A stretch of 64,000 nt of DNA from an uncultured bacterium (lineage in GTDB: Bacteria; Zixibacteria; MSB-5A5; CAIYYT01), in assembly GCA_963726455.1 (NCBI GenBank), contig CAVSCK010000004.1, forward strand, positions 672,001 to 736,000, in the 5' to 3' direction. Made by a program: the position numbers and the translations under genes. A model generated the notes under the pieces. That model did no database searches. It was not told the origin of the DNA and was given only the letters and a program-made list of their open reading frames with translations. Every line of letters begins with the position of its first letter. Position 1 is the stretch's first letter. Below are positions 1-64,000 of this stretch, piece after piece.

Positions 1-57
1 TTGCAACTTACGTTCGGAGGAAGAAGTAACACCGAGAGTTTCACCAATACACAGACG

Positions 58-91
58 AAAGCCGTGGTCAAGAAACACCGCGGCTTTTTTT
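58..91 (+). terminator. Rho-independent terminator of the upstream gene
   Basis: Hairpin aaagccgtgg...ccgcggcttt followed by a T7 tract. Confidence 0.7.
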
Positions 92-229
92 GTGCCTTCA
101 CCGCGGCATAGCCCGGATGATCTGTCTAAGAACGTTGTCGTGTCCCCCTACCTCTCATCGACCGTTATATTCTTCTTGACATTGCAACTCAACCTCCCAG
201 ATTCGTGTAAAAACATTGGAGGAAATCAC

Positions 230-991
230 ATGCACATGATTATTCGTAAACAAAGCTTTCATTTGATCCTGACTGTTGTCGCATTCTTCATGCTGGGCGC
301 AATTGCGCTGCAGGCAGAAGAAGCGGCAGCTCCGCAGCCACTGTCGCCCGAAGAATTCCAGAAGGTCATCAAGTCGAACAAACAAGCCGATTGGATAACG
401 ATCAAGGCGCTTACTGATGATCAGACGAAAGCTCTCATAAACTGTAAGTCAATCAAGGTCGCTCTCGGCGGTGTTCAGGAGGCGTGGGAAGTTCTGTGGT
501 TAAACGGCGTCACCACCATCACCGACAATCAGGTGAAATTGCTGGCTGAGAATGAAGTCAACCTATCACTGGACGGTCTCACAACTCTCTCGGTTGAGCA
601 GGCAAAGCTGATGAGCCGATACAAAGGCAAATTCATTCCGAGGGCATTTCAGGACGATCCCGAGTATTCGCGCAAGTTCGCGTCACGGGCGGCAGGTGTG
701 CTAAGTCTGAATGGATTAACTACCCTGGATGATGAGACGACCAAGTGGCTGGGCAAATCCAAAGCATTTGAGCTCGACCTCAACGCATTGAAGTCGATAA
801 GCGACTTGCAGGCAAAATCACTTGGCTATTTCCCGGGCGCTATTCTGCAGATGAACTCCTTGAAGACGCTGACAGATAAACAAGCAAAGGCCCTCGCACA
901 ATTTCAGGGGAGTCTGGCAGTGGCTTCGCTCGATAAGCCGTCAAAAGATTTGATCATAAAGTATGGTGGCGTGCTGATCGGACAGGAATAA
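230..991 (+). CDS. Secreted protein with leucine-rich-repeat-like units
   Basis: GGAGG RBS before ATG 230; signal peptide; recurring LNGLTTLxDxQAKxL units of about 24 aa. Confidence 0.7.
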   Translation: MHMIIRKQSFHLILTVVAFFMLGAIALQAEEAAAPQPLSPEEFQKVIKSNKQADWITIKALTDDQTKALINCKSIKVALGGVQEAWEVLWLNGVTTITDNQVKLLAENEVNLSLDGLTTLSVEQAKLMSRYKGKFIPRAFQDDPEYSRKFASRAAGVLSLNGLTTLDDETTKWLGKSKAFELDLNALKSISDLQAKSLGYFPGAILQMNSLKTLTDKQAKALAQFQGSLAVASLDKPSKDLIIKYGGVLIGQE

Positions 992-1145
992 GATTTCACC
1001 GACATTCAAATTGAATTACTGAGGACACATGCGAATGTGTCCTCTTTTTTTGCGCCGGGATTGGCCCAAATCGGTATTTCGTCGGGTGAATTTCGCTACG
1101 TACCAACATGAGCAGAAACAAGTTCACTCGAAGGAGGTTGATCTC

Positions 1146-1736
1146 ATGGCCTACATTGAAACGACATCAGAGGATCAGGCGCAAGGGTTGCTGCACGAAA
1201 TCTACGACAAGGAACGGCAATCCTCGGGGCACGTTCCCAACCATATGATAGTATTCAGCCATCGGCCGGAGGTGCTGGATGCCTGGCGCAAATTGATCGC
1301 CACCGTTCGCGGCAATTTGCGATTAAGGCAGTATGAACTGGTGACATTCGCTGCGGCGCGCAAGCTCAGATGCGATTACTGACTGCTTGCGCACGGAGAG
1401 GTTCTCCGTAAGAATTTCTTCAGCACCGAGGAAATGATTGTCCTGGCGCAAGACTATACCAAAGCAAATCTGTCGGAAGCGGAAATCGAGATGATGAGAT
1501 TTGCCGAGAAAGTGGCCGGTGAGGCGAGCGAGATTACTTTGGACGATATCAATCGTCTGCGCGCCCAGGGGTTCAGTGACACCACAATTTCGGACATTAC
1601 GTTTGCGGCGGCAGCGCGGTGTTTCTTCAGCAAGACGCTGGATGCTCTTGGAGCAGAGCCCGATTCGGAATATCTCAAGCTGCAGCAGGGCTTGCGGGAC
1701 GCATTGATTGCGGGACGACCGCTGCACACCGTGTAA
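1146..1736 (+). CDS. AhpD/carboxymuconolactone decarboxylase-like peroxidase-related protein, probable selenoprotein (CDYU)
   Basis: AAGGAGG RBS; ORFs 1029-1382 and 1434-1736 share one frame and are separated only by TGA 1380-1382, which sits at the second Cys of the CxYC motif (LRCDY*LLAHG). Confidence 0.8.
1383..1412 (+). promoter_or_regulatory. Putative bacterial SECIS hairpin
   Basis: Perfect stem acggaga/tctccgt (1393-1399/1403-1409) with a GGT apical loop, starting 10 nt after the in-frame UGA; lower ctt/aag pairing. Confidence 0.65.
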
Positions 1737-1771
1737 TCGGTAGTTCGTTACATGCGCCAACACCGTGACAC

Positions 1772-2497
1772 TTAGTGCGAGTGCTGTAGGACGTAGATGA
1801 CCCAGGGATTCATGTGCGTTTCATTGACCCACTCATAGGGCTCATCCTCACGCGCCAGCGGCTTCAGCATTTCGACGACATCAAGTCCGGCTTCGCGATA
1901 CACCCTGCGATAATCCTCGTCTGGCCATAGTATGTCGTCCACCGGTCGGCGGTCGTCGATGTCGGTATTGATGATCTTCACGATGTCGCCGCATTGTGCC
2001 TGGTGGTTCTCGGGAAAATCCCTGGAGGAAAATGATGCCCACTCGTGGAGGTAGATTTGCGGGTCGGAAACGAGGTTCACGAACTTACCATCAGGTGTCA
2101 GCATTCGGCGAATCTCTTTCATGATGGCAGACTTCTTTTCGCCTGTCGGGATGTTGTCGAAAGTGAAAGCAGACAAGATCAGATCAAATGAGTGATCGCC
2201 AAAGCGAATGAATTCATCTTCTCCGAGCAAACGGTAATCACCGGTCGGATCCAATTCCTTTGCCTTATTGAGCATATCTGCTGAGATGTCCACTCCGAAA
2301 GCGGTGAACCCGAGCTTGACCAGAAATCTCGTTGACCGCCCTGCCCCACAGCCGAAATCCATGGCACGGTTTCCAGACACATGCTGAGAGATTATCGCCG
2401 GCAGATCGCGAAATGCGAGATAATAGGTGCCGGGAAATTCAAGCCGGGCGTAGGCGTCGGCCATGTGCGAGTCTTCATAGGCGTTAAAGAAGTCCAT
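1772..2497 (-). CDS. Class I SAM-dependent methyltransferase
   Basis: Motif I MDFGCGAGRS, GVDIS, FDLILS; start placed at MDFFNAYED. Confidence 0.85.
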   Translation of the reverse strand: MDFFNAYEDSHMADAYARLEFPGTYYLAFRDLPAIISQHVSGNRAMDFGCGAGRSTRFLVKLGFTAFGVDISADMLNKAKELDPTGDYRLLGEDEFIRFGDHSFDLILSAFTFDNIPTGEKKSAIMKEIRRMLTPDGKFVNLVSDPQIYLHEWASFSSRDFPENHQAQCGDIVKIINTDIDDRRPVDDILWPDEDYRRVYREAGLDVVEMLKPLAREDEPYEWVNETHMNPWVIYVLQHSH

Positions 2498-2603
2498 TTG
2501 TCTGCTCCTGGCTGTGTTTCCAGAGACAATATCGACGCCAATCTTACAAATGGCAAAGCCATTATTGCCAATTCGTTCGCTTGAGGGACTCAGGACCAAG
2601 CGA

Positions 2604-3749
2604 TCAATAGGCGGTCGGAATGAAGATCGCCTCCAACATGGTGTTGCGAATTTCGATGACGGCCCCGCTCCCCTGGGTGCCGCTGGTGCGTCCCTCGAGC
2701 CGAAACGTGTAGGAACCAGAGCTGGCTTTGCTGTAAACGCGCGTCACCACGAACGGCCAGTAGGTACTGGAGGTCGTCCACATCGCGCTGCCACCGAACA
2801 CTGCGTAGTAGGGAGCGGCGACCGCTCCACCTGCCGTTTCATCGATCTGCACATAGCCGTAGTTGATGCCGGTTGTTCCGCTTAAATAGGCCGTGCCTCT
2901 TCCGGTGACAGAGATGTAGCCGTCCGAAGGGATGTTAATGGTCACCGTCAGAATGTCCGCAACAGATGAGGTGAGAGTAGCTGTGACCGTGCTCTGAATT
3001 GAGGCGATCCCCGGCTCGTCTTTTATATCCGCCGCATCGATGGAGTTCGTGGGAAGAATGACGTTGCCTGATCCGGAACCATCCAGGATGATTTTTGGGG
3101 AACCGGTGGCATCACCCAACCGGAGTTGTCCTCCATTGCCGTTTCCGAAAAGACTCACTTCGTCCCTGCCAAGCGAATCCGTCAGAGTAATCGATCCTGC
3201 CGAAGCATTGGCCTTTATTTCCACTTGCGCGTGACCATCATTCATCAATTCGATCTTGCCAATTCTCCCAACTTCGGTGGATAGTCTCGCAACTGCGACT
3301 CCACCATCGCCGTTCATTTCCAAGGGACCCGACATGGTATCGCCACTGAGTCTAACATACTTGTCCCCTACCGTGCGCGCGCTGTCAGCAGTAAATGCGT
3401 AAGCAACCGTAACCAGTGGCTGCCGTGGGGTCATTTCGGCGTTATCGCCCAGTTTGACTCCCAGGAAACGGATGGCTCCGGAGAACACACTTGGATCCAC
3501 TGCATTAACTGTACCGAGCAGCACCGAGAACAAACCGCCGGTAATCGTCACGCTCTGGGTTTCAGTCCACCGGACCGTACCATCGGTGGGTTGATCATAG
3601 ATCGTGAATGTCACAGGATAATTGCCGTCAGCGATCGGTGTGCCCGCGTCGGAGAAACGACCCTGATAACTGATAAGTTTGGGAACTTCTGCGGATGCGA
3701 TACCGACCGCGAACAGTATGATTGCAGCAAGTAGGAGCGCGTGTTTCAT
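2604..3749 (-). CDS. Secreted beta-rich surface protein of unknown function
   Basis: Signal peptide MKHALLLAA..ASA; N-terminal ISYQGRF...FTIYD...WTETQ...GLFSVLLG domain; Gly/Ser/Thr-rich. Confidence 0.7.
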   Translation of the reverse strand: MKHALLLAAIILFAVGIASAEVPKLISYQGRFSDAGTPIADGNYPVTFTIYDQPTDGTVRWTETQSVTITGGLFSVLLGTVNAVDPSVFSGAIRFLGVKLGDNAEMTPRQPLVTVAYAFTADSARTVGDKYVRLSGDTMSGPLEMNGDGGVAVARLSTEVGRIGKIELMNDGHAQVEIKANASAGSITLTDSLGRDEVSLFGNGNGGQLRLGDATGSPKIILDGSGSGNVILPTNSIDAADIKDEPGIASIQSTVTATLTSSVADILTVTINIPSDGYISVTGRGTAYLSGTTGINYGYVQIDETAGGAVAAPYYAVFGGSAMWTTSSTYWPFVVTRVYSKASSGSYTFRLEGRTSGTQGSGAVIEIRNTMLEAIFIPTAY

Positions 3750-3943
3750 GGTGTCAACCTCCGGGATGTGTAACCGCAAGAACATTCTACTTGGTCGAGC
3801 TGCGAGTAGCAGCCGACACGATGCTTGAGTAATATAACTCGCTTCCAAATTCCGCAAAGCACTAAACGTGCCCTGAGAGGTCGCTAATCAATACTGGAAT
3901 GGTAGGGATTGCGGGGATAAGGATGTCGTTGGGGATCGAAAAC

Positions 3944-3970
3944 GTCAAAACCCAATCGGTTTTGACCTGC
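3944..3970. repeat. REP-like palindrome GTCAAAACC-n5-GGTTTTGAC (related copies at 5061-5077, 5199-5219, 28278-28304)
   Basis: Perfect 9-bp inverted repeat with a GCAG/GTAG-like tag on the minus strand; tcaaaaccgaagcgg recurs elsewhere. Confidence 0.6.
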
Positions 3971-4022
3971 TTCGCTTATATTGAGGGATCAGTACTGACT
4001 CAGGATCAGAGAGGAGCCATTT

Positions 4023-4469
4023 GTGGGGACCCGACCCATCTACGCCGGTCTCGGCCGTCGCTTTGTTGCGCTGGCGATTGACGGCCTGTCATTCTGCGCG
4101 GTGTTCTTCCCTATCACGCGAATCGTCAAAGGCGCGTGGCTGATGGCGCCGGGCGATCATGCATGGAATGTTGGTTGGTTCATCAGCGACCCGATCTGCC
4201 TGATATTTCTGGCGGTGATGTTCGTCTACTTCGTCCTACTGGAAGCCATTCTTGGCGCGACGCTGGGTAAGCGGTTTGTTGGTATCAGGGTCACCGCAGT
4301 AGACGGCAAGATTCCCGGCCTATCCAAATCCCTGATCAGAAATCTGCTGAGGCTGGTGGACGGATTGCCGGCCTTGAATATTCTCGGCGTGATCATGATC
4401 ATCTTTTCGAAAGAGCGGACGCGCGTTGGTGATGTCGTCGCAGGAACAAGGGTCGTGAAGCGAGAATAG
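4023..4469 (+). CDS. RDD family membrane protein
   Basis: YAGLGRRFVALAIDG, G-TLGKRFVGIRV, RNLLRLVD, RVGDVVAGTRVV motifs. Confidence 0.9.
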   Translation: MGTRPIYAGLGRRFVALAIDGLSFCAVFFPITRIVKGAWLMAPGDHAWNVGWFISDPICLIFLAVMFVYFVLLEAILGATLGKRFVGIRVTAVDGKIPGLSKSLIRNLLRLVDGLPALNILGVIMIIFSKERTRVGDVVAGTRVVKRE

Positions 4470-5035
4470 GAGTTCAGGAGCTTCGCGATCGTATTCCAAT
4501 TGCGGGTGGTGATGTTGGCGCCGTACGACCGATCAAGTATGTTCATGGCTTTCGCGGTTCCCTTGCCGGCCGCGCCGGTGGCCACGAAGAAGACTTCCGC
4601 GTCGGTGGCAGATACGAAGCGGAAATCTGCGGTCGAGGTCTTCTTTACTTCGCTGAAGCTGTCCGTTCGACTGTCGGAGAGAAAGGTCACATAGAGTCGC
4701 GTGTTAGGCGTGACTTTGACCGACTTAAAGGGATTCAAGTTCAGCAGCTTCTGTATTTCATCGAGACTGCGAACGATCACGCCAATGCTGTAGCCCAATT
4801 CTTCCTCAAGTTGTGCTCTCGATAGCGCGACGATCTTGCGGCGATCCGTTGTCGTCGTATCGAAGAGAACGTTTCCGCTCGCGAGCACCGTCTTGACATT
4901 CGTAAATCCGGCGGCCTGGAATATTTTGGACAGCGTTGACATCGAGATGACTTTGTTGCCGCCGACATTGATCCCGCGCAGAAGGGCGACGTAGCGCATA
5001 GCTGGTTTGCTCTTTGTGGTTGCGCGTTTAGGCAT
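4226..5035 (-). CDS. DUF1697 family protein; the domain ends near 4470 and the ORF runs on antisense to the RDD gene
   Basis: YVALLRGINVGG, VKTVLASGNVLF, TTRNWNTIAKL motifs. Confidence 0.85.
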   Translation of the reverse strand: MPKRATTKSKPAMRYVALLRGINVGGNKVISMSTLSKIFQAAGFTNVKTVLASGNVLFDTTTTDRRKIVALSRAQLEEELGYSIGVIVRSLDEIQKLLNLNPFKSVKVTPNTRLYVTFLSDSRTDSFSEVKKTSTADFRFVSATDAEVFFVATGAAGKGTAKAMNILDRSYGANITTRNWNTIAKLLNSYSRFTTLVPATTSPTRVRSFEKMIMITPRIFKAGNPSTSLSRFLIRDLDRPGILPSTAVTLIPTNRLPSVAPRMASSRTK

Positions 5036-5219
5036 TTGTAATGATACGGAGTTGCGCCGATCAAAACCGAAGCGGGTTTGTGCTACGGCACTTCATTCGA
5101 TAGGTATTCTAAGGACACAGGTCTCAGCCAGAAACGAACAATCCCACCCGTCGGAAGCCTTTGGGTGGGATACAAGTTGTAAATGATACGGAGTTGACTA
5201 GGTCAAAACCGAAGCGGGT
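5036..5219. repeat. Direct repeat of about 42 bp (5036-5077 and 5177-5219) enclosing a CCCACCC..GGGTGGG palindrome (5141-5175; second copy 6632-6664)
   Basis: ttgta(a)atgatacggagttg..tcaaaaccgaagcgggt occurs twice; ccacccgtcg..ctttgggtggg.tacaa occurs twice. Confidence 0.7.
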
Positions 5220-5235
5220 CTACTTTCAGTACTAA

Positions 5236-5868
5236 TCACATCCAATCCCAGAGACTGTAGATGAGGAAACCGTTCATCGTGCGGTTCTCCTGGTCACGTA
5301 GCGGCTGATCGGTCAGGATGAACACATAACCAGAGGCCGGGTAGTATCTCACTTCTTTGATCCGGTAGTTCTTGTATAGACCTTGAGTTGAGACATGAAT
5401 TAGTCCCGGCTCCGGACCACGGAACACCGGATATTCATAACAACCCTCCGTGCACTCCCAGTTCCAGGTCTTGAGATCATGCCTCGGCATGGATTGGTAA
5501 CGACGCACAAACGACGTGTCTTGCGGTGGCGCCGTGAAAGTCAGAGAGTCCGTTAACCGGTAGTTTCCGGCCGAATCGGTGACTGTAATGTATGGTTCGA
5601 TCTTCATATTGTTATAAAGGTCGGGTATCCAATTCCCCAGAAGAGTCTCTGACTTGAAGGCGTGCACTATGCTTGGCAGGATGAATAGAATATTGAACTC
5701 ATGGCCGACACCTGGGTTCCAGTCAACACGATAGAAGAAGAGACAAGTTCTCCCCTCGGTCTTATCGAACAAAGTGAACACCTGATCACTTGGCGGCTTT
5801 GTCTGAGCCGGAGCTGAGATATTCAGCAGGAACAACAGAAACGATGCGTAAAACAGCCGGCGAATCAT
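5236..5868 (-). CDS. Secreted hypothetical protein, paralog of 5865-6512
   Basis: Signal peptide; shared C-terminal YPVFRG..GLYKNY..SGY..TDQPLR..TMxG motif. Confidence 0.75.
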   Translation of the reverse strand: MIRRLFYASFLLFLLNISAPAQTKPPSDQVFTLFDKTEGRTCLFFYRVDWNPGVGHEFNILFILPSIVHAFKSETLLGNWIPDLYNNMKIEPYITVTDSAGNYRLTDSLTFTAPPQDTSFVRRYQSMPRHDLKTWNWECTEGCYEYPVFRGPEPGLIHVSTQGLYKNYRIKEVRYYPASGYVFILTDQPLRDQENRTMNGFLIYSLWDWM

Positions 5869-6512
5869 TCTTGCGCCCCCTTCTTAGTCAGTTGGTAGAC
5901 CAACAACCCATCCATAGTGTCAGAACCTACAGCCCGCAACGGCTGATCAGTCACAATCACGAGATACCCGCTCGACGGAAAGTATAGTACTTGAGAAAAA
6001 GTGTAGTTCTTGTACAGGCCGCCTTTGAATTCGTACACGAGGTTTGCTTCGACGCCCCGAAATACGGGATAGTCGCTACAATAGACCGGACAGGCCCTGT
6101 ACCAATCCAATGCTCCGCTCCCGCCTTCGTTGACTACCTTATTAAACTTACGATCGAAGGTAGAGTCGGGCCTTGGAGGCGCAACTGTTGCTGAGTCTCT
6201 TAGGACATAAGTGCCTCCTTCCTCGGCGATGACCAGCGGCTCTTCCTTCGGCGTGCCAGCCAGAAAGCGGTCGAAGACTTCCTTCGCAGCGCCACCGGCC
6301 TTCATTTCGTACGCATGTTCGCCACCGAGGAATAGACAATAGCTCTCTGAGTATTCACATTCGCCATTTACGTACAATTGCCACAGGAGTACGCCATCAA
6401 CGCCCGTGGACTTTCCGACTATGGTAAATTTCTGCTCGCAATTTGAGGAACCAAGCAGCGCAGGTGCGCTCAGGATGGTTATTGCGCAAGTCAGCATGAA
6501 CAACTTGATCAT
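5865..6512 (-). CDS. Secreted hypothetical protein, paralog of 5236-5868
   Basis: GGGAGG RBS; signal peptide; ATGA overlap with the next gene; same C-terminal motif. Confidence 0.75.
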   Translation of the reverse strand: MIKLFMLTCAITILSAPALLGSSNCEQKFTIVGKSTGVDGVLLWQLYVNGECEYSESYCLFLGGEHAYEMKAGGAAKEVFDRFLAGTPKEEPLVIAEEGGTYVLRDSATVAPPRPDSTFDRKFNKVVNEGGSGALDWYRACPVYCSDYPVFRGVEANLVYEFKGGLYKNYTFSQVLYFPSSGYLVIVTDQPLRAVGSDTMDGLLVYQLTKKGAQE

Positions 6513-6685
6513 ATTCAGCGGCCTCCCTTGGCTCGCGTTGCCTAGCCCTTTATGTCATCGAACCAGTGATTAGTTCTTTAACTATCTTACCAACAGCCTG
6601 CACCGGAGTTTCCAGAATCCGGGCGACGAAAATCCACCCGTCGCTGGCTTTGGGTGGGGTACAAATTAAATCAGATCCGAAGGAC

Positions 6686-7039
6686 CTACCTCTCTGTGTG
6701 AATTGAATTCATGACCGGATTTTTCGTTCCGCAGGAGCCGCACGTCCATGAGACGAACCCATACTCACACTTGAGACAGAATACTCCCCCCACACCCTGC
6801 GCACTATATCCTGCTTTGTAAGCGAGCGAACCGCAGTTCGAACACTTTTCGAGAGGTACCATCTCGCCGCACCTTACACATCTAAACGCCGCCCGTCTGC
6901 TGTGACTTCCCCCACCTTTACAGTAGCTTGTGAGGAAAGCCGGATCGGTAACTGTTCTTAGATGCGTATTCATAATGTCCGCTTTGAATTCAACCTGCGC
7001 TGCAGCCTGCTCCCACTTGCGAGATTTCAAGTCACTCAC
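6686..7039 (-). CDS. Small zinc-ribbon protein (four CxxC)
   Basis: CVRC, CSNC, CLKC, CGSC; GGAGG RBS before GTG. Confidence 0.6.
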   Translation of the reverse strand: MSDLKSRKWEQAAAQVEFKADIMNTHLRTVTDPAFLTSYCKGGGSHSRRAAFRCVRCGEMVPLEKCSNCGSLAYKAGYSAQGVGGVFCLKCEYGFVSWTCGSCGTKNPVMNSIHTER

Positions 7040-7189
7040 CTAGTGCCTCCGTTTTGAGAAGGGTCGTGTTTGCCAAAACCGCTTCCGTTCCAAGTACTTT
7101 CTTTGTTTCGGATATTTCGTCTAACCCCCGCAAGCAGGATGCAAGCTATGATGTGCAATGTCAACCCTTTTCTGCATAAATACAAGACA

Positions 7190-7216
7190 CCGTCAGGAAA
7201 GGGTTCCTGACGGCGC
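7190..7216. repeat. Palindrome CCGTCAGGAA-n4-TTCCTGACGG; possible terminator after pckA (twin at 33832-33860)
   Basis: 10-bp inverted repeat with a near-identical copy after the FmdB gene. Confidence 0.6.
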
Positions 7217-7294
7217 GGATTTGACGCGGGATTTGGATGCTGAGCAGCAGTGATTCGGATAATCAGCAGGTCACTTCTGCCCAAAGGGGCTAGA

Positions 7295-8944
7295 CTACTT
7301 CGTCGGTCCGCAGGCGCAGACTTCCGGTGGGCAGCCGTCGGCGTACTTCTTGAAGTTCTCGCGATAGAGCGACGCCAGTTGCTTGTACTTCTGATCGTAG
7401 GCCTTCTTGTCGGGCCAACTCTTGCACGGATAGAGGACATCATCGGCACGTTCGGACAGGTCTTGGGAACATTGTAATCCGAACACTTCGTCTTTGTAGT
7501 ACTCGACATTGTCCAATTGTCCGGTCAATGCGGCTTCGAGCAGCGCGCGAGTGTGTTTGATACTGATGCGTCGTCCGACACCATACTGTCCGCCGACCCA
7601 GCCGGTATTGACCAGCCAGCAGTTGACATTGTGGCGCTGGATCTTGCTTCTTGAGCAGGTCGGCATAGTAGGCCGGATGATGCACCATAAACGGCGCGCC
7701 AAAACAGGCCGAGAAAGTGATTTCCGGTTCCTTGCCCATATCGATTTCGGTGCCGGAGACCTTCGCCGTGTAGCCGGAGATAAAATGATACAGCGCCTGA
7801 TCGGGCGTCAACCGCGCGATCGGCGGCATCACACCACTCGCGTCGCAAGTCAGCATGATGATATTCTTCGGATGCCCGGCGCGCTTTTCCGGCAGCGCGT
7901 TGTCGATGTATTCCAGCGGATAGGAGATGCGCGTGTTTTCGGTGCGTTCGTCATCGTCGAGATCAAGCTGGCGCGTGACGGGATCCATAATGACGTTTTC
8001 GAGAATCGTTCCGAACCGGCGCGTGCAGGCATAGATTTCCGGTTCCGCCGTCGCCGACAGGTTGATCGCCTTTGCGTAGCAGCCACCTTCGAAATTGAAC
8101 ACGCCCTCATCGCTCCAGCCATGCTCGTCGTCGCCGATCAGATGACGGCGCGGATCGGCCGACAGCGTGGTCTTGCCGGTGCCGGAGAGACCGAAGAACA
8201 ACGCCGATATCACCATCTTTGCCGACGTTGGCGGAGCAGTGCATCGACATGATGCCCTGCAGCGGCAGCAGGTAATTCAGAATCGTGAAGGCCGATTTCT
8301 TGATCTCGCCGCCGTAGCCGGTGCCGCCGATGATCACCAGGCGCTGCTCGAAGTTGAGCAGAATGAACGTCGGCGTCAGCGTGCCGTCGATCGAAGGCAT
8401 CGCCTGGAATGACGGAATCGAGATGATCGTGAAATCGGGACGTGAGGCGCTTCAGCTCGTCGAGCTCGTCAATCTTGATGAACATGTTGCGGGCAAACAG
8501 CGAATGCCAGGCGAATTCGGTGATCACGCGAATCGGCATTTGGTAATTCGGATCGGCGCCGACATAGCAGTCCTGCACGAACAGATCGCGTCCTTGCAGA
8601 TAGGCCTGCAACCGCGTCGTAGACGCCGGAGAATCTGTCGGCGCTGAACGGACGGTTGTATTGTCCCCACCAGATGTTGTCCTCGGTGGTTGCTTCGCTG
8701 ACGATGAATTTGTCATTGGCGGCGCGTGCCGTGTGTTTGCCGGTGTTGACCACCAGCGGTCCCATGTGCGCCAAAGCTGCCTTCGCGACGGAACAGCGCC
8801 TCGCCATAAAGCGCCGCGGAGTGTCAGATTCCAATAGACGACGCCGAGATTGGTCAGGCCGTGATTGCTCAGCTTGAATTCGCTGGCGCGTTCTTTGGCG
8901 ATTTCATGAGCCGGTGTCTTTATATTCCAGATATTGCCGATCAT
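7295..8944 (-). CDS. pckA: Phosphoenolpyruvate carboxykinase (ATP), split by several indels
   Basis: [59 protein letters not shown] motifs across successive frames. Confidence 0.95.
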
Positions 8945-10163
8945 TGCCAGTCCCTCACAAGCTTGCGGTCGCCAATGTAGATTTCGTTGGGAGAATTCGG
9001 ATCGAGCGCCCATTTGATGCGCGCGACCCCCTCCATGATATCTTTGACCGTACGTGCAGTAGCTCAAACGCAAATGCCCTTCCATGCCGAATTCCTTGCC
9101 CGGAACCGCCACGACCATACTTTCTCAAGCAGCATCTTGGACAGCTTGACCGAATCGTTGCTGTAAGCGCGGAAATCGGGGAGCGAATAGAAGGTGCCGT
9201 CCGGCGGAATCAGTTTCACGCCGTCGAAGGCCTTCAGTTCCTGAACCATCACATTGCGGTTGTTTTCCAGCGTCAGACGCAAGCTCTTCGACGCCACTCT
9301 GCAGACCGGTCAGCGCGCCGACTGCGGCAACCTGCGACAACAGCGGCGGACAGGATGTCGTCTGCGCCTGCACGTTCACCATCGTGTCGACGATCTGCTT
9401 GCTGGCAATCGTCCAGCCGATGCGATAGCCGGTCATGGCGTAGAGTTTCGACACGCCGTTGATCACGATCAATTTCGACTGATTGATGATCAACCTTGGA
9501 GTATTTGTAGCACGGCGTCCATTGCGCCGGCGGAAAGACCAGCTTGTGATAGATGTCATCCATGATCAGAGTAGATGCCCTTCTTCTCGCAATACTCGAC
9601 CAGACTCGCCGATGAAGTCGGCTGTATAGACCGCGCCGGAAGGATTGTTCGGGCTGTTGACGATGATCGCCTTGGTGTACGAACTGACCATGTCGGTGAC
9701 ATCATCAAGCTCGGGCTGAAATCGGCCATCCCCCGGCGTGACAATCACCGGTTTGCCGTAAACCATCTTGACCATTTCCGGATAGCTCACCCAGTACGGC
9801 GCGAGAATGATCACTTCATCGAGCGGGTTGATGATCGTCGTCAGCACTGCCGACAGTGCCTGTTTGGCGCCGTTGGAGACGATGACGTTGTCTTTGCCCG
9901 ATGACCTTGTTGTAGTTCTCTTCCATGTAGCGGATAATCGCCTTGCGCAGCGAGCCGATGCCCTCGGTCGGAGTGTAGCGAACTTCCGCAGTAGCAAGCT
10001 GGGCGGCGCAACTCAGCATGGCCTCGAAAGGAATTTTGCTTTTCGGTTCTCCTGCGCCCAGATGAATGACGGCTTCGCCGCGGTCACGCAGGTCTTGCGC
10101 CTCTTCATTCAGCTTCAGAGTCGGTGATTCGGCAATTTCACGCGCAAGCTGGCTAATGCTCAT
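8941..10163 (-). CDS. PLP-dependent class I/II (aspartate-type) aminotransferase, split by indels
   Basis: LGAGEP, GAKQAL, PYWVSY, NSPNNPSG, DDIY, GVSKLYAMTGYRIGW, LRLSYC; ATGA overlap with pckA. Confidence 0.9.
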
Positions 10164-10257
10164 AGGCTTTATGCCTCGCATCCTAAAAATATAATTGCCT
10201 TCTTCCCACCGGGATAAAGCCAGAACCCGGCACGAAGAGGGCATCTTACTAGCTAAT

Positions 10258-10321
10258 AATATGGTGTAATAGGCCCCGAGAGTCAAATAAAAGTTGTGTC
10301 GGATTGTGAAAATTGTCACGA
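10258..10321 (-). promoter_or_regulatory. Sigma70-type promoter plus CRP/Rex-like palindrome upstream of aminotransferase-pckA
   Basis: Minus strand TTGACT-N17-CATATT (10286-10258); TTGTGAAAATTGTCACGA at 10304-10321. Confidence 0.45.
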
Positions 10322-10487
10322 GAAGTTAGTGGTCAAAACGCGGCGGATTCCGGTGATTGGAGGCGCTTTTTTCCGGCCTAATCGACTCGCTCCTTCCAAG
10401 AGTACGCGGTATTCATATGGCGGATGCGCTCCCTCACCCCTTTTTAGCTCGCTTCTTTGACAGCTCGACTGGTATTGACTTGACCTG

Positions 10488-10601
10488 CGCGCTCCCTCAC
10501 CCCTAACCCCTCTCCCACTGGGAGAGGGGAAAAAGCGCTAGTTTAGAATGTTCTCCCCTCACCCCTTGGGAGAGGGGCCGGAGGTGAGGGGTTACGCGCC
10601 T
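10488..10601. repeat. 114-bp REP-doublet unit, copy 1 (direct repeat of 11110-11223)
   Basis: Contains ccctcacccctaacccctctcccactgggagagggg and an inverted degenerate partner; 6 mismatches versus the second copy by manual alignment. Confidence 0.9.
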
Positions 10602-10950
10602 GGAGTATCAGTTGAAGCACGGTTTCGAGTTTACTTTCCACCTGATCACTAGTAAATCGCAGAATTCTGTAACCGCCAGATTCCAGAATGGACCGGCGAA
10701 CAGCATCCATTTCCGCCTTGTCGGGCAAGGCGTGAATCCCGCCATCGATTTCGATGATAAGTCCGTTATCGTGGCTATAGAAGTCAGCGATGTATCGGCC
10801 GATCGCGTGCTGTCTGCGGAATTTCATGCCGTGCAATTGCCGGTTGCGGAGACACAGCCAGAGCATTTCCTCACTGTTGGTTGGATGCTTGCGGAACTCT
10901 CGACAAAGTTGGAGCAGATACGGAGGAAGTTTGTCTTTGTGGCCGAGCAT
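10543..10950 (-). CDS. DUF559 / very-short-patch-repair (Vsr)-like endonuclease A
   Basis: LCREFRKHPTNSEEMLWLCLRNRQLHGMKFRRQHAIGRYIADF...IIEIDGGIH...GYRILRF; upstream TTG start at 11004 is possible. Confidence 0.9.
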   Translation of the reverse strand: MLGHKDKLPPYLLQLCREFRKHPTNSEEMLWLCLRNRQLHGMKFRRQHAIGRYIADFYSHDNGLIIEIDGGIHALPDKAEMDAVRRSILESGGYRILRFTSDQVESKLETVLQLILQARNPSPPAPLPRGEGRTF

Positions 10951-11029
10951 TGACAGAAGATATGTGGTGGTCAAGTCATTCGCAATGGCTAGGCGCTCCC
11001 TCAAAGATCGCAGGCACAGTTGTCTCCCA

Positions 11030-11077
11030 CGCGCTCCCTCACCCCTAACCCCTCTCCCACTGGGAGAGGGGAAAAAG
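11030..11077. repeat. Single 48-bp REP-like unit identical to the first half of the 114-bp repeat
   Basis: cgcgctccctcacccctaacccctctcccactgggagaggggaaaaag; partial copies at 10426-10441 and 10993-11003. Confidence 0.9.
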
Positions 11078-11109
11078 ATTCACGGATTTGGAATCTCTCT
11101 AGAGTCCGA

Positions 11110-11223
11110 CGCGCTCCCTCACCCCTAACCCCTCTCCCACTGGGAGAGGGGAAAAAGCGCTAGTTTAGAATGTTCTCCCCTTGCCCTTTGGGAGAGGGGC
11201 CGGGGGTAAGGCGTTACGCGCCT
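11110..11223. repeat. 114-bp REP-doublet unit, copy 2
   Basis: Direct repeat of 10488-10601. Confidence 0.9.
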
Positions 11224-11301
11224 TGCGGGTTCGATGTGACAAGACATAAATCGTTCGGGCGCCCGTGGGTCGCGAGCGCCCGTGAGGTTGAACGGGAGGA
11301 T

Positions 11302-12546
11302 TTATTTGACTACTAACTTGGCGAAATCATACCAGTCGACCTGCTCGGTGCGACCTTTATCGTCCGTGATCAAGATGCCGCGATTGTCCTCGTCGACATC
11401 GTTGGAGCCGCGCAACAAGTAGCTGCTGCCGTTGCGCAAGGTGATAGTCGCGCCGCTCTGAGAGCTTTTCTCGATCGCGGAAATTGCCGAAAACGGGATG
11501 TCCATTTCGATGCCTTTGTACTCGCCATTGAGATATTCCCAACTGAATTGCTCATCGTCATCCCACACGATCTCGCCGGCAAACTGGGAGCCGTCTTCGG
11601 TGGTCACCGCGCCCTTAACCGCCTGGCCGCCGTTGAAATCGTCGTACTTGGGAAGTTTATCCTTGGACACAGGCAGGAACTCCGCCTTCTCGAAATCGGC
11701 CCAGTCAATCTTGACTCTGCCGAACTCGGGTGACTTGACAATAATGCCGCGGTTTTCGGAGTTGATGTCGTTGGAGTTGCGGAGGATAATCTCCTTGCCA
11801 TCCTTCAGTAAGATGGTCGCCGATGTAGAAGAACGCCTCTCGATGGAGGTGATGCGATCAAAGCTGATCTTCCTTGTGCGACCGCCTTCTTCTTCTCCAT
11901 CGAGATCGTCCTTATTGAAAACTTCGTCGACATCCCATTCGATCCAGCCGGTAAACTCGCCTGCGCGCCGCGTACTGACGCGGCCGAAGAGGCGTTCCAG
12001 CCCATCGTCGGGGTCCTTGGGTTCTTTCAGGAAATCGATTTTCTCAATGTCTTCCCAATCGAAGTAGATGTCTCCCTCTTTGATATCAGAAAGCAGGATT
12101 TCGCGCACCGACGATCCGAGATCGGAACTGGCCGAGAAGGTGACTTCGCTCCCTGATTTGAGCAGCAAAGTTGCCTCCCCGTCGCCTTCATTCTGAAGCG
12201 TGCGAATATGACCGAAGGCAAGCTGGCAGGTAGACGAACCACCCAGCTCCAACACCGAACCCTCATCGCCAAACTTCAGTCCAAAGATGCTGATCGTCGT
12301 GCGGCGGTCACGGTTGCGATAATGTCGTCCCGATTTGGTTTTGGTATCCGCTTGAGACTTCAGTTCGCAGGTGCCGTCAATGAGATCATCCCAATAGGCC
12401 TCGTTCTTATCCCAGCGGATCCAGCCCTCGAAAACTTCATTGTCGGTGGTGAATAATTTGCCGTAGAGTCGTCCTGACTCGGCGAGAAGATGTTCGGTTT
12501 GAAAAAATATCAGTGCAATTGGCAACAGTAACAGTCTGCGCATCAA
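11302..12546 (-). CDS. Secreted protein with three internal repeats, function unknown
   Basis: Signal peptide; G.V.T....F.G.I.WD.DE....D.L.G repeated three times. Confidence 0.75.
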   Translation of the reverse strand: MMRRLLLLPIALIFFQTEHLLAESGRLYGKLFTTDNEVFEGWIRWDKNEAYWDDLIDGTCELKSQADTKTKSGRHYRNRDRRTTISIFGLKFGDEGSVLELGGSSTCQLAFGHIRTLQNEGDGEATLLLKSGSEVTFSASSDLGSSVREILLSDIKEGDIYFDWEDIEKIDFLKEPKDPDDGLERLFGRVSTRRAGEFTGWIEWDVDEVFNKDDLDGEEEGGRTRKISFDRITSIERRSSTSATILLKDGKEIILRNSNDINSENRGIIVKSPEFGRVKIDWADFEKAEFLPVSKDKLPKYDDFNGGQAVKGAVTTEDGSQFAGEIVWDDDEQFSWEYLNGEYKGIEMDIPFSAISAIEKSSQSGATITLRNGSSYLLRGSNDVDEDNRGILITDDKGRTEQVDWYDFAKLVVK

Positions 12547-12766
12547 CTATCCTCCCAAAGATGACTGAATTTAACTGTCTATCATTACGAGGGTTGTCGG
12601 GAATTGTTTCGTTGAGGGAAAAAGAATTTTCGACTCCGGTGACACCGAAAATCGCAGGAGCGAGCCGGAATGACTCGCTCCAGGAGACGCTGTCTTGACA
12701 GTGGCGCGGATTCCAATCCTTGGAGGCGCCTGCAAGACCTAAGAGCGCGCGCTGCAGTCAGCGGCG

Positions 12767-14047
12767 CTAAAAATCAAAGTCGACGAGAACAGTAAATTGG
12801 TCCTCTTGCAATTTATCTTCTATTCCTGTTTGCCTGTGCGTGTACTCGGCATGAAGCGCAACATTCACCGCCGTCCAGTCGCCCAGATAATATCGCAATA
12901 GAAACGAGAATGCCCTGATGCGGCTCTCGCGGTCACGGGTAGGCGTTTCGACCCAGTTGTACATTGTAGAAGCCAGCAAACGGTTATTGGGCAATGCCGC
13001 CAGATCCAATTCGACGAACCCCCCATTATACTTGTAATCGCCCATATGGGGATCCGAGCTCGGATTGATAGCGCCATCATCAGTACCGTGGAGGAACAGG
13101 CCGCGCACGTTGAAGGTCCCGAAGTTCAGACTGGTCTCGAGACCGAGACGGTAGAACTTCTTATTGTGCGTGCCACCGTTCTCACCGGTCGGAGCAACGA
13201 TTGGACCAAGTTCGGTAGGCACCCAGCCGACATATCCGAGGCCGCCGACGCGATATCCCGCGCTCTGGCCTTCCCCACCACCAAACACCTGATACACCGA
13301 TGCATACCAGTCTTTCGTCCTGTTATTGTCCGGACGCGAACCAGTGCCGTTTACGACGCCCAATCCGTAATGGGTGCCCGTCTTGAAATGGCCGGTAGCT
13401 TCCAGACCAAATTGATTGTCATCGAAAACAAAACTATTGCCCGGAGTCTGGAAGCCGTAAACCTCGTACGGAGTCATTATGTAGTATGAACGCTTGGAGC
13501 TGATAGCGTGATACGCCGGCTCGAATCGTCCGACGCGCAGACTCAATTTGTCCTTAACCAAATTGCTGAAAACGGCATTGACCGATTCCAGCGCACCGGG
13601 TTGGCTGGCGTCGGAATTGTTGTAAGCACCAGTCGGTTCATCTATGCGCGGAGTGTAAATCAGCATAAACGAAATGTTCTGATGCAGCACTCCGGAAGCC
13701 AGCAGATCAAAACCATAGACACCAAAGCCGCTCGTGGTTCCCGCCACTGTTCTCGTAGAATTGGGACGTTCCAGTTTAGAGTGATACATTGACGCGCCGG
13801 TTGAGGTGCGCATGGAGATTGGCGGCCAGGATTCGATAATGTTCTTCTCATTACCTTCCTGACCCATTACCTGGTATCCGTTATCGCGGTAGCGTTGGCC
13901 CCAGTCATTCAGCTTCGTAAACGATGTGTGGCAGTTGTTGCAATTAAAACCGTACTTCCGCGAAAACGCGGGAATGGCGCTTACCGAATCAGCCAACAGC
14001 AGGCCGAAAAAGATCGCGATCATTGACAAAGCAAATAGTCTTTTCAT
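12767..14047 (-). CDS. Cyc2-like fused monoheme cytochrome c / outer-membrane beta-barrel
   Basis: Signal peptide, then AIPAFSRKYGFNCNNCHT...NGY (CxxCH); amphipathic strands; C-terminal ...VDFDF. Confidence 0.75.
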   Translation of the reverse strand: MKRLFALSMIAIFFGLLLADSVSAIPAFSRKYGFNCNNCHTSFTKLNDWGQRYRDNGYQVMGQEGNEKNIIESWPPISMRTSTGASMYHSKLERPNSTRTVAGTTSGFGVYGFDLLASGVLHQNISFMLIYTPRIDEPTGAYNNSDASQPGALESVNAVFSNLVKDKLSLRVGRFEPAYHAISSKRSYYIMTPYEVYGFQTPGNSFVFDDNQFGLEATGHFKTGTHYGLGVVNGTGSRPDNNRTKDWYASVYQVFGGGEGQSAGYRVGGLGYVGWVPTELGPIVAPTGENGGTHNKKFYRLGLETSLNFGTFNVRGLFLHGTDDGAINPSSDPHMGDYKYNGGFVELDLAALPNNRLLASTMYNWVETPTRDRESRIRAFSFLLRYYLGDWTAVNVALHAEYTHRQTGIEDKLQEDQFTVLVDFDF

Positions 14048-14058
14048 AATCGTCTCCC

Positions 14059-15128
14059 CTATTCAGGCATCTCGGACTGAGGAATCGGTTTCTCATCGGC
14101 AACAGCCGCGTTCGTGCTGACGACAGCCCGCTTCATGAATGCCACCAGCGCGGCGACTTCGGTCTTTGACAAGCCGAGCGGAACCATCAGAGGATCGAGA
14201 TTCGACTTATCCGGCCCGCCGCCACGATTATAGAGCGCGACGACATCCTCAAGGGTCTTCTCGCCGCCCGTGTGCATGTAAGGAGCGCGTTTGGCAGCGT
14301 CGCGAACGGTCGGCGTTTTGAAGGCGCCCTTGTCATCAGGATCCTTGGAAATCGCAAAGCGACCGTCATCCGGTTTCTGGCCGGCAGGCGGCGCAACGCC
14401 GAGATTATGAAAACGACCGTCGCTCATGTAACCGCCCCAATGACAAGAAGAGCAGTGTCCTTTGCCGTTGAATATCTCGAGCCCCTGTTTCTCCTGCTTG
14501 GTCAGAGCTGACTTGTCGCCGCGAACGTAGCGGTCGAATGGCGAGTCGGTAGTTACAATCGTGCGTTCGTAGGCGGCAATCGCCTGGGCAACTTGGTCGA
14601 CTGTAATGGGAGTAGTGCCGAACACCTGCTTGAACTCGTCGACGTAGCCGGTCAACTTGCTCAGACTCTGAATCATGACTTCGTGGGTGTTGCCCATTTC
14701 AATCGGATTCTGAATCGGTCCCTTTGCCTGTTCTTCCAGACTCGGTGCACGACCGTCCCAGAATTGCAGCGGGCTGTAAGCGGCGTTGACAACCGGCGGA
14801 GCGCGCCGGCCCCCAGTTGGCCGCGAATACCTTTACTCGTGGGACCGGCATCCGACCATCCCATAGCCGGATCGTGGCAGGTTGCGCAACTGACCGTGTT
14901 GTCGGCTGACAAGCGCGTGTCGAAGTAAAGCTTCTTGCCGAGCAGAATTTTTGCCGCAGTCTGCGGATTGTCCGGTGGCGCTACAATCGCCGGCAGGTTT
15001 CCTATTCTTTCTGGTCCAAGGGAATGTACATTTACCGCGGTAAGAGGAACCGGGGCGTTGTCGTCTGCCAGTGCGACTATCGCCGCCAGCAGGACTAATG
15101 AGACAACCAAAAAACAAAGTCTGTTCAT
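14059..15128 (-). CDS. Di-heme cytochrome c peroxidase (CCP/MauG family), frameshifted
   Basis: [41 protein letters not shown]; one frameshift near 14800. Confidence 0.9.
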
Positions 15129-15467
15129 CAGGCCTTCTCCTTTCGGTTGGAATTCTCTAGCTCCGTGACATAGATGCGTGGAGCATCTGGACTACCTTTG
15201 TCCTCTGAATTGCCAATTTCCCCGCGAATGTCAAACTAAAACTTTCGCCGGCAATCACGACACTTTCTGTCCCCTAAAAGCGAAAGGAGCCCGTCGCGTA
15301 AACGAGCTCCCTCGGGACCCTGTTCCTCCTGCCCTTCGAAACCTTTCCCTTGATCCACTAGTTATTATTGGAATCCTCACTGTCAGATCCTGTCAGTGAC
15401 TTGAAAAAAATTCAAAAAAATGTGACGGTACGGTCACGGCAAGGCTGACAGCGGCAACGTTTCAATG

Positions 15468-15496
15468 TTGACAGTACCGCATAACAGACGTATCCT
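15468..15496 (+). promoter_or_regulatory. Sigma70-type promoter of the zf-lemA-htpX operon
   Basis: TTGACA-N17-TATCCT about 30 nt before ATG 15528. Confidence 0.6.
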
Positions 15497-15527
15497 TTTG
15501 GCCATCTCACCGTATAAGGAGACCTGA

Positions 15528-15913
15528 ATGAATTGTGTCGCCTGTAATGAGCCGATGGTGGTTCTGGAAATAGCCGAAGTGGAAATAGATCACTGCCTTG
15601 CGTGCGGCGGTGTCTGGCTCGATTCGGGTGAGATTGAGCTACTGTTGGGCGACGAGCACGAGGCCAAGAAGCTGTTACAGCAGATTGGATCGAGAGAAAA
15701 CCGTCAGCATGGCAAGCGAAAATGCCCGATCTGCCTGAAGAAGATGGAAATTGTCATCGGTCGGATACGGATGACAAAGTGCAACTTGACTGGTGCTCAA
15801 GACACCACGGTGTCTGGTTTGACCGCGGCGAACTGGAAGAGGTCCTGAAGATATTTGACGCCGACCGGCACAGCGAGGTCATCGGACTACTGAAACAAGT
15901 GTTTCGAAAATAG
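15528..15913 (+). CDS. Tandem zf-TFIIB zinc-ribbon protein, frameshifted
   Basis: CVAC..EIDHCLACGGVWLDSGE and CPIC..LDWCSRHHGVWFDRGELE in two frames. Confidence 0.85.
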
Positions 15914-15939
15914 ATATCGTTCAAAGAAAGGGTTACTAG

Positions 15940-16503
15940 ATGGTTGTCCTGTTTATTTTTCTGGCCATTGTTGTCGTGATTGTCTTCTGGCTGGTGGGTA
16001 TGTACAACTCGCTGGTCGGATTGCGCAATCAGGTCAAGAACGCCTGGGCGCAGATTGATGTCCAACTCAAACGCCGTCACGATTTGATCCCCAACCTGGT
16101 GGAGACGGCGAAGGGATACATGCAGCACGAGCGCGGCACGCTGGAAGCCGTCACCAACGCGCGCGGCAAGGCCATGGGCGCCGAGTCGGTCGGCGACAAA
16201 GCCAAAGCCGAGGGCGAACTTTCCGGCGCCATCAGCCGCTTCATGTTGGTCGTAGAGAATTATCCCGACCTCAAGGCGAATCAGAATTTCCTGGCGCTGC
16301 AGGAAGAATTGACGTCGACGGAAAACAAGATCGCGTTCAGCCGGCAGGCCTACAACGACCAGGTGCTGTTCTTTAACAACAAGATTCAGATGTTTCCGTC
16401 GAGTATCATTGCCGGTATGTTCAACTTCCAGCAGAGCGAATTCTTCGAACTGGAAGACAAAGGTGATCGTGAGGCGCCGAAAGTTGATTTCACGCAGAAG
16501 TAG
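15940..16503 (+). CDS. lemA: LemA family protein
   Basis: N-terminal TM; YNSLV..NAWAQIDVQLKRRHDLIPNLV; ENYPDLKANQNF. Confidence 0.95.
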   Translation: MVVLFIFLAIVVVIVFWLVGMYNSLVGLRNQVKNAWAQIDVQLKRRHDLIPNLVETAKGYMQHERGTLEAVTNARGKAMGAESVGDKAKAEGELSGAISRFMLVVENYPDLKANQNFLALQEELTSTENKIAFSRQAYNDQVLFFNNKIQMFPSSIIAGMFNFQQSEFFELEDKGDREAPKVDFTQK

Positions 16504-16540
16504 GAATGTGTCAACTCATCCGGTTTCTGGGCGGTAGATC

Positions 16541-17996
16541 ATGTGGGAATTGATCAAGCAGAATCAGCGCAAATCGCTGGTGCTGTTCTTCCTGATGGGC
16601 TGTTGCCTGGTGTTGCTTGGGCTATCTGCTGGGGGCGGCGTATGCTGCCTCCCGATGGCGGCATGCTTGGTATCACGACTGGCGCTAATCATCTGGCTGA
16701 TTCTGTCGTTCATCAGTTTCTTTGCCGGCGACAGCATTGTGCTCAGTGTGAGCGGCGCCAAAGAAGTCACGCGCGACAGTTCATCCACAGCTCTTCAACG
16801 TAGTCGAAGAGATGAAAATCGCCGGCAGTCTGCCCGCAATGCCGAAGGTCTATATCATGGACACGGAGGCGCCCAATGCCTTCGCGACAGGGCGCAAACC
16901 GGAAAACTGCGCGATTGCGGTGACGGCCGGTCTTTTGTCGCGGCTGAATCGCGATGAACTTCAGGGCGTAGTCGCGCACGAGACCTCGCACATCATCAAT
17001 CGAGATGTTCTATTCATGACCTTCGCGGGGATAATGCTGGGAAGCATTGTCCTGATTTCGGAAATCTTCCTGCGCGGGTTGTGGTTCTCCGGCGGCTCGT
17101 CGCGTCGCTATCGTTCGAGTTCCGATCGCGGCGGCGGACAGGGCCAGGCGATTGTTGCGATAGTGGCGATTCTGTTTGCGATTCTCGCGCCGATTCTGGC
17201 ACAGCTACTTTATTTTGCGATTTCCAGGCGGCGGGAATATCTCGCGGATGCTTCGGCGGTGCGGTTGACTCGTTACCCGGAAGGTTTGGCATCGGCTCTC
17301 GAAAAGATCTCGACATCATCCGAACAACTGCCGCGAGCGAACAAGGTCACGGCGCCGATGTATATTGTCAACCCGCTCAAGCGCGAGGGCGAGAAGCTGT
17401 CTGATCTGACCAGCACACATCCACCGATTTCGGAGCGAATCAAGATTTTGCGTGGCATGGCGCAGGGTGCGGGATATCTCGACTACCAGCAGTCTTTCAG
17501 CCGTGTTACCGGGCAGAGTAAGATCATTCCGGATTCAGAATTGAAGGACGCTGCTGCTGTTCCGGTTCGCGCCTCGTCGGGAGAAACAGCGCCAAGTCCG
17601 TCTGACAGATCGGTCAAACGCGGCGTCGGCGACATTGTACGCGCGATGAATGGGTTCCTGTTTCTCACCTGCACTTGCGGACTCAAGATCAAGATTCCGC
17701 CTGACTTCAAACAGAGTGCTCTCCCCTGCCCGCGTTGCGGCAGGGAGTTGAAAGTCCCGACAGCGGAATTGGCGACGGTAGCAGCAGGTCTCGAAGCTGC
17801 GGAAGGTAAACTACCTTCTGATACTAGCACGGTGTTGCAGGCCGCAGCGACATACACTCGCAAAGGTTCCGGATGGGAGACGTTCAACTGTGTCTGCGGA
17901 AAACCGATCCAGATTTCACCGGCATTTAGCGGTACGAAAATCACCTGCAGTTCCTGCGGGCGGGAAACTCAAATACTTGGCGGCGCGGCAAATTAG
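16541..17996 (+). CDS. htpX: HtpX-like M48 zinc metalloprotease with C-terminal zinc ribbons, frameshifted near the 5' end
   Basis: PNAFATG, HETSH (HExxH), SRRREYLAD, STHPP; C-terminal CTCG/CPRC and CVCG/CSSC. Confidence 0.85.
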
Positions 17997-18053
17997 CTGA
18001 CATTAGAATTTGGCCAGTATAATAATCAATCAAATGAAGAGGTTATCCAGAGA

Positions 18054-18809
18054 ATGATAAGTCTCAAAGGTAAGACCGCACTAATCACCGGCGCATCGCG
18101 CGGCATCGGCAAAGCAACGGCAATCATACTGGCAAAAGCGGGCTGCGATGTGGCGATTAATTACTTATCCAATGATCGGGCGGCAGATGAAGTCGTAAAG
18201 AGCGCGTCGGCTCTGGGAGTACGTGCCGTCAAAGTCAAAGCCGATTTGGCCGATCGTGCGCAGACAACGCATATGGTCGGCGAAGTCGTAAAGCGGCTCG
18301 GACGGCTAGATATTCTGGTAAACAACGGCGGCATCTGGAAAGAGGCGGCGATCGACACTATGACCGAAGCGCAGTTACGCGAGACAGTGGATATCAATTT
18401 GATGGGAGTGTTTTACGCGATCGGCGCCGCAGTGCCGCAAATGAAGCAGCAAAGATCAGGCAATATCATTAGTATATCATCTACCGCCGGTCAGCGCGGC
18501 GAACCATTTCACTCTCACTATGCAGCCACCAAAGGGGCCGTTATTAGTCTTACAAAGTCGCTCGCTCCCGAGTTGGCGGCGTTCAATATCCGTGTGAACT
18601 GCGTGGCGCCCGGTTGGGTTGACACCGATATGACGACTGATTCTCTGGCCGCGCCTGATGCAGACAAGATTCTGAATCTAATTCCCCTGGGACGTGTCGG
18701 CACACCGGACGAGATTGCCGGCGCAGTGCTGTTCCTTGCATCCGAGCTCTCAACTTTCATTACCGGTGAAATTCTGAATGTGAACGGTGGCGCGGTATTG
18801 TGCGGTTAA
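18054..18809 (+). CDS. SDR family oxidoreductase (FabG-like)
   Basis: TGASRGIG, LVNNGG, YAATK, VNCVAPG, ITGEILNVNGG. Confidence 0.9.
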   Translation: MISLKGKTALITGASRGIGKATAIILAKAGCDVAINYLSNDRAADEVVKSASALGVRAVKVKADLADRAQTTHMVGEVVKRLGRLDILVNNGGIWKEAAIDTMTEAQLRETVDINLMGVFYAIGAAVPQMKQQRSGNIISISSTAGQRGEPFHSHYAATKGAVISLTKSLAPELAAFNIRVNCVAPGWVDTDMTTDSLAAPDADKILNLIPLGRVGTPDEIAGAVLFLASELSTFITGEILNVNGGAVLCG

Positions 18810-18836
18810 CCGCAGGCGCGATGAATATGCCCACGC

Positions 18837-19148
18837 TATTCCCCTCTTGTGAGAGGAATAAATGGGTTGTGTCAAATTGCACATAATGCAAGACGCCACC
18901 TTTAATATTTAGGTGTTTGTTCCTCTCTTGAGAGGGGAATACAAGGGGTGTGTCACTTGGCAACTTCATACCCAAACAAATGGATCGCGCTACGTGCCTC
19001 CCACGCTGGCTAGTTATTCTCCTCTTGAGAGGGGAATACAAGGGGTGTGTCATTTGGCGACCAGGCACCCGAACAAATCAATCGAACTACGTGCTCTCCG
19101 CGTTAGCGAGTTATTCCCCTCTTGAGAGGGGAACAAAAGGGGTGTGTT
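18837..19148 (+). repeat. Left array of four palindromic repeats (TTCCCCTCTTGAGAGGGGAA..AAGGGGTGTGT) flanking DUF559 B
   Basis: Copies at about 18837, 18920, 19014 and 19111. Confidence 0.9.
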
Positions 19149-19168
19149 CTTCGAGTAGCTCCTTCGAT

Positions 19169-19546
19169 CTACGAATTCCGTTTTCCGCGCTCAACAATCC
19201 ATTCTCGTATCGACACAATCACCCCCGACAGATTGTCCTTCACGTCCCTATCGAGCAACCGCAGCACGGTAATGCCGAGTTCCTCCAATCGACGCTGACG
19301 AGATTCATCTTTCTCTAAGCGGTCGTTGTGACTTGAGCCGTCAATTTCGATGGCGAGCATGAGTTCGTTACAAAAGAAGTCCACAATGAAAGTGGCAATC
19401 GGCTTCTGCCTGTGAAAGTCAAAACCAAGCATCTGTTTGCCCTTCAACTGCCGCCACAATAGCACTTCGGAGAGCGTGCTGTTGCGGCAAAGCAATCTGG
19501 CACGCTCCTTTAGTCTGGCGTCGTACGGGAGAATCTTTCTTCTCAT
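19169..19546 (-). CDS. DUF559 / Vsr-like endonuclease B
   Basis: LKERARLLCRNSTLSEVLLWRQLKGKQMLGFDFHRQKPIATFIVDF...AIEIDGSSH...RQRRLEELGITVLR. Confidence 0.9.
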   Translation of the reverse strand: MRRKILPYDARLKERARLLCRNSTLSEVLLWRQLKGKQMLGFDFHRQKPIATFIVDFFCNELMLAIEIDGSSHNDRLEKDESRQRRLEELGITVLRLLDRDVKDNLSGVIVSIREWIVERGKRNS

Positions 19547-19548
19547 CT

Positions 19549-19742
19549 AACACACCCCTTGTCTTCCCCTCTCAAGAGGGGAAGAACGCCTAAATGTTAA
19601 GAGTGTCGTGTTGTGTGACGTGCAACTTGACAACCCCTTGTATTCCCCTCTCAAGAGGGAAAGAACGCCTAAATGTTAAGAGTGCCATGTTCTATGCCGC
19701 GCAACTTGACACACTCCTTTTGTTCCCCTCTCAAGAGGGGAA
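19549..19742 (-). repeat. Right array of three palindromic repeats, inverted relative to the left array
   Basis: ACACCCCTTG..TTCCCCTCTCAAGAGGGGAA at about 19549, 19628 and 19707; period about 79 bp. Confidence 0.9.
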
Positions 19743-19825
19743 GAACTCACTCACTGTGCTCCCATCGCAAACTTTGGATTATCAAGTTGGTCAAAGGATT
19801 GACGCAGAAGGGCGATTTCCCGCCC

Positions 19826-20137
19826 TTACCTTCCCGAGAGCAGATGGTAATGCAAGTGAAACACGGTCTGGCCTGAACGCGGGCCGTTGTTGATCATTAC
19901 GCGGAAGTCTTTGGCCTTGTCACCCAATTCCTCCACGACATGCTTTACGGTTTCCGCCAGCATGCGATGCACTTCAGGAGGGGCATCCATAAAATCGCGG
20001 TAGTGAGTCTTGGGGCAAATCAACAGATGAATCGGCATCGCCTGGGCGCGATCGTGGAAAACGATGACATCATCGGTCTCGTAAAATATCTTCGCAGGCG
20101 CTTCGCCACTAATAATGCGGCAGAAAATGCAATTCAC
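19826..20137 (-). CDS. HIT family (histidine triad) nucleotide-binding protein
   Basis: NCIFCRII, HLLICPK, GQTVFHLHYHL. Confidence 0.9.
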   Translation of the reverse strand: MNCIFCRIISGEAPAKIFYETDDVIVFHDRAQAMPIHLLICPKTHYRDFMDAPPEVHRMLAETVKHVVEELGDKAKDFRVMINNGPRSGQTVFHLHYHLLSGR

Positions 20138-20272
20138 CTGCGTATAAAACAGCGACGGCATAAGCACGTCAATCAGATTTTTGCTTGCGCATCGGATTTG
20201 CGTGACCGATATCTGGCATGACGAATCTGATTTCGCGCAGTTCATCCGGGACCAATGTTGAGGGAGTCGGAA

Positions 20273-21675
20273 ATGAAGATAACGTTTTATGGCGGCACCG
20301 AGACCACTACCGGCTCGATGCACATTCTGGAAGTTGAAGGCGCCAAAATTCTGCTCGATTGCGGAATGTATCAGGGCAGCCGCAAGAAGGCGTATGACCT
20401 CAACAAGAATTTCCCCTTCGATCCCGTCATCTCTGGAGACGGTCATTCTGTCCCACGCGCATATCGATCACTGCGGCAATCTTCCCAATCTGCACGAACA
20501 GGGCTACGAGGAGAAGATCTTCTGCACTCATGCCACTCGCGATCTCGCCAGCGTGATGCTCAAGGACGCCGCCTACATTCAGATGAAGGACGCCGAGTAC
20601 TTGCAGAAGCATGGCAAGGTCGCCTACGGACCGCTGTATGATATCATGGCTGCTGAGAAAACGATCTGGCATTTTGCCTCGGTGAATTATCATCAGAAGT
20701 TTCGGATACATCCGTCTGTCAAGGTTGAGTTCTTCGATGCCGGGCATATCCTGGGCGCAGCGCTGACGAAGTTCTACGTGGCACAGAACGGCCAGAATCG
20801 TGGAAGTAGTTTATGCCGTCGATTTGGGGCGCAAGAATCTGCCGATCCTGCGCGATCCGGAATCGGTCGGTCATGCCGACTATCTGATCATCGAGTCAAC
20901 CTATGGTGGCAGACACCACACCGATATCACGAAGGCCTCGTCATTAGTCGCAGAAGTTATCAATCGCACAGCTCAAGCGCGGCGGCAAGCTTATCGTGCC
21001 GGCCTTTAGTCTGGAGCGGACACAGGAATTGGTCTATGTCATTCGCGGACTAAAGAAGGCAAAGCGGATTCCCAATGTGCCGGTATACATCGATTCGCCA
21101 CTTGCAGTCAATGTCACCGACATTTTCCGATTGCATCCGGAGTGTTTCGACCATGAGACCAACCAGATGCTGGAGCAGGATGAGGATCCGTTCGGTAGCG
21201 CCGAGTGTACTTACGTCCGTTCAGTGGATGCATCCAAACGACTCAACGGGCTGCCCGGGCCGCTGATCATTCTCTCTGCCTCGGGCATGTGCGAAGCGGG
21301 ACGCATCTTGCACCATCTCGCCAACAACTGCGAGGACCCCAAGAACACCATCCTGATAGTTGGCTATCAGGCCGAGGGTACTTTAGGCGACGAATTGTCG
21401 AGGGCGCCAAGGACATCAAGATTTTCGGGGATATCTACAAGCTCAACGCCGAAGTGGTCGAACTTGACACGTTCTCTGCTCACGCCGATGAAACTGATTT
21501 GGTGAACTATGTCGCGACTCTGAATCCCAGGCCTAAGAAGACCTTCCTGGTTCACGGCGAACTTACGGCACGCACCGCCCTGCAGAAGGCCTCATGGAGC
21601 AGGCCGGTATCGACGCGTAATGCCGAGAGCGGGCCAGTCCTTCGATTTAAATGGAACGTAAGTCAGATACAATAG
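20273..21675 (+). CDS. MBL-fold metallohydrolase with beta-CASP/RNA-specificity domain, several indels
   Basis: LLDCGMYQG, LSHAHIDHCG, DAGHILG, IESTYG, SASGMCEAGRILHH, FSAHAD, LVHGE. Confidence 0.9.
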
Positions 21676-21884
21676 CTCTGAACTAGCACTATCTTTGCGA
21701 AAAGATGCACTTACTGCGGGATAGTATTTTAGAGCCAAAACTGCCTCGTTTCTGCGTTTAGCAGTTCTACAGGAAAGCCGTCAGCATAGGCCAGAACCGA
21801 CGTAGAGGCGCAAAAGAGGGCTAAAGTAGTTTAAAATATCGCTTGACAGAAAGCGGGGGCAATATTATCTAATCGAACCGAATT

Positions 21885-21902
21885 TCGTGAATTATTTCAC
21901 AT
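21885..21902. promoter_or_regulatory. CRP/Rex-like palindromic operator upstream of citrate synthase
   Basis: TCGTGAATTATTTCACAT, similar to 10304-10321. Confidence 0.4.
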
Positions 21903-22006
21903 AATCGGCCAGTCGATGCCGCTGATTTGGATCGACCGGAAGAAGCGTAATACACAGCTTTGACGCGAAAATACAGAACCAAGTATAACTAGTGAGGTAA
22001 CGCTGA

Positions 22007-23320
22007 ATGAGTGCACTAAAAGACAAACTCACAGTTGAATTCCCGAAGTTCCGGGACGAAATTGCGGCACTAGTCAAAGAGCACGGCGACGTCAAGATCT
22101 CCGAAGTCACAATCGCGCAGGCCTATGGCGGCATGCGCGGTGTCAACGGACTGGTCTGTGACACTTCCGAAGTGCCCCCGGACAAAGGGCTCATCATTCG
22201 CGGCATTCCGATTGCCGATCTCACCGAAAAGTCGCCGGAGGAGGTTTTCTGGCTGCTGTTGACCGGCGAACTGCCGACCAAGGATCAGGTCAAGGACTTA
22301 GTCGCCGATCTGAAGGCCCGCGCCAAGGTTCCTGACTATGTGTGGAAGGTTCTGGAAGCCATGCCGAAGGATTCCCATCCGATGGCAATGTTCGACACCG
22401 CCATCCTGGTTATGGAAAAAGAATCGAAGTTCCGCGAGAACTATGACCAAGGCATGAAGAAGTCGGACTATTGGGTCTGGACCTTGGAAGATGCTCTGGA
22501 CATCGTCGCCAAGCTGCCGGAAATCGCTGCCGGTGTTTATCGGATGCGTTTCAACAAGGGCGCGACGCATTCCGTTCGATCCCTCGCTTGACTGGTCAGG
22601 CAACTATGTCAAGATGCTCGGTCTGGGCGACCCGGGCGGCAAGTTCACGGAATGCATGAAGCTGTATCTCGTGCTGCACTCCGATCACGAATCCGGAAAC
22701 GTCAGCGCGCATACGACGTTCTGCGTCAATTCGGCCCTGTCCGACCTTTACTACTCGCTGTCCGCCGGTCTTGAACGGTCTGGCTGGCCCACTGCACGGA
22801 CTTGCCAATCAGGAGTGTCTGGGTTGGGTTTTGGAAACCAAGAAGAAATTTGGCGGCGTTCCGACCGAAAAGCAACTGCATGATTTCGCTTGGGAAACTC
22901 TGAATTCAGGTAAGGTCGTTCCCGGTTATGGCCATGCGGTACTTCGCATTACCGACCCGCGTTTCACGGCGTTCCTCGCCTGGGGCAAGAAGAATATCCC
23001 GGAGGACGAGACCTTCCAGCTTGTGGCGCGAGTGTTTGACGTTGTGCCGGAAGTACTTAAAGCAGGTTCAGAAGATTAAGGATCCGTGGCCGAATGTTGA
23101 TGCCGGTTCGGGTGCACTTCTTTATCATTTCGGCTTGACAGAATTCCCGTATTATACTGTATTGTTCTCCGTTTCGCGAGCGCTCGGTGTCTGCGCTCAG
23201 GCCGTTGTCGCCCGCGCAATGGGCTGGCCAATTGAGAGACCGAAGTCGGTCACGACGAAGTGGCTTAAAGGCAAGGCGAAGTTGAATAATTGTGGAACTC
23301 TGACGGCCTTTGGTCGTTAA
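22007..23320 (+). CDS. gltA: Citrate (Si)-synthase, eukaryotic type, split by indels
   Basis: [61 protein letters not shown]. Confidence 0.95.
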
Positions 23321-23527
23321 ATATGCGAGTGAAGAAACTAAGACATCGCCAGATGTTTAGGAATTTAGATAATCCTACCGGAAGGGCCTGAGGGATTATC
23401 GCTTCAGGTTGCTCCTCGGGGACCCTTCCTTATCCTACCCTGTACCCAACGGGCGGAGGTGGTCGAAAGACGACTTCCGCCTTCCTTTCTTTATATCGAC
23501 AAAACTCAGACTTGTGAAATCGAAATT

Positions 23528-24392
23528 CTATACGGAACGAATCAGGTCGCGCAGGGGTCGAAAATCAGTGAGAATAATTCCTGTCTTCTTGAGCACGTCT
23601 TTGAGACGGTCGGACAGTCAGGAATTTGATAGTCCCATTGTCGCACGTCAGGATGGCTCATGCCGTCTGTTGGTTGGTGGCTGTCTCGCAGCAAACATGG
23701 ATGGAAGTATATCTCGGTGATACCGGAGGGCAGATTCGTCAGCAGATCGGCAGTGTAATCTTCCTTTTCCTGATAGCTGCGGAATGAGTCGATCGGCACA
23801 TAGATCAGGTTGTCGGGAACGTGGATGTTCGGCGCGTCGAATGTTGTCCACCCAGCGTCCGTCCAAACCGACCGCCTCGAGCAGCAAACGGGAACCAGAA
23901 CGTATGGGCAGCCGATATTCATTGGCGCAAGCCGCAATAGATTTCCGCGAATTCCGGTCGTAGCTGCAGTGTGCCTTCGTGGCTGTCGAAGTGCGTGACG
24001 TCGACGCCGTCTGCCAGGGCGCGATCAAGTTGCGCTTTGGCTTCAAGATATGCCTCCTCCGGAGCCGCATTTTCGAAGAAGACCTTGCGATCAGGATGAA
24101 ATCGCGATGTTGGGACCTAGCAGAGATGGTATTTCGTTCGGTGATGTGACTGGACAGGAACCGTCTTCGGTGTAGTCGCCGGTCAGACTGATGTGGACGC
24201 CACAGGGAAAATTAGCCCGACTTCGGTAGAGCGACAGCGCCTCGGAATAAGAAGCATGCGGTGACCATAATGGTCGGCGGACGTAATCCAGGAATTGTCA
24301 AGTAGTTCCGCAATTGCGGTGTTGACTGCGGGAGCGAGACCGAAGTCATCGGCGTTGATGATCAAGCAACTTATCCGACGCCGTGTAACCAA
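23528..24392 (-). CDS. YdjC/ChbG-HpnK family carbohydrate deacetylase, several indels; start approximate
   Basis: LIINADDFGL, THFDSH (read across frames), GITEIYFHP. Confidence 0.75.
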
Positions 24393-24637
24393 GATGCTCG
24401 GCAACAGTCGCCAAACGATTGCGAAACAAATACTTTTCTGGTGTGCGCAAAAGGATACATGATGGTAAGAATAGCTTGAATTGACGGCCGGGCGCAAGGA
24501 TACCGGAGACTGGTCTGATCGGGAATTAAATAAGGGAGTGGTGGAGGGGGGATACCCGATTCTAACATCGGGCGGCTGGTTGGTCCAGCGCGCACCACTC
24601 CCAATCTCTAACAACTCGGCAAAAGAGCTCACACAAG

Positions 24638-24806
24638 GTGGCCCGCTGTTTCAAATGCAAACATCGTGCCTGACGTCCACAGTACCCGCAAACATACGGC
24701 AGGACTGCCTAGATAAGTAGTACTATGTTAAGCGGTTGGACTGCAGCCGAATCGACCGGCCTAGCGTAATTCGACACGGAAGGTCAGACCGGTAAACTGA
24801 GACCAC
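24638..24806 (-). ncRNA. Candidate structured non-coding RNA (long rod-like fold, family unassigned)
   Basis: TATAAT (24819-24814) lies 7-8 nt upstream; nested helices gtggtct/gggccac, cgtgtc/ggcacg, gtcca/tggac, ccgc/gcgg, aacata/tatgtt. Confidence 0.4.
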
Positions 24807-24848
24807 GACGGCAATTATATGCAAACACTTGCCTACCGGAAGAAGAGC

Positions 24849-26070
24849 TCAATCAGCACAACCGCACGACCCGGCGCCGCCGGCGAAGATGTACTGGATG
24901 ATGGACACGCAATCTGAAATATCGGTAGCATTGTCGCAGTTAATGTCACCGGCTTTGGATGTCAGCCGGTTGTTGCCCACCGGCGAAGATGTAGCCGATC
25001 AGATATACGGCATCGGAAATATCGATGTCGCCCGTGCCGTTGGCATCTCCGCGCATCACGTAGCAGGACGGATATTTTGCCGCGAGCACCGGTCCATCGC
25101 CGGTGCGGAAACGTGCAACGATGCGGCCGGAGGGAGTGATTTCGGTAATTGTGTCATCGGAGAAATTGCAGCTCACGACCGTGCTGTCGCTCACGGCAGT
25201 AACAGTCGTGACACCGAGGTCGGTATAAATAGGATTAGCAGGGCCACGCAGCAAAGTGAACGAGGAAAGATCAACGGTGTACACTTCCCCGTGTCCGGCA
25301 AATCCACCGGCGGCCAGGAACAATATTCCAGATGAAGTGATGGCCATATTTCCGGGCGAGCCACCGACGCTGAGACTGTCGACGATCTCCCCACTGCCGG
25401 AGTTGAGACGATAGAGCGTTCCCCATTGCGAGAAATAGTCGCCGGTGCAGATGACATAAAGATAGCCGTCGTCACCGCAGTGCGACGTCCTGCGGATTGG
25501 TGCCGACGGGAATCGAACTGGTGACGGTGTTGGTCGCAAGGTCGAATGCCTGCAGGTAACCATGACCATAAGTGTAATTGCCAAAGTCGAAATTCGTGAC
25601 GCAGATGAATGCTTTGCCTCCGATGAATGACAACACCCTCCGGCGATTTGCCGACGTTGTACTCCCCTATCACGCTGCGGCTGCGGATGTTCACGCGCGT
25701 CACTGTTGATGAAGTCAAATTCGTTATGAGCGCAATGCTGTCATTGAACATCGCTCCACCGTACGGATTTCTGCCGCTACCGAGGAATAATGTTCCGGCC
25801 GGCGTCATTGCGGGCAGATTAAAGAAGTAAAGATCGTTCGACGAGGAATTAATCGCGACACCGATTTGCTTCGAAACCAGAAAGTCATTCGGCGCCAGAC
25901 CCAAGGTGGCGATATTTGTGAGTGATCGTGCTGTCCGCGAGATTCACGAAATCAGCAGTCTCGCCCAGACCGTTTACTACGATCAGATTTCGGTTGTACG
26001 CTGCTGCCTGCGCGAAGAGCATTGCTACCAGTAGTGTGATGTATCGAATAAACATGATTGTGTTCCTCAT
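24849..26070 (-). CDS. YncE/BtuG-like beta-propeller with C-terminal dockerin-like domain, several indels
   Basis: Propeller blades (LGSGRNPY, VGKSPEG, LYVICTGDY, VGGSPGNM) followed by GDANGTGDIDISDAVYLIGYIFAGG and a second repeat TDISDCVSIIQYIFAGG. Confidence 0.75.
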
Positions 26071-26071
26071 C

Positions 26072-28231
26072 TTATAATTCCACAGTTAGTGATGTAGTGA
26101 AGTTACGCGGCGGCATGGGTACGCGTTCGAGAATCTCGTACCGCGTGTTGCCCAGGTTGTAGACCGCCAGAGTCAGAATTTCGCGAGCACCCAGAAATTG
26201 TGTGGTGAACTCCAACGACACGTCATGCAATGAGTATGCGGGCAGTGCCTTGGTGTTTGCCTCACGGATATAGCGGACACCGGTGTACGAATAAGTGTAG
26301 TCCAGTTTGCAGCGCCAGAAACGCACGGCGATAGTTGCCCGGTCGGTGCGATCCGGCTGAAACGGAATCACCAAACCGTAATAGTTCTCCGAGCGCGACA
26401 GATTAATCGAGTTCTGAATCGTATGATGAAATTGCGCCGACAATCGTTGATTGAATGTTGTCATCGATAGGCCGATTTCCGTGCCCGTGATTTGGGCGCG
26501 CGACAGATTCACCGGCGTGTACTTGCCGTCAAAGCGACGCCGCCAATAGATCATCCCATCAACATCATTGACAAAATGTCGGACTTGTCCCGTCGCGCGA
26601 ATTCTATCTCCGATCTCCGCACGCAATTGGATATCGCGCAACCGGGCGCGTTCGGGCTGCAAATCTGGATTACCAATGGCAAAGACATCGCTGCTCCAGA
26701 ACAACGCATCGATCGGCGGCAATCGAAATGACTCTGCATAGTTGGCGGATACCTCTAGATCAAGTATGCGCTCTGAAGAAATCGCCAGCGACACGTGCGG
26801 CGACCTGTAGTTGCGATTATCTACGCGGTCGATTCGATATGCCAGACCGTAATTGATTGCCGCGAAAGTCATGCTTTGTTGGTAACCCACGCGAGTGAAG
26901 GCCGCGGAGGTGCGACGCTTGATGGCGGGAAGTGATGACTCCGGTTGAAGGCGATCGTCGTTGAAAAAGTTCTCGGAAAGATACTGCCCGCCAAGATCAA
27001 AGTCGAGCCGGTGCGCAATTGACCACGTCCTGGTCGCATCGAATTGGCGCGCGACTTGTAGATAATGGCGGTCATAAGTGATCGTGCCGAGCGCATCGCG
27101 ATAATTCTGAGTCAGTTCGCGATAGGCCGCGTTGGCGCTGACTGTCGATGTGCGATAAGCGGCTCCAAGTTGAGTACTCGAATGCGTCGCAGTTGCGCCG
27201 GGTGTTTCCTGCAAAACGGCGCCGGGGATGCCGTGATAGCCGTCGTAGTGGCGAGCGGTTACGGTGAGCGGCTTGACCCGGTTGATGCTGAGCGTGGCGA
27301 AATAGCTTGCCTGACGCGACGCGTTGTTGGCACGCTGCTGATCGCCAAGATACGGATGAGCATATTCGAAGTTGTTTCGACTGAAGCTGTATTCATAATC
27401 CGCGAGCAGTTGCATGCCACCGACTATCGTTTGGCTGGTGTTTATCAATTCACGGTTGAGCGCGTAACTTCCAAACGTGCCGGTCGCCGACAACTTTGAC
27501 GGCTCATCCCGGGTCGGTTGTTTGGATACGATATTGACCGCGCCACCCAGAGCGCCCTCGCCGAATCGCGACGCCGCACCGGAAGAGTACACTTCAATCT
27601 TGTCCACGGATGTTAGCGGAATCGTAGCCAAGTCCGCAGCATTGCCATTCGGATTCAACGGTACGCCATCAAGCAGAACGAGTGTTCGCTGCGGAGTAAG
27701 TCCGGCAAGTGACAAATATTTCGCTCTGCCGTCAGACTGTATTAAGTATCCTTGCTCATCGAGGAAGCCGCCGACATCGACGCGGCTGCTGGCTCTGATT
27801 TGTGTCGTGTCGTATTGTGTCGTTCCCGTCTGAATATCGCGTTTCGCAGTGACGGTTTGCGACGTAGACCTAACCGTGATGGGATGAAGCGCGATGTCGA
27901 TGCTGGCAGTTTCTCCCTCGCGAACAAGCGTCGCGTTGGTCTGACGTTTGACATGAAATGCCGAGTTGAGTTGCAGTGTAATTGTGCCGGGCATGATACG
28001 TTCAAGTCGATAGCGGCCGTCGTAATCGGTAACAGTCGAAGTGCCATCGGGCAGGACGGTCACGACGACTCCGGCGATCGGTTGATGCAGGATATCGTCG
28101 GTGACGCGGCCGAAGACGGTTGCGAAGTTTTGCGCCGACACTTGCAAATGCAGGCCGAGGATAAGCAGCACAATTGCGAGGAGTGATGTTCGTCGATGTT
28201 TAGTACGGTGTGCCCGAAAGATTGATCGCAT
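26072..28231 (-). CDS. TonB-dependent receptor, probable vitamin B12 transporter (BtuB-like)
   Basis: Carboxypeptidase-regulatory-like N-domain; plug LVLLDGVPLN..IEV..GALGGAVNIV; GNPDLQPE; NLGN..Y..PPRNF; lies behind a cobalamin riboswitch. Confidence 0.85.
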   Translation of the reverse strand: MRSIFRAHRTKHRRTSLLAIVLLILGLHLQVSAQNFATVFGRVTDDILHQPIAGVVVTVLPDGTSTVTDYDGRYRLERIMPGTITLQLNSAFHVKRQTNATLVREGETASIDIALHPITVRSTSQTVTAKRDIQTGTTQYDTTQIRASSRVDVGGFLDEQGYLIQSDGRAKYLSLAGLTPQRTLVLLDGVPLNPNGNAADLATIPLTSVDKIEVYSSGAASRFGEGALGGAVNIVSKQPTRDEPSKLSATGTFGSYALNRELINTSQTIVGGMQLLADYEYSFSRNNFEYAHPYLGDQQRANNASRQASYFATLSINRVKPLTVTARHYDGYHGIPGAVLQETPGATATHSSTQLGAAYRTSTVSANAAYRELTQNYRDALGTITYDRHYLQVARQFDATRTWSIAHRLDFDLGGQYLSENFFNDDRLQPESSLPAIKRRTSAAFTRVGYQQSMTFAAINYGLAYRIDRVDNRNYRSPHVSLAISSERILDLEVSANYAESFRLPPIDALFWSSDVFAIGNPDLQPERARLRDIQLRAEIGDRIRATGQVRHFVNDVDGMIYWRRRFDGKYTPVNLSRAQITGTEIGLSMTTFNQRLSAQFHHTIQNSINLSRSENYYGLVIPFQPDRTDRATIAVRFWRCKLDYTYSYTGVRYIREANTKALPAYSLHDVSLEFTTQFLGAREILTLAVYNLGNTRYEILERVPMPPRNFTTSLTVEL

Positions 28232-28383
28232 AAGCGAATCTCCCTGGGCGGGAATGATGGTACCGATTCATGAAGGTGTCAAAACCGAAGCGGTATTGAC
28301 CCACAGGAATCGGACAAGGATTGTTGCGACTGTGCCGGACGAAGCTGGGTTACTGCACTCGTTTCGAAGACGTGCGAATGCGC

Positions 28384-28410
28384 CTGGATTCCCACCTTCG
28401 TGGGAATGAC
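28384..28410. repeat. ATTCCC-n8-GGGAAT REP-like palindrome in the receptor leader
   Basis: ctggattcccaccttcgtgggaatgac. Confidence 0.6.
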
Positions 28411-28492
28411 AACGAACCGCGTGCAAGCGATTTGAATTTGACGGCAAGTCGGTTACTCTCCCGAACCCGCGCCGGAATAAGTTAACGTTGAT

Positions 28493-28673
28493 GGCTTTCG
28501 GCAGGTCTCCTGACTTGGCAGTTTTGCGTCCGCGGTTTGCGGGACGCTGCCTACTCTCCCTCGCCTTCCCGGGCTTCGACCCAGTGGCACGGTGGGGATT
28601 TCGTCGCTGCTTACAGTAGCGGGGCTGTGCGGGATTTTCACCCGCTTCCCTATTAAGCTTCGCACCGAAAGCC
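28493..28673 (-). ncRNA. Cobalamin riboswitch
   Basis: Minus strand P1 ggctttcgg/ccgaaagcc; aatagggaagcgggtgaaaatcccgcacagccccgctactgtaa; gccactggg..gggaaggc; B12 box aagtcaggagacctgcc. Confidence 0.95.
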
Positions 28674-28803
28674 GGTGATGATTACAAGGCGAGGATAGAA
28701 TGTGTTGAAGGAGGATGTCAAGGGCAATGTCGAGACCGGCCTCGTCGACCCTAAGTATTGTTACGCGACTCTTAGACTGTTTCTCCGAGGCAAAGAAACA
28801 ATA

Positions 28804-30060
28804 CTAGGGCTCAACGAAAAGCTGCGGATGCCCGATCTTAAGCTGTGCCAACAGGCTCGAGTCCATTTCCGCCTGCCAGAGAGTCCGAGCCTTCGAGAGC
28901 TGCTCTACGGCAAGACCCTTAGCACCCTGAAGCTTCGTTTGTGCGAGGCTAGCACCCGCAAGCGAGCAGTTTTCCAGGTCAGCTCCTCGAAAGTCGGACG
29001 CAAAGAGACTGGCAGAAGTCAAATTCGCGTCTCGAAGAACCGCATTACGAAAGTAAGCACCCCCAAGATTCGCGCCCTCCAGGGAAGCACCGATGAGCTC
29101 GGCGCTGTCAACGGTTGCATAAACTAGCCGAGCAGCCTGCAAGTTCGCGTAATTAAGATTAGCTCTCTTCAGTATGCACCCCATAAGATCTGCACCCTCG
29201 AGGTGGGCCCCTTCGAGATCAACCCAATATAGCCTGTCATAATCTTTGGACGGCTCCTCGACAAGTTTCTTCCCTCTGAGATCGAGGCAGAAGAGACTTC
29301 GAAGAACGTTGGAGCTGAATGGAGAAATCCAGGTGGGGCGTCCATACGGAAAGCCAGCATTTGCCCAAGGCACAAGGAATCCCATCATCACAACAAGAAT
29401 CATCATATAGACAAGCCACTTGATCATTGGTTCCCCAATGCCCTGCAGGCCCACGCGTTTCACCAAGCCAGAGTTATAGTAACGGAACTCAAGATAGAAG
29501 GTGACTGTATATGCTATGAACAACAAGACTCCTATGACGATGGATTGAATCGCATCGTGCATAGCTAATGTCTTTACGAAGAATGCGAGAAGCGCAATTG
29601 GTAATAGATGCCACAAGATGCTTTGGTGCACAATGTACTGCATTTGGCCTATGAAAACGGGTACCCTATCGGCTCGGCCGTTTACACTCCAAGATCTCAG
29701 CCGAAAGCCCGAAGCATCCGAATAATCAGTTTCTGCTTCCCATATCATTCCTTTCAGCCGAAATTCGAATGTGACCACAAACAGAAAGAGCCCGATTAGT
29801 ACCAATGGTGCTGCTCGGAAAAATACATCTAAAGGAATGGAGACATTCGCTAGAGGCAAAATCACGCCCCGCTTGAAAAGTAATTGTTGGTCTGAAGTAC
29901 TCGCCGCGGTGAGAAAGCTATAGCTTACGAAACTTACATACAGAAGCCTAGCCTTCGAGGCAGATTTTGAGACTCCCTTGATGTTTTCTATCAGCCATTG
30001 GGGAATCTCGGGTTTCTTCGGCTCTTCAATGCTGTACTCGGAGTTGTTTTCCCCTACCAT
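28804..30060 (-). CDS. Membrane protein with C-terminal pentapeptide repeats
   Basis: About five TM segments, then A(D/N)LxG pentapeptide repeats. Confidence 0.85.
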   Translation of the reverse strand: MVGENNSEYSIEEPKKPEIPQWLIENIKGVSKSASKARLLYVSFVSYSFLTAASTSDQQLLFKRGVILPLANVSIPLDVFFRAAPLVLIGLFLFVVTFEFRLKGMIWEAETDYSDASGFRLRSWSVNGRADRVPVFIGQMQYIVHQSILWHLLPIALLAFFVKTLAMHDAIQSIVIGVLLFIAYTVTFYLEFRYYNSGLVKRVGLQGIGEPMIKWLVYMMILVVMMGFLVPWANAGFPYGRPTWISPFSSNVLRSLFCLDLRGKKLVEEPSKDYDRLYWVDLEGAHLEGADLMGCILKRANLNYANLQAARLVYATVDSAELIGASLEGANLGGAYFRNAVLRDANLTSASLFASDFRGADLENCSLAGASLAQTKLQGAKGLAVEQLSKARTLWQAEMDSSLLAQLKIGHPQLFVEP

Positions 30061-30125
30061 GTTACCAATATAGACAGTTTATGCAATCGCGCAAGGTGAG
30101 ACAATGGGCACGTAGCAAGGTGCCC

Positions 30126-31290
30126 CTACGGCTGCGTTTCCTGCGCCACCAACTGCCCGCAGGCGGCGGCGATTTTCAGACCTTTGGCTTTGCGGAAAGT
30201 GACTGCCGGACAGCGGGGATACAAGTATTCGCGGAAGCGGTCGATGGCTTCCATGGTCGGCGGTTTGAAATCATACGGAGTGAACGGTTTGAGCTTTGGT
30301 TGACTTGCGTGGTGCTTCACCACGAAGAGCTGCGAGACGACCGTGTTTTAGCCTCTTTGATCGGCGCCAGCGGCGGCCTTCGGGATCGACGATCGGATTG
30401 TAGGCGATCAGATTGACTTTGCACGGAAGTTTGCGGGTGAGGTCGGCCAGTTCTTTGGCGCATTCCATCGTGTCGGTGATACCGGCGATCAGATGTACTC
30501 CAGCGTCACGCGGTCACCGGCCTGCGCGATGTAATCGCGACAGGCGGGAATCAGCTTGTCCAAGTGGATTGTCTTTGGCGGCAGGAATCAGACGTTCACG
30601 TAATGCTTGAATCGGCGCGTGTAAGGACAACGCCAGACCAGACTTAAGACCGTGCTTGGTGAGTTCGCCGAAGCTGCTTGACCAACCCGACGGTCGAGAT
30701 CGTAAACTTGCGCGCGGAAAACGAGATGCCAAGTTCGGAGCTGGCGTTTCGATTGCATGAGATCACATTCATGAGATTCAGCAGTGGCTCTCCCATCCCC
30801 ATCATACACGACATTGGCAACACCCTTCTCGCCTGCCAGATCGTCGCGCCAGCACCAATTGCCCCAGCATTTCGCCGGGGTCAGGTTGCGTTTGAATCCG
30901 AGCAGACCGGTCGCGCAGAATTTGCAGCCGATCGTGCAGCCGACCTGGCTCGACATACAGAGCGCCAGTCGCCCGTGCACCGGAATCAACACCATTTCGA
31001 CCAGACTGTCGTCATGCATTTTCACGAGGAATTTGCGGGTGCCATCGTCCGGGTCGCGCTGTTCCTTGACGACTTCCGGCAGGACGATTTCGCATCTGGT
31101 CGGCGAGGTTATTTCGCAACGTCTTGTTGAAGCTTGTCATTTCGTGGAAGCTGTAAACCTCCTTCTGGTAGACCCACTGGAAAAGCTGGCGGCCGCGAAA
31201 CGGCTTCTCCCCCAATCCGCCATCAGCATTCTCCATCTCGTTGAGTGACAAGCCGAAAAGGTTAGTGCGCGAAGGTATTGACATGGCCAT
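30126..31290 (-). CDS. rlmN: 23S rRNA/tRNA m2A methyltransferase RlmN, several indels
   Basis: FRGRQLFQW, CMSSQVGCTIGCKFCATG, LALSLHA, VNLIAYN, IAAACGQL. Confidence 0.9.
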
Positions 31291-31340
31291 ACAAAGAACG
31301 TTTATTACGAGGTCTTGGCAATGGCTTTTTTGGAGGAACG

Positions 31341-32429
31341 TTGGCTGAAGTTATATCAATAGATGATTTAGTCGGCAGGTTAAACCGGCTGAAGGAGTTT
31401 CTTTGACCTCGACAAACGGGTCGAGAAGATAAAGCAGCTTGAGCAGCAGACAGTTGCCGAGAATTTCTGGGCGGATCAGGCCAAGGCGCAGGCGACGCTC
31501 AAGGAGATATCCCTCGAAAAGAAGTGGTTGGAACAAACTCGCCAGCTTGAGAAGTCGCTGGCTGACCTCGAAACGCTGGTCGAGTTGTCGCTGGATGATG
31601 CCGAACTTCAGAAGGAACTTGTCGGACTCGCGCACTCAATTTGACCAGAAGCTCGACGAATTCGAAATCCGGGCGCTGCTGTCGGATGTTGACGATCCCC
31701 GTGATGCGATTCTGACAATTCATCCCGGCGCCGGTGGCACCGAGTCGCAGGATTGGGCCGAGATGCTGCTGCGGTTGTACACGCGCTGGTGCGAGCAACG
31801 CGGATTTGAGGCCGACCTGATCGATTATCCAGTCCGGTGATGAGGCGGGAATCAAGTCTGCGACGTTGGAAATCAAGGGCGACTACGCCTACGGCTATCT
31901 CAAGAGCGGAGTCGGGCGTACATCGGCTGGTGCGAATTTCCCCGTTCGATGCCAACCAACGGCGGCATACTTCATTTGCATCGGTCTTCGTGTATCCGGA
32001 AGTTGGCGAAGATATCGCAATCGACATCAAGGCGGATGACATTCGCATCGACACCTATCGCGCATCCGGCGCCGGCGGGCAGCATGTCAACAAGACATCG
32101 TCGGCGGTCAGAATCACGCACGATCCGAGCGGCATCGTCGTGCAGTGCCAGACGGAGCGCTCGCAGTTGAAGAACAAGGAATCGGCGATGAAAGTGTTGC
32201 GGGCGCGACTGTATCAGCGGGCGCGCGAAGAAGAAGACAAGAAGCATGAGGAATACGCCAAGTCGAAGAAGAAGATCGAATGGGGCAGTCAGATCGGTCA
32301 TACGTTTTTCACCCATACAATCTGGTCAAGGATCATCGAACGTCATTTGAAACATCCGATACTACGGGTGTGATGGATGGTCATATCGATGATTTTATCA
32401 ATGCTTATCTCAACTGGAAAGATAAGTAA
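31341..32429 (+). CDS. prfB: Peptide chain release factor 2 (programmed +1 frameshift plus additional indels)
   Basis: GGAGG-TTG start; [11 protein letters not shown]; HRLVRISPF; [12 protein letters not shown]; IEWGSQI. Confidence 0.95.
31392..31407 (+). promoter_or_regulatory. RF2 autoregulatory +1 frameshift site
   Basis: Internal SD AAGGAG, 3 nt spacer, CTT TGA C; the +1 frame continues [16 protein letters not shown]. Confidence 0.9.
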
Positions 32430-32441
32430 TAGCGAGGCATT

Positions 32442-33441
<1,000 letters not shown>

Positions 33442-33526
33442 GCGAAATGTGTAGGGGCGAGTCGTGAGCGGCAAAGCTAAGGTGGACCCGAATGCGGTAG
33501 TCCCTACGAATTGGAGATGAAGGTTA

Positions 33527-33785
33527 ATGCCTACTTATTCTTATAGATGTCAGGCCTGCAAACACGAATTTGAAGAATTCCAGAAGATCACCGATCCGCC
33601 GGTGAAGGACTGTCCGAAATGCGGCGGCGTGGTGATGCGCGTCATCACCGGCGGCGCCGGGCTGATCTTCAAAGGCAGCGGGTTTCTACATCACGGACAA
33701 TCGTTCATCTGATTACAAGAAGGCCGCCAATTCGGAAGGTACATCTTCATCCTCAAGTTCGAGTTCGAAGAAGAAGAGCGACTAA
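33527..33785 (+). CDS. FmdB family zinc-ribbon regulatory protein, frameshift near the 3' end
   Basis: MPTYSYRCQAC..CPKCGG..FKGSGF. Confidence 0.85.
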
Positions 33786-33831
33786 GATCATCCGTTAATC
33801 AGATTTCATAGATCAGAGTACATGTACGAAA

Positions 33832-33860
33832 GCGCCGTCAGGAAATATTTCTGACGGCGC
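33832..33860. terminator. Hairpin or REP-like palindrome after FmdB
   Basis: gcgccgtcagga..ttctgacggcgc; twin of 7190-7216. Confidence 0.55.
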
Positions 33861-33969
33861 GACTGTTTAGCGTCTACTCCAAGGAGCGCTCGCTTTTTTG
33901 TTGAATTGGCTTTGTGGACACACGTATCTTTGCTGTAATGGAATCGCGGCACTCACAAAGGCGGTACTC

Positions 33970-34845
33970 ATGCGGCGTCTGATGATTATTCCGATATTGA
34001 TCGTGATTTCTCTCGTGTTGGTGTTTCTGATTCGCCAGCGACAGAAGGCGAATATACTGCCAGCCAACGTCGTCTATTCCTCCGGAAGCGTCGAAGCGAC
34101 GACCACAACGGTGAGCGCGCAAATCAGCGGCAAGATCCTGGTGAAGCGATTTGGCAAGGGCGACGTGGTTAAGCAAGGCGATACGCTGGTCTTGATCGAG
34201 CGCGATTTGCTGGATTCGAAGATGGCGGAACTGGAGACCGGCATCACGTCAACACAGGAGCAAATTGACGCCGGGCGGATAGATCTGGCCAACACGAAGA
34301 AGAATCTCGACCGCACCAAGCAGGCCTTCGACGCCGGGTCGGTGCCGCAGAAGGATATGGACAATTTGTCTTCGGCCTATCAATCGGCCAGCAAGAGACT
34401 ATCGGCATTGGAATCGCAAATTCAGTCCCTGGCAGCGCAGAAGTCATCGTTGCTTATTCAGATCGGCTACGCGACTGTTTTGTCGCCGGCGAACGGCTAT
34501 GTTCAATCAGATCCGGTGGAAGCCGGTGAAGTGGTTATGCCGGGCAGCCCACTGGCAGAGATCGTCGATCTCAGTGACACCTGGGTGGAAATCTATGTTG
34601 ACGAGACGGAGATTCCGTTTGTGCGACTTGGTGACACCGCTGACGTATATCTGGATAGCGATCCGCAAACTGCACTAAAGGGCACCGTGTCCTACATTTC
34701 GCAGAAGGCCGAATTCACGCCCAAGAACGTGCAAACGAAGAGGGAGCGGGTGAAACAGGTGTTCGCCGTGCGCGTGCGCGTTGATAATTCCTCCCAGAGG
34801 TTCAAGCCGGGCCTTCCGGTCGACGTGTATCTCAAGAAAACATGA
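33970..34845 (+). CDS. HlyD-family membrane fusion protein (YbhG-like)
   Basis: N-terminal TM, lipoyl and coiled-coil, AEFTPKNVQT motif. Confidence 0.9.
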   Translation: MRRLMIIPILIVISLVLVFLIRQRQKANILPANVVYSSGSVEATTTTVSAQISGKILVKRFGKGDVVKQGDTLVLIERDLLDSKMAELETGITSTQEQIDAGRIDLANTKKNLDRTKQAFDAGSVPQKDMDNLSSAYQSASKRLSALESQIQSLAAQKSSLLIQIGYATVLSPANGYVQSDPVEAGEVVMPGSPLAEIVDLSDTWVEIYVDETEIPFVRLGDTADVYLDSDPQTALKGTVSYISQKAEFTPKNVQTKRERVKQVFAVRVRVDNSSQRFKPGLPVDVYLKKT

Positions 34846-35765
34846 CAGCCGCAATTTCGGTCAAGGGATTGTGCAAACGCTTTGGCGAAGTCACCGCACT
34901 TGACAATCTCTCTATTGACGTCCCAGCCGGATCAATTTTCGCTCTGGTCGGCCCCGACGGCGCCGGCAAGACGACGCTCTTGCGAATTCTCGCGAGGATT
35001 ATGGATAGCGATTCCGGCACGATCAAGATAGCCGATGGGCGACCAGAGGACACTGCGAAATCGCACAGAGTCGCCATCGGGTACATGCCACAACGCTTCG
35101 GACTATACGAAGACCTCACGGTTCAGGAGAATATAGATTTCTTCGCTGACATGTTCGGTGTCCGCGGCACGGATCGTTCGGAACGCATAACCCGTTTGCT
35201 TTCCTTCTCGCGCATGGATCCGTTTACCGACCGTCTGGCAGGACAACTTTCCGGCGGCATGAAACAGAAGTTGGGGCTTGCCTGCGCGCTGATCCACAAC
35301 CCGGGAATACTCTTGCTGGATGAGCCGACTAACGGGGTCGATCCGGTGTCGCGCCGGGAGTTCTGGAAACTTCTCTATGATTTGAATCGCGCGGGAACGA
35401 CAGTAGTCATCAGTTCACCATACATGGATGAAGCCGAACGCGCTGGATACTTTGCCCTGATGAGCAAAGGCCAGCTTATCGCCGGTGGAATTCCCGCGGA
35501 TGAGCGCCGTCAGTTCAAGTATTCTGTCTATCAGCTTCCGACCGATCAGGCGCGGACATCAAAAGAGCAACTTGAATCTGCGCCGGAGTTCCGCTCGGTA
35601 AATCTGTTTGGAAACAGCGTGCACATCGTCACGGACAAACGAGTAACCGTCGACGGTGTTCGCGCAGTCATCGTTAATCGTGGAGTAGATGCTGCCGCGT
35701 TAAGCGCTATCACACCAAGCTTCGAAGATATCTATATCGGTCTCGCCGGTGGTCGCCATGAATGA
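34842..35765 (+). CDS. ABC transporter ATP-binding protein
   Basis: GPDGAGKT, LSGGMKQK, LLLDEPT. Confidence 0.92.
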   Translation: MTAAISVKGLCKRFGEVTALDNLSIDVPAGSIFALVGPDGAGKTTLLRILARIMDSDSGTIKIADGRPEDTAKSHRVAIGYMPQRFGLYEDLTVQENIDFFADMFGVRGTDRSERITRLLSFSRMDPFTDRLAGQLSGGMKQKLGLACALIHNPGILLLDEPTNGVDPVSRREFWKLLYDLNRAGTTVVISSPYMDEAERAGYFALMSKGQLIAGGIPADERRQFKYSVYQLPTDQARTSKEQLESAPEFRSVNLFGNSVHIVTDKRVTVDGVRAVIVNRGVDAAALSAITPSFEDIYIGLAGGRHE

Positions 35766-36687
35766 ACATGCCGTAAGTGTCACCAAGCTCCGCCGCCAGT
35801 TTGGAGATTTCGTAGCGGTCAATGATATTAGTTTCGAAGTTGACAAGGGCGAGATCTTCGGATTTCTCGGTCCGAACGGCGCGGGCAAATCAACCACGAT
35901 TCGCATGCTCTGCGGTCTGCTGCTTCCCTCCGGAGGTTCCGGCACGGTTGCGGGCTTCGACATCATGCGGCAATCTGAAAAGATCAAGACCAAGATCGGC
36001 TACATGTCGCAGAAGTTCTCGCTTTACCAGACGCTCACGGTCGAGGAGAATCTGGATTTTTATGCCGGAATCTATCTCATGGATCGCGACCTTCATGCAG
36101 CAAAGAAACAGGAGTTCTTCGAGACCACCGAATTGGGCAACGTGCGCAACCGGCTGGTGGCAACTCTGCCGGTCGGTGTCAGGCAACTGCTGGCGCTCTT
36201 TTGCGCAATTCAGCACGGACCCGAAATAATATTCCTCGACGAGCCGACGGCCGGCGTCGACCCGTTGTCGCGCCGCTACTTCTGGGAGCAAATCAATCGT
36301 TTGTCGGACCAGGGTGTGACGATCTTCGTGACGACGCACTACCTTGACGAGGCCGAGGAATGCGACCGCATTGCCATGATCTTCAATGGACGGCTGGAAG
36401 CCATCGGGCAGCCGGAAACGCTGAAGCGGACCCGGTTCCCCGGCACGATACTTTCGGTAACATCTGAACGCCCTTGGGAAACAGCAGACGATCTCAGGAC
36501 ACTTAATGGGGTCGACGACGTGACTCTCTTTGGTTCGGAGCTTCACATCACACTGGCCGCCGGGTACTCGCCCGCTCAGGTTCTGCAAGAAGTACAGAAA
36601 GAATCAGGCGCACAGATATCGTTTGAGCAGGTCACGCCTACCCTGGAGGATCTCTTCATCGCCCTGACGCGGGAGGAATCGAAATGA
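35758..36687 (+). CDS. ABC transporter ATP-binding protein (degenerate signature LPVG)
   Basis: GPNGAGKS, IFLDEPT, TTHY. Confidence 0.92.
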   Translation: MNEHAVSVTKLRRQFGDFVAVNDISFEVDKGEIFGFLGPNGAGKSTTIRMLCGLLLPSGGSGTVAGFDIMRQSEKIKTKIGYMSQKFSLYQTLTVEENLDFYAGIYLMDRDLHAAKKQEFFETTELGNVRNRLVATLPVGVRQLLALFCAIQHGPEIIFLDEPTAGVDPLSRRYFWEQINRLSDQGVTIFVTTHYLDEAEECDRIAMIFNGRLEAIGQPETLKRTRFPGTILSVTSERPWETADDLRTLNGVDDVTLFGSELHITLAAGYSPAQVLQEVQKESGAQISFEQVTPTLEDLFIALTREESK

Positions 36688-37805
36688 GTTTCCTGCGAAT
36701 CAGGGCAATTGCGCGGAAAGAAACCATACAAATTATGCGCGACTATCGTTCGCTGATTCTGGCGTTCTTGTTGCCGATGGTTTTGATCTTTCTCTTCAGT
36801 TATGCAATCACGCTTGATATTAAGCACATTCCTACGGCGGTAATTGATTATTCAAATACGGACTATTCGCGCGATTTGATTCGCAAGTTTACAAACTCCC
36901 GCTACTTCGAGCAGGCGCGACAGCCGGCAACTGAGAAAGACATGCAGGAAATGATCGATGACGGCAAGATCAAGGTCGGTATTGTCATCCCGCCGGACTT
37001 TGCAGACAAGCTGAATCGCGGCGGCGCTTCGATACTAACTATTGCGGACGGCGCGGACGCGAACACGAGCCAGTCAACACTGGCATACACTTCGCTGATC
37101 ATCTCAGAGTATAATCTCGACAGGTTGCAGAAGTCTCTTGGATCCCGTTTGGCAGCATCGCTCGTTGCGCCGGAGGTTCGTTTCTGGTATAACCCCGATC
37201 TCAACTCACAGAATTTTCTGGTACCCGGCCTGATCTCATTGATCATGACAATTCTGGGATCGCTGTTGACATCACTGACGGTGGCGCGCGAGTGGGAACG
37301 CGGCACGATGGAGCTCTTGATCTCGACGCCTGTCAAACCAATCGAACTGGCCCTCGGCAAGTTGATCCCCTATTACATCATCGGGATGGTCGATTTGTTT
37401 CTCGCCGCGTACGTTGGAATCGTCGTATTCGATGTTCCATTCCTCGGCAGTCTTTGGGTGCTGGCTATCTTCTCGACGTTGTTCCTGATGGCGGCACTTT
37501 CCATAGGTTACCTTATCAGTGTCAGTCTTAAGTCACAGCAAGCGGCTTACCAGGTGTCAATGCTGACGTCGTTCCTTCCCGGCTTCCTGCTTTCCGGATT
37601 TCTGTTTCCCCTATCCTCGATGCCGACAGCGATTCGCGCCATCAGTTTGATCGTGCCGGGGCGATATTTCATTGCGGCATTGCGGGGACTGTTTCTCAAG
37701 GGTTCGACACTGGTGCAGTTGCTGCCTGAGGCACTGGCGTTACTGGCGTTCGCCGGCGTGTTCGGCGCGCTGGCCATTGTCAAGTTCAGGAAAAAGATTC
37801 AATGA
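36684..37805 (+). CDS. ABC-2 permease (YbhS-like)
   Basis: RKETIQIMRD, WYNPDL, REWERGTME. Confidence 0.9.
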   Translation: MSFLRIRAIARKETIQIMRDYRSLILAFLLPMVLIFLFSYAITLDIKHIPTAVIDYSNTDYSRDLIRKFTNSRYFEQARQPATEKDMQEMIDDGKIKVGIVIPPDFADKLNRGGASILTIADGADANTSQSTLAYTSLIISEYNLDRLQKSLGSRLAASLVAPEVRFWYNPDLNSQNFLVPGLISLIMTILGSLLTSLTVAREWERGTMELLISTPVKPIELALGKLIPYYIIGMVDLFLAAYVGIVVFDVPFLGSLWVLAIFSTLFLMAALSIGYLISVSLKSQQAAYQVSMLTSFLPGFLLSGFLFPLSSMPTAIRAISLIVPGRYFIAALRGLFLKGSTLVQLLPEALALLAFAGVFGALAIVKFRKKIQ

Positions 37806-38929
37806 AGTGGCGACGCATTTATACAATCCTGGCAAAGGAATTTCAGGAGCTATTCCGCGACACGCGCATGCGCATGATAGTCTTTCTCGCCCCGATCATC
37901 CAACTCCTGATCTTCGGGTACGCCGCGACCTACGATATCAGGGAGATTCCGACCGCCGTGCTTGATCGCGACAATTCCACGCTAAGTCGCCATTTCGTAA
38001 ATCAACTGCAAGCGGCAAAGTATTTCACCCTGACCCAGCTTTTGCACTCACCATCTCAGATCGATTCGCTATTGGCAGACGGCACAATCTGGTGCGCGCT
38101 GGATATACCGGCAGACTTTGGCAAGGAGATCGCCTCCGGCAGGCCGGTCGACATCGGTGTGGCAATCGACGCCAGCAATTCCAACAGCGCTACGATCACG
38201 GCCGGTTATCTCGCAGGAGTAATCGCTCGATTTAATGAAGATCTGATCACGGAGCGCGTCGCTACGGTCTCGCCGGCGAAAGTCGGCCTCGTGGAGAATC
38301 GGATACGTATCTTGTACAATCCCGATCTTGAAAGCCGCAATTTCAATGTGCCGGCTATTGTCGTGCAGATTCTAGTGATCGTCACTCTCCTGCTTACGTC
38401 AATGGCTATCGTGAAGGAGAAAGAGTTCGGGACGATGGAGCAACTGGTTGTCACACCGATCAAGTCGAGTGAACTCATTATAGGCAAGGCCCTTCCCTAT
38501 GCATTCATTGGAATGTTTGACATCAGCATCATCTGCGCGGTCGCCGTATTTTATTTTCAGGTGCCACTGCTGGGAAGTCTGACGCTGCTCTTTACCACAT
38601 CACTGGTCTTCATGATGTCGACTCTGGCGGTTGGGCTGCTCATCTCGACAATTTCCAAAACCCAACAGCAGGCGATGATGACGGCGTTCTTCTTTATGAT
38701 GCCGGCGATTCTGCTCTCGGGATTCGCGTTCCCTATCGAGAACATGCCGGAGCCGATTCAGTACCTGACCTATTTGAATCCGCTCCGCTATTTCGTTGTC
38801 ATTATCCGCGCCATCTTTCTCAAAGGCGCACAGGCGCATCAGCTTGTCGATCAGATCGTGCCTCTGGTTCTACTGGGTGCCGGGACACTCTCGCTGGCGG
38901 CGCTATGGTTCCGCAAACGGACACGGTGA
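37802..38929 (+). CDS. ABC-2 permease (YbhR-like)
   Basis: KEFQELFRD, LYNPDL, KEKEFGTMEQL, LSGFAFPIENMP. Confidence 0.9.
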   Translation: MKWRRIYTILAKEFQELFRDTRMRMIVFLAPIIQLLIFGYAATYDIREIPTAVLDRDNSTLSRHFVNQLQAAKYFTLTQLLHSPSQIDSLLADGTIWCALDIPADFGKEIASGRPVDIGVAIDASNSNSATITAGYLAGVIARFNEDLITERVATVSPAKVGLVENRIRILYNPDLESRNFNVPAIVVQILVIVTLLLTSMAIVKEKEFGTMEQLVVTPIKSSELIIGKALPYAFIGMFDISIICAVAVFYFQVPLLGSLTLLFTTSLVFMMSTLAVGLLISTISKTQQQAMMTAFFFMMPAILLSGFAFPIENMPEPIQYLTYLNPLRYFVVIIRAIFLKGAQAHQLVDQIVPLVLLGAGTLSLAALWFRKRTR

Positions 38930-39057
38930 GCGAGAATGTATACAGGATGCAGGAGCGTAATGATTCACACAGAAAGGCAAGTAATCAGTGCAACTACCGT
39001 TTGGCCATGTCTGGGTCGATATCTAACATATATTGTGCAAGGTAATCTCTGTGGGAG

Positions 39058-40632
39058 ATGATGTTGACGAATACGTTGGAGCGATTTGAGGAGAAGTGGC
39101 AGGACCAGCCACAATATCTTTTTCTGTTGGCACTGGCAATCAACGCTACGGCCCTCGTGTTGTCCCATAACTATTTGGACGGCGACGCGCATACCAGAAC
39201 ATTCATGGCGCTTCAGTGGCTGAAGCATCCGTTCTTCATATATTTGCCGAACGACGTTACCTGGGTATTCGCTCCGCTACATTGTTATCTCAATGCCGCC
39301 GTACTGGCGGTCTGGAATAATCCACCCTTGGCGCCGAGAATCCTATCACTGGTTCTCACAAGTCTTACCATATTTCCGCTTTACTACTCAGTCCGAATGG
39401 TGTACGGCGTTCGAGCGGCATTCTATACGGCGCTCTTCTGCAGCTTCTGCACGCTGTTTATTCATCCGGCTGCGATTGCGGTGAGCGAAGGGATTAATGT
39501 CTTCTTCATTTTCTCCGCGATCTACTTCTTCCTGCGCTATCGGGACACAACGACCTGGCGGGACTTGATGTTAAGCGCACTGGCGGCACTAGCAGCCACC
39601 GCAATGCGGTACGACAGCGGGCCGCTAACGGCTATGATGGCGGTGCTGTTGTTCGTCAACGTCTTCACTGACAGACGCAGTGGAACGAATTACAGCAGGG
39701 CGAATGCAATGGTAAAAGCGTCTGTATTTGCGCTGGTCAGCCACGCCTTTGCCATCATGTGGATGCTGGCCCAATGGATAAAGCTCGGCAGCCCGACAAT
39801 TATGATGTCCGAACATCTGGAACTGCGCGAGATCAATCAGCAGATCGCCGAGTCAGGACGACTGTTTCTCACCGGATACCATCTGGCATTCCTGCCGGCA
39901 GTCATGTTCATTACCGCGCCGGTGGCATTTGTCGCAGGCACTTTCGGATTCTGGAGAACTGTGAAAGCGAGGACATTCAATCTGTTCTTCTGGCTGCTGG
40001 CCGCATTTGTGGTATACTATCTGCTCACATTCGTGTTCTCACTTTCCCGTTACCCGCTGGCAAGATTCACTACGCTCGGCGTCGTGCTGTGGCTCTGTTT
40101 CGCAGGAGCAGGCCTGGCCTATTTCGTAGATCGATTGTCGAGCGGATTACGGCGAATCGTCATGCTATTGCTTGTTGGTATAACTGTTGTCACACCTATT
40201 GGCTTAAGTTTCTTCTCGCATCCGAGCGATAATCCAATCGCAGAAAAGCTACGCGCTGTTTCACCTTTAACCAATCCGCCGGCATACTTTGCAGAGACAA
40301 GTGGTTACTGCAAAACCATTCTGGCACAAGGTGAGCGGCTGGTGCTGGACACGCGCAACTACAATGATCGCCTGCTCTACATTGATCTCTATCGATACTC
40401 CAAGCAGATCAATTACTTCTGGCCGGACAACGATTCGTTCGCACAGTACGTCAGGCAAGTCGTTCCGGAACATGTTCTTTACACCGACTATCCAGCCAAC
40501 AATCACGGCGTGTTCACGCGCTCCGACAAAGGTGATTCAGCATTGATCGCAGGTGTTCCCTATCTGCGGGAACGAACTTTCGGAATCTATACATTATATC
40601 GCCTGTCAAAATCCACTCTCACGACAAGATAA
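39058..40632 (+). CDS. GT-C fold membrane glycosyltransferase (ArnT/PMT family 39-like)
   Basis: Many TM helices; acidic DGD motif in the first loop; SE motif; RYD. Confidence 0.7.
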   Translation: MMLTNTLERFEEKWQDQPQYLFLLALAINATALVLSHNYLDGDAHTRTFMALQWLKHPFFIYLPNDVTWVFAPLHCYLNAAVLAVWNNPPLAPRILSLVLTSLTIFPLYYSVRMVYGVRAAFYTALFCSFCTLFIHPAAIAVSEGINVFFIFSAIYFFLRYRDTTTWRDLMLSALAALAATAMRYDSGPLTAMMAVLLFVNVFTDRRSGTNYSRANAMVKASVFALVSHAFAIMWMLAQWIKLGSPTIMMSEHLELREINQQIAESGRLFLTGYHLAFLPAVMFITAPVAFVAGTFGFWRTVKARTFNLFFWLLAAFVVYYLLTFVFSLSRYPLARFTTLGVVLWLCFAGAGLAYFVDRLSSGLRRIVMLLLVGITVVTPIGLSFFSHPSDNPIAEKLRAVSPLTNPPAYFAETSGYCKTILAQGERLVLDTRNYNDRLLYIDLYRYSKQINYFWPDNDSFAQYVRQVVPEHVLYTDYPANNHGVFTRSDKGDSALIAGVPYLRERTFGIYTLYRLSKSTLTTR

Positions 40633-40738
40633 ATCGCCTCACAAATCCGATCGGCTTGCCGATAAATATATAAAGCCGACATCGCGGAAAACGTTCCGCA
40701 TTGTTACAGAGATAAAAGAAGGCGCAATCGAACCAACA

Positions 40739-41296
40739 ATGCTTGAGGAATGTTTGATAACCCCAACTGAGTGCAATTCGAACGAAACCGTGCTTGAGAA
40801 ATACGGCCCCCTCAAGATGGCGCGTTATCTTGTGCGCACGTTTGATGACTGGTCGGATGTCTGTGAGACACTAAATCGCCGGGTGCAGGAGAATGTCGAA
40901 GCCGGTGATTTTGAGGCAATTCTGCGCCTGATCGAGTGCTGGGCGATGTCCGTGCCGAACACCGTATCAAGTGTCATCGTCGGCTTCAATGTGCCGACGC
41001 TGATAATCGAGGAGCAGCGCGGCGTCGGACGGGTGAAGCGGCCGATGCAGATTGATCCGAACGGTAGGAAGAAACCGGCCATACTGAAAAGCGATAAGGC
41101 ACTTGCCATTACTTATGATGTGAAGAATCTACTCGATCTGCACGTCTTCAACCAGTTTGTGCATAACCCGCTGGCTTTGAAGACGGAGGGCTTGGACATT
41201 GGATCTGTCAAACGGATGATGAAAGTCTCCGTCAAGAAAGTGGAAGGCCCGGCAGCCAATTTTACCATAATATTCACCTGTCCATATCCAGCGTAA
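40739..41296 (+). CDS. Hypothetical protein
   Basis: Open frame between co-oriented genes; no motif recognised; start uncertain. Confidence 0.55.
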   Translation: MLEECLITPTECNSNETVLEKYGPLKMARYLVRTFDDWSDVCETLNRRVQENVEAGDFEAILRLIECWAMSVPNTVSSVIVGFNVPTLIIEEQRGVGRVKRPMQIDPNGRKKPAILKSDKALAITYDVKNLLDLHVFNQFVHNPLALKTEGLDIGSVKRMMKVSVKKVEGPAANFTIIFTCPYPA

Positions 41297-41325
41297 CGTA
41301 ACCGGGGCGGAAGCGGGCTAGCGAA

Positions 41326-41727
41326 ATGAAAGATTACAAGAGCTGTTTGAAGGTGATGTCGGTGGACGACGAGCAAGAAGTCACCTGCGTGATTTCTGAC
41401 TATCTTCTGACAGAGGGCTTCGATGTCAAGAGCTACAACGACCCTTACACCGCATTACGAACTCTGACAGACAACGACTGGCGACCGGACGTGATCCTGG
41501 TTGATATCATGATGCCGTCAATGGATGGATATCAGTTCTGCCAGCACCTGCAGGCGGAACCGGAACTGCGCGAAATACCCGTCATGTTTCTCACTGCCAA
41601 GGACCGCAATGACGACTCGTGTGCCTTTCTTAAATCAGGCGGACAACTCTTTATCAAGAAACCGTTCAAACTGACGGATCTCAAACAGCTACTTCTGCTG
41701 GCCGCACAGGTCGGTTACGACTTCTAG
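41326..41727 (+). CDS. Single-domain response regulator
   Basis: VDDE, LVDIMMPSMDG, FLTAK, KPF. Confidence 0.9.
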   Translation: MKDYKSCLKVMSVDDEQEVTCVISDYLLTEGFDVKSYNDPYTALRTLTDNDWRPDVILVDIMMPSMDGYQFCQHLQAEPELREIPVMFLTAKDRNDDSCAFLKSGGQLFIKKPFKLTDLKQLLLLAAQVGYDF

Positions 41728-41794
41728 CGCCAGAAACGAATCTCGCACAGGGAGACAATCCCCGCAGGCAAATACTATCAGAGGAAGTGTTCTA

Positions 41795-42289
41795 TTACTT
41801 CGTCAGGTGCTGTTGAATGCGGTTGAGTCTGGAGGTCAACGCGGAAAAACGGTCGGCCTCCTCAGGATATGAGGCAGTGCCAACTTCCAGCGGCGGCTCG
41901 AACGGGAGATTGAGACCACCCTTTAGAAAATCACGGATGAAGGTTTCGACCCGGCTGCGAACGCTATCTACCCCGGCTTTCGACGTTTCTACCAGCAGGA
42001 TAGCCATGCGATTCTTCTCGAATGGCGAAATGACGTCCGATAATCGCAATGTGCTGCGCAGCCCAGTTTCGATTTGGCTGCAGATCAGTTGCATATCGAT
42101 CTTCTGCTCCCCCGAGCGATTGGCCACCGCCCGCGCGAAATCGGACAGGTCGATCAGTATCATTGACAAGAACAAGCAATACCGCTCGGCACGGTTGATT
42201 TCCTGTTGAGTACGCTGCAGGAACTGCTGATGACTTTCGTTGCTTATGTCCATGCCGTCATTCGGCTTTCTGCCGGTTGCGTTCGCCAA
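41795..42289 (-). CDS. Degenerate stand-alone GGDEF-fold protein
   Basis: EINRAERY..LSMILIDL..LRLSD (RxxD)..FEKNR in place of GGDEF..VGTASYP. Confidence 0.7.
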   Translation of the reverse strand: MANATGRKPNDGMDISNESHQQFLQRTQQEINRAERYCLFLSMILIDLSDFARAVANRSGEQKIDMQLICSQIETGLRSTLRLSDVISPFEKNRMAILLVETSKAGVDSVRSRVETFIRDFLKGGLNLPFEPPLEVGTASYPEEADRFSALTSRLNRIQQHLTK

Positions 42290-42339
42290 TCTCTAACCTC
42301 TCGAAGCTTTTAGTCCACGGTGCATCTGCCTGATAACGA

Positions 42340-42355
42340 AGCAATAACAGTGCCA
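42340..42355 (-). promoter_or_regulatory. Sigma54 (-24/-12) promoter
   Basis: Minus strand TGGCAC-TGTTA-TTGCT, an exact consensus match about 50 nt before the GGDEF-like gene. Confidence 0.8.
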
Positions 42356-42528
42356 CACCACCAAGTGACCCTTCACCGAATTTGCCACCGTGATATTCGC
42401 CTCTACTGAGACAATGTGATAACCGATTTCCGCCTATCTTGAACCTCTCCAAGCCAATCTTCTCACGCCAGCGGACTGCAACAACATTCACTTATCGTGC
42501 AACAAGTTACCGCCATTGCGTAACTCAA

Positions 42529-43980
42529 CTACTTTACGTCGTTGAGTCGGTATTCCTTTATCTTGTAAAGTAGTGACCGATACGAGATTTCCAGCATCTC
42601 AGCCGCACGGCGCCGATTCCAGTTAGTGCGTTTCAGGACCTCGGAGATCATCCGTCTTTCTTCTTCTTCGATGGTGCGTGCCAGCCGTTGCTTAAGTGAG
42701 CAGTTATCGTCGGTCGCCTCCGATATGTCAGTCCTGGGCTGGGCAAGCACCGCCGAGGTACCTGATTGCATCGACGCTGATCGCGGGATATAGGCCGGCG
42801 CCATGGGCATTTCCACACCGCTCTGAATCATGGCTGAGACTATGCTTTCGTCCTGCCTGACAACCATCTGTTTCATCATATTTTCAAGCTGTCGGACGTT
42901 ACCCGGCCAGGGGTAGTTGACCAGAGATGTCATACAGTTCTGGCTGATCCTCCGGAAATCGCGTTTATACAATGCATTATATTTGTCTAGGAAGTGGTTG
43001 ACCAGCAAAGGGATATCATCGATACGATCTCGCAATGGCGGCAACTGTACCGTGATTTCGTTAAGGCGATAGAACAGGTCGTCGCGAAATCCGCCGTCAA
43101 AGATTGCCCGCTCCAGATCACGATTTGTGGCGCAAATGATGCGGACATCAACCTTGATGTTCGTGATGCCCCCCACACGAATAAACTCATGCTGTTCCAA
43201 CACCTGTAAGAGTTTGGCCTGCAAATCAACCGACATGTCCCCAATTTCATCGAGGAAGATCGTGCCTTTATTGGCAGTCTCAAACCGCCCCGGCTTGGTC
43301 TTGTGTGCTCCTGTGAATGCGCCTTTTTCGTAGCCGAATAGCTCGGCTTCCAGAAGCTCCCTGGGAATCGCCGCGCAATTGACCTTGATAAATGCGGCGG
43401 CCCGCCGTGATGAAAGCGAGTGCAACATGCGCGCGACGATCTCTTTGCCGGTGCCGGATTCGCCCCGAATCAATACGGAGAGTTCGCTATCGGCGACCTG
43501 CTCGATCAGGTTCTTGATGTCCTGCATCTTGGAGGAATCGCCGACGAAGCTTTCGTATTGGCTCTTGGCTTGCAGCTCACTCTTGAGGTAGTGAACTTCG
43601 TTTTCGAGCTGCCGACGCTTGAGAGCGTTTTGCAGATGCAATGCCACTTCCTTCACATCGAACGGTTTGTTAATAAACTCGGTGGCGCCCAGTTTTATGC
43701 ATTCTACGACCGTCTGGGTCTCTCCCTGTCCGGACAACATAATTACGTCCGAAGGGAGGTCGGATTTCTTGATTTTCTTTAGAACTTCCATGCCGTTCAG
43801 GCCCGGCATCTTGATGTCGAGCAAGATCAAAGGCGGTTTTTCTTTAGACGCTACTTGAATGCCTTCGATTCCATCGGAGGCGCTAATAATTTCGAATTCC
43901 TCCTCCAGCCCTTCACGCAAAATCCAGGAAACCTTGGGATCGTCGTCGATAATCAGAAGCTTCGTTTTTTCATCACTCAT
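42529..43980 (-). CDS. Sigma54-dependent response regulator (NtrC/AtoC family)
   Basis: Receiver, GESGTGKE, GAFTGA, FLDEIGD, WPGNVRQL, Fis-type HTH. Confidence 0.95.
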   Translation of the reverse strand: MSDEKTKLLIIDDDPKVSWILREGLEEEFEIISASDGIEGIQVASKEKPPLILLDIKMPGLNGMEVLKKIKKSDLPSDVIMLSGQGETQTVVECIKLGATEFINKPFDVKEVALHLQNALKRRQLENEVHYLKSELQAKSQYESFVGDSSKMQDIKNLIEQVADSELSVLIRGESGTGKEIVARMLHSLSSRRAAAFIKVNCAAIPRELLEAELFGYEKGAFTGAHKTKPGRFETANKGTIFLDEIGDMSVDLQAKLLQVLEQHEFIRVGGITNIKVDVRIICATNRDLERAIFDGGFRDDLFYRLNEITVQLPPLRDRIDDIPLLVNHFLDKYNALYKRDFRRISQNCMTSLVNYPWPGNVRQLENMMKQMVVRQDESIVSAMIQSGVEMPMAPAYIPRSASMQSGTSAVLAQPRTDISEATDDNCSLKQRLARTIEEEERRMISEVLKRTNWNRRRAAEMLEISYRSLLYKIKEYRLNDVK

Positions 43981-44167
43981 ATGATTCCTCTTTATACGTC
44001 AATTATCGACAGAGCTGTTCGAAAATTGAGCAACCTTCTGCAAATAACTTGCACGATATTGCAGGGGCAAGATCAGAATGTTGGAGGCAGTAGGCAAGCG
44101 ATTTCACTTTTCGCCAACTGGAAAATCTGGGCCGGTTGACCAGGTACGGATTTGCCGGTGCAAAGTA

Positions 44168-46276
44168 TTACGCAGCGGGGAGTTTTATGATAAACGTTGT
44201 GCCGGACCCTTGCTTGCTTTCGAACGTGATTTCGCCATTATGAGCCATCACAATGCGCTCGCAAATTGACAATCCCAGGCCGGTACCGGTATCCTTGGTG
44301 GTAAAATAGCGATCGAATATGTGGTCCTGCGCCTCCAGCGCGATACCCTCGCCGGTGTCCTTGATTAACAGACTCACGAACTGCTTCTGCTGAGCTTCGT
44401 CGAAGGCGCTATGCGCCCGGATCGATAATTGACCGCCCCGCGGCATGGCGTCGATCGCGTTGATAATCAGATTAAGCAGTAGTTCGACGATTTCATTTTC
44501 GTTGACCATTATCGAAGGCAGATCCTCGGCCACGTCGCTGGAGAACTGGATCTTGTGTTTCTTAAGGTCGTTTTCGACGAGCCGCAGGACACGTCGGATA
44601 AGGTCAACGACGCGCTTCTGTTCCAGCTGGTACTTCTTTGGATTTGAGAAGTCGACCAATTCCTTAACCAGCTCATTCAGTCGGAGCATTTCCTGCTCGG
44701 CGGTCATGAAGAAATCGTCGGTCTGGGCGATTTCCGGCCAACGCTCACGCGTGATCTGCAGTGAGCCCCGAATATTCGTAAGCGGCTTTTTGAGATCGTG
44801 CGAAATCTCCGACATCATCTTGCCCATCGTCATTAACCGCGTGGCGTTGAGCAAGGCCCGCTGTTGCTCGTAGATTGAGGTCGCCTGTGATGCAACAATG
44901 GAAGCGATGTTGATATCATTGAGCGAGAATGCATTTTCGCGACGTGATCCGAGGCAAAATACGCCGTGTAGCGCACCTTTGGTGATAATGGGCACGGTTG
45001 TCAGAGTCTTAAGCTGTTCTGCAAAGTAAGGGATTTCCTCGATCTGTGATCTGATCGCCTGCGTTCTGACGGTGGCGGAATGAATCGTCTTGTCCTTAAT
45101 CGAGACTTCTTTGCCGAGCAACTTGGCGGCTTCTTTTTTGCCAAGCCCTTCCCAGTAATCGAATATCAATGTCTCGGGACGCTCGTGCCAGGAAAGCCAG
45201 ACCGCGAAGTCAACGCTCATGATTTTATTCAGTGTTTGGTATATCAGTTCGGTCATGTCGCGCGAGTTGTCGATAGTCGTCAGATTGCTTGCCAACTTGT
45301 AGAGCGCGGAGAGTTCATTCAATTTCTTGTTGAGCTGCTGAAGATTCTCGGCGTCGTCAATGGCAATCGCCGCCTGTGCGGCGAAAGTCACGAGGAGCTT
45401 GAGGTCGCCATCACTGAATTCCGTGCCATGCATGGGATCGGAAAGATTGATAACCCCCAGCACCCTTTCCTTCACCATCAGGGGCGCCGAAATCAGTGAG
45501 TTTGTCTCGTAGTTTCCTTTGGCGAATTGCTTGAAACGACAGTCGCTAAGGATGTCCTTTACGAGAACCGCTTCGCCACTCTGGGCCACATAGCCCGCGA
45601 TCGAGTTGCCCAGTTTGACGCGCGCAGTCCGTTTGACTTCTTCATCGACGCCGACGGCGGCAGATATTGACAATTCGCCTTTCGCTTCATCGAGCAGCAT
45701 GACTGACCCGATCGTAGCGGCAATAACTTCCAGCGCAATTTCTATAATATTGGTAAGTAGATCGTTAAGGTCGTGGGATTGCGACAGGATCAGGCCAGCT
45801 TGATAGAGGGCGTTTACTTCGGCGACGCGTCGGTTAAGTTGAAGATTCGTCAATTGCAGTTCGTCAAGCAGGCGTTGGCGCGCGGATTCGAGTTCCCTTT
45901 TCTCAAGGGCGCGCCGCGCCGCCAGCTTGAGTTGGGTGAACTCGATCGGCTTCATGAGATAATCGTAGGCGCCCATGTTGATAGCGGCCAGAGCGGTTTC
46001 CAAAGACGCGTAGCCGGTCATTAGAATCACCATGGCCTCGGGATCCTGTTTGCGAATTGCCTCGAGCAATTGAATACCATCATATTCAGGAAGGCGAATG
46101 TCGCTGATTACCAGATCGAATCTGTTTTCGCCATACAAGCGAAGTGCTTCTTTGCCGTCGGTGGCAGTCTGTACCTGATAGCCCGCCTTCTTAAGCAGAC
46201 TTTCGAGAGAGCGACAGAGGCGCTCTTCGTCGTCGACCACCAGAATTCGCGAGGGATCAGATTTCGTCATCGACAT
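44168..46276 (-). CDS. Hybrid histidine kinase (REC-GAF-GAF-HisKA-HATPase)
   Basis: N-terminal receiver; GAF; ISHDLKKPL; NAIDA; DTGEG; GTGLGL. Confidence 0.92.
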   Translation of the reverse strand: MSMTKSDPSRILVVDDEERLCRSLESLLKKAGYQVQTATDGKEALRLYGENRFDLVISDIRLPEYDGIQLLEAIRKQDPEAMVILMTGYASLETALAAINMGAYDYLMKPIEFTQLKLAARRALEKRELESARQRLLDELQLTNLQLNRRVAEVNALYQAGLILSQSHDLNDLLTNIIEIALEVIAATIGSVMLLDEAKGELSISAAVGVDEEVKRTARVKLGNSIAGYVAQSGEAVLVKDILSDCRFKQFAKGNYETNSLISAPLMVKERVLGVINLSDPMHGTEFSDGDLKLLVTFAAQAAIAIDDAENLQQLNKKLNELSALYKLASNLTTIDNSRDMTELIYQTLNKIMSVDFAVWLSWHERPETLIFDYWEGLGKKEAAKLLGKEVSIKDKTIHSATVRTQAIRSQIEEIPYFAEQLKTLTTVPIITKGALHGVFCLGSRRENAFSLNDINIASIVASQATSIYEQQRALLNATRLMTMGKMMSEISHDLKKPLTNIRGSLQITRERWPEIAQTDDFFMTAEQEMLRLNELVKELVDFSNPKKYQLEQKRVVDLIRRVLRLVENDLKKHKIQFSSDVAEDLPSIMVNENEIVELLLNLIINAIDAMPRGGQLSIRAHSAFDEAQQKQFVSLLIKDTGEGIALEAQDHIFDRYFTTKDTGTGLGLSICERIVMAHNGEITFESKQGSGTTFIIKLPAA

Positions 46277-47594
46277 TCCTCAGTGGTAGAGTGATCGTGA
46301 AACAGGCGCCGGCATCGGGAGCATTTGTCGCTGATATTTCGCCGTTGTGAGATTTGATGATTCCGTAGCAGACGCTGAGACCGAGACCGGTACCTCGCCC
46401 ACGGGTCTTCGTAGTGAAGAATGGCTCCCAGATTTTCGTCAGGTTTTCGGGGACAATGCCCGGCCCCGAATCCGTCACGCGCATAACGAGCTGGCTCCCC
46501 TCCAGTTCGCCGTCGATAACGATTCTGCCGCCGTCGGGCATAAAGTCACACGAGTTGATCAGCAGATTAAGGAACACTTGCTTTAGTTGTTCGGCGGAAC
46601 CATAAATGAGCGGCAGACCAGTCGGAAGTCGCTTCTCGATTGTGATGGAGCGCGTGCGAGAGTGATGCGATAGCAACAGCAACGTCTCGTCTACGACGGC
46701 TTCGACATCAATCATGCCGAAAACTTCAGCGCGCGGCCGGAACATATCGAGAAGTTGGCGCATGATACCGGCGATGCGGTCTACCTCTTCCGTGACGATT
46801 TGCAGGTATTCACCGGCACTACTCTCCTGCACCGGCGCTTCTCTGGCCAGCAGCAGATAGTTCTTGATAATGCCGAGCGGGTTGTTCACCTCGTGCGCCA
46901 CTCTGGCGGACAGTTGGCCGAGCGCCGCAAGTTTTTCTGCCTGTACGAGCTGCGACTGCGTCATGCGCAATTTATCGAGCGCGTCCTTCTCCGATTCGAA
47001 CAGGCGCGCGTTTTCAACAGTCACTGATAGCTGGTTCGCCAGAATCGCAAGAAATTCGAGGTCATCATCGTAGAAGTCGATACCCGAAATCTTGCGAGTC
47101 ACCGAGAGCAGACCGCGCACTCGATTCTGCAGCGACATGGGAATGAGATATTCACACTCCAACTGCTGTAACAGGCGAACCTCCTCGGAGTCCCCAACCT
47201 GCCTTTGAATTTCCTGGTACGACAGCGGCTTGAAATGAACGGACCGAAACAACTCCAGTACCGAACTGTTTTCCGATATTACTTTGTCGTCAGATGGCTC
47301 AACTGAGAGGCCCTTCTGTTTGGCGAGTGTGAGGTCGTCGTTGTGATGGTTTTTCGCGATCAAAACCGCGGCGCCATTCACGCCCATCTGCCCGATACAG
47401 GTGAGAATTATGCCGTCCAGCAAGGTGGCAGTATCCAGCACCGAGTTCAGGTGCTTGGAAATCTCGAAAATCGTGTAAAGGTCGAAGATCTTCCGCTTGA
47501 GGCGCTTATTCGTCTCAGTGAGTTCTTCGAGGCGAGTCGGCAGATTCTGCCCCTCGCCGTCTACCTTCAGCGACTGTCGCGGTGATTTAGCCAT
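46257..47594 (-). CDS. Cytoplasmic GAF sensor histidine kinase
   Basis: ENARLF, VAHEVNNPL, QVFLNL, DSGPG, GTGLGL. Confidence 0.92.
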   Translation of the reverse strand: MAKSPRQSLKVDGEGQNLPTRLEELTETNKRLKRKIFDLYTIFEISKHLNSVLDTATLLDGIILTCIGQMGVNGAAVLIAKNHHNDDLTLAKQKGLSVEPSDDKVISENSSVLELFRSVHFKPLSYQEIQRQVGDSEEVRLLQQLECEYLIPMSLQNRVRGLLSVTRKISGIDFYDDDLEFLAILANQLSVTVENARLFESEKDALDKLRMTQSQLVQAEKLAALGQLSARVAHEVNNPLGIIKNYLLLAREAPVQESSAGEYLQIVTEEVDRIAGIMRQLLDMFRPRAEVFGMIDVEAVVDETLLLLSHHSRTRSITIEKRLPTGLPLIYGSAEQLKQVFLNLLINSCDFMPDGGRIVIDGELEGSQLVMRVTDSGPGIVPENLTKIWEPFFTTKTRGRGTGLGLSVCYGIIKSHNGEISATNAPDAGACFTITLPLRNVDDEI

Positions 47595-48907
47595 CTATGT
47601 ACGTAATATCGGCAGATATAAGGTTTACCTGTCTGGTTGACTGAAGCTGTTTCAATCGAGTAATTGCCTCTCCAACAGTGTAATGTGAGCCGCAGATTAG
47701 AACAGTCTCGGACTTCCCTGCCAGTTTGAGGGCGCGATCGACCGCTTCGGCTACCACAAGCTTGACGTCGAAGTCCAGTCCGGCGTTTATTGCGCCCCAG
47801 ACAACACCCTCGATTTCGGCAGTACGGTGGGATACGGGTCTCGTAATGACAGCCCGCCGCGTTATTTTGGCAAATTCCGCCATCATAACGTCGAAATCAG
47901 GGCGCTCCAGGAATCCGCAGACGAGTACGACCTTGCGGCTGCCGTGCACGGACTTGAAAGTCTTTACCAGCGCGCGCGCGCCGTCGGGATTGTGTGCCAC
48001 GTCCAGAAGGATTGCCGGATGTTTGCTAACAAGCTGAAATCGCGCCGGCCAATGAATATTCTTCAAACCCGACTTAAGTGCCCGATCCGTTATACGAATG
48101 CCGTTACGATTCAGCACGTCGACGCATTTGAGCGCGATCATGGCGTTATCGAGTTGGTGCGCACCGACGAGAGAGCTTTCAAAACGGCTATGCTGCTGTT
48201 ACGCCGCCGGTCTCAAATTGCATACGACCGTTCGCAAATGCGATCTTGGCTGACGATTTGGCGGACTTGACAAGGGTTGTACCGCGCTCGCGACACACGT
48301 CGCGAAATATAGCCATAAGTTCAGGACGACGCTCACCCGTGACGAGTGGCACACCGGTCTTGATGATGCCTGCCTTCTCGGTGGCAATCTTCGTCAGTGA
48401 ATTGCCCAATATCTTGGTGTGGTCATAGTCGATATGCGTGATGACGGACAGTTTCGGTTTCAGGACATTCGTTGCATCCAGCCGACCACCCAACCCAACT
48501 TCGATCACGGCGACATCGACTTTCATCTTGCGAAAGTACCAGAATGCCAGCGCGGTTGAGATTTCGAAGAAAGTTATACGGGCGTCCTTAATGAATTGTC
48601 GATTGCCGTCGACGAATTCTGCCAACGATCGTTTGTCGATTACTCCCCGCACGGTACGCACGCGCTCACGATAATCGACGAGATGCGGTGACGTGAACAT
48701 TCCAGCATTGTACCCCGCTGCCTTCAGAATTGCGAACAGCATGGAACTGACCGATCCCTTGCCGTTGGTGCCGGCAACATGAATCGACTGAAACGAGTTC
48801 TGGGGATTGCCCAGATGTTCAAGAAAGCGCGTGATGTTGTCCAGCCCCATCTTGATGCCGAATAGCTCAAGACCAAGAATGAACTCGATTGCGTCGTTGT
48901 AACGCAT
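47587..48907 (-). CDS. folC: Folylpolyglutamate/dihydrofolate synthase, one frameshift near 48190
   Basis: HVAGTNGKGS, TSPHL, EVGLGGRLDATN, EKAGI, WPARF, LDVAHNP. Confidence 0.95.
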
Positions 48908-48909
48908 AA

Positions 48910-49746
48910 TCAGGCCGCTAGATATTCGAGTAGCAAATTGACCGTCTCACGTAGCTCCGGTCGGGGAACGATCCTGTCGAGAAATCCGTGATTAAGGAAA
49001 AACTCCGAGGTCTGAAAATCGTCGGGTAGTTTCTGGCCGATAGTCTGTTCAATTACGCGTCTGCCGGCAAAACCCAAGAGGGCGCCCGGCTCGGCGATAA
49101 TGACGTCTCCCAGCGACGCGTAGCTTGCCATGACGCCGGCGGTAGTCGGATTAGTCAGGATCGAAATGAACGGCGACTTTGTTTCTGCCAGGCGGGCCAA
49201 CAGCGCGGAGGTTTTGGCCATTTGCAGCAGCGACAATATTCCCTCCTGCATGCGCGCGCCGCCCGAGCAGGAAACGATCATCAACGGGATATGCCTGTCT
49301 ATCGCGCGTTCGATAGTCCGGCTTATCTTTTCGCCGACGACGCTGCCCATGCTGCCGCCGATAAACGAGAAATCCATGACGGCGAAGGAAACATCCCGGC
49401 CGCTAACTTTAGCAATGCCGCATATCACTGCGTCGTTCTTGCCGGTCTTGCGACGGGCATCAGCGATGCGATCAGGGTATTTCTTGGAATCGCGAAAACC
49501 CAGCGGGTCGAGGGAAACCAGTCCGGTATCGAACTCCTGGAAACTTTCGGCATCGAGGAGAATGCTGATATAGTCTTCCGGCCGGATACGAAAATGATAG
49601 GAACACTTCCGGCAGACCCAGAGTGACTTTTCCAACTCACGGACATAGATGACATCGCCGCAGGAATTGCACTTAGTCCAGAGTCCGTCTGGAATCTCCT
49701 TGCGATCCGTCGGCGGCGGCTGTGGCTTGCGTTTGAACCATTCCAT
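48910..49746 (-). CDS. accD: Acetyl-CoA carboxylase carboxyltransferase beta subunit
   Basis: Zinc finger WTKC..C; GGSMGSVVGEK; SGGARMQEG. Confidence 0.97.
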   Translation of the reverse strand: MEWFKRKPQPPPTDRKEIPDGLWTKCNSCGDVIYVRELEKSLWVCRKCSYHFRIRPEDYISILLDAESFQEFDTGLVSLDPLGFRDSKKYPDRIADARRKTGKNDAVICGIAKVSGRDVSFAVMDFSFIGGSMGSVVGEKISRTIERAIDRHIPLMIVSCSGGARMQEGILSLLQMAKTSALLARLAETKSPFISILTNPTTAGVMASYASLGDVIIAEPGALLGFAGRRVIEQTIGQKLPDDFQTSEFFLNHGFLDRIVPRPELRETVNLLLEYLAA

Positions 49747-49748
49747 GG

Positions 49749-50840
49749 TCAATTACCTATAATGATTTGCATTGTGAACGAATCCTCTGGCGGGCTGGTG
49801 TAGAAACCCTTCCGACGAGTAACCATGGTGAATCCATACTTCTCGTAAAATCGAAGCGCCCTGTCGTTACTCGTGCGCACGTCCAGCACCATTTGGTCGA
49901 TTCCCTTCGCCAATAACCGCTGTTTCAGTTCCTCCAGCAACTTACGCCCCCAACCTTGTGATCGGTGACGTCCGTCGACAGCAATATTGGCAATATAACC
50001 GTAATCGTCAAGCGCAATACAATTGAGATAGCCGGCGCAGTGCCCTCCTATGCGCACAACCAGCGCGATGACGTGGGGGCTGTCGATGTCCGAACGAAAG
50101 GCGTCACGATCCCACGGATCCGAAAACGCGTCGCGTTCTATCGCCATTACCTCGTCAAGATCGGAATAGATCATTTCCACTACCTGACCGTCCTGATTGG
50201 CGTCCCTCCGCTGCTCCGGTTGAGATTTCAGCAGATAGTTGACGTCCAGATTAATTGGATCGAGCCGTTTCCAGAGCTTGAAATCGCGGGCAAATATTCG
50301 CGCCAGGTCACCGCCGGTGTATGACGACGGCGCAGCAACACTCACCGGGCGTTCTAGCTTAGTCAGTGAGTCTCTTAATCGCTCGGCACCTGGCCCGGCG
50401 AAGGTTGAGTCGCCGTAAGCCGCGATAAGCTGTGGCAAGTCCAAAATCGCGATGTCGCGCCCATTCTCCGACACGTAATATTGATCAGCACGACAGTGAA
50501 TCACTATCACGGGATTAATGCCGTAGTCGACAAAGAACATCCGCTCCAGCATCGGCGTACCACCGGTGATTATTTCTTTCCGCCAGGCCTGCGCCAGACC
50601 GAGCACGCCGGCGATACCTACCCGCAGCCCGGTAAATGATCCGGGACCGCTGGTCACGCCGAGATAATCCAACTGCGTTGGAGTGATTGACGCGTCTTTG
50701 AGGACACCGTCGACGGCGCTAATAATCTTTTCTGAATGGCTGCGATCGGCAGGGCCGTCATATCCAGCCAGGGCCTGTTGCTCGGTTGCAACCCCGACTC
50801 GCAACCGGTCACTGGAGCTATCAATTGCGAGAACTAACAT
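49749..50840 (-). CDS. tsaB: TsaB fused to a RimI-like GNAT acetyltransferase
   Basis: LAIDSS, HSE, GPGSFTGLRVG, then IER.AFSDPW, NIAV, RSQGWGRKL, LDVRTSN, FYEKYGF, RKGFY in one frame. Confidence 0.88.
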   Translation of the reverse strand: MLVLAIDSSSDRLRVGVATEQQALAGYDGPADRSHSEKIISAVDGVLKDASITPTQLDYLGVTSGPGSFTGLRVGIAGVLGLAQAWRKEIITGGTPMLERMFFVDYGINPVIVIHCRADQYYVSENGRDIAILDLPQLIAAYGDSTFAGPGAERLRDSLTKLERPVSVAAPSSYTGGDLARIFARDFKLWKRLDPINLDVNYLLKSQPEQRRDANQDGQVVEMIYSDLDEVMAIERDAFSDPWDRDAFRSDIDSPHVIALVVRIGGHCAGYLNCIALDDYGYIANIAVDGRHRSQGWGRKLLEELKQRLLAKGIDQMVLDVRTSNDRALRFYEKYGFTMVTRRKGFYTSPPEDSFTMQIIIGN

Positions 50841-51264
50841 GCTCTACTTCTTCGATGATAATGTCGCGGCTTTCGCCGCCGATGATGGCCAGGTTAATGC
50901 GGAAATAGCGTCCCGACAGCAGGCGCTCGCACTTTTCGCCCCATTCGATTATTACAATCCCGTTGTCGTCCAGGTATTCTTCGAAACCCAGGTCGATCAA
51001 CTCGGAATCGTTTCGGATACGATAAAGATCAAAGTGGTTGATAGGTGGCGTCGTCGGATAAGTGTTCACGAGCGAAAACGTCGGGGACGTCACCGCGACA
51101 TTTGTGTCAAACTGGCTGACCACCCCACGCGTAAACAGCGTCTTGCCGGCGCCAAGCTCGCCATACAGGAGAATCACCGCGCCGGGCTGGAGCGTCGAGG
51201 CAAACTTGCGCGCGATAGCCATGGTTTCATCCTCCGATTGCGACGAATAACGAAATCGAGCCAT
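50821..51264 (-). CDS. tsaE: tRNA t6A biosynthesis ATPase TsaE
   Basis: GELGAGKT, VTSPTF, HFDLYR, IIEW. Confidence 0.95.
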   Translation of the reverse strand: MARFRYSSQSEDETMAIARKFASTLQPGAVILLYGELGAGKTLFTRGVVSQFDTNVAVTSPTFSLVNTYPTTPPINHFDLYRIRNDSELIDLGFEEYLDDNGIVIIEWGEKCERLLSGRYFRINLAIIGGESRDIIIEEVEHVSSRN

Positions 51265-51267
51265 CGA

Positions 51268-52827
51268 CTATTTGGGCTTCAGCGTCGCCACCGGCACGAT
51301 CATTTCCTCGAGCGTAATGCCGCCGTGCTGGAAGGTATTCTGGAATTTCGTGTTGTATTCATTGTAATTGGTCGGGTACACGAAATAGTAATCCTCGCGC
51401 GCAATGAGGAACGTGGTGGCAAGCGAAAATCTTGGCAGTCGGTACAATTCGGGGTTCTTGATCAATAAAGCTTCGCGCTGATCGCAATTCAGGTTGTCGC
51501 CGTACTTGTACCTCAGATTGGTCGACGTGTCGCGTTTGCCGTAAGCAACCGTACCGCGCGTTCCAAGCACGGCCCCATGATCCGTGGTAATAACGCAGGT
51601 AGCGCCAATTTGGGTGATATACTTGACGATGTCGAACAACGTCGAGTGGCCGAACCATGACCGCATCAGCGTGCGAAATGCGGCTTCGTCCGGCGCGATC
51701 TGCTGCAAGACCTTGGACTGCGAGCGGCCATGCGCGAGGATGTCCAGGAAATTAAAGACGATCGCATAGAGTGGTGTGTTTTGATAGGTCGCTAATCGCT
51801 TGACGAGCCCCTCTTCGTCGTTCAGGTCGTTCATCTTGAAATACTTCGGGTCGCCCGGAACTTTGATCTTGAGGCGCCGATACTGGTCGATCAATAATGA
51901 ATCCTCAAAGCGGTTGAGACTGCGCTCGTCCGAAGTGCCCCCTTCCCAGATCTCCGGTTTGTACTTTGCCAATTCATCAGGGAACATTCCGGAAAAGATG
52001 GCGTTGCGGGCGAAAGGCGTCGACGTCGGCAGAATCGAAAAGTAGTAATCGGTCTTGACGTCCAGGTATTCGGCAATGACCGGTTCAATGATCATCCATT
52101 GATCGAGCCGCATGCAGTCGACAACGATAAAGAACGTCGGTTTGTTGTCGTTGATGTGAGGCGCCACTATTGTTTTGAAGAGTGACGGCGACAACAACGG
52201 TCCGCTACCGTTTTTGAGCCAGCGTGGATATTCGCGTTCGATGTACTTGGCAAACTCGAGGTTGAATTCGCGTTTCTGGCTCAGATGGCTTTGCCTGAGA
52301 CCTTCATCCGTCATCCGCTCCAGATCGACATCCCAACGCGCCAGATTGCGGTGAATTTCAACCCAGTCTTCAGGCGTCGTGGGGCCGTAAAGTTTGGCAC
52401 GCAGGCCGTTAAATCGCTCGACGTAATCGCGCGTCAGATAGTCGTCCTGGATACGCCGGGAATCGAGAATCTTCTTGGCGACGGCGAGCACTTGTGACGG
52501 ATTTACCGGCTTGGTAAGATAGTCCGCGATATTCTTGCCGATGGCCTGGTTCATCAGATGCTCTTCTTCGGATTTCGTCACCATCACGATTGGTACGTGA
52601 GGCCTGATCTTCTTGATTTCTTCGAGCGTGGTCAGTCCATCCATGCCCGGCATCATCTCGTCCAGCAGGATCAGATCGAAACTCTGCTTGGTGACCGCAA
52701 TCAGTGCATCCTCACCCGACGCGACCGGCGTAATGTCGAAGCCCCTGCCCTCGAGTATTATGCGGTGCGATTGCAGCAGGTCAATTTCGTCATCGATCCA
52801 CAGGACTTTTTTCGTATCAACGACCAC
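51268..52827 (-). CDS. porX: PorX-like response regulator with PglZ (alkaline-phosphatase superfamily) domain
   Basis: LWIDDEIDLL..LDEMMPG..TKSEEE..YLTKPVNP; VDCMRLDQW; ILPTSTPFARNAIF; TTDHG; FQHGGITLEEM. Confidence 0.88.
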   Translation of the reverse strand: MVVDTKKVLWIDDEIDLLQSHRIILEGRGFDITPVASGEDALIAVTKQSFDLILLDEMMPGMDGLTTLEEIKKIRPHVPIVMVTKSEEEHLMNQAIGKNIADYLTKPVNPSQVLAVAKKILDSRRIQDDYLTRDYVERFNGLRAKLYGPTTPEDWVEIHRNLARWDVDLERMTDEGLRQSHLSQKREFNLEFAKYIEREYPRWLKNGSGPLLSPSLFKTIVAPHINDNKPTFFIVVDCMRLDQWMIIEPVIAEYLDVKTDYYFSILPTSTPFARNAIFSGMFPDELAKYKPEIWEGGTSDERSLNRFEDSLLIDQYRRLKIKVPGDPKYFKMNDLNDEEGLVKRLATYQNTPLYAIVFNFLDILAHGRSQSKVLQQIAPDEAAFRTLMRSWFGHSTLFDIVKYITQIGATCVITTDHGAVLGTRGTVAYGKRDTSTNLRYKYGDNLNCDQREALLIKNPELYRLPRFSLATTFLIAREDYYFVYPTNYNEYNTKFQNTFQHGGITLEEMIVPVATLKPK

Positions 52828-54103
52828 GTAATTCTTCCTTTCGTTCCTCTTCCGGGGGCGCGTAGGCCAGCGTTATCTGAAAAGTGGTACGCAGACGGGG
52901 AACCGACTCTTTTAGTTCGATTATGCCCAGATGGTACTCCTGTACAATGCGCCTCGCCAGCGTCAATCCCAGCCCCCAACCCCGCTTTTTCGTGGAAAAG
53001 CCCGTGTTGAAGACTTTCTTCTGAATGTTGGCTGGAATGCCGGCGCCGTTGTCGGTCACGCTTACAATGACGTCGCGATCGTCTCGATTCTTGTACGTTC
53101 TGATCGTGACTTCACCGGAAACCGGATCGCTGGCCTGCAGACTGTTCTTGATCAAGTTCTCGATAACCCAAGTAAAAAGCTCCGGATTTACTTTCGCGAA
53201 GATATCGGTTCCGGGCTCGAATATGATCTTGACGCCCTTACCCTGATGCGGCAGCCGTGAGATATAGTACCCCGCGACCTCGTCAATCAGTGGGTTGAGA
53301 TCCATCCGTGTTGTGTCCGGAATCGAACCGATTTGACCGAAGCGGTTTGCCACCCGGTCAAGCCGCTTCATATCGTTGTTCATGCGCTGCAGGACTGTAC
53401 TAATGTCCTGCGCGCCGTCCGAGGTGCTTTTTAGTCGGCCCGCCATGACCTCTTGCTCCATTAATTCCAGCCAACCGAGCAGGGAAGAGATCGGCGTGCC
53501 GAGTTGATGCGCGGTTTCCTTTGCCATGCCCACCCAGATGTTGCGCTGCTCGGAGCGCTGGATGTTGCGGAATCCGACGAAACCGACGACCAAGAAGACG
53601 CCAACGACGCCAATCTCGATGATCGGCATCAGTTGCAGTTGATTGACAAGGGGCGGATAGTCGTAAAGAATGTACTGAATGATCTGTCCATCCCACTGAA
53701 CAGGGATTTCGCCGTTATCGTGAATCATCTTGTCCTTGTGTCGCAGAATCCGCTCGTGTGCTGTGCGTGTGGTGTCATTGTCGGCAACATCAGGGATGCG
53801 CGCCCAAAGGACGGGCTCGTGGTTACGGTCAGTGACAATGATCGGGAAATATGCCTTTTGAATTATTTCGTCGAAGATTACGGCGTTTACGCGGGGAGAC
53901 GAATCCTCGGCTCCGGCCAGTTCCCACAGCTTGGCCCACATCCGGACGTCACGTTTCACATTCTCCTGCAGCCCCCTGATCAGAAACTGCGTGTAAATCA
54001 TGAACAATGCGGCAACCGCAACGGTACCGAAAAAGATGAACCCCTTGAACATACCGGGCAGCGTGGAGAATCCAGATTGCCCGTTAAGGCGCTTGAAGGT
54101 CAT
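52817..54103 (-). CDS. Membrane sensor histidine kinase
   Basis: Two TM segments; WVGMAKETAHQLGTPISSL; WVIENLIKN; DNGAG; GWGLGL. Confidence 0.92.
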   Translation of the reverse strand: MTFKRLNGQSGFSTLPGMFKGFIFFGTVAVAALFMIYTQFLIRGLQENVKRDVRMWAKLWELAGAEDSSPRVNAVIFDEIIQKAYFPIIVTDRNHEPVLWARIPDVADNDTTRTAHERILRHKDKMIHDNGEIPVQWDGQIIQYILYDYPPLVNQLQLMPIIEIGVVGVFLVVGFVGFRNIQRSEQRNIWVGMAKETAHQLGTPISSLLGWLELMEQEVMAGRLKSTSDGAQDISTVLQRMNNDMKRLDRVANRFGQIGSIPDTTRMDLNPLIDEVAGYYISRLPHQGKGVKIIFEPGTDIFAKVNPELFTWVIENLIKNSLQASDPVSGEVTIRTYKNRDDRDVIVSVTDNGAGIPANIQKKVFNTGFSTKKRGWGLGLTLARRIVQEYHLGIIELKESVPRLRTTFQITLAYAPPEEERKEELRGR

Positions 54104-55371
54104 TCGATTAGTTCTACTCCACCGAGATAAGGTCGCAACACGTCGGGCACAACTATTTTACCCTCAGCGGTCTGATAGTTCTCAATAATTGCTATCACCG
54201 TTCTGGGCAACGCTAAACCCGAGCCGTTGAGCGTGTGCGGATAGATTGGTTTTTCCCCTTCGGAAGGACGATAACGCAAGTTCATCCGGCGTGCCTGAAA
54301 ATCGCCGAAATTTGAGCAAGAGGAGACTTCCAGGTACTTTCCGACGCCGGGCGCCCAGACTTCCAGATCATAGCACTTGGCAGCGGCAAACGACAGGTCA
54401 CCTGACGCCAACGCGCTGACGCGGTAATGCAGCCCCAACAATTGCAGAATGGACTCGGCGTTAGCCGTAATGATTTCGAGTTCGTCGTATGACGTTTCCG
54501 GCCTGACAATTCGCACCATTTCCACCTTGTCAAACTGGTGTACCCGAATCAGGCCGCGCGTGTCTTTCCCCGCTGCTCCTGCTTCACGGCGGAAACAAGG
54601 TGTATAGGCCACAAACAATTTGGGCAGTTCGTCGCCGTTGAGAATCTCGTTGGCGTAGATATTCGTCACCGGCACTTCGGCAGTCGGGATCAGATAGAGA
54701 GTCTCATCCGAGAGTTGATACATATCCTCAGCCATCTTCGGAAGCTGGCCGGTGCCCGTCATTGTCTGCCGGTTCACCATAAACGGCGGCATCACTTCGA
54801 CGTAGTGGTGCCGCGTGGTGTGGACGTCCAACATGAAGTTGATCAGCGCGCGTTCCAATTTCGCACCGATTCCGGTGTACAAAATGAATCCCGAGCCAGC
54901 CAGTTTCGTGCCGCGTTCGAAATCCACCATTTTCAATTTAGTCGCCAGTTCCCAATGCGGTACCGGCTTGAAATCGAATTTGGGCTGAGTGCCCCATTGA
55001 CGAACTCCCACGTTAGAGGATTCATCCTTGCCCACCGGTGTCGTCTCGTGGGGCAGGTTCGGCACCATAAGCAGTAGAGCGTTCAGCTCATCCTCAATCT
55101 CGCGCAAAGTCTGCTCGCGCTGACTGATGGTTTGGCCGACCTCTTTCATGTCGGCAATTTGTGCGGTTGCATCCTGCTTGTTCTTCTTCATCACGGCAAT
55201 ATCGCCGGAGACTTTGTTGCGACGTTCGCGCAACTGCTCCAATTCCGTCAGCAGCTCGCGACGGCGGCGATCTACGTCCAAAATCTGATCTATATCAACG
55301 TTACTGAATTTTTTGCGGAGTCCTTCCTTGACCAGATCAGTATTGTCGCGAATGAATTTGATATCAAGCAT
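54100..55371 (-). CDS. serS: Serine--tRNA ligase
   Basis: MLDIKFIR, LIPTAEVP, FRREAG, RVHQFDKVE, EVSSCSN, HTLNGSGLA. Confidence 0.98.
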   Translation of the reverse strand: MLDIKFIRDNTDLVKEGLRKKFSNVDIDQILDVDRRRRELLTELEQLRERRNKVSGDIAVMKKNKQDATAQIADMKEVGQTISQREQTLREIEDELNALLLMVPNLPHETTPVGKDESSNVGVRQWGTQPKFDFKPVPHWELATKLKMVDFERGTKLAGSGFILYTGIGAKLERALINFMLDVHTTRHHYVEVMPPFMVNRQTMTGTGQLPKMAEDMYQLSDETLYLIPTAEVPVTNIYANEILNGDELPKLFVAYTPCFRREAGAAGKDTRGLIRVHQFDKVEMVRIVRPETSYDELEIITANAESILQLLGLHYRVSALASGDLSFAAAKCYDLEVWAPGVGKYLEVSSCSNFGDFQARRMNLRYRPSEGEKPIYPHTLNGSGLALPRTVIAIIENYQTAEGKIVVPDVLRPYLGGVELIE

Positions 55372-55383
55372 CAGGGGGTTCCT

Positions 55384-57693
55384 CTATATCGATTGATTGA
55401 TTTCCACGTGATTGTGCTGATAACCGGGCACGATTTCGCGCAGGAGGTCCTTGATTTCATCACGCGCCTGTTTGCCCGCAGCGCACTTGAGACGCTCCAA
55501 TTCGCCCTCGACGACCGGCCACTGATATTCCATCGGCCTGGCAACGAGGATGTTTTCGTGCTCCGAACTGGTAAGTCCTTCTTCATCAAATAGTTCTTCA
55601 GTCAGTTTTTCGCCGGGTCTGAGACCTATATAGGTTATCGGAATATCTTCGTCAGGCACAGCGCCGGAAAGTGTGATCATGGCCTTCGCCAGATCGACGA
55701 TCTTCACGGGTTCACCCATGTTCAGTACCAGGATATCGCCCGATTTTCCGATGGTCGCCGCCTGCATTACCAAGAGCGATGCCTCTTTGATCGTCATGAA
55801 ATAGCGCGTGACCTCTGGATGCGTGACTGTGACAGGTCCGCCGTTTTCGATTTGTCTCTTGAAGATTGGCACGACGGAACCGTCCGAGCCAAGCACATTG
55901 CCGAATCTCACAGTAATGAACGATACCTGCGAACGTTTGGCAAATCCCTGCACCACTATTTCGGCAACACGTTTCGTCGCTCCCATCACCGATGTAGGAC
56001 GTACGGCTTTGTCAGTCGAGATCATCACAAAATGGCTGACGTGATGCCGGTCGGCCAGTTGCGCCAAGTGCAGCGTGCCGAAGATGTTGTTGGCTACCGC
56101 TTCCTCCGGAAACATCTCCATAAAGGGTACCTGTTTGTAGGCGGCAGCGTGGAAAATCACCTCGGGATGAAGCTGAGTAAACAGTGCCTCCATCTTGTCG
56201 CGATCGTTGATGTCCGCGACATGCGGGTCGAGCAGACTGTCGCCGTTCTTCTCCTGCAACTCGAGGAATATCTCATAAAGCCGGTTTTCGGCCCTGTCCA
56301 ATATCGACAGGCGCTCCGGCTGGAAGCGCATCACCTGCCGGCAGATTTCCGAACCGATCGATCCGCCACCACCAGTCACCAGAATTCTCTTGCCACGAAT
56401 GAAATTGCCGAGCTTGGCGCTGTCGAGCCGTACGGGTGTTCGGCCCAATAGATCTTCAACTTTGATATTCCTGACCTGGCTAAGCGCGACCTGGCCGTTG
56501 ATAATTTCCCGCATCGGCGGCAACGACTTGAAATTCAAATGGGCGCGGCGACAGCAGTCGATCAGGCGGCGAATTTGGTCACCAGAGGCAGACGGGATTG
56601 CGATTATTGCTTCTGTTACTTTATGCTTGATAGCCAGTCGCTCAAGTTCATTACTGTATCCGAGAACCGGAATGCCGTGAAGACGCAGGCCCTGCTTGGA
56701 GGCATCATCGTCAATCAGTCCCACCGGTTTGTAACCCAGAGGCGTTTTTCGCAGCTCACGCAGCACCATCTCGCCTGCGGCGCCGGCGCCAATTACGAAC
56801 GTCCGTTTGCCTTGCAGCCAGAATTGGGGCAGCATCTCACGCCCCGCGCGCAGCAAGAATCGCGAGCCGCCGAGCAGCACGATCATAAGCAGCCAGTCGA
56901 TGACGAAGACGCCGCGCGGGATATTCGCGTAGCCAAGCATGTAAGTCGGCACCGCAATCAGCACCGTGCCGACGGTAACAGCTTTGAGAATCTGGGTGAG
57001 ATCGCTGATCGAAGCGTAACGATAGTATCCGGAGTAAAGCCGGAAATACAGAAACATACTGAAGCGCAGAATTATCACGACCGGCAAGCTGGCCCTCAGG
57101 CCAACGAGATATTCGTGCGGAATTTCGCCTTCGAAACGAATCAGGAAACTCAGGTAGTATCCGGCGGCGATTATCACCAGGTCGAGTGCGACGACAACCA
57201 GCTTGTGTGGCAGAAACAGCGGCGAGATGATCGTGTCGCTGTCGTCAATGGCCACCTGGTAACGCCGATAGAACAGCACCCGATTAAAGCTGAGTGTCAC
57301 AATCAATGACAGCCAGTAACCAAAGATGAGCACTTTCGATGTTGAGAAGAAAGATGTAGGATCCCCGAAATCAGCCATCACGAACAACATCAGCATGACG
57401 CCGAGCGAAACGATGTTGAATATTCGCAGGATTTCGCCGTACAGGTTCTGCGGAAAAAGTTTGCGCAAGAATCGCGACAGGAATATTAGGGCCAGCCAGA
57501 AGACGCTGACGACTACATTGGGTAGCCCATAGAAGTAACCGAGCGTGTCGGCAAAGTCTCCACGCACGGAGCGCAGATTGTGAAACAGGACGACTGCGAT
57601 CAGGAAGCAGATTTGCAGCATGAGCAGGTCGGCAACGAGCAGCCCGATTTCGTGGCGGGCGGTTGGGCGGACGGGTTTTGTCTGTTCCTGCAT
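55384..57693 (-). CDS. Nucleotide-sugar 4,6-dehydratase (CapD/PglF family) with an extended membrane N-terminus
   Basis: GAGAAG, LVTGGGGSIGSE, FHAAAYK, STDKAV, RFGNVLGSDGSV, GLRPGEKL. Confidence 0.92.
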   Translation of the reverse strand: MQEQTKPVRPTARHEIGLLVADLLMLQICFLIAVVLFHNLRSVRGDFADTLGYFYGLPNVVVSVFWLALIFLSRFLRKLFPQNLYGEILRIFNIVSLGVMLMLFVMADFGDPTSFFSTSKVLIFGYWLSLIVTLSFNRVLFYRRYQVAIDDSDTIISPLFLPHKLVVVALDLVIIAAGYYLSFLIRFEGEIPHEYLVGLRASLPVVIILRFSMFLYFRLYSGYYRYASISDLTQILKAVTVGTVLIAVPTYMLGYANIPRGVFVIDWLLMIVLLGGSRFLLRAGREMLPQFWLQGKRTFVIGAGAAGEMVLRELRKTPLGYKPVGLIDDDASKQGLRLHGIPVLGYSNELERLAIKHKVTEAIIAIPSASGDQIRRLIDCCRRAHLNFKSLPPMREIINGQVALSQVRNIKVEDLLGRTPVRLDSAKLGNFIRGKRILVTGGGGSIGSEICRQVMRFQPERLSILDRAENRLYEIFLELQEKNGDSLLDPHVADINDRDKMEALFTQLHPEVIFHAAAYKQVPFMEMFPEEAVANNIFGTLHLAQLADRHHVSHFVMISTDKAVRPTSVMGATKRVAEIVVQGFAKRSQVSFITVRFGNVLGSDGSVVPIFKRQIENGGPVTVTHPEVTRYFMTIKEASLLVMQAATIGKSGDILVLNMGEPVKIVDLAKAMITLSGAVPDEDIPITYIGLRPGEKLTEELFDEEGLTSSEHENILVARPMEYQWPVVEGELERLKCAAGKQARDEIKDLLREIVPGYQHNHVEINQSI

Positions 57694-57805
57694 AACTATA
57701 TAGTTTACAAACCGTTGGGGCGGCAGTCAACCGCTAAATTGACGAGTCATCCAGGTCTGAATTCGAGGACTGCATCAGTAGATCGCGCGGCGAATTACGA
57801 ATAAA

Positions 57806-58906
57806 TCAGGAAACGAACTTGAGGACAGATTCCGCAACATACTCTCGCTCTTGCTCTGTGAGTTGCGGATAGATCGGTATGGAAATCGCCTCCCTGGCGC
57901 AATGTTCAGCTATGGGCAAATCGCCTTCGCGATAACCGAGGTGACTGAAGCATTGCTGCATGTGCAGAGGCACAGGATAGTAAATCTCGAAACCGATGCC
58001 CAAACTTCTAAGATGTTCTTTCAAGGCATCACGGTTTTCGACACGAATTGTGTACTGGTTGTAAATGTGGTAAGCATATTCTGCGGCCCGTGGAATTCGG
58101 ATCTTGGTCCCGGCAAAGCGGCCGGAATAATAGTCCGCATTAGCTCGCCGAATAGCTGACCAGGAGTCCAAATGCGGCAATTTCGCCAATAGCACAGCAG
58201 CATGCAAAGTGTCAAGACGGGAGTTGTAGCCAACTTCCTCGTGATAGTACTTGACCGATGCGCCATGTGCCTTGAGACGACGCAACCGATTATTGAAGTC
58301 GTCAGAGTTCGTGACAATCAGTCCCCCGTCTCCGGGCGCTCCAAGATTCTTTGTGGGATAGAACGAAAAGCAGCCGACGTCTCCAATTGAGCCGGCCATC
58401 TTTCCTTTGTACTTCGAAGAGATCGCCTGGGCAGCGTCCTCGATCACGGTCAGATTGTGGCGCTGTGCAATCTTCGTGATGGCATCCATGTCAGCACACT
58501 GGCCGAACAAATGCACTGGCATGATAGCTTTGGTCTTCGGTGTTATCCGAGATTCGATCTGGTTGGCGTCGATATTGAAAGTGTTGTCCTCGACGTCGAC
58601 AAACACCGGAGTAGCGCCTAGATTATGAATCGTTCCCGCAGTGGCAAAGAACGAGAATGTGGTCGTGATAACTTCGGTGCCCGGACCCACTCCCGCAGCA
58701 CGCAAGGAAAGCAACAGCGCATCCGTGCCGGACGCCACTCCGATCGCGTGTTTGCAGCCGCAATATTCCGCGACGGCGGCCTCGAATTGCTTAACCTGCG
58801 GACCATTAATAAACTGAGTCTCAGCAAGTACGCCAAGCACTGCGTGGTCGATATCGCTCTTTAGAGATTGGTATTCTCGTTTCAGGTCGAGTAGCGGCAC
58901 GTGCAT
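57806..58906 (-). CDS. DegT/DnrJ/EryC1/StrS family sugar aminotransferase
   Basis: SGTDAL, PVHLFGQ, IEDAAQA, SFYPTKNLGAPGDGG, NSRLD. Confidence 0.95.
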   Translation of the reverse strand: MHVPLLDLKREYQSLKSDIDHAVLGVLAETQFINGPQVKQFEAAVAEYCGCKHAIGVASGTDALLLSLRAAGVGPGTEVITTTFSFFATAGTIHNLGATPVFVDVEDNTFNIDANQIESRITPKTKAIMPVHLFGQCADMDAITKIAQRHNLTVIEDAAQAISSKYKGKMAGSIGDVGCFSFYPTKNLGAPGDGGLIVTNSDDFNNRLRRLKAHGASVKYYHEEVGYNSRLDTLHAAVLLAKLPHLDSWSAIRRANADYYSGRFAGTKIRIPRAAEYAYHIYNQYTIRVENRDALKEHLRSLGIGFEIYYPVPLHMQQCFSHLGYREGDLPIAEHCAREAISIPIYPQLTEQEREYVAESVLKFVS

Positions 58907-58916
58907 GGGGGAATCC

Positions 58917-59664
58917 TTATTGATTTTCCAGAAGTTGCTCGGGCGGAACATCGCGAATGACCTGAGCCGGCGAACCAAGCACGATTTTGCGGTCGGGCGC
59001 GTCCTTGGTCAAGACCGACCCGGCAGCGACGAGGGCATCCTCGCCGACAACTTTGCCCGGCAGGATTGTCGAGTTGAGACCGACGCGGCCGCCGCGTTTG
59101 ACGGTGACACCCTTGAAGTGTTTGAATCGCTCCTTGGTGCGTCCCACGAAATTATCATTCGAGGTCGCAACACAGGGAGCCATGAAAACGCGGTCACCCA
59201 GTTCGGAATAGGCGGTCAGGTAGACGTTGGTTTCGAGTTTGCAGTAGCTACCGATCTTGCAGAAATTTTCGACGGCCACTCCCCGACCGATGATCGTGAA
59301 TTCGCCAATGCTCACGTTTTCACGGATGGTTGAGAGGTCTGCGATCAGGACTTTGCGCCCGATCACGGCGCCGGCGTAAATCACTACGTGTGTACCGATA
59401 ATGCATTCGTCACCGATTGTCGTCGGCGCCAATTGCTGCTCTTTGGTCACGGCAGAATTTGCGGCGCGCATCGGTTGTTTGCCGATTACGGCGCCATCAT
59501 CAATGCGAACATTCTTGCCGATTACCGTGCCCGGATGGATCACTACGTGCGATCCGATGGCACAACCTTCGGCAATTGTGACATTGTCGCCAACTACACA
59601 GTAATGCCCCAGGCTGTACGTCGCCGGCTAGCTGCGCGGACTTGGAAATTGCATTGTTATCCAT
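58917..59664 (-). CDS. Hexapeptide-repeat sugar N-acetyltransferase (WbpD-like), frameshift near the 5' end
   Basis: [IV]GxxxxI repeats; STILPG; AAGSVLTKD; GSPA. Confidence 0.85.
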
Positions 59665-59681
59665 GGCAGTGTTTCATTGCC

Positions 59682-61324
59682 CTATTTCGTCGCCTGGTTG
59701 ATCACCAGATAGATAGTCGCCAGATTTGCAATGAAGAAGCTGGTGTCCTTGAAGAGCTGCCACATGTTGACGCCCTTCTTCTGTGGCACCATGATCTTGT
59801 CTCCCATTGCCACCCTGGTTCCCCGGTCGGCTTTGATCAGCGCGCCGGTATTTGCCTTGATAATACGAATATCATGCTTGTTGGCCTTGTACCCGTAGCC
59901 ACCGGCCAGGCCGATGTAAAACTCGACTGTTTTGGTATCCTGATACGGAACCATTCCCGGATTGATTACGCGTCCAAGCACGGTGACGGCGAAACTCTTG
60001 CGGGGAATTGTAATCCGGTCGCCGTTCATCAACGGCACGTCGTGTTCGGCCTGTCCCTGCTGGAAAATTGATTCGAAGTTTACAGCCACCTTGCCGGGCG
60101 TGCGAGAAGATGTCTCCTTCAAATATTGGAGCTCGAAGTCAGTCAGTTTATCCGTCGACATCATCAGGAGCTGGTCGAAGCTGTTCTTAACTTCTTCAGC
60201 TCCGGTCAGCGATCTTCGTACCATCTCCGCCTCCGACAATGAAGCATCGGGAAGGAAGCCGCCGGCGCGGTCGACGAGCTGTTTGAGGGTGCGCAGATTG
60301 TCCTGAATTGGATATACACCCGGATACTTGACTTCCCCGACCAAAGTGACCTGCTCCTTGCGCCTGAAGCCGGAGAGTGTTCTCACAAACAGCCGGTCAT
60401 CCGGAATCAACGCCAGGTTCGCAGTCGATTTGCTGTCGGTTGTGACGGCGCGCAAATCTATCGGAATAGTTGTCTTCGTACCGACGTCATCGGAAAAACG
60501 CACCAACTCGGCGCCGTCCAGATCGGCGTCTACCGATATCCCGAACCCCAACGCCAAAAGATCAGATACGCGATCACCCTTGTGAAATTCGAACACTCCC
60601 GGCGCGTTGACGGCACCGTAAATCTCAACCTTGTTGAACGAATCAGAGACAACCGGAACGAAAATCACCTGGCCTTCGTGCAGATACGGGTTGGCATCGA
60701 CGGATCCGGTGGCATTGAAATAGGCGAGGTCTGCCCCGACCGTATCACGCCCGACGTTAACCAACTGAATGTTGCGCTGCGAAGCTTTGTACTGTAGTCC
60801 GCCTGCCAGCGATACTGCCTCAGAAACGCGGTCAGCCGCCGACACCGGAACGATGCCCGGTTTTTGCACCGCGCCGGTGACACTGATCTTGAATGACCGC
60901 ACCTTCGCCAACGCCACCGTAATCGTGCGATCGCGGTAACGCGAAAGCACTGTGGACATGATTTTCTCTTTGGCTTCTGCGAGCGTAAGCTGTGCAACGT
61001 TGACTTCCCCCACATCCGGCAATGCGATCACGCCTTCCGGCAGTACCTCTATAGTGAGGGGAGATGCTGACCCGCCATACAAGTCGATCACAAACACATC
61101 GCCCGGACCGACGATGTACAGCGCCGGATCGACTGCGCGATCAAGCAGACCGACGGTAGGTGGAATGGTTGTCTCGGGCTTTTTCTTTTCCTCTTCAATC
61201 GGTTGGGCCTGCGGCTTGGGGCGTAATTGCGGATATTCCAAGACCGTACGCCGTCAACGTACCGGTAAGAATCGACAGTCGCCAACAGCGCGAACAGATA
61301 TCGGTTAAGCTTGAATGATTTCAT
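59682..61324 (-). CDS. Polysaccharide export protein with multiple SLBB domains (Wza/KpsD-like), frameshift near the 5' end
   Basis: YIVGPGD; repeated V.G.V..PG and AGG motifs; signal-like [14 protein letters not shown] in an upstream frame. Confidence 0.85.
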
Positions 61325-61326
61325 CG

Positions 61327-62683
61327 CTATAGTATGTATTTCCTCAAATCCTCGTCTTCGATAATCTCTTTCAATGTCCGTTGCACCAGGGCGCGCGTGA
61401 TCTTCAGTCTTCTTCGTCTTGGCTTCCGGTACAGCGTACATGATGTCTTCCAGCACGGTCGACATGATCGTGTGCAGCCTGCGGGCGCCGATGTTCTCGC
61501 CCGACTCGTTCAGTTGCGCCGCCATCTTGGCGATTTCGTCTACGGCACTCTGTTCAAAAGTGACGGTCACGCCCTCTGTCTCCATGAGCGCTGTATATTG
61601 TTTTACAAGCGCGTTCTTCGGTTCGAGCAAAATCCGCACGAAATCTTTTTCGGTCAGCGAGTCGAGCTCTACTCTGATGGGAAAACGTCCCTGCAGTTCA
61701 GGGATCAAGTCTGACGGTTTCGTCGAATGAAATGCGCCGGCGGCAATAAACAGGATGTGATCGGTCTTAACCATGCCATACTTGGTGCTGACATTGGAAC
61801 CTTCGACAATCGGCAGGATATCGCGCTGAACGCCTTCACGAGAAACATCCGGACCACCGGTGTGTCCCTCACGGTCGGCGATCTTATCGATTTCGTCCAC
61901 GAACACGATACCGGAATTTTCGGCTCGCTCCAAGGCCTCAGCAACGACTTCGTCCATATCGATCAGTTTCGCCGCCTCTTCCTGAACCAGGTATCGCCGG
62001 GCTTCGGCGACGCTCAGCTTGCGGACTTTCTTCTTCTTGGGCATGATTCCTGAGAACATCTCCTGGAAATTCACGCCCAGTTCTTCCATTCCCTGCGGCG
62101 TGAAAATCTCCACCACCGGAAAACGATTTGCCGGCAGTTCGATATCGATCATGCGTTCGTCGAGGAACCCTTCCCGCAACTGGGAGCGAAGTTTGTCACG
62201 AGTGCGAAGATATTTTTCCTCGATCTCATCAACGGCAACCGTCTCCGTGGCATGTCTTCCCCGAGGACGCGGCAAAAGCAAATCCAGAATTCGTTCCTCA
62301 GCCAGCTCCTCGGCTTTGACCTGGACGGTCTCGGTCTTCTGACGTTTGACCATCTGTACCGACAGTTCGACCAGATCGCGAACCATCGATTCGACATCAC
62401 GCCCAACATAGCCGACCTCGGTGAACTTGGATGCTTCGACCTTGACAAACGGGGCATTGGCCAGATTCGCCAGACGACGGGCTATCTCCGTCTTTCCGAC
62501 ACCGGTTGGGCCGATCAAGATGATATTATTGGGGACGATCTCCTGGCGGATTTCGTCGGGCACCGCTTGCCGCCGCCAGCGATTGCGTAACGCTATCGCT
62601 ACCATGCGCTTAGCTTTATCCTGCCCAATGATGTATTTATCTAGTTCGGTAACGATTTCTTTCGGCGTCAAATACTTGTCCAA
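61327..62683 (-). CDS. hslU: ATP-dependent protease ATPase subunit HslU, frameshift near the 3' end
   Basis: [40 protein letters not shown]; the true C-terminus DEDLRKYIL is in a shifted frame. Confidence 0.97.
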
Positions 62684-62746
62684 AAATCCTCCACGTTTGC
62701 TCCCTGCCGAGGAGAGAGTATAAGCTCTGATAACGCCGAAATCAAT

Positions 62747-63277
62747 CTATTTTAGGATTTCGATACTGATGTTGCGGTTGGAGTAAATGCAAATATCGGC
62801 GGCGATTTCCAACGATTTCCTGACAATTTGCTCCGCCGACAACTTGGAGTTGGCAACCAATGCCCGACAGGCGGCCAGCGCGTACGGTCCGCCCGAACCG
62901 ATCGCAACTATGCCGTCGTCCGGCTCAACGACATCGCCTGAACCGGAAATCACCATTGAATGATCCTTGTCCATCACTGCCAGCAATGCCTCGAGTTGCC
63001 GAAGATACTTGTCTTTCCGCCAGTCCTTCGCCAATTCGACTGCGGCTCTCGGAAGATTCTCGGGGTATTCCTCGAGTTTGGCCTCAAAACGCTCGAACAA
63101 AGTAAAGGCATCAGCTGACGAACCGGCAAATCCAGCCAGGATGCGCCCGTCGTTAAGAGTTCTGATCTTGCGCGCTGTCGCTTTGACAATGGTTTCGGCA
63201 AACGTAACCTGTCCGTCGCCACCTATCGCTACTTGTCCTTTGTGCCTGAGTCCCAGTATTGTGGTTGACCTGAACAT
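62747..63277 (-). CDS. hslV: ATP-dependent protease subunit HslV
   Basis: STTILG, GDGQVT, AGFAGS.ADA, AIGSGG. Confidence 0.97.
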
Positions 63278-63278
63278 T

Positions 63279-64000
63279 CTATTTTCTCCTGTGGGCGCGC
63301 GGGTGCGCCTGCTGATATTCTTTCTTGAGTGCCGCCGTCGTGACGTGTGTGTAAATCTGCGTCGTCGAGACTGACTCGTGGCCGAGCAAATCGGAAATCG
63401 CCAGCAAGTCGGCGCCGTTGTCCATAAGATGCGTTGCGAACGAGTGCCGCAATGAGTGTGGTGACAGTTTCTGTCCCTCGCGCAACTTGTCCGTATACTT
63501 CTCAACTATACGTGCAACCGATCGGGTGGTAATGGGATCGCCGAATTTGTTTACGAACAACGTAGCCGCGCCTGGGCCGAATGTGGAATTCCGCATCTGG
63601 ATATACTGCTGCAACCGCAATTTGGCAATCTCCCCGAACGGCACGACACGCATCTTGCGCCCCTTGCCGGTGACGCGCACGAGCTGGCCGTTGAAATCGA
63701 GCTGCGCGTCGGTCAGCGAAGTCAACTCCGCCAATCGCAGTCCCGACTGGTAGAACAGCTCCAGAATTGCGCGGTCACGGTAACACTGGAAGTCCTCCCC
63801 TTGCGGGAGTTCCATCAGCGTTTCGGCTTCCGATTCGGTCAGGAACTGTGGCAATTCCTTGTCGATCTTGAGATCGCTGATTGCCACGTCGAAATCGGGC
63901 GGCAATAGACCTTCGCGCGACAGATAGTAGATGTAAGTCTTGAGCGCCGTGACCTTGCGCGAAATCGACCGATTGGAAATTCCTCGTGACTTCAGATGAA
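63279..64000 (-). CDS. xerC: Tyrosine recombinase XerC, truncated by the window edge
   Basis: [43 protein letters not shown]; xerC-hslV-hslU order. Confidence 0.9.

Follow-up and report, generated by a model that had tools for sequence, protein, structure and literature searches.

Two genes coding for small DUF559 proteins lie in the window (the whole stretch of 64,000 nucleotides that was analyzed), and each is enclosed by its own family of short repeats. DUF559 genes are paired with repeats of the same architecture in many other genomes, where the repeat variant follows the protein clade and the parts of each repeat vary in concert. Sister species differ in whether a given site holds a whole cassette. 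We favor a model, with a probability of roughly 55%, where these cassettes form a class founded on a partnership like that of REP sequences and RAYT proteins, with each nuclease acting on its own repeat variant. We infer that the nuclease binds and cleaves DNA, that its cut site is at the repeat, and that it drives dispersal.

The DUF559 genes and repeats of the window

ORF A (DUF559_A, A clade; 10543..11004, minus strand) codes for 153 amino acids, although the true start is likely the ATG at 10950. It was identified from the list of open reading frames, by a match to the Pfam DUF559 profile PF04480 (E = 2.9e-32, 111.2 bits against a curated cut-off of 20.6) and by alignment with A-clade relatives, in which it retains the D/E-x-D/H columns that are called catalytic. 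ORF B (DUF559_B, B clade; 19169..19546, minus strand), from the same list, codes for 125 amino acids, matches PF04480 with E = 1.4e-27 and 96.2 bits (same cut-off of 20.6), and is 31% identical to ORF A. The two are the only PF04480 matches in the 3.64-Mb genome. Likewise, when 37,031 six-frame segments were searched at E <= 10 with an HMM built from 70 DUF559 proteins, only ORF A and ORF B were retrieved; E. coli YcjD, the positive control, was matched at 5.6e-37. Residues E27, W31, F44, R46, E67, D69, H73 and D80 are invariant in the 70 sequences, which include both window proteins, and D56 is retained in at least 90% of them. We take E67, D69, H73 and D56 to be the catalytic columns of a Vsr-like PD-(D/E)xK core.

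An AlphaFold2 model of ORF B (pLDDT 88.4) has as its best Foldseek matches the uncharacterised protein NGO0050 (3HRL, E = 1.2e-7, also matched by sequence at E = 4e-14), the EDxHD homing endonuclease I-Bth0305I (3R3P, E = 2e-4) and Vsr (1VSR, probability 1.0), and the DUF559 proteins of the window are predicted to share the fold common to these three. Unlike I-Bth0305I, neither gene resides in an intron or intein. Both are free-standing and intergenic, and an Rfam search of positions 10000-20000 revealed no intron or other family at the gathering score, so a homing gene of the intron or intein type was rejected.

The 36-nt core of family A occurs three times in the window with no mismatches, at 10494, 11036 and 11116, and was matched in none of 100 shuffles. 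A complete module comprises a hairpin, a TTA linker and a GGGGTGAGG box, and its strand is named as the one that reads the hairpin and then the box. The module at 10495..10529 (minus strand, found by motif search) forms a single-stranded DNA hairpin of -11.7 kcal/mol (z = -3.3). Together with a variant copy located within the 3' end of ORF A (10555..10590, plus strand, also from the motif search), whose box is directed towards the gene, it constitutes a 114-nt inverted doublet at 10488-10601 that folds at -34.4 kcal/mol (z = -5.6). The doublet extends into the 3' end of the gene, such that the stop and the last ~16 codons are encoded by a family A module. Another module with its box towards the gene lies upstream of ORF A (11037..11071, minus strand, recovered by motif search and core matches). 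This is followed by a second 114-nt doublet (11110..11223, plus strand), composed of a module at 11117-11151 and a degenerate partner at 11173-11211. The two doublets are 95% identical at a spacing of 622 nt, and the second carries a copy of the ORF A 3' end upstream of the gene itself.

Family B has six copies with at most three mismatches, three to the left of ORF B on one strand and three to its right on the other; again, 100 shuffles gave no match. The enclosure of each gene by its own repeat family, which an earlier note on this DNA had described, thus lies far beyond chance for both families. The downstream array (18920..19147, plus strand) has modules at 18921-18952, 19018-19048 and 19114-19146 with a period of 97 nt and boxes pointing towards ORF B, and an additional decayed copy lies near 18837-18877. 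The upstream array (19550..19746, minus strand) has modules at 19551-19584, 19630-19661 and 19710-19742 with a period of 79 nt, and its single-stranded hairpin folds at -9.8 kcal/mol (z = -2.9). The gene-proximal box of this array, AAGGGGTGTGT, ends 3 nt before the ATG of ORF B and looks like its ribosome-binding site. ORF B is almost exactly enclosed by inverted arms at 19110-19148 and 19549-19587 (39 nt, 92% complementary), and the gene consequently has terminal inverted repeats of the kind that define insertion sequences and MITEs.

Repeat design and related systems

The repeats are 30-40 nt long. A pyrimidine arm is followed by a loop and a purine arm and then, after a linker, by a G/T box that is the mirror image of the purine arm. 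This third block is arranged to pair G with G, and T or A with A, antiparallel to the purine arm. Judged by its sequence, family A is the BoxC/PIT/TMECO motif, and family B is a shorter variant of the same triplex-type repeat. The ACCCCT-containing arm that the earlier note had correctly placed before a hairpin corresponds to the third strand of this intrastrand-triplex design. Triplex formation by the strands of both families is putative.

According to PMC4666352, BoxC/PIT/TMECO repeats were noted in the 1990s. They are present in hundreds of genomes, form triplexes in vitro and mark unstable loci. Circular dichroism and NMR demonstrated the triplex in vitro for the E. coli motif, whereas DMS footprinting by Holder et al. 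in 2015 revealed no stable triplex in vivo (PMC4666352). In vitro the motif acts as a block to polymerase, and the instability of its loci is described as intrinsic; the main text of the paper names no protein partner, reports that remnants of transposases or integrases were not found, and contains no mention of ycjD, DUF559 or endonuclease (PMC4666352). The repeats described there share with ours the three-block design of C/T arm, G/A arm and mirror G/T block, and family A has identical arm and box words and both of the published linker types, TTA and CCG, in forms that have one stem mismatch and forms that lack it. Both sets are intergenic and multi-copy, are distributed over many phyla, and occupy loci that vary between close relatives. 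Our repeats depart from the motif as published in that they bracket a nuclease gene and, for family B and for a family C from related genomes, have shorter arms (PMC4666352).

The arrangement also resembles the REPtron, as REP/REPIN sequences with their RAYT are described in PMC2817692, PMC3116915 and PMC3333891. In each case copies of a short palindromic repeat lie on either side of a nuclease gene of low copy number, many further copies are dispersed without the gene, inverted doublets and arrays are formed, and each gene has its own repeat variant. However, our proteins have a PD-(D/E)xK Vsr-like fold rather than that of an HUH Y1 transposase, where REP sequences have a GTAG/CGTC head ours have a mirror third block, and the gene tree suggests frequent horizontal transfer, whereas REPtrons, as described, descend mainly vertically. 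A REPtron proper was rejected on the basis of the enzyme, since a Pfam search gave no PF01797 (HUH Y1) match in ORF A or ORF B and the Y1_Tnp genes elsewhere in the genome have other repeats.

A generic triplex-motif finder recovered all 10 copies in the window, every one of which adjoins ORF A or ORF B. Genome-wide it returned 123 motifs, including 91 A-like and 23 B-like, and it does not distinguish a mirror register from a direct one, since near-gene hits in a control run with the direct register numbered 173 versus 184 and 132 versus 140. Strict modules number 50 for A and 14 for B. The earlier observation that neither family recurs within the 64 kb holds, but both are dispersed over the genome. 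Ten of the 123 motifs lie within 350 nt of the two DUF559 genes, and the roughly 110 gene-less copies are scattered elsewhere, some of them single and others in inverted doublets or tandem arrays. A tie of the repeats to a RAYT, which would have spoken against the proposal of the earlier note, was not seen: within 350 nt, none of the five Y1_Tnp (RAYT-like) genes of this genome has a triplex-type motif, nor does any of its three GIY-YIG genes. These genes carry other repeat families, and RAYT-type pairs are present among them. When 3232 ORFs were ranked by flank-to-flank repeats, the two DUF559 genes came 8th and 27th.

Pairing and probable mobility in other genomes

In related genomes, which are non-independent samples, 22 of 27 DUF559 loci exceeded every internal control placement for flanking repeats, and the three protein clades correspond to three types of repeat (A, B and C). 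The palindrome enrichment and the co-variation of repeat and protein clades anticipated by the earlier note were both borne out in wider samples, and of the three refuting outcomes that the note had listed none was obtained. Among 79 B-clade loci from about 20 phyla, 63 exceed the 99th percentile of 2506 control placements in their flank-to-flank repeat score. For 50 of the 84 DUF559 ORFs this score is at least 30 bits, as it is for 17 of the 397 other genes that these loci contain. Within 300 nt, a triplex motif is found at 57 of the 79 B-clade loci and, in metagenomes, at 68 of the 80 A-clade loci. Motif density near the gene is 1.86 per kb for the B clade and 2.52 per kb for the A clade, compared with 0.126 and 0.262 elsewhere in the loci. 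Where motifs occur on both sides, boxes face inward at 27 of 39 loci in the B clade and 28 of 46 in the A clade. No flanking repeat is seen at 16 of the 79 loci of the B clade, at 12 of the 80 of the A clade, or at two related-genome loci (L005 and L009). The gene-proximal box resembles a Shine-Dalgarno sequence located 3-15 nt before the start codon, and in the A and C clades the stop or last codons fall within a repeat. E. coli, which has 23 TMECO copies, carries a canonical motif ~170 nt downstream of ycjD and a degenerate one over the ycjD stop codon.

On a tree of 103 proteins, repeat class changes eight times versus at least 24 times in all 500 label shuffles, although some clustering is expected even without co-evolution because the gene and its flanks are physically linked. 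Co-variation is also evident inside the repeat. The G-run of the box equals that of the purine arm in 136 of 160, 17 of 23 and 5 of 8 of the 191 anchored records, and an A in the arm goes with T or A in the box, as does G with G. The protein tree cuts across phyla with identities of 53-65% between them, and therefore indicates horizontal transfer.

Repeats also occur without their matching gene. One related genome (97% complete) has 24 A-type hairpins and no DUF559 gene was found in it, while others have 53 or 34 A-type hairpins and a DUF559 gene of the B or C clade only. Either the gene is dispensable, or the clades cross-act, or genes were lost in assembly gaps. Hairpins nevertheless tend to be more numerous where the matching gene is present: the medians, computed by hand from tables for one family of genomes, are about 32, 22.5 and 25 with it versus 9.5, 6.5 and 1 without it.

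Whole cassettes are present or absent at equivalent sites between sister species. The site of ORF B spans 1035 bp here versus 32 bp in a sister species, and in a third species it holds a gene-less doublet of another family. Conversely, where a sister species has two cassettes of 854 and 790 bp, this genome has 53 and 229 bp. DUF559 is the only gene inside the cassettes, and gene ends that adjoin repeats are in places partially duplicated in tandem. At three cassette and three MITE sites the intergenic DNA is too diverged for a target-site duplication to be read, and the exact element boundary is not readable at the empty sites compared.

A proposed nuclease-repeat partnership and its alternatives

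The observations support the REP-like nuclease-repeat system that the earlier note had proposed, wherein binding, cutting and propagation by the nuclease would proceed as follows. The widespread, compact cassette would comprise a small Vsr-like (DUF559) gene between inward-facing triplex-type repeats of 30-40 nt. Each nuclease would recognize its own repeat variant, as a folded G-rich strand or as duplex, and would nick or cut there. The break may feed recombination or template switching, by which the gene-plus-repeat cassette would move and gene-less copies would multiply or rearrange. Such a system would be analogous to the REP/RAYT partnership, with a PD-(D/E)xK enzyme replacing the HUH tyrosine transposase. 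More tentatively, and with some doubt on our part, DUF559 might be the missing partner of BoxC/PIT/TMECO repeats, reading their three-stranded fold with a code that varies between clades and cutting there.

A nuclease that resembles I-Bth0305I, the homing endonuclease among its nearest characterised folds, might instead only insert its own gene into pre-existing triplex-type repeats that serve as landing sites. The repeats would then spread and rearrange independently of the nuclease, through stalled or slipping polymerases and the recombination of the host, which is compatible with the polymerase block and inherent instability described for the motif (PMC4666352), with the gene-end duplications that adjoin repeats, and with the many repeats lacking a matching gene. 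Horizontal transfer also suits such a selfish gene. We consider this explanation unlikely, since a multi-copy target should yield many gene copies but the genomes hold 0-3. Moreover, repeat variants have remained matched to their nuclease clades across deep divergence, which points to continued recognition of every copy, and genomes that have the matching gene tend to contain more hairpins. Quite unlikely, in our estimation, is a housekeeping or cis-regulatory link without propagation, where the nuclease clears hairpin or triplex obstacles or the repeats, as terminators and ribosome-binding site, insulate and regulate a potentially toxic gene. The Shine-Dalgarno-like boxes, the stop or last codons within repeats and the stable hairpins are in keeping with such a role, as is the genotoxicity of an unchecked DUF559 protein in Caulobacter (PMC12907096). 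Nevertheless, gene and flanks come and go between sister species and the tree is at odds with the phyla, which argues against housekeeping, while regulation alone leaves unexplained both the gene-less copies in this genome and the co-variation of third-strand box and hairpin.

Like those studied here, the Caulobacter protein, VsrA, has a DUF559 domain; it causes damage to DNA in vivo. It differs in being functionally tied to a cytosine methyltransferase and to methylation of the YGCCGGCR motif, and flanking repeats are not among the features reported in that source (PMC12907096). The tie to a methyltransferase and the similarity to the Vsr fold speak for classical repair by T:G nicking after deamination of 5-methylcytosine, with the repeats incidental. 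We regard this explanation as highly improbable: unlike Vsr, the proteins have no Dcm partner in the genome, which is 100% complete and has no match to PF00145 (C5-cytosine methyltransferase), a profile matched in 9 of 14 control genomes. In addition, the Pfam matches of ORF A and ORF B at E <= 0.01 do not include the Vsr profile, and the flanking repeats would be left unexplained.

We know of no protein or mechanism tied to BoxC/PIT/TMECO repeats and, to our knowledge, DUF559 is a very widespread domain without an assigned function. Our literature search found no paper that links DUF559 proteins to repeats of this type biochemically or genetically. A specific pairing of the two would account for both the orphan repeats and the orphan domain, and would carry the REP/RAYT principle of one nuclease and one repeat family to another enzyme fold. 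Naturally matched pairs of enzyme and repeat are at hand in A and B of the window and in E. coli ycjD with TMECO. If DUF559 is the missing partner of these repeats, the cassette of ~450-600 bp would amount to a minimal mobile element that is autonomous, ends in triplex-forming sequences and is accompanied by many non-autonomous copies, and a single genome would hold three unrelated small-nuclease folds (HUH Y1, GIY-YIG and Vsr-like), each with its own repeat family.

Two DUF559 genes and the repeats that frame them

The window carries two genes for Vsr-like nucleases of the DUF559 family (Pfam PF04480), both on the reverse strand. Gene A (10543-11004) codes for a protein of 153 amino acids (Pfam DUF559 E-value 2.9e-32), gene B (19169-19546) codes for one of 125 amino acids (1.4e-27), and the two proteins are 31% identical. 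A Pfam-based search identified these as the sole DUF559 genes of the 3.64 Mb genome (5 contigs, 54% G+C). Likewise, a custom HMM that recovers E. coli YcjD as a positive control at 5.6e-37 matched only genes A and B among 37,031 six-frame segments at E ≤ 10.

Three exact copies of a 36-nt family A core flank gene A, an arrangement matched in none of 100 shuffles. A 114-nt double unit is present on either side of this gene at 95% identity, and the final codons and stop of ORF A are encoded by one of its copies. Gene B resides between two oppositely oriented arrays that repeat every 97 and 79 nt and have six copies in total, and again 0 of 100 shuffles matched. The innermost family B copies are 39-nt inverted arms that are 92% complementary. 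They leave a gap of 3 nt to the ATG on one side of the gene and of about 20 nt to the stop on the other. A search of positions 10000-20000 against Rfam at E ≤ 1 revealed no known RNA family, and the only matches were three sub-threshold microRNA-hairpin look-alikes on the A doublet.

The 3' end of gene A is duplicated upstream of the gene together with the adjacent repeat (11165-11223 versus 10543-10601). At a sister-species locus (L025), the first ~22 nt of the DUF559 gene are copied upstream of the gene with the left repeat. Such duplicated ORF ends look like the outcome of template switching or unequal exchange at the repeats.

Between the two cassettes, each consisting of a DUF559 gene and its flanking repeats, two large ORFs of 414 and 426 amino acids (11302-14047) have no Pfam family above the cut-off. 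Several ordinary genes of the region (8210-10319, 14059-15128 and 16541-17996) are apparently broken into overlapping ORFs. Among the split genes of the window, one for an aminotransferase is in at least three pieces and one for a di-haem cytochrome c peroxidase is in two (profile positions 2-63 and 88-148), and the 5' end of an M48 peptidase gene is overlapped by a second ORF without a Pfam match. These genes could carry frameshifts caused by assembly indel errors, or they could be pseudogenes. If assembly errors are responsible, homopolymers within the repeats may likewise be one nucleotide too long or too short.

Repeat design, distribution and known relatives

Each repeat module is composed of a pyrimidine arm, a short loop, a complementary purine arm, a linker and a G/T box, in this order. 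The box repeats the purine arm in reverse order, with G kept and A replaced by T (or kept). Of 202 hairpin-plus-box records found, the 191 with an arm G-run of at least 4, from 108 DUF559 loci, form the covariation sample. Arm and box have G-runs of equal length in 136 of 160 records for runs of four, 17 of 23 for runs of five and 5 of 8 for runs of six. At the second variable position, a box G accompanies an arm G in 128 of 160 records and a box T accompanies an arm A in 15 of 17. The third position shows a box T or A with an arm A (95 of 109) and a box G with an arm G (21 of 23).

The full rule holds for 90 of the 132 records with three informative positions, compared with a mean of 61.8 and a maximum of 75 when boxes were shuffled in 5000 permutations. 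As judged from the sequences, this rule is the chemistry predicted for an antiparallel purine-motif triplex. The mirror rule rests on this anchored arm-box analysis and not on a generic triplex finder, which shows enrichment and not mirror symmetry because its direct-register control gave nearly as many matches as the mirror register.

The earlier note saw the two families only at the DUF559 genes, and this is true within the 64 kb but not genome-wide, where 50 strict A and 14 strict B modules occur. A family-agnostic triplex-motif finder places all 10 motifs of the window within 300 nt of genes A and B. The same finder reports 123 motifs for the whole genome (91 A-like, 23 B-like and 9 other), with a background on one contig of 5 motifs after shuffling versus 13 real motifs, and 10 of the 123 are located within 350 nt of the two DUF559 genes. 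Dispersed modules are arranged as singles, inverted doublets and tandem arrays.

Next to gene A, the family A copies combine a TTA linker with a mismatch-free stem, whereas dispersed A copies (e.g. C3:344952-345573 and C4:978946-979319) mostly carry a CCG linker and one conserved G-A stem mismatch. Because linker and stem differ, the gene-proximal and dispersed populations are distinct subtypes. GC skew is too noisy in this assembly for module strand to be compared with replication. An unbiased scan of 3232 ORFs found a flank-to-flank match of any kind at 105, with gene A ranked 8th and gene B 27th. Several of the ORFs that outrank them are spurious ORFs within repetitive protein genes, and one is a RAYT gene, which codes for the HUH Y1 (Y1_Tnp) partner of REP repeats.

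The motif has previously been called BoxC and PIT element, with 23 copies in E. coli K-12 (PMC4666352). Holder et al. 2015 (PMC4666352) report it from more than 260 genomes and find more rearrangement at its loci than at control loci. In that paper the linker is either TTA or CCG, and with either one the stem may be perfect or carry a single mismatch; family A shows exactly these linker types and stem states of the BoxC/PIT/TMECO motif. The authors report finding no remnants of a transposase or integrase around the motif, and their main text never names ycjD, DUF559 or an endonuclease. As published there, the motif comes without a named nuclease, whereas here it flanks a DUF559 gene. A literature search on DUF559, ycjD and the BoxC/PIT/TMECO motif, with some papers judged by title and with subscription journals and supplements outside its reach, found no published link between DUF559 and these repeats. 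In a separate report, the annotation 'DUF559 domain-containing protein' is listed as 14-fold enriched among predicted programmed-inversion targets (PMC9881135), which fits with genes that are framed by inverted repeats.

Gene-repeat pairing in other genomes

DUF559 genes are present in 19 of 31 genomes of a related set that includes this one. The flank-to-flank repeat exceeds every internal control placement at 22 of 27 fetched loci of related genomes, two of these 22 having one control only. In this set, L005 and L009 have no flanking repeat, L010 is beaten by two controls, and L022 and L023 are weak and close to contig ends. Three DUF559 protein clades carry three repeat types: clade A has the long TMECO-type motif, clade B a shorter CCCCTCT/AGAGGGG hairpin with a GGGGTGTGT box, and clade C a CCCCCTT/AAGGGGG hairpin with a GGGGGTTGT box.

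B-clade relatives (53-65% identical) were examined at 79 loci from about 20 phyla, including Patescibacteria, Nitrospirota, Planctomycetota, Bacillota, Cyanobacteriota and Acidobacteriota. The enrichment of repeats at DUF559 genes anticipated by the earlier note is borne out, with 63 of the 79 loci exceeding the 99th percentile (29.5 bits) of 2506 control placements. At these loci, 50 of 84 DUF559 ORFs reach at least 30 bits versus 17 of 397 other genes and 5 of 164 small genes, where 84 ORFs are counted because several crude ORFs can overlap one match and ORFs too near a contig end are left out of the 84-versus-397 comparison. A triplex motif is found within 300 nt of the gene at 57 of 79 B-clade loci and at 68 of 80 A-clade metagenome loci, and in both sets motifs are 10-15 times as dense near the gene as elsewhere in the loci. 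When motifs are present on both sides, the order hairpin-box, gene, box-hairpin is dominant (27 of 39 B-clade and 28 of 46 A-clade loci).

The ycjD gene of E. coli is an A-like DUF559 gene with a degenerate motif spanning its stop codon and a canonical motif about 170 nt downstream. The 3' end of ycjD is copied ahead of this downstream motif (locus L150, 7290-7370).

Repeat and protein vary together, as the earlier note had proposed. Across a tree of 103 proteins, left after identical rows among 108 were collapsed, and with 30 rows lacking a class label left uncounted, repeat class changes 8 times, compared with at least 24 in all 500 label shuffles. The A-long class forms one clade, as does the 5G-AA class. 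The tree does not follow phyla, and thus horizontal transfer is frequent.

Cassettes also vary in presence among close relatives. The SDR-HIT interval is 1035 bp here, with the arrays and gene B, and is a 32-bp spacer in one sister species; in another, it holds an inverted doublet of the C-type repeat without a gene. A sister species carries two C-clade cassettes of 854 and 790 bp at sites where this genome has 53 and 229 bp, respectively. That species has 50 C-type hairpins, mostly in MITE-like elements of ~180 nt that share only 35-40-nt hairpin-plus-box modules with the two gene-bearing copies. At a further intergenic site (C4:555825-556220), B modules are present here and a C-type element is present in a sister species. 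Since this site and 18810-19845 hold different families across the genus, some gene junctions are recurrent landing or retention sites. The flanks of filled and empty sites are too diverged for exact element ends or target duplications to be read.

Candidate nuclease partners and alternative explanations

Other repeat families flank four of the five Y1_Tnp (RAYT-like) genes in this genome (C2:21369-21857, C3:814060-814374, C5:437386-437865 and C4:1165957-1166487), and a GTAG-like starting word is visible in the repeats of two of these four. None of its own repeats was seen in the flanks of the fifth (C4:1605195). The five Y1_Tnp genes and three GIY-YIG genes have none of the 123 triplex motifs within 350 nt. 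The earlier note would have abandoned its proposal had the same repeats been tied to a RAYT; with zero of five Y1_Tnp genes carrying a triplex motif and four of five carrying other families, we reject such a link for this genome.

The small GIY-YIG nuclease genes (C4:551751-552038, C4:554083-554370 and C5:594041-594406) all rank high for flank-to-flank repeats in the ORF scan, and at least two of the three have families of their own. Two were identified by Pfam scan (E-values 3.7e-16 and 5.3e-22) and the third as a near-identical paralogue. The gene at C4:551751 is bracketed by inverted copies of a hairpin family that contains the word GGGAATGAC (54 matches to this word genome-wide), and that at C5:594041 by direct copies of a different repeat. 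Thus, three unrelated nuclease folds (GIY-YIG, Y1 and DUF559) are accompanied by private repeat families in one genome.

An AlphaFold2 model of the gene B protein has a pLDDT of 88.4, and the structures it matches best are those of NGO0050 (3HRL), the homing endonuclease I-Bth0305I and Vsr. The 70-row input alignment comprises this protein, ORFs from the 63 of 79 B-clade loci left after filtering by start and length, and 6 further rows, and acidic and histidine columns are conserved in it. No C5-cytosine methyltransferase was found in this genome, which makes classical Vsr repair unlikely here.

When a matching DUF559 gene is present, hairpin counts tend to be higher, with exceptions. No DUF559 gene was found, with either of two queries, in a genome that has 24 A-type hairpins; genomes with 53 and 34 A-type hairpins hold a B- or C-clade gene only; and one with 40 B-type hairpins has no B-clade gene. 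Most of these are fragmented metagenome assemblies that may have lost repeat-flanked genes, but the exceptions still count against a strict dependence between gene and repeat.

Chance or a mere insertion hot spot is rejected by the control placements, the comparison with other genes, and the comparison with Y1 and GIY-YIG genes. Among the main rival readings, we consider it unlikely that a homing-type gene has merely landed in self-propagating repeats. A housekeeping or regulatory link between DUF559 and the repeats seems slightly less probable still. We favor, with a probability of roughly 0.55, a reading drawn from sequence comparison in which each nuclease putatively acts on its own repeat variant. 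The cassette and its gene-less copies would then constitute a system resembling REP/RAYT, with a different enzyme and triplex-type ends.
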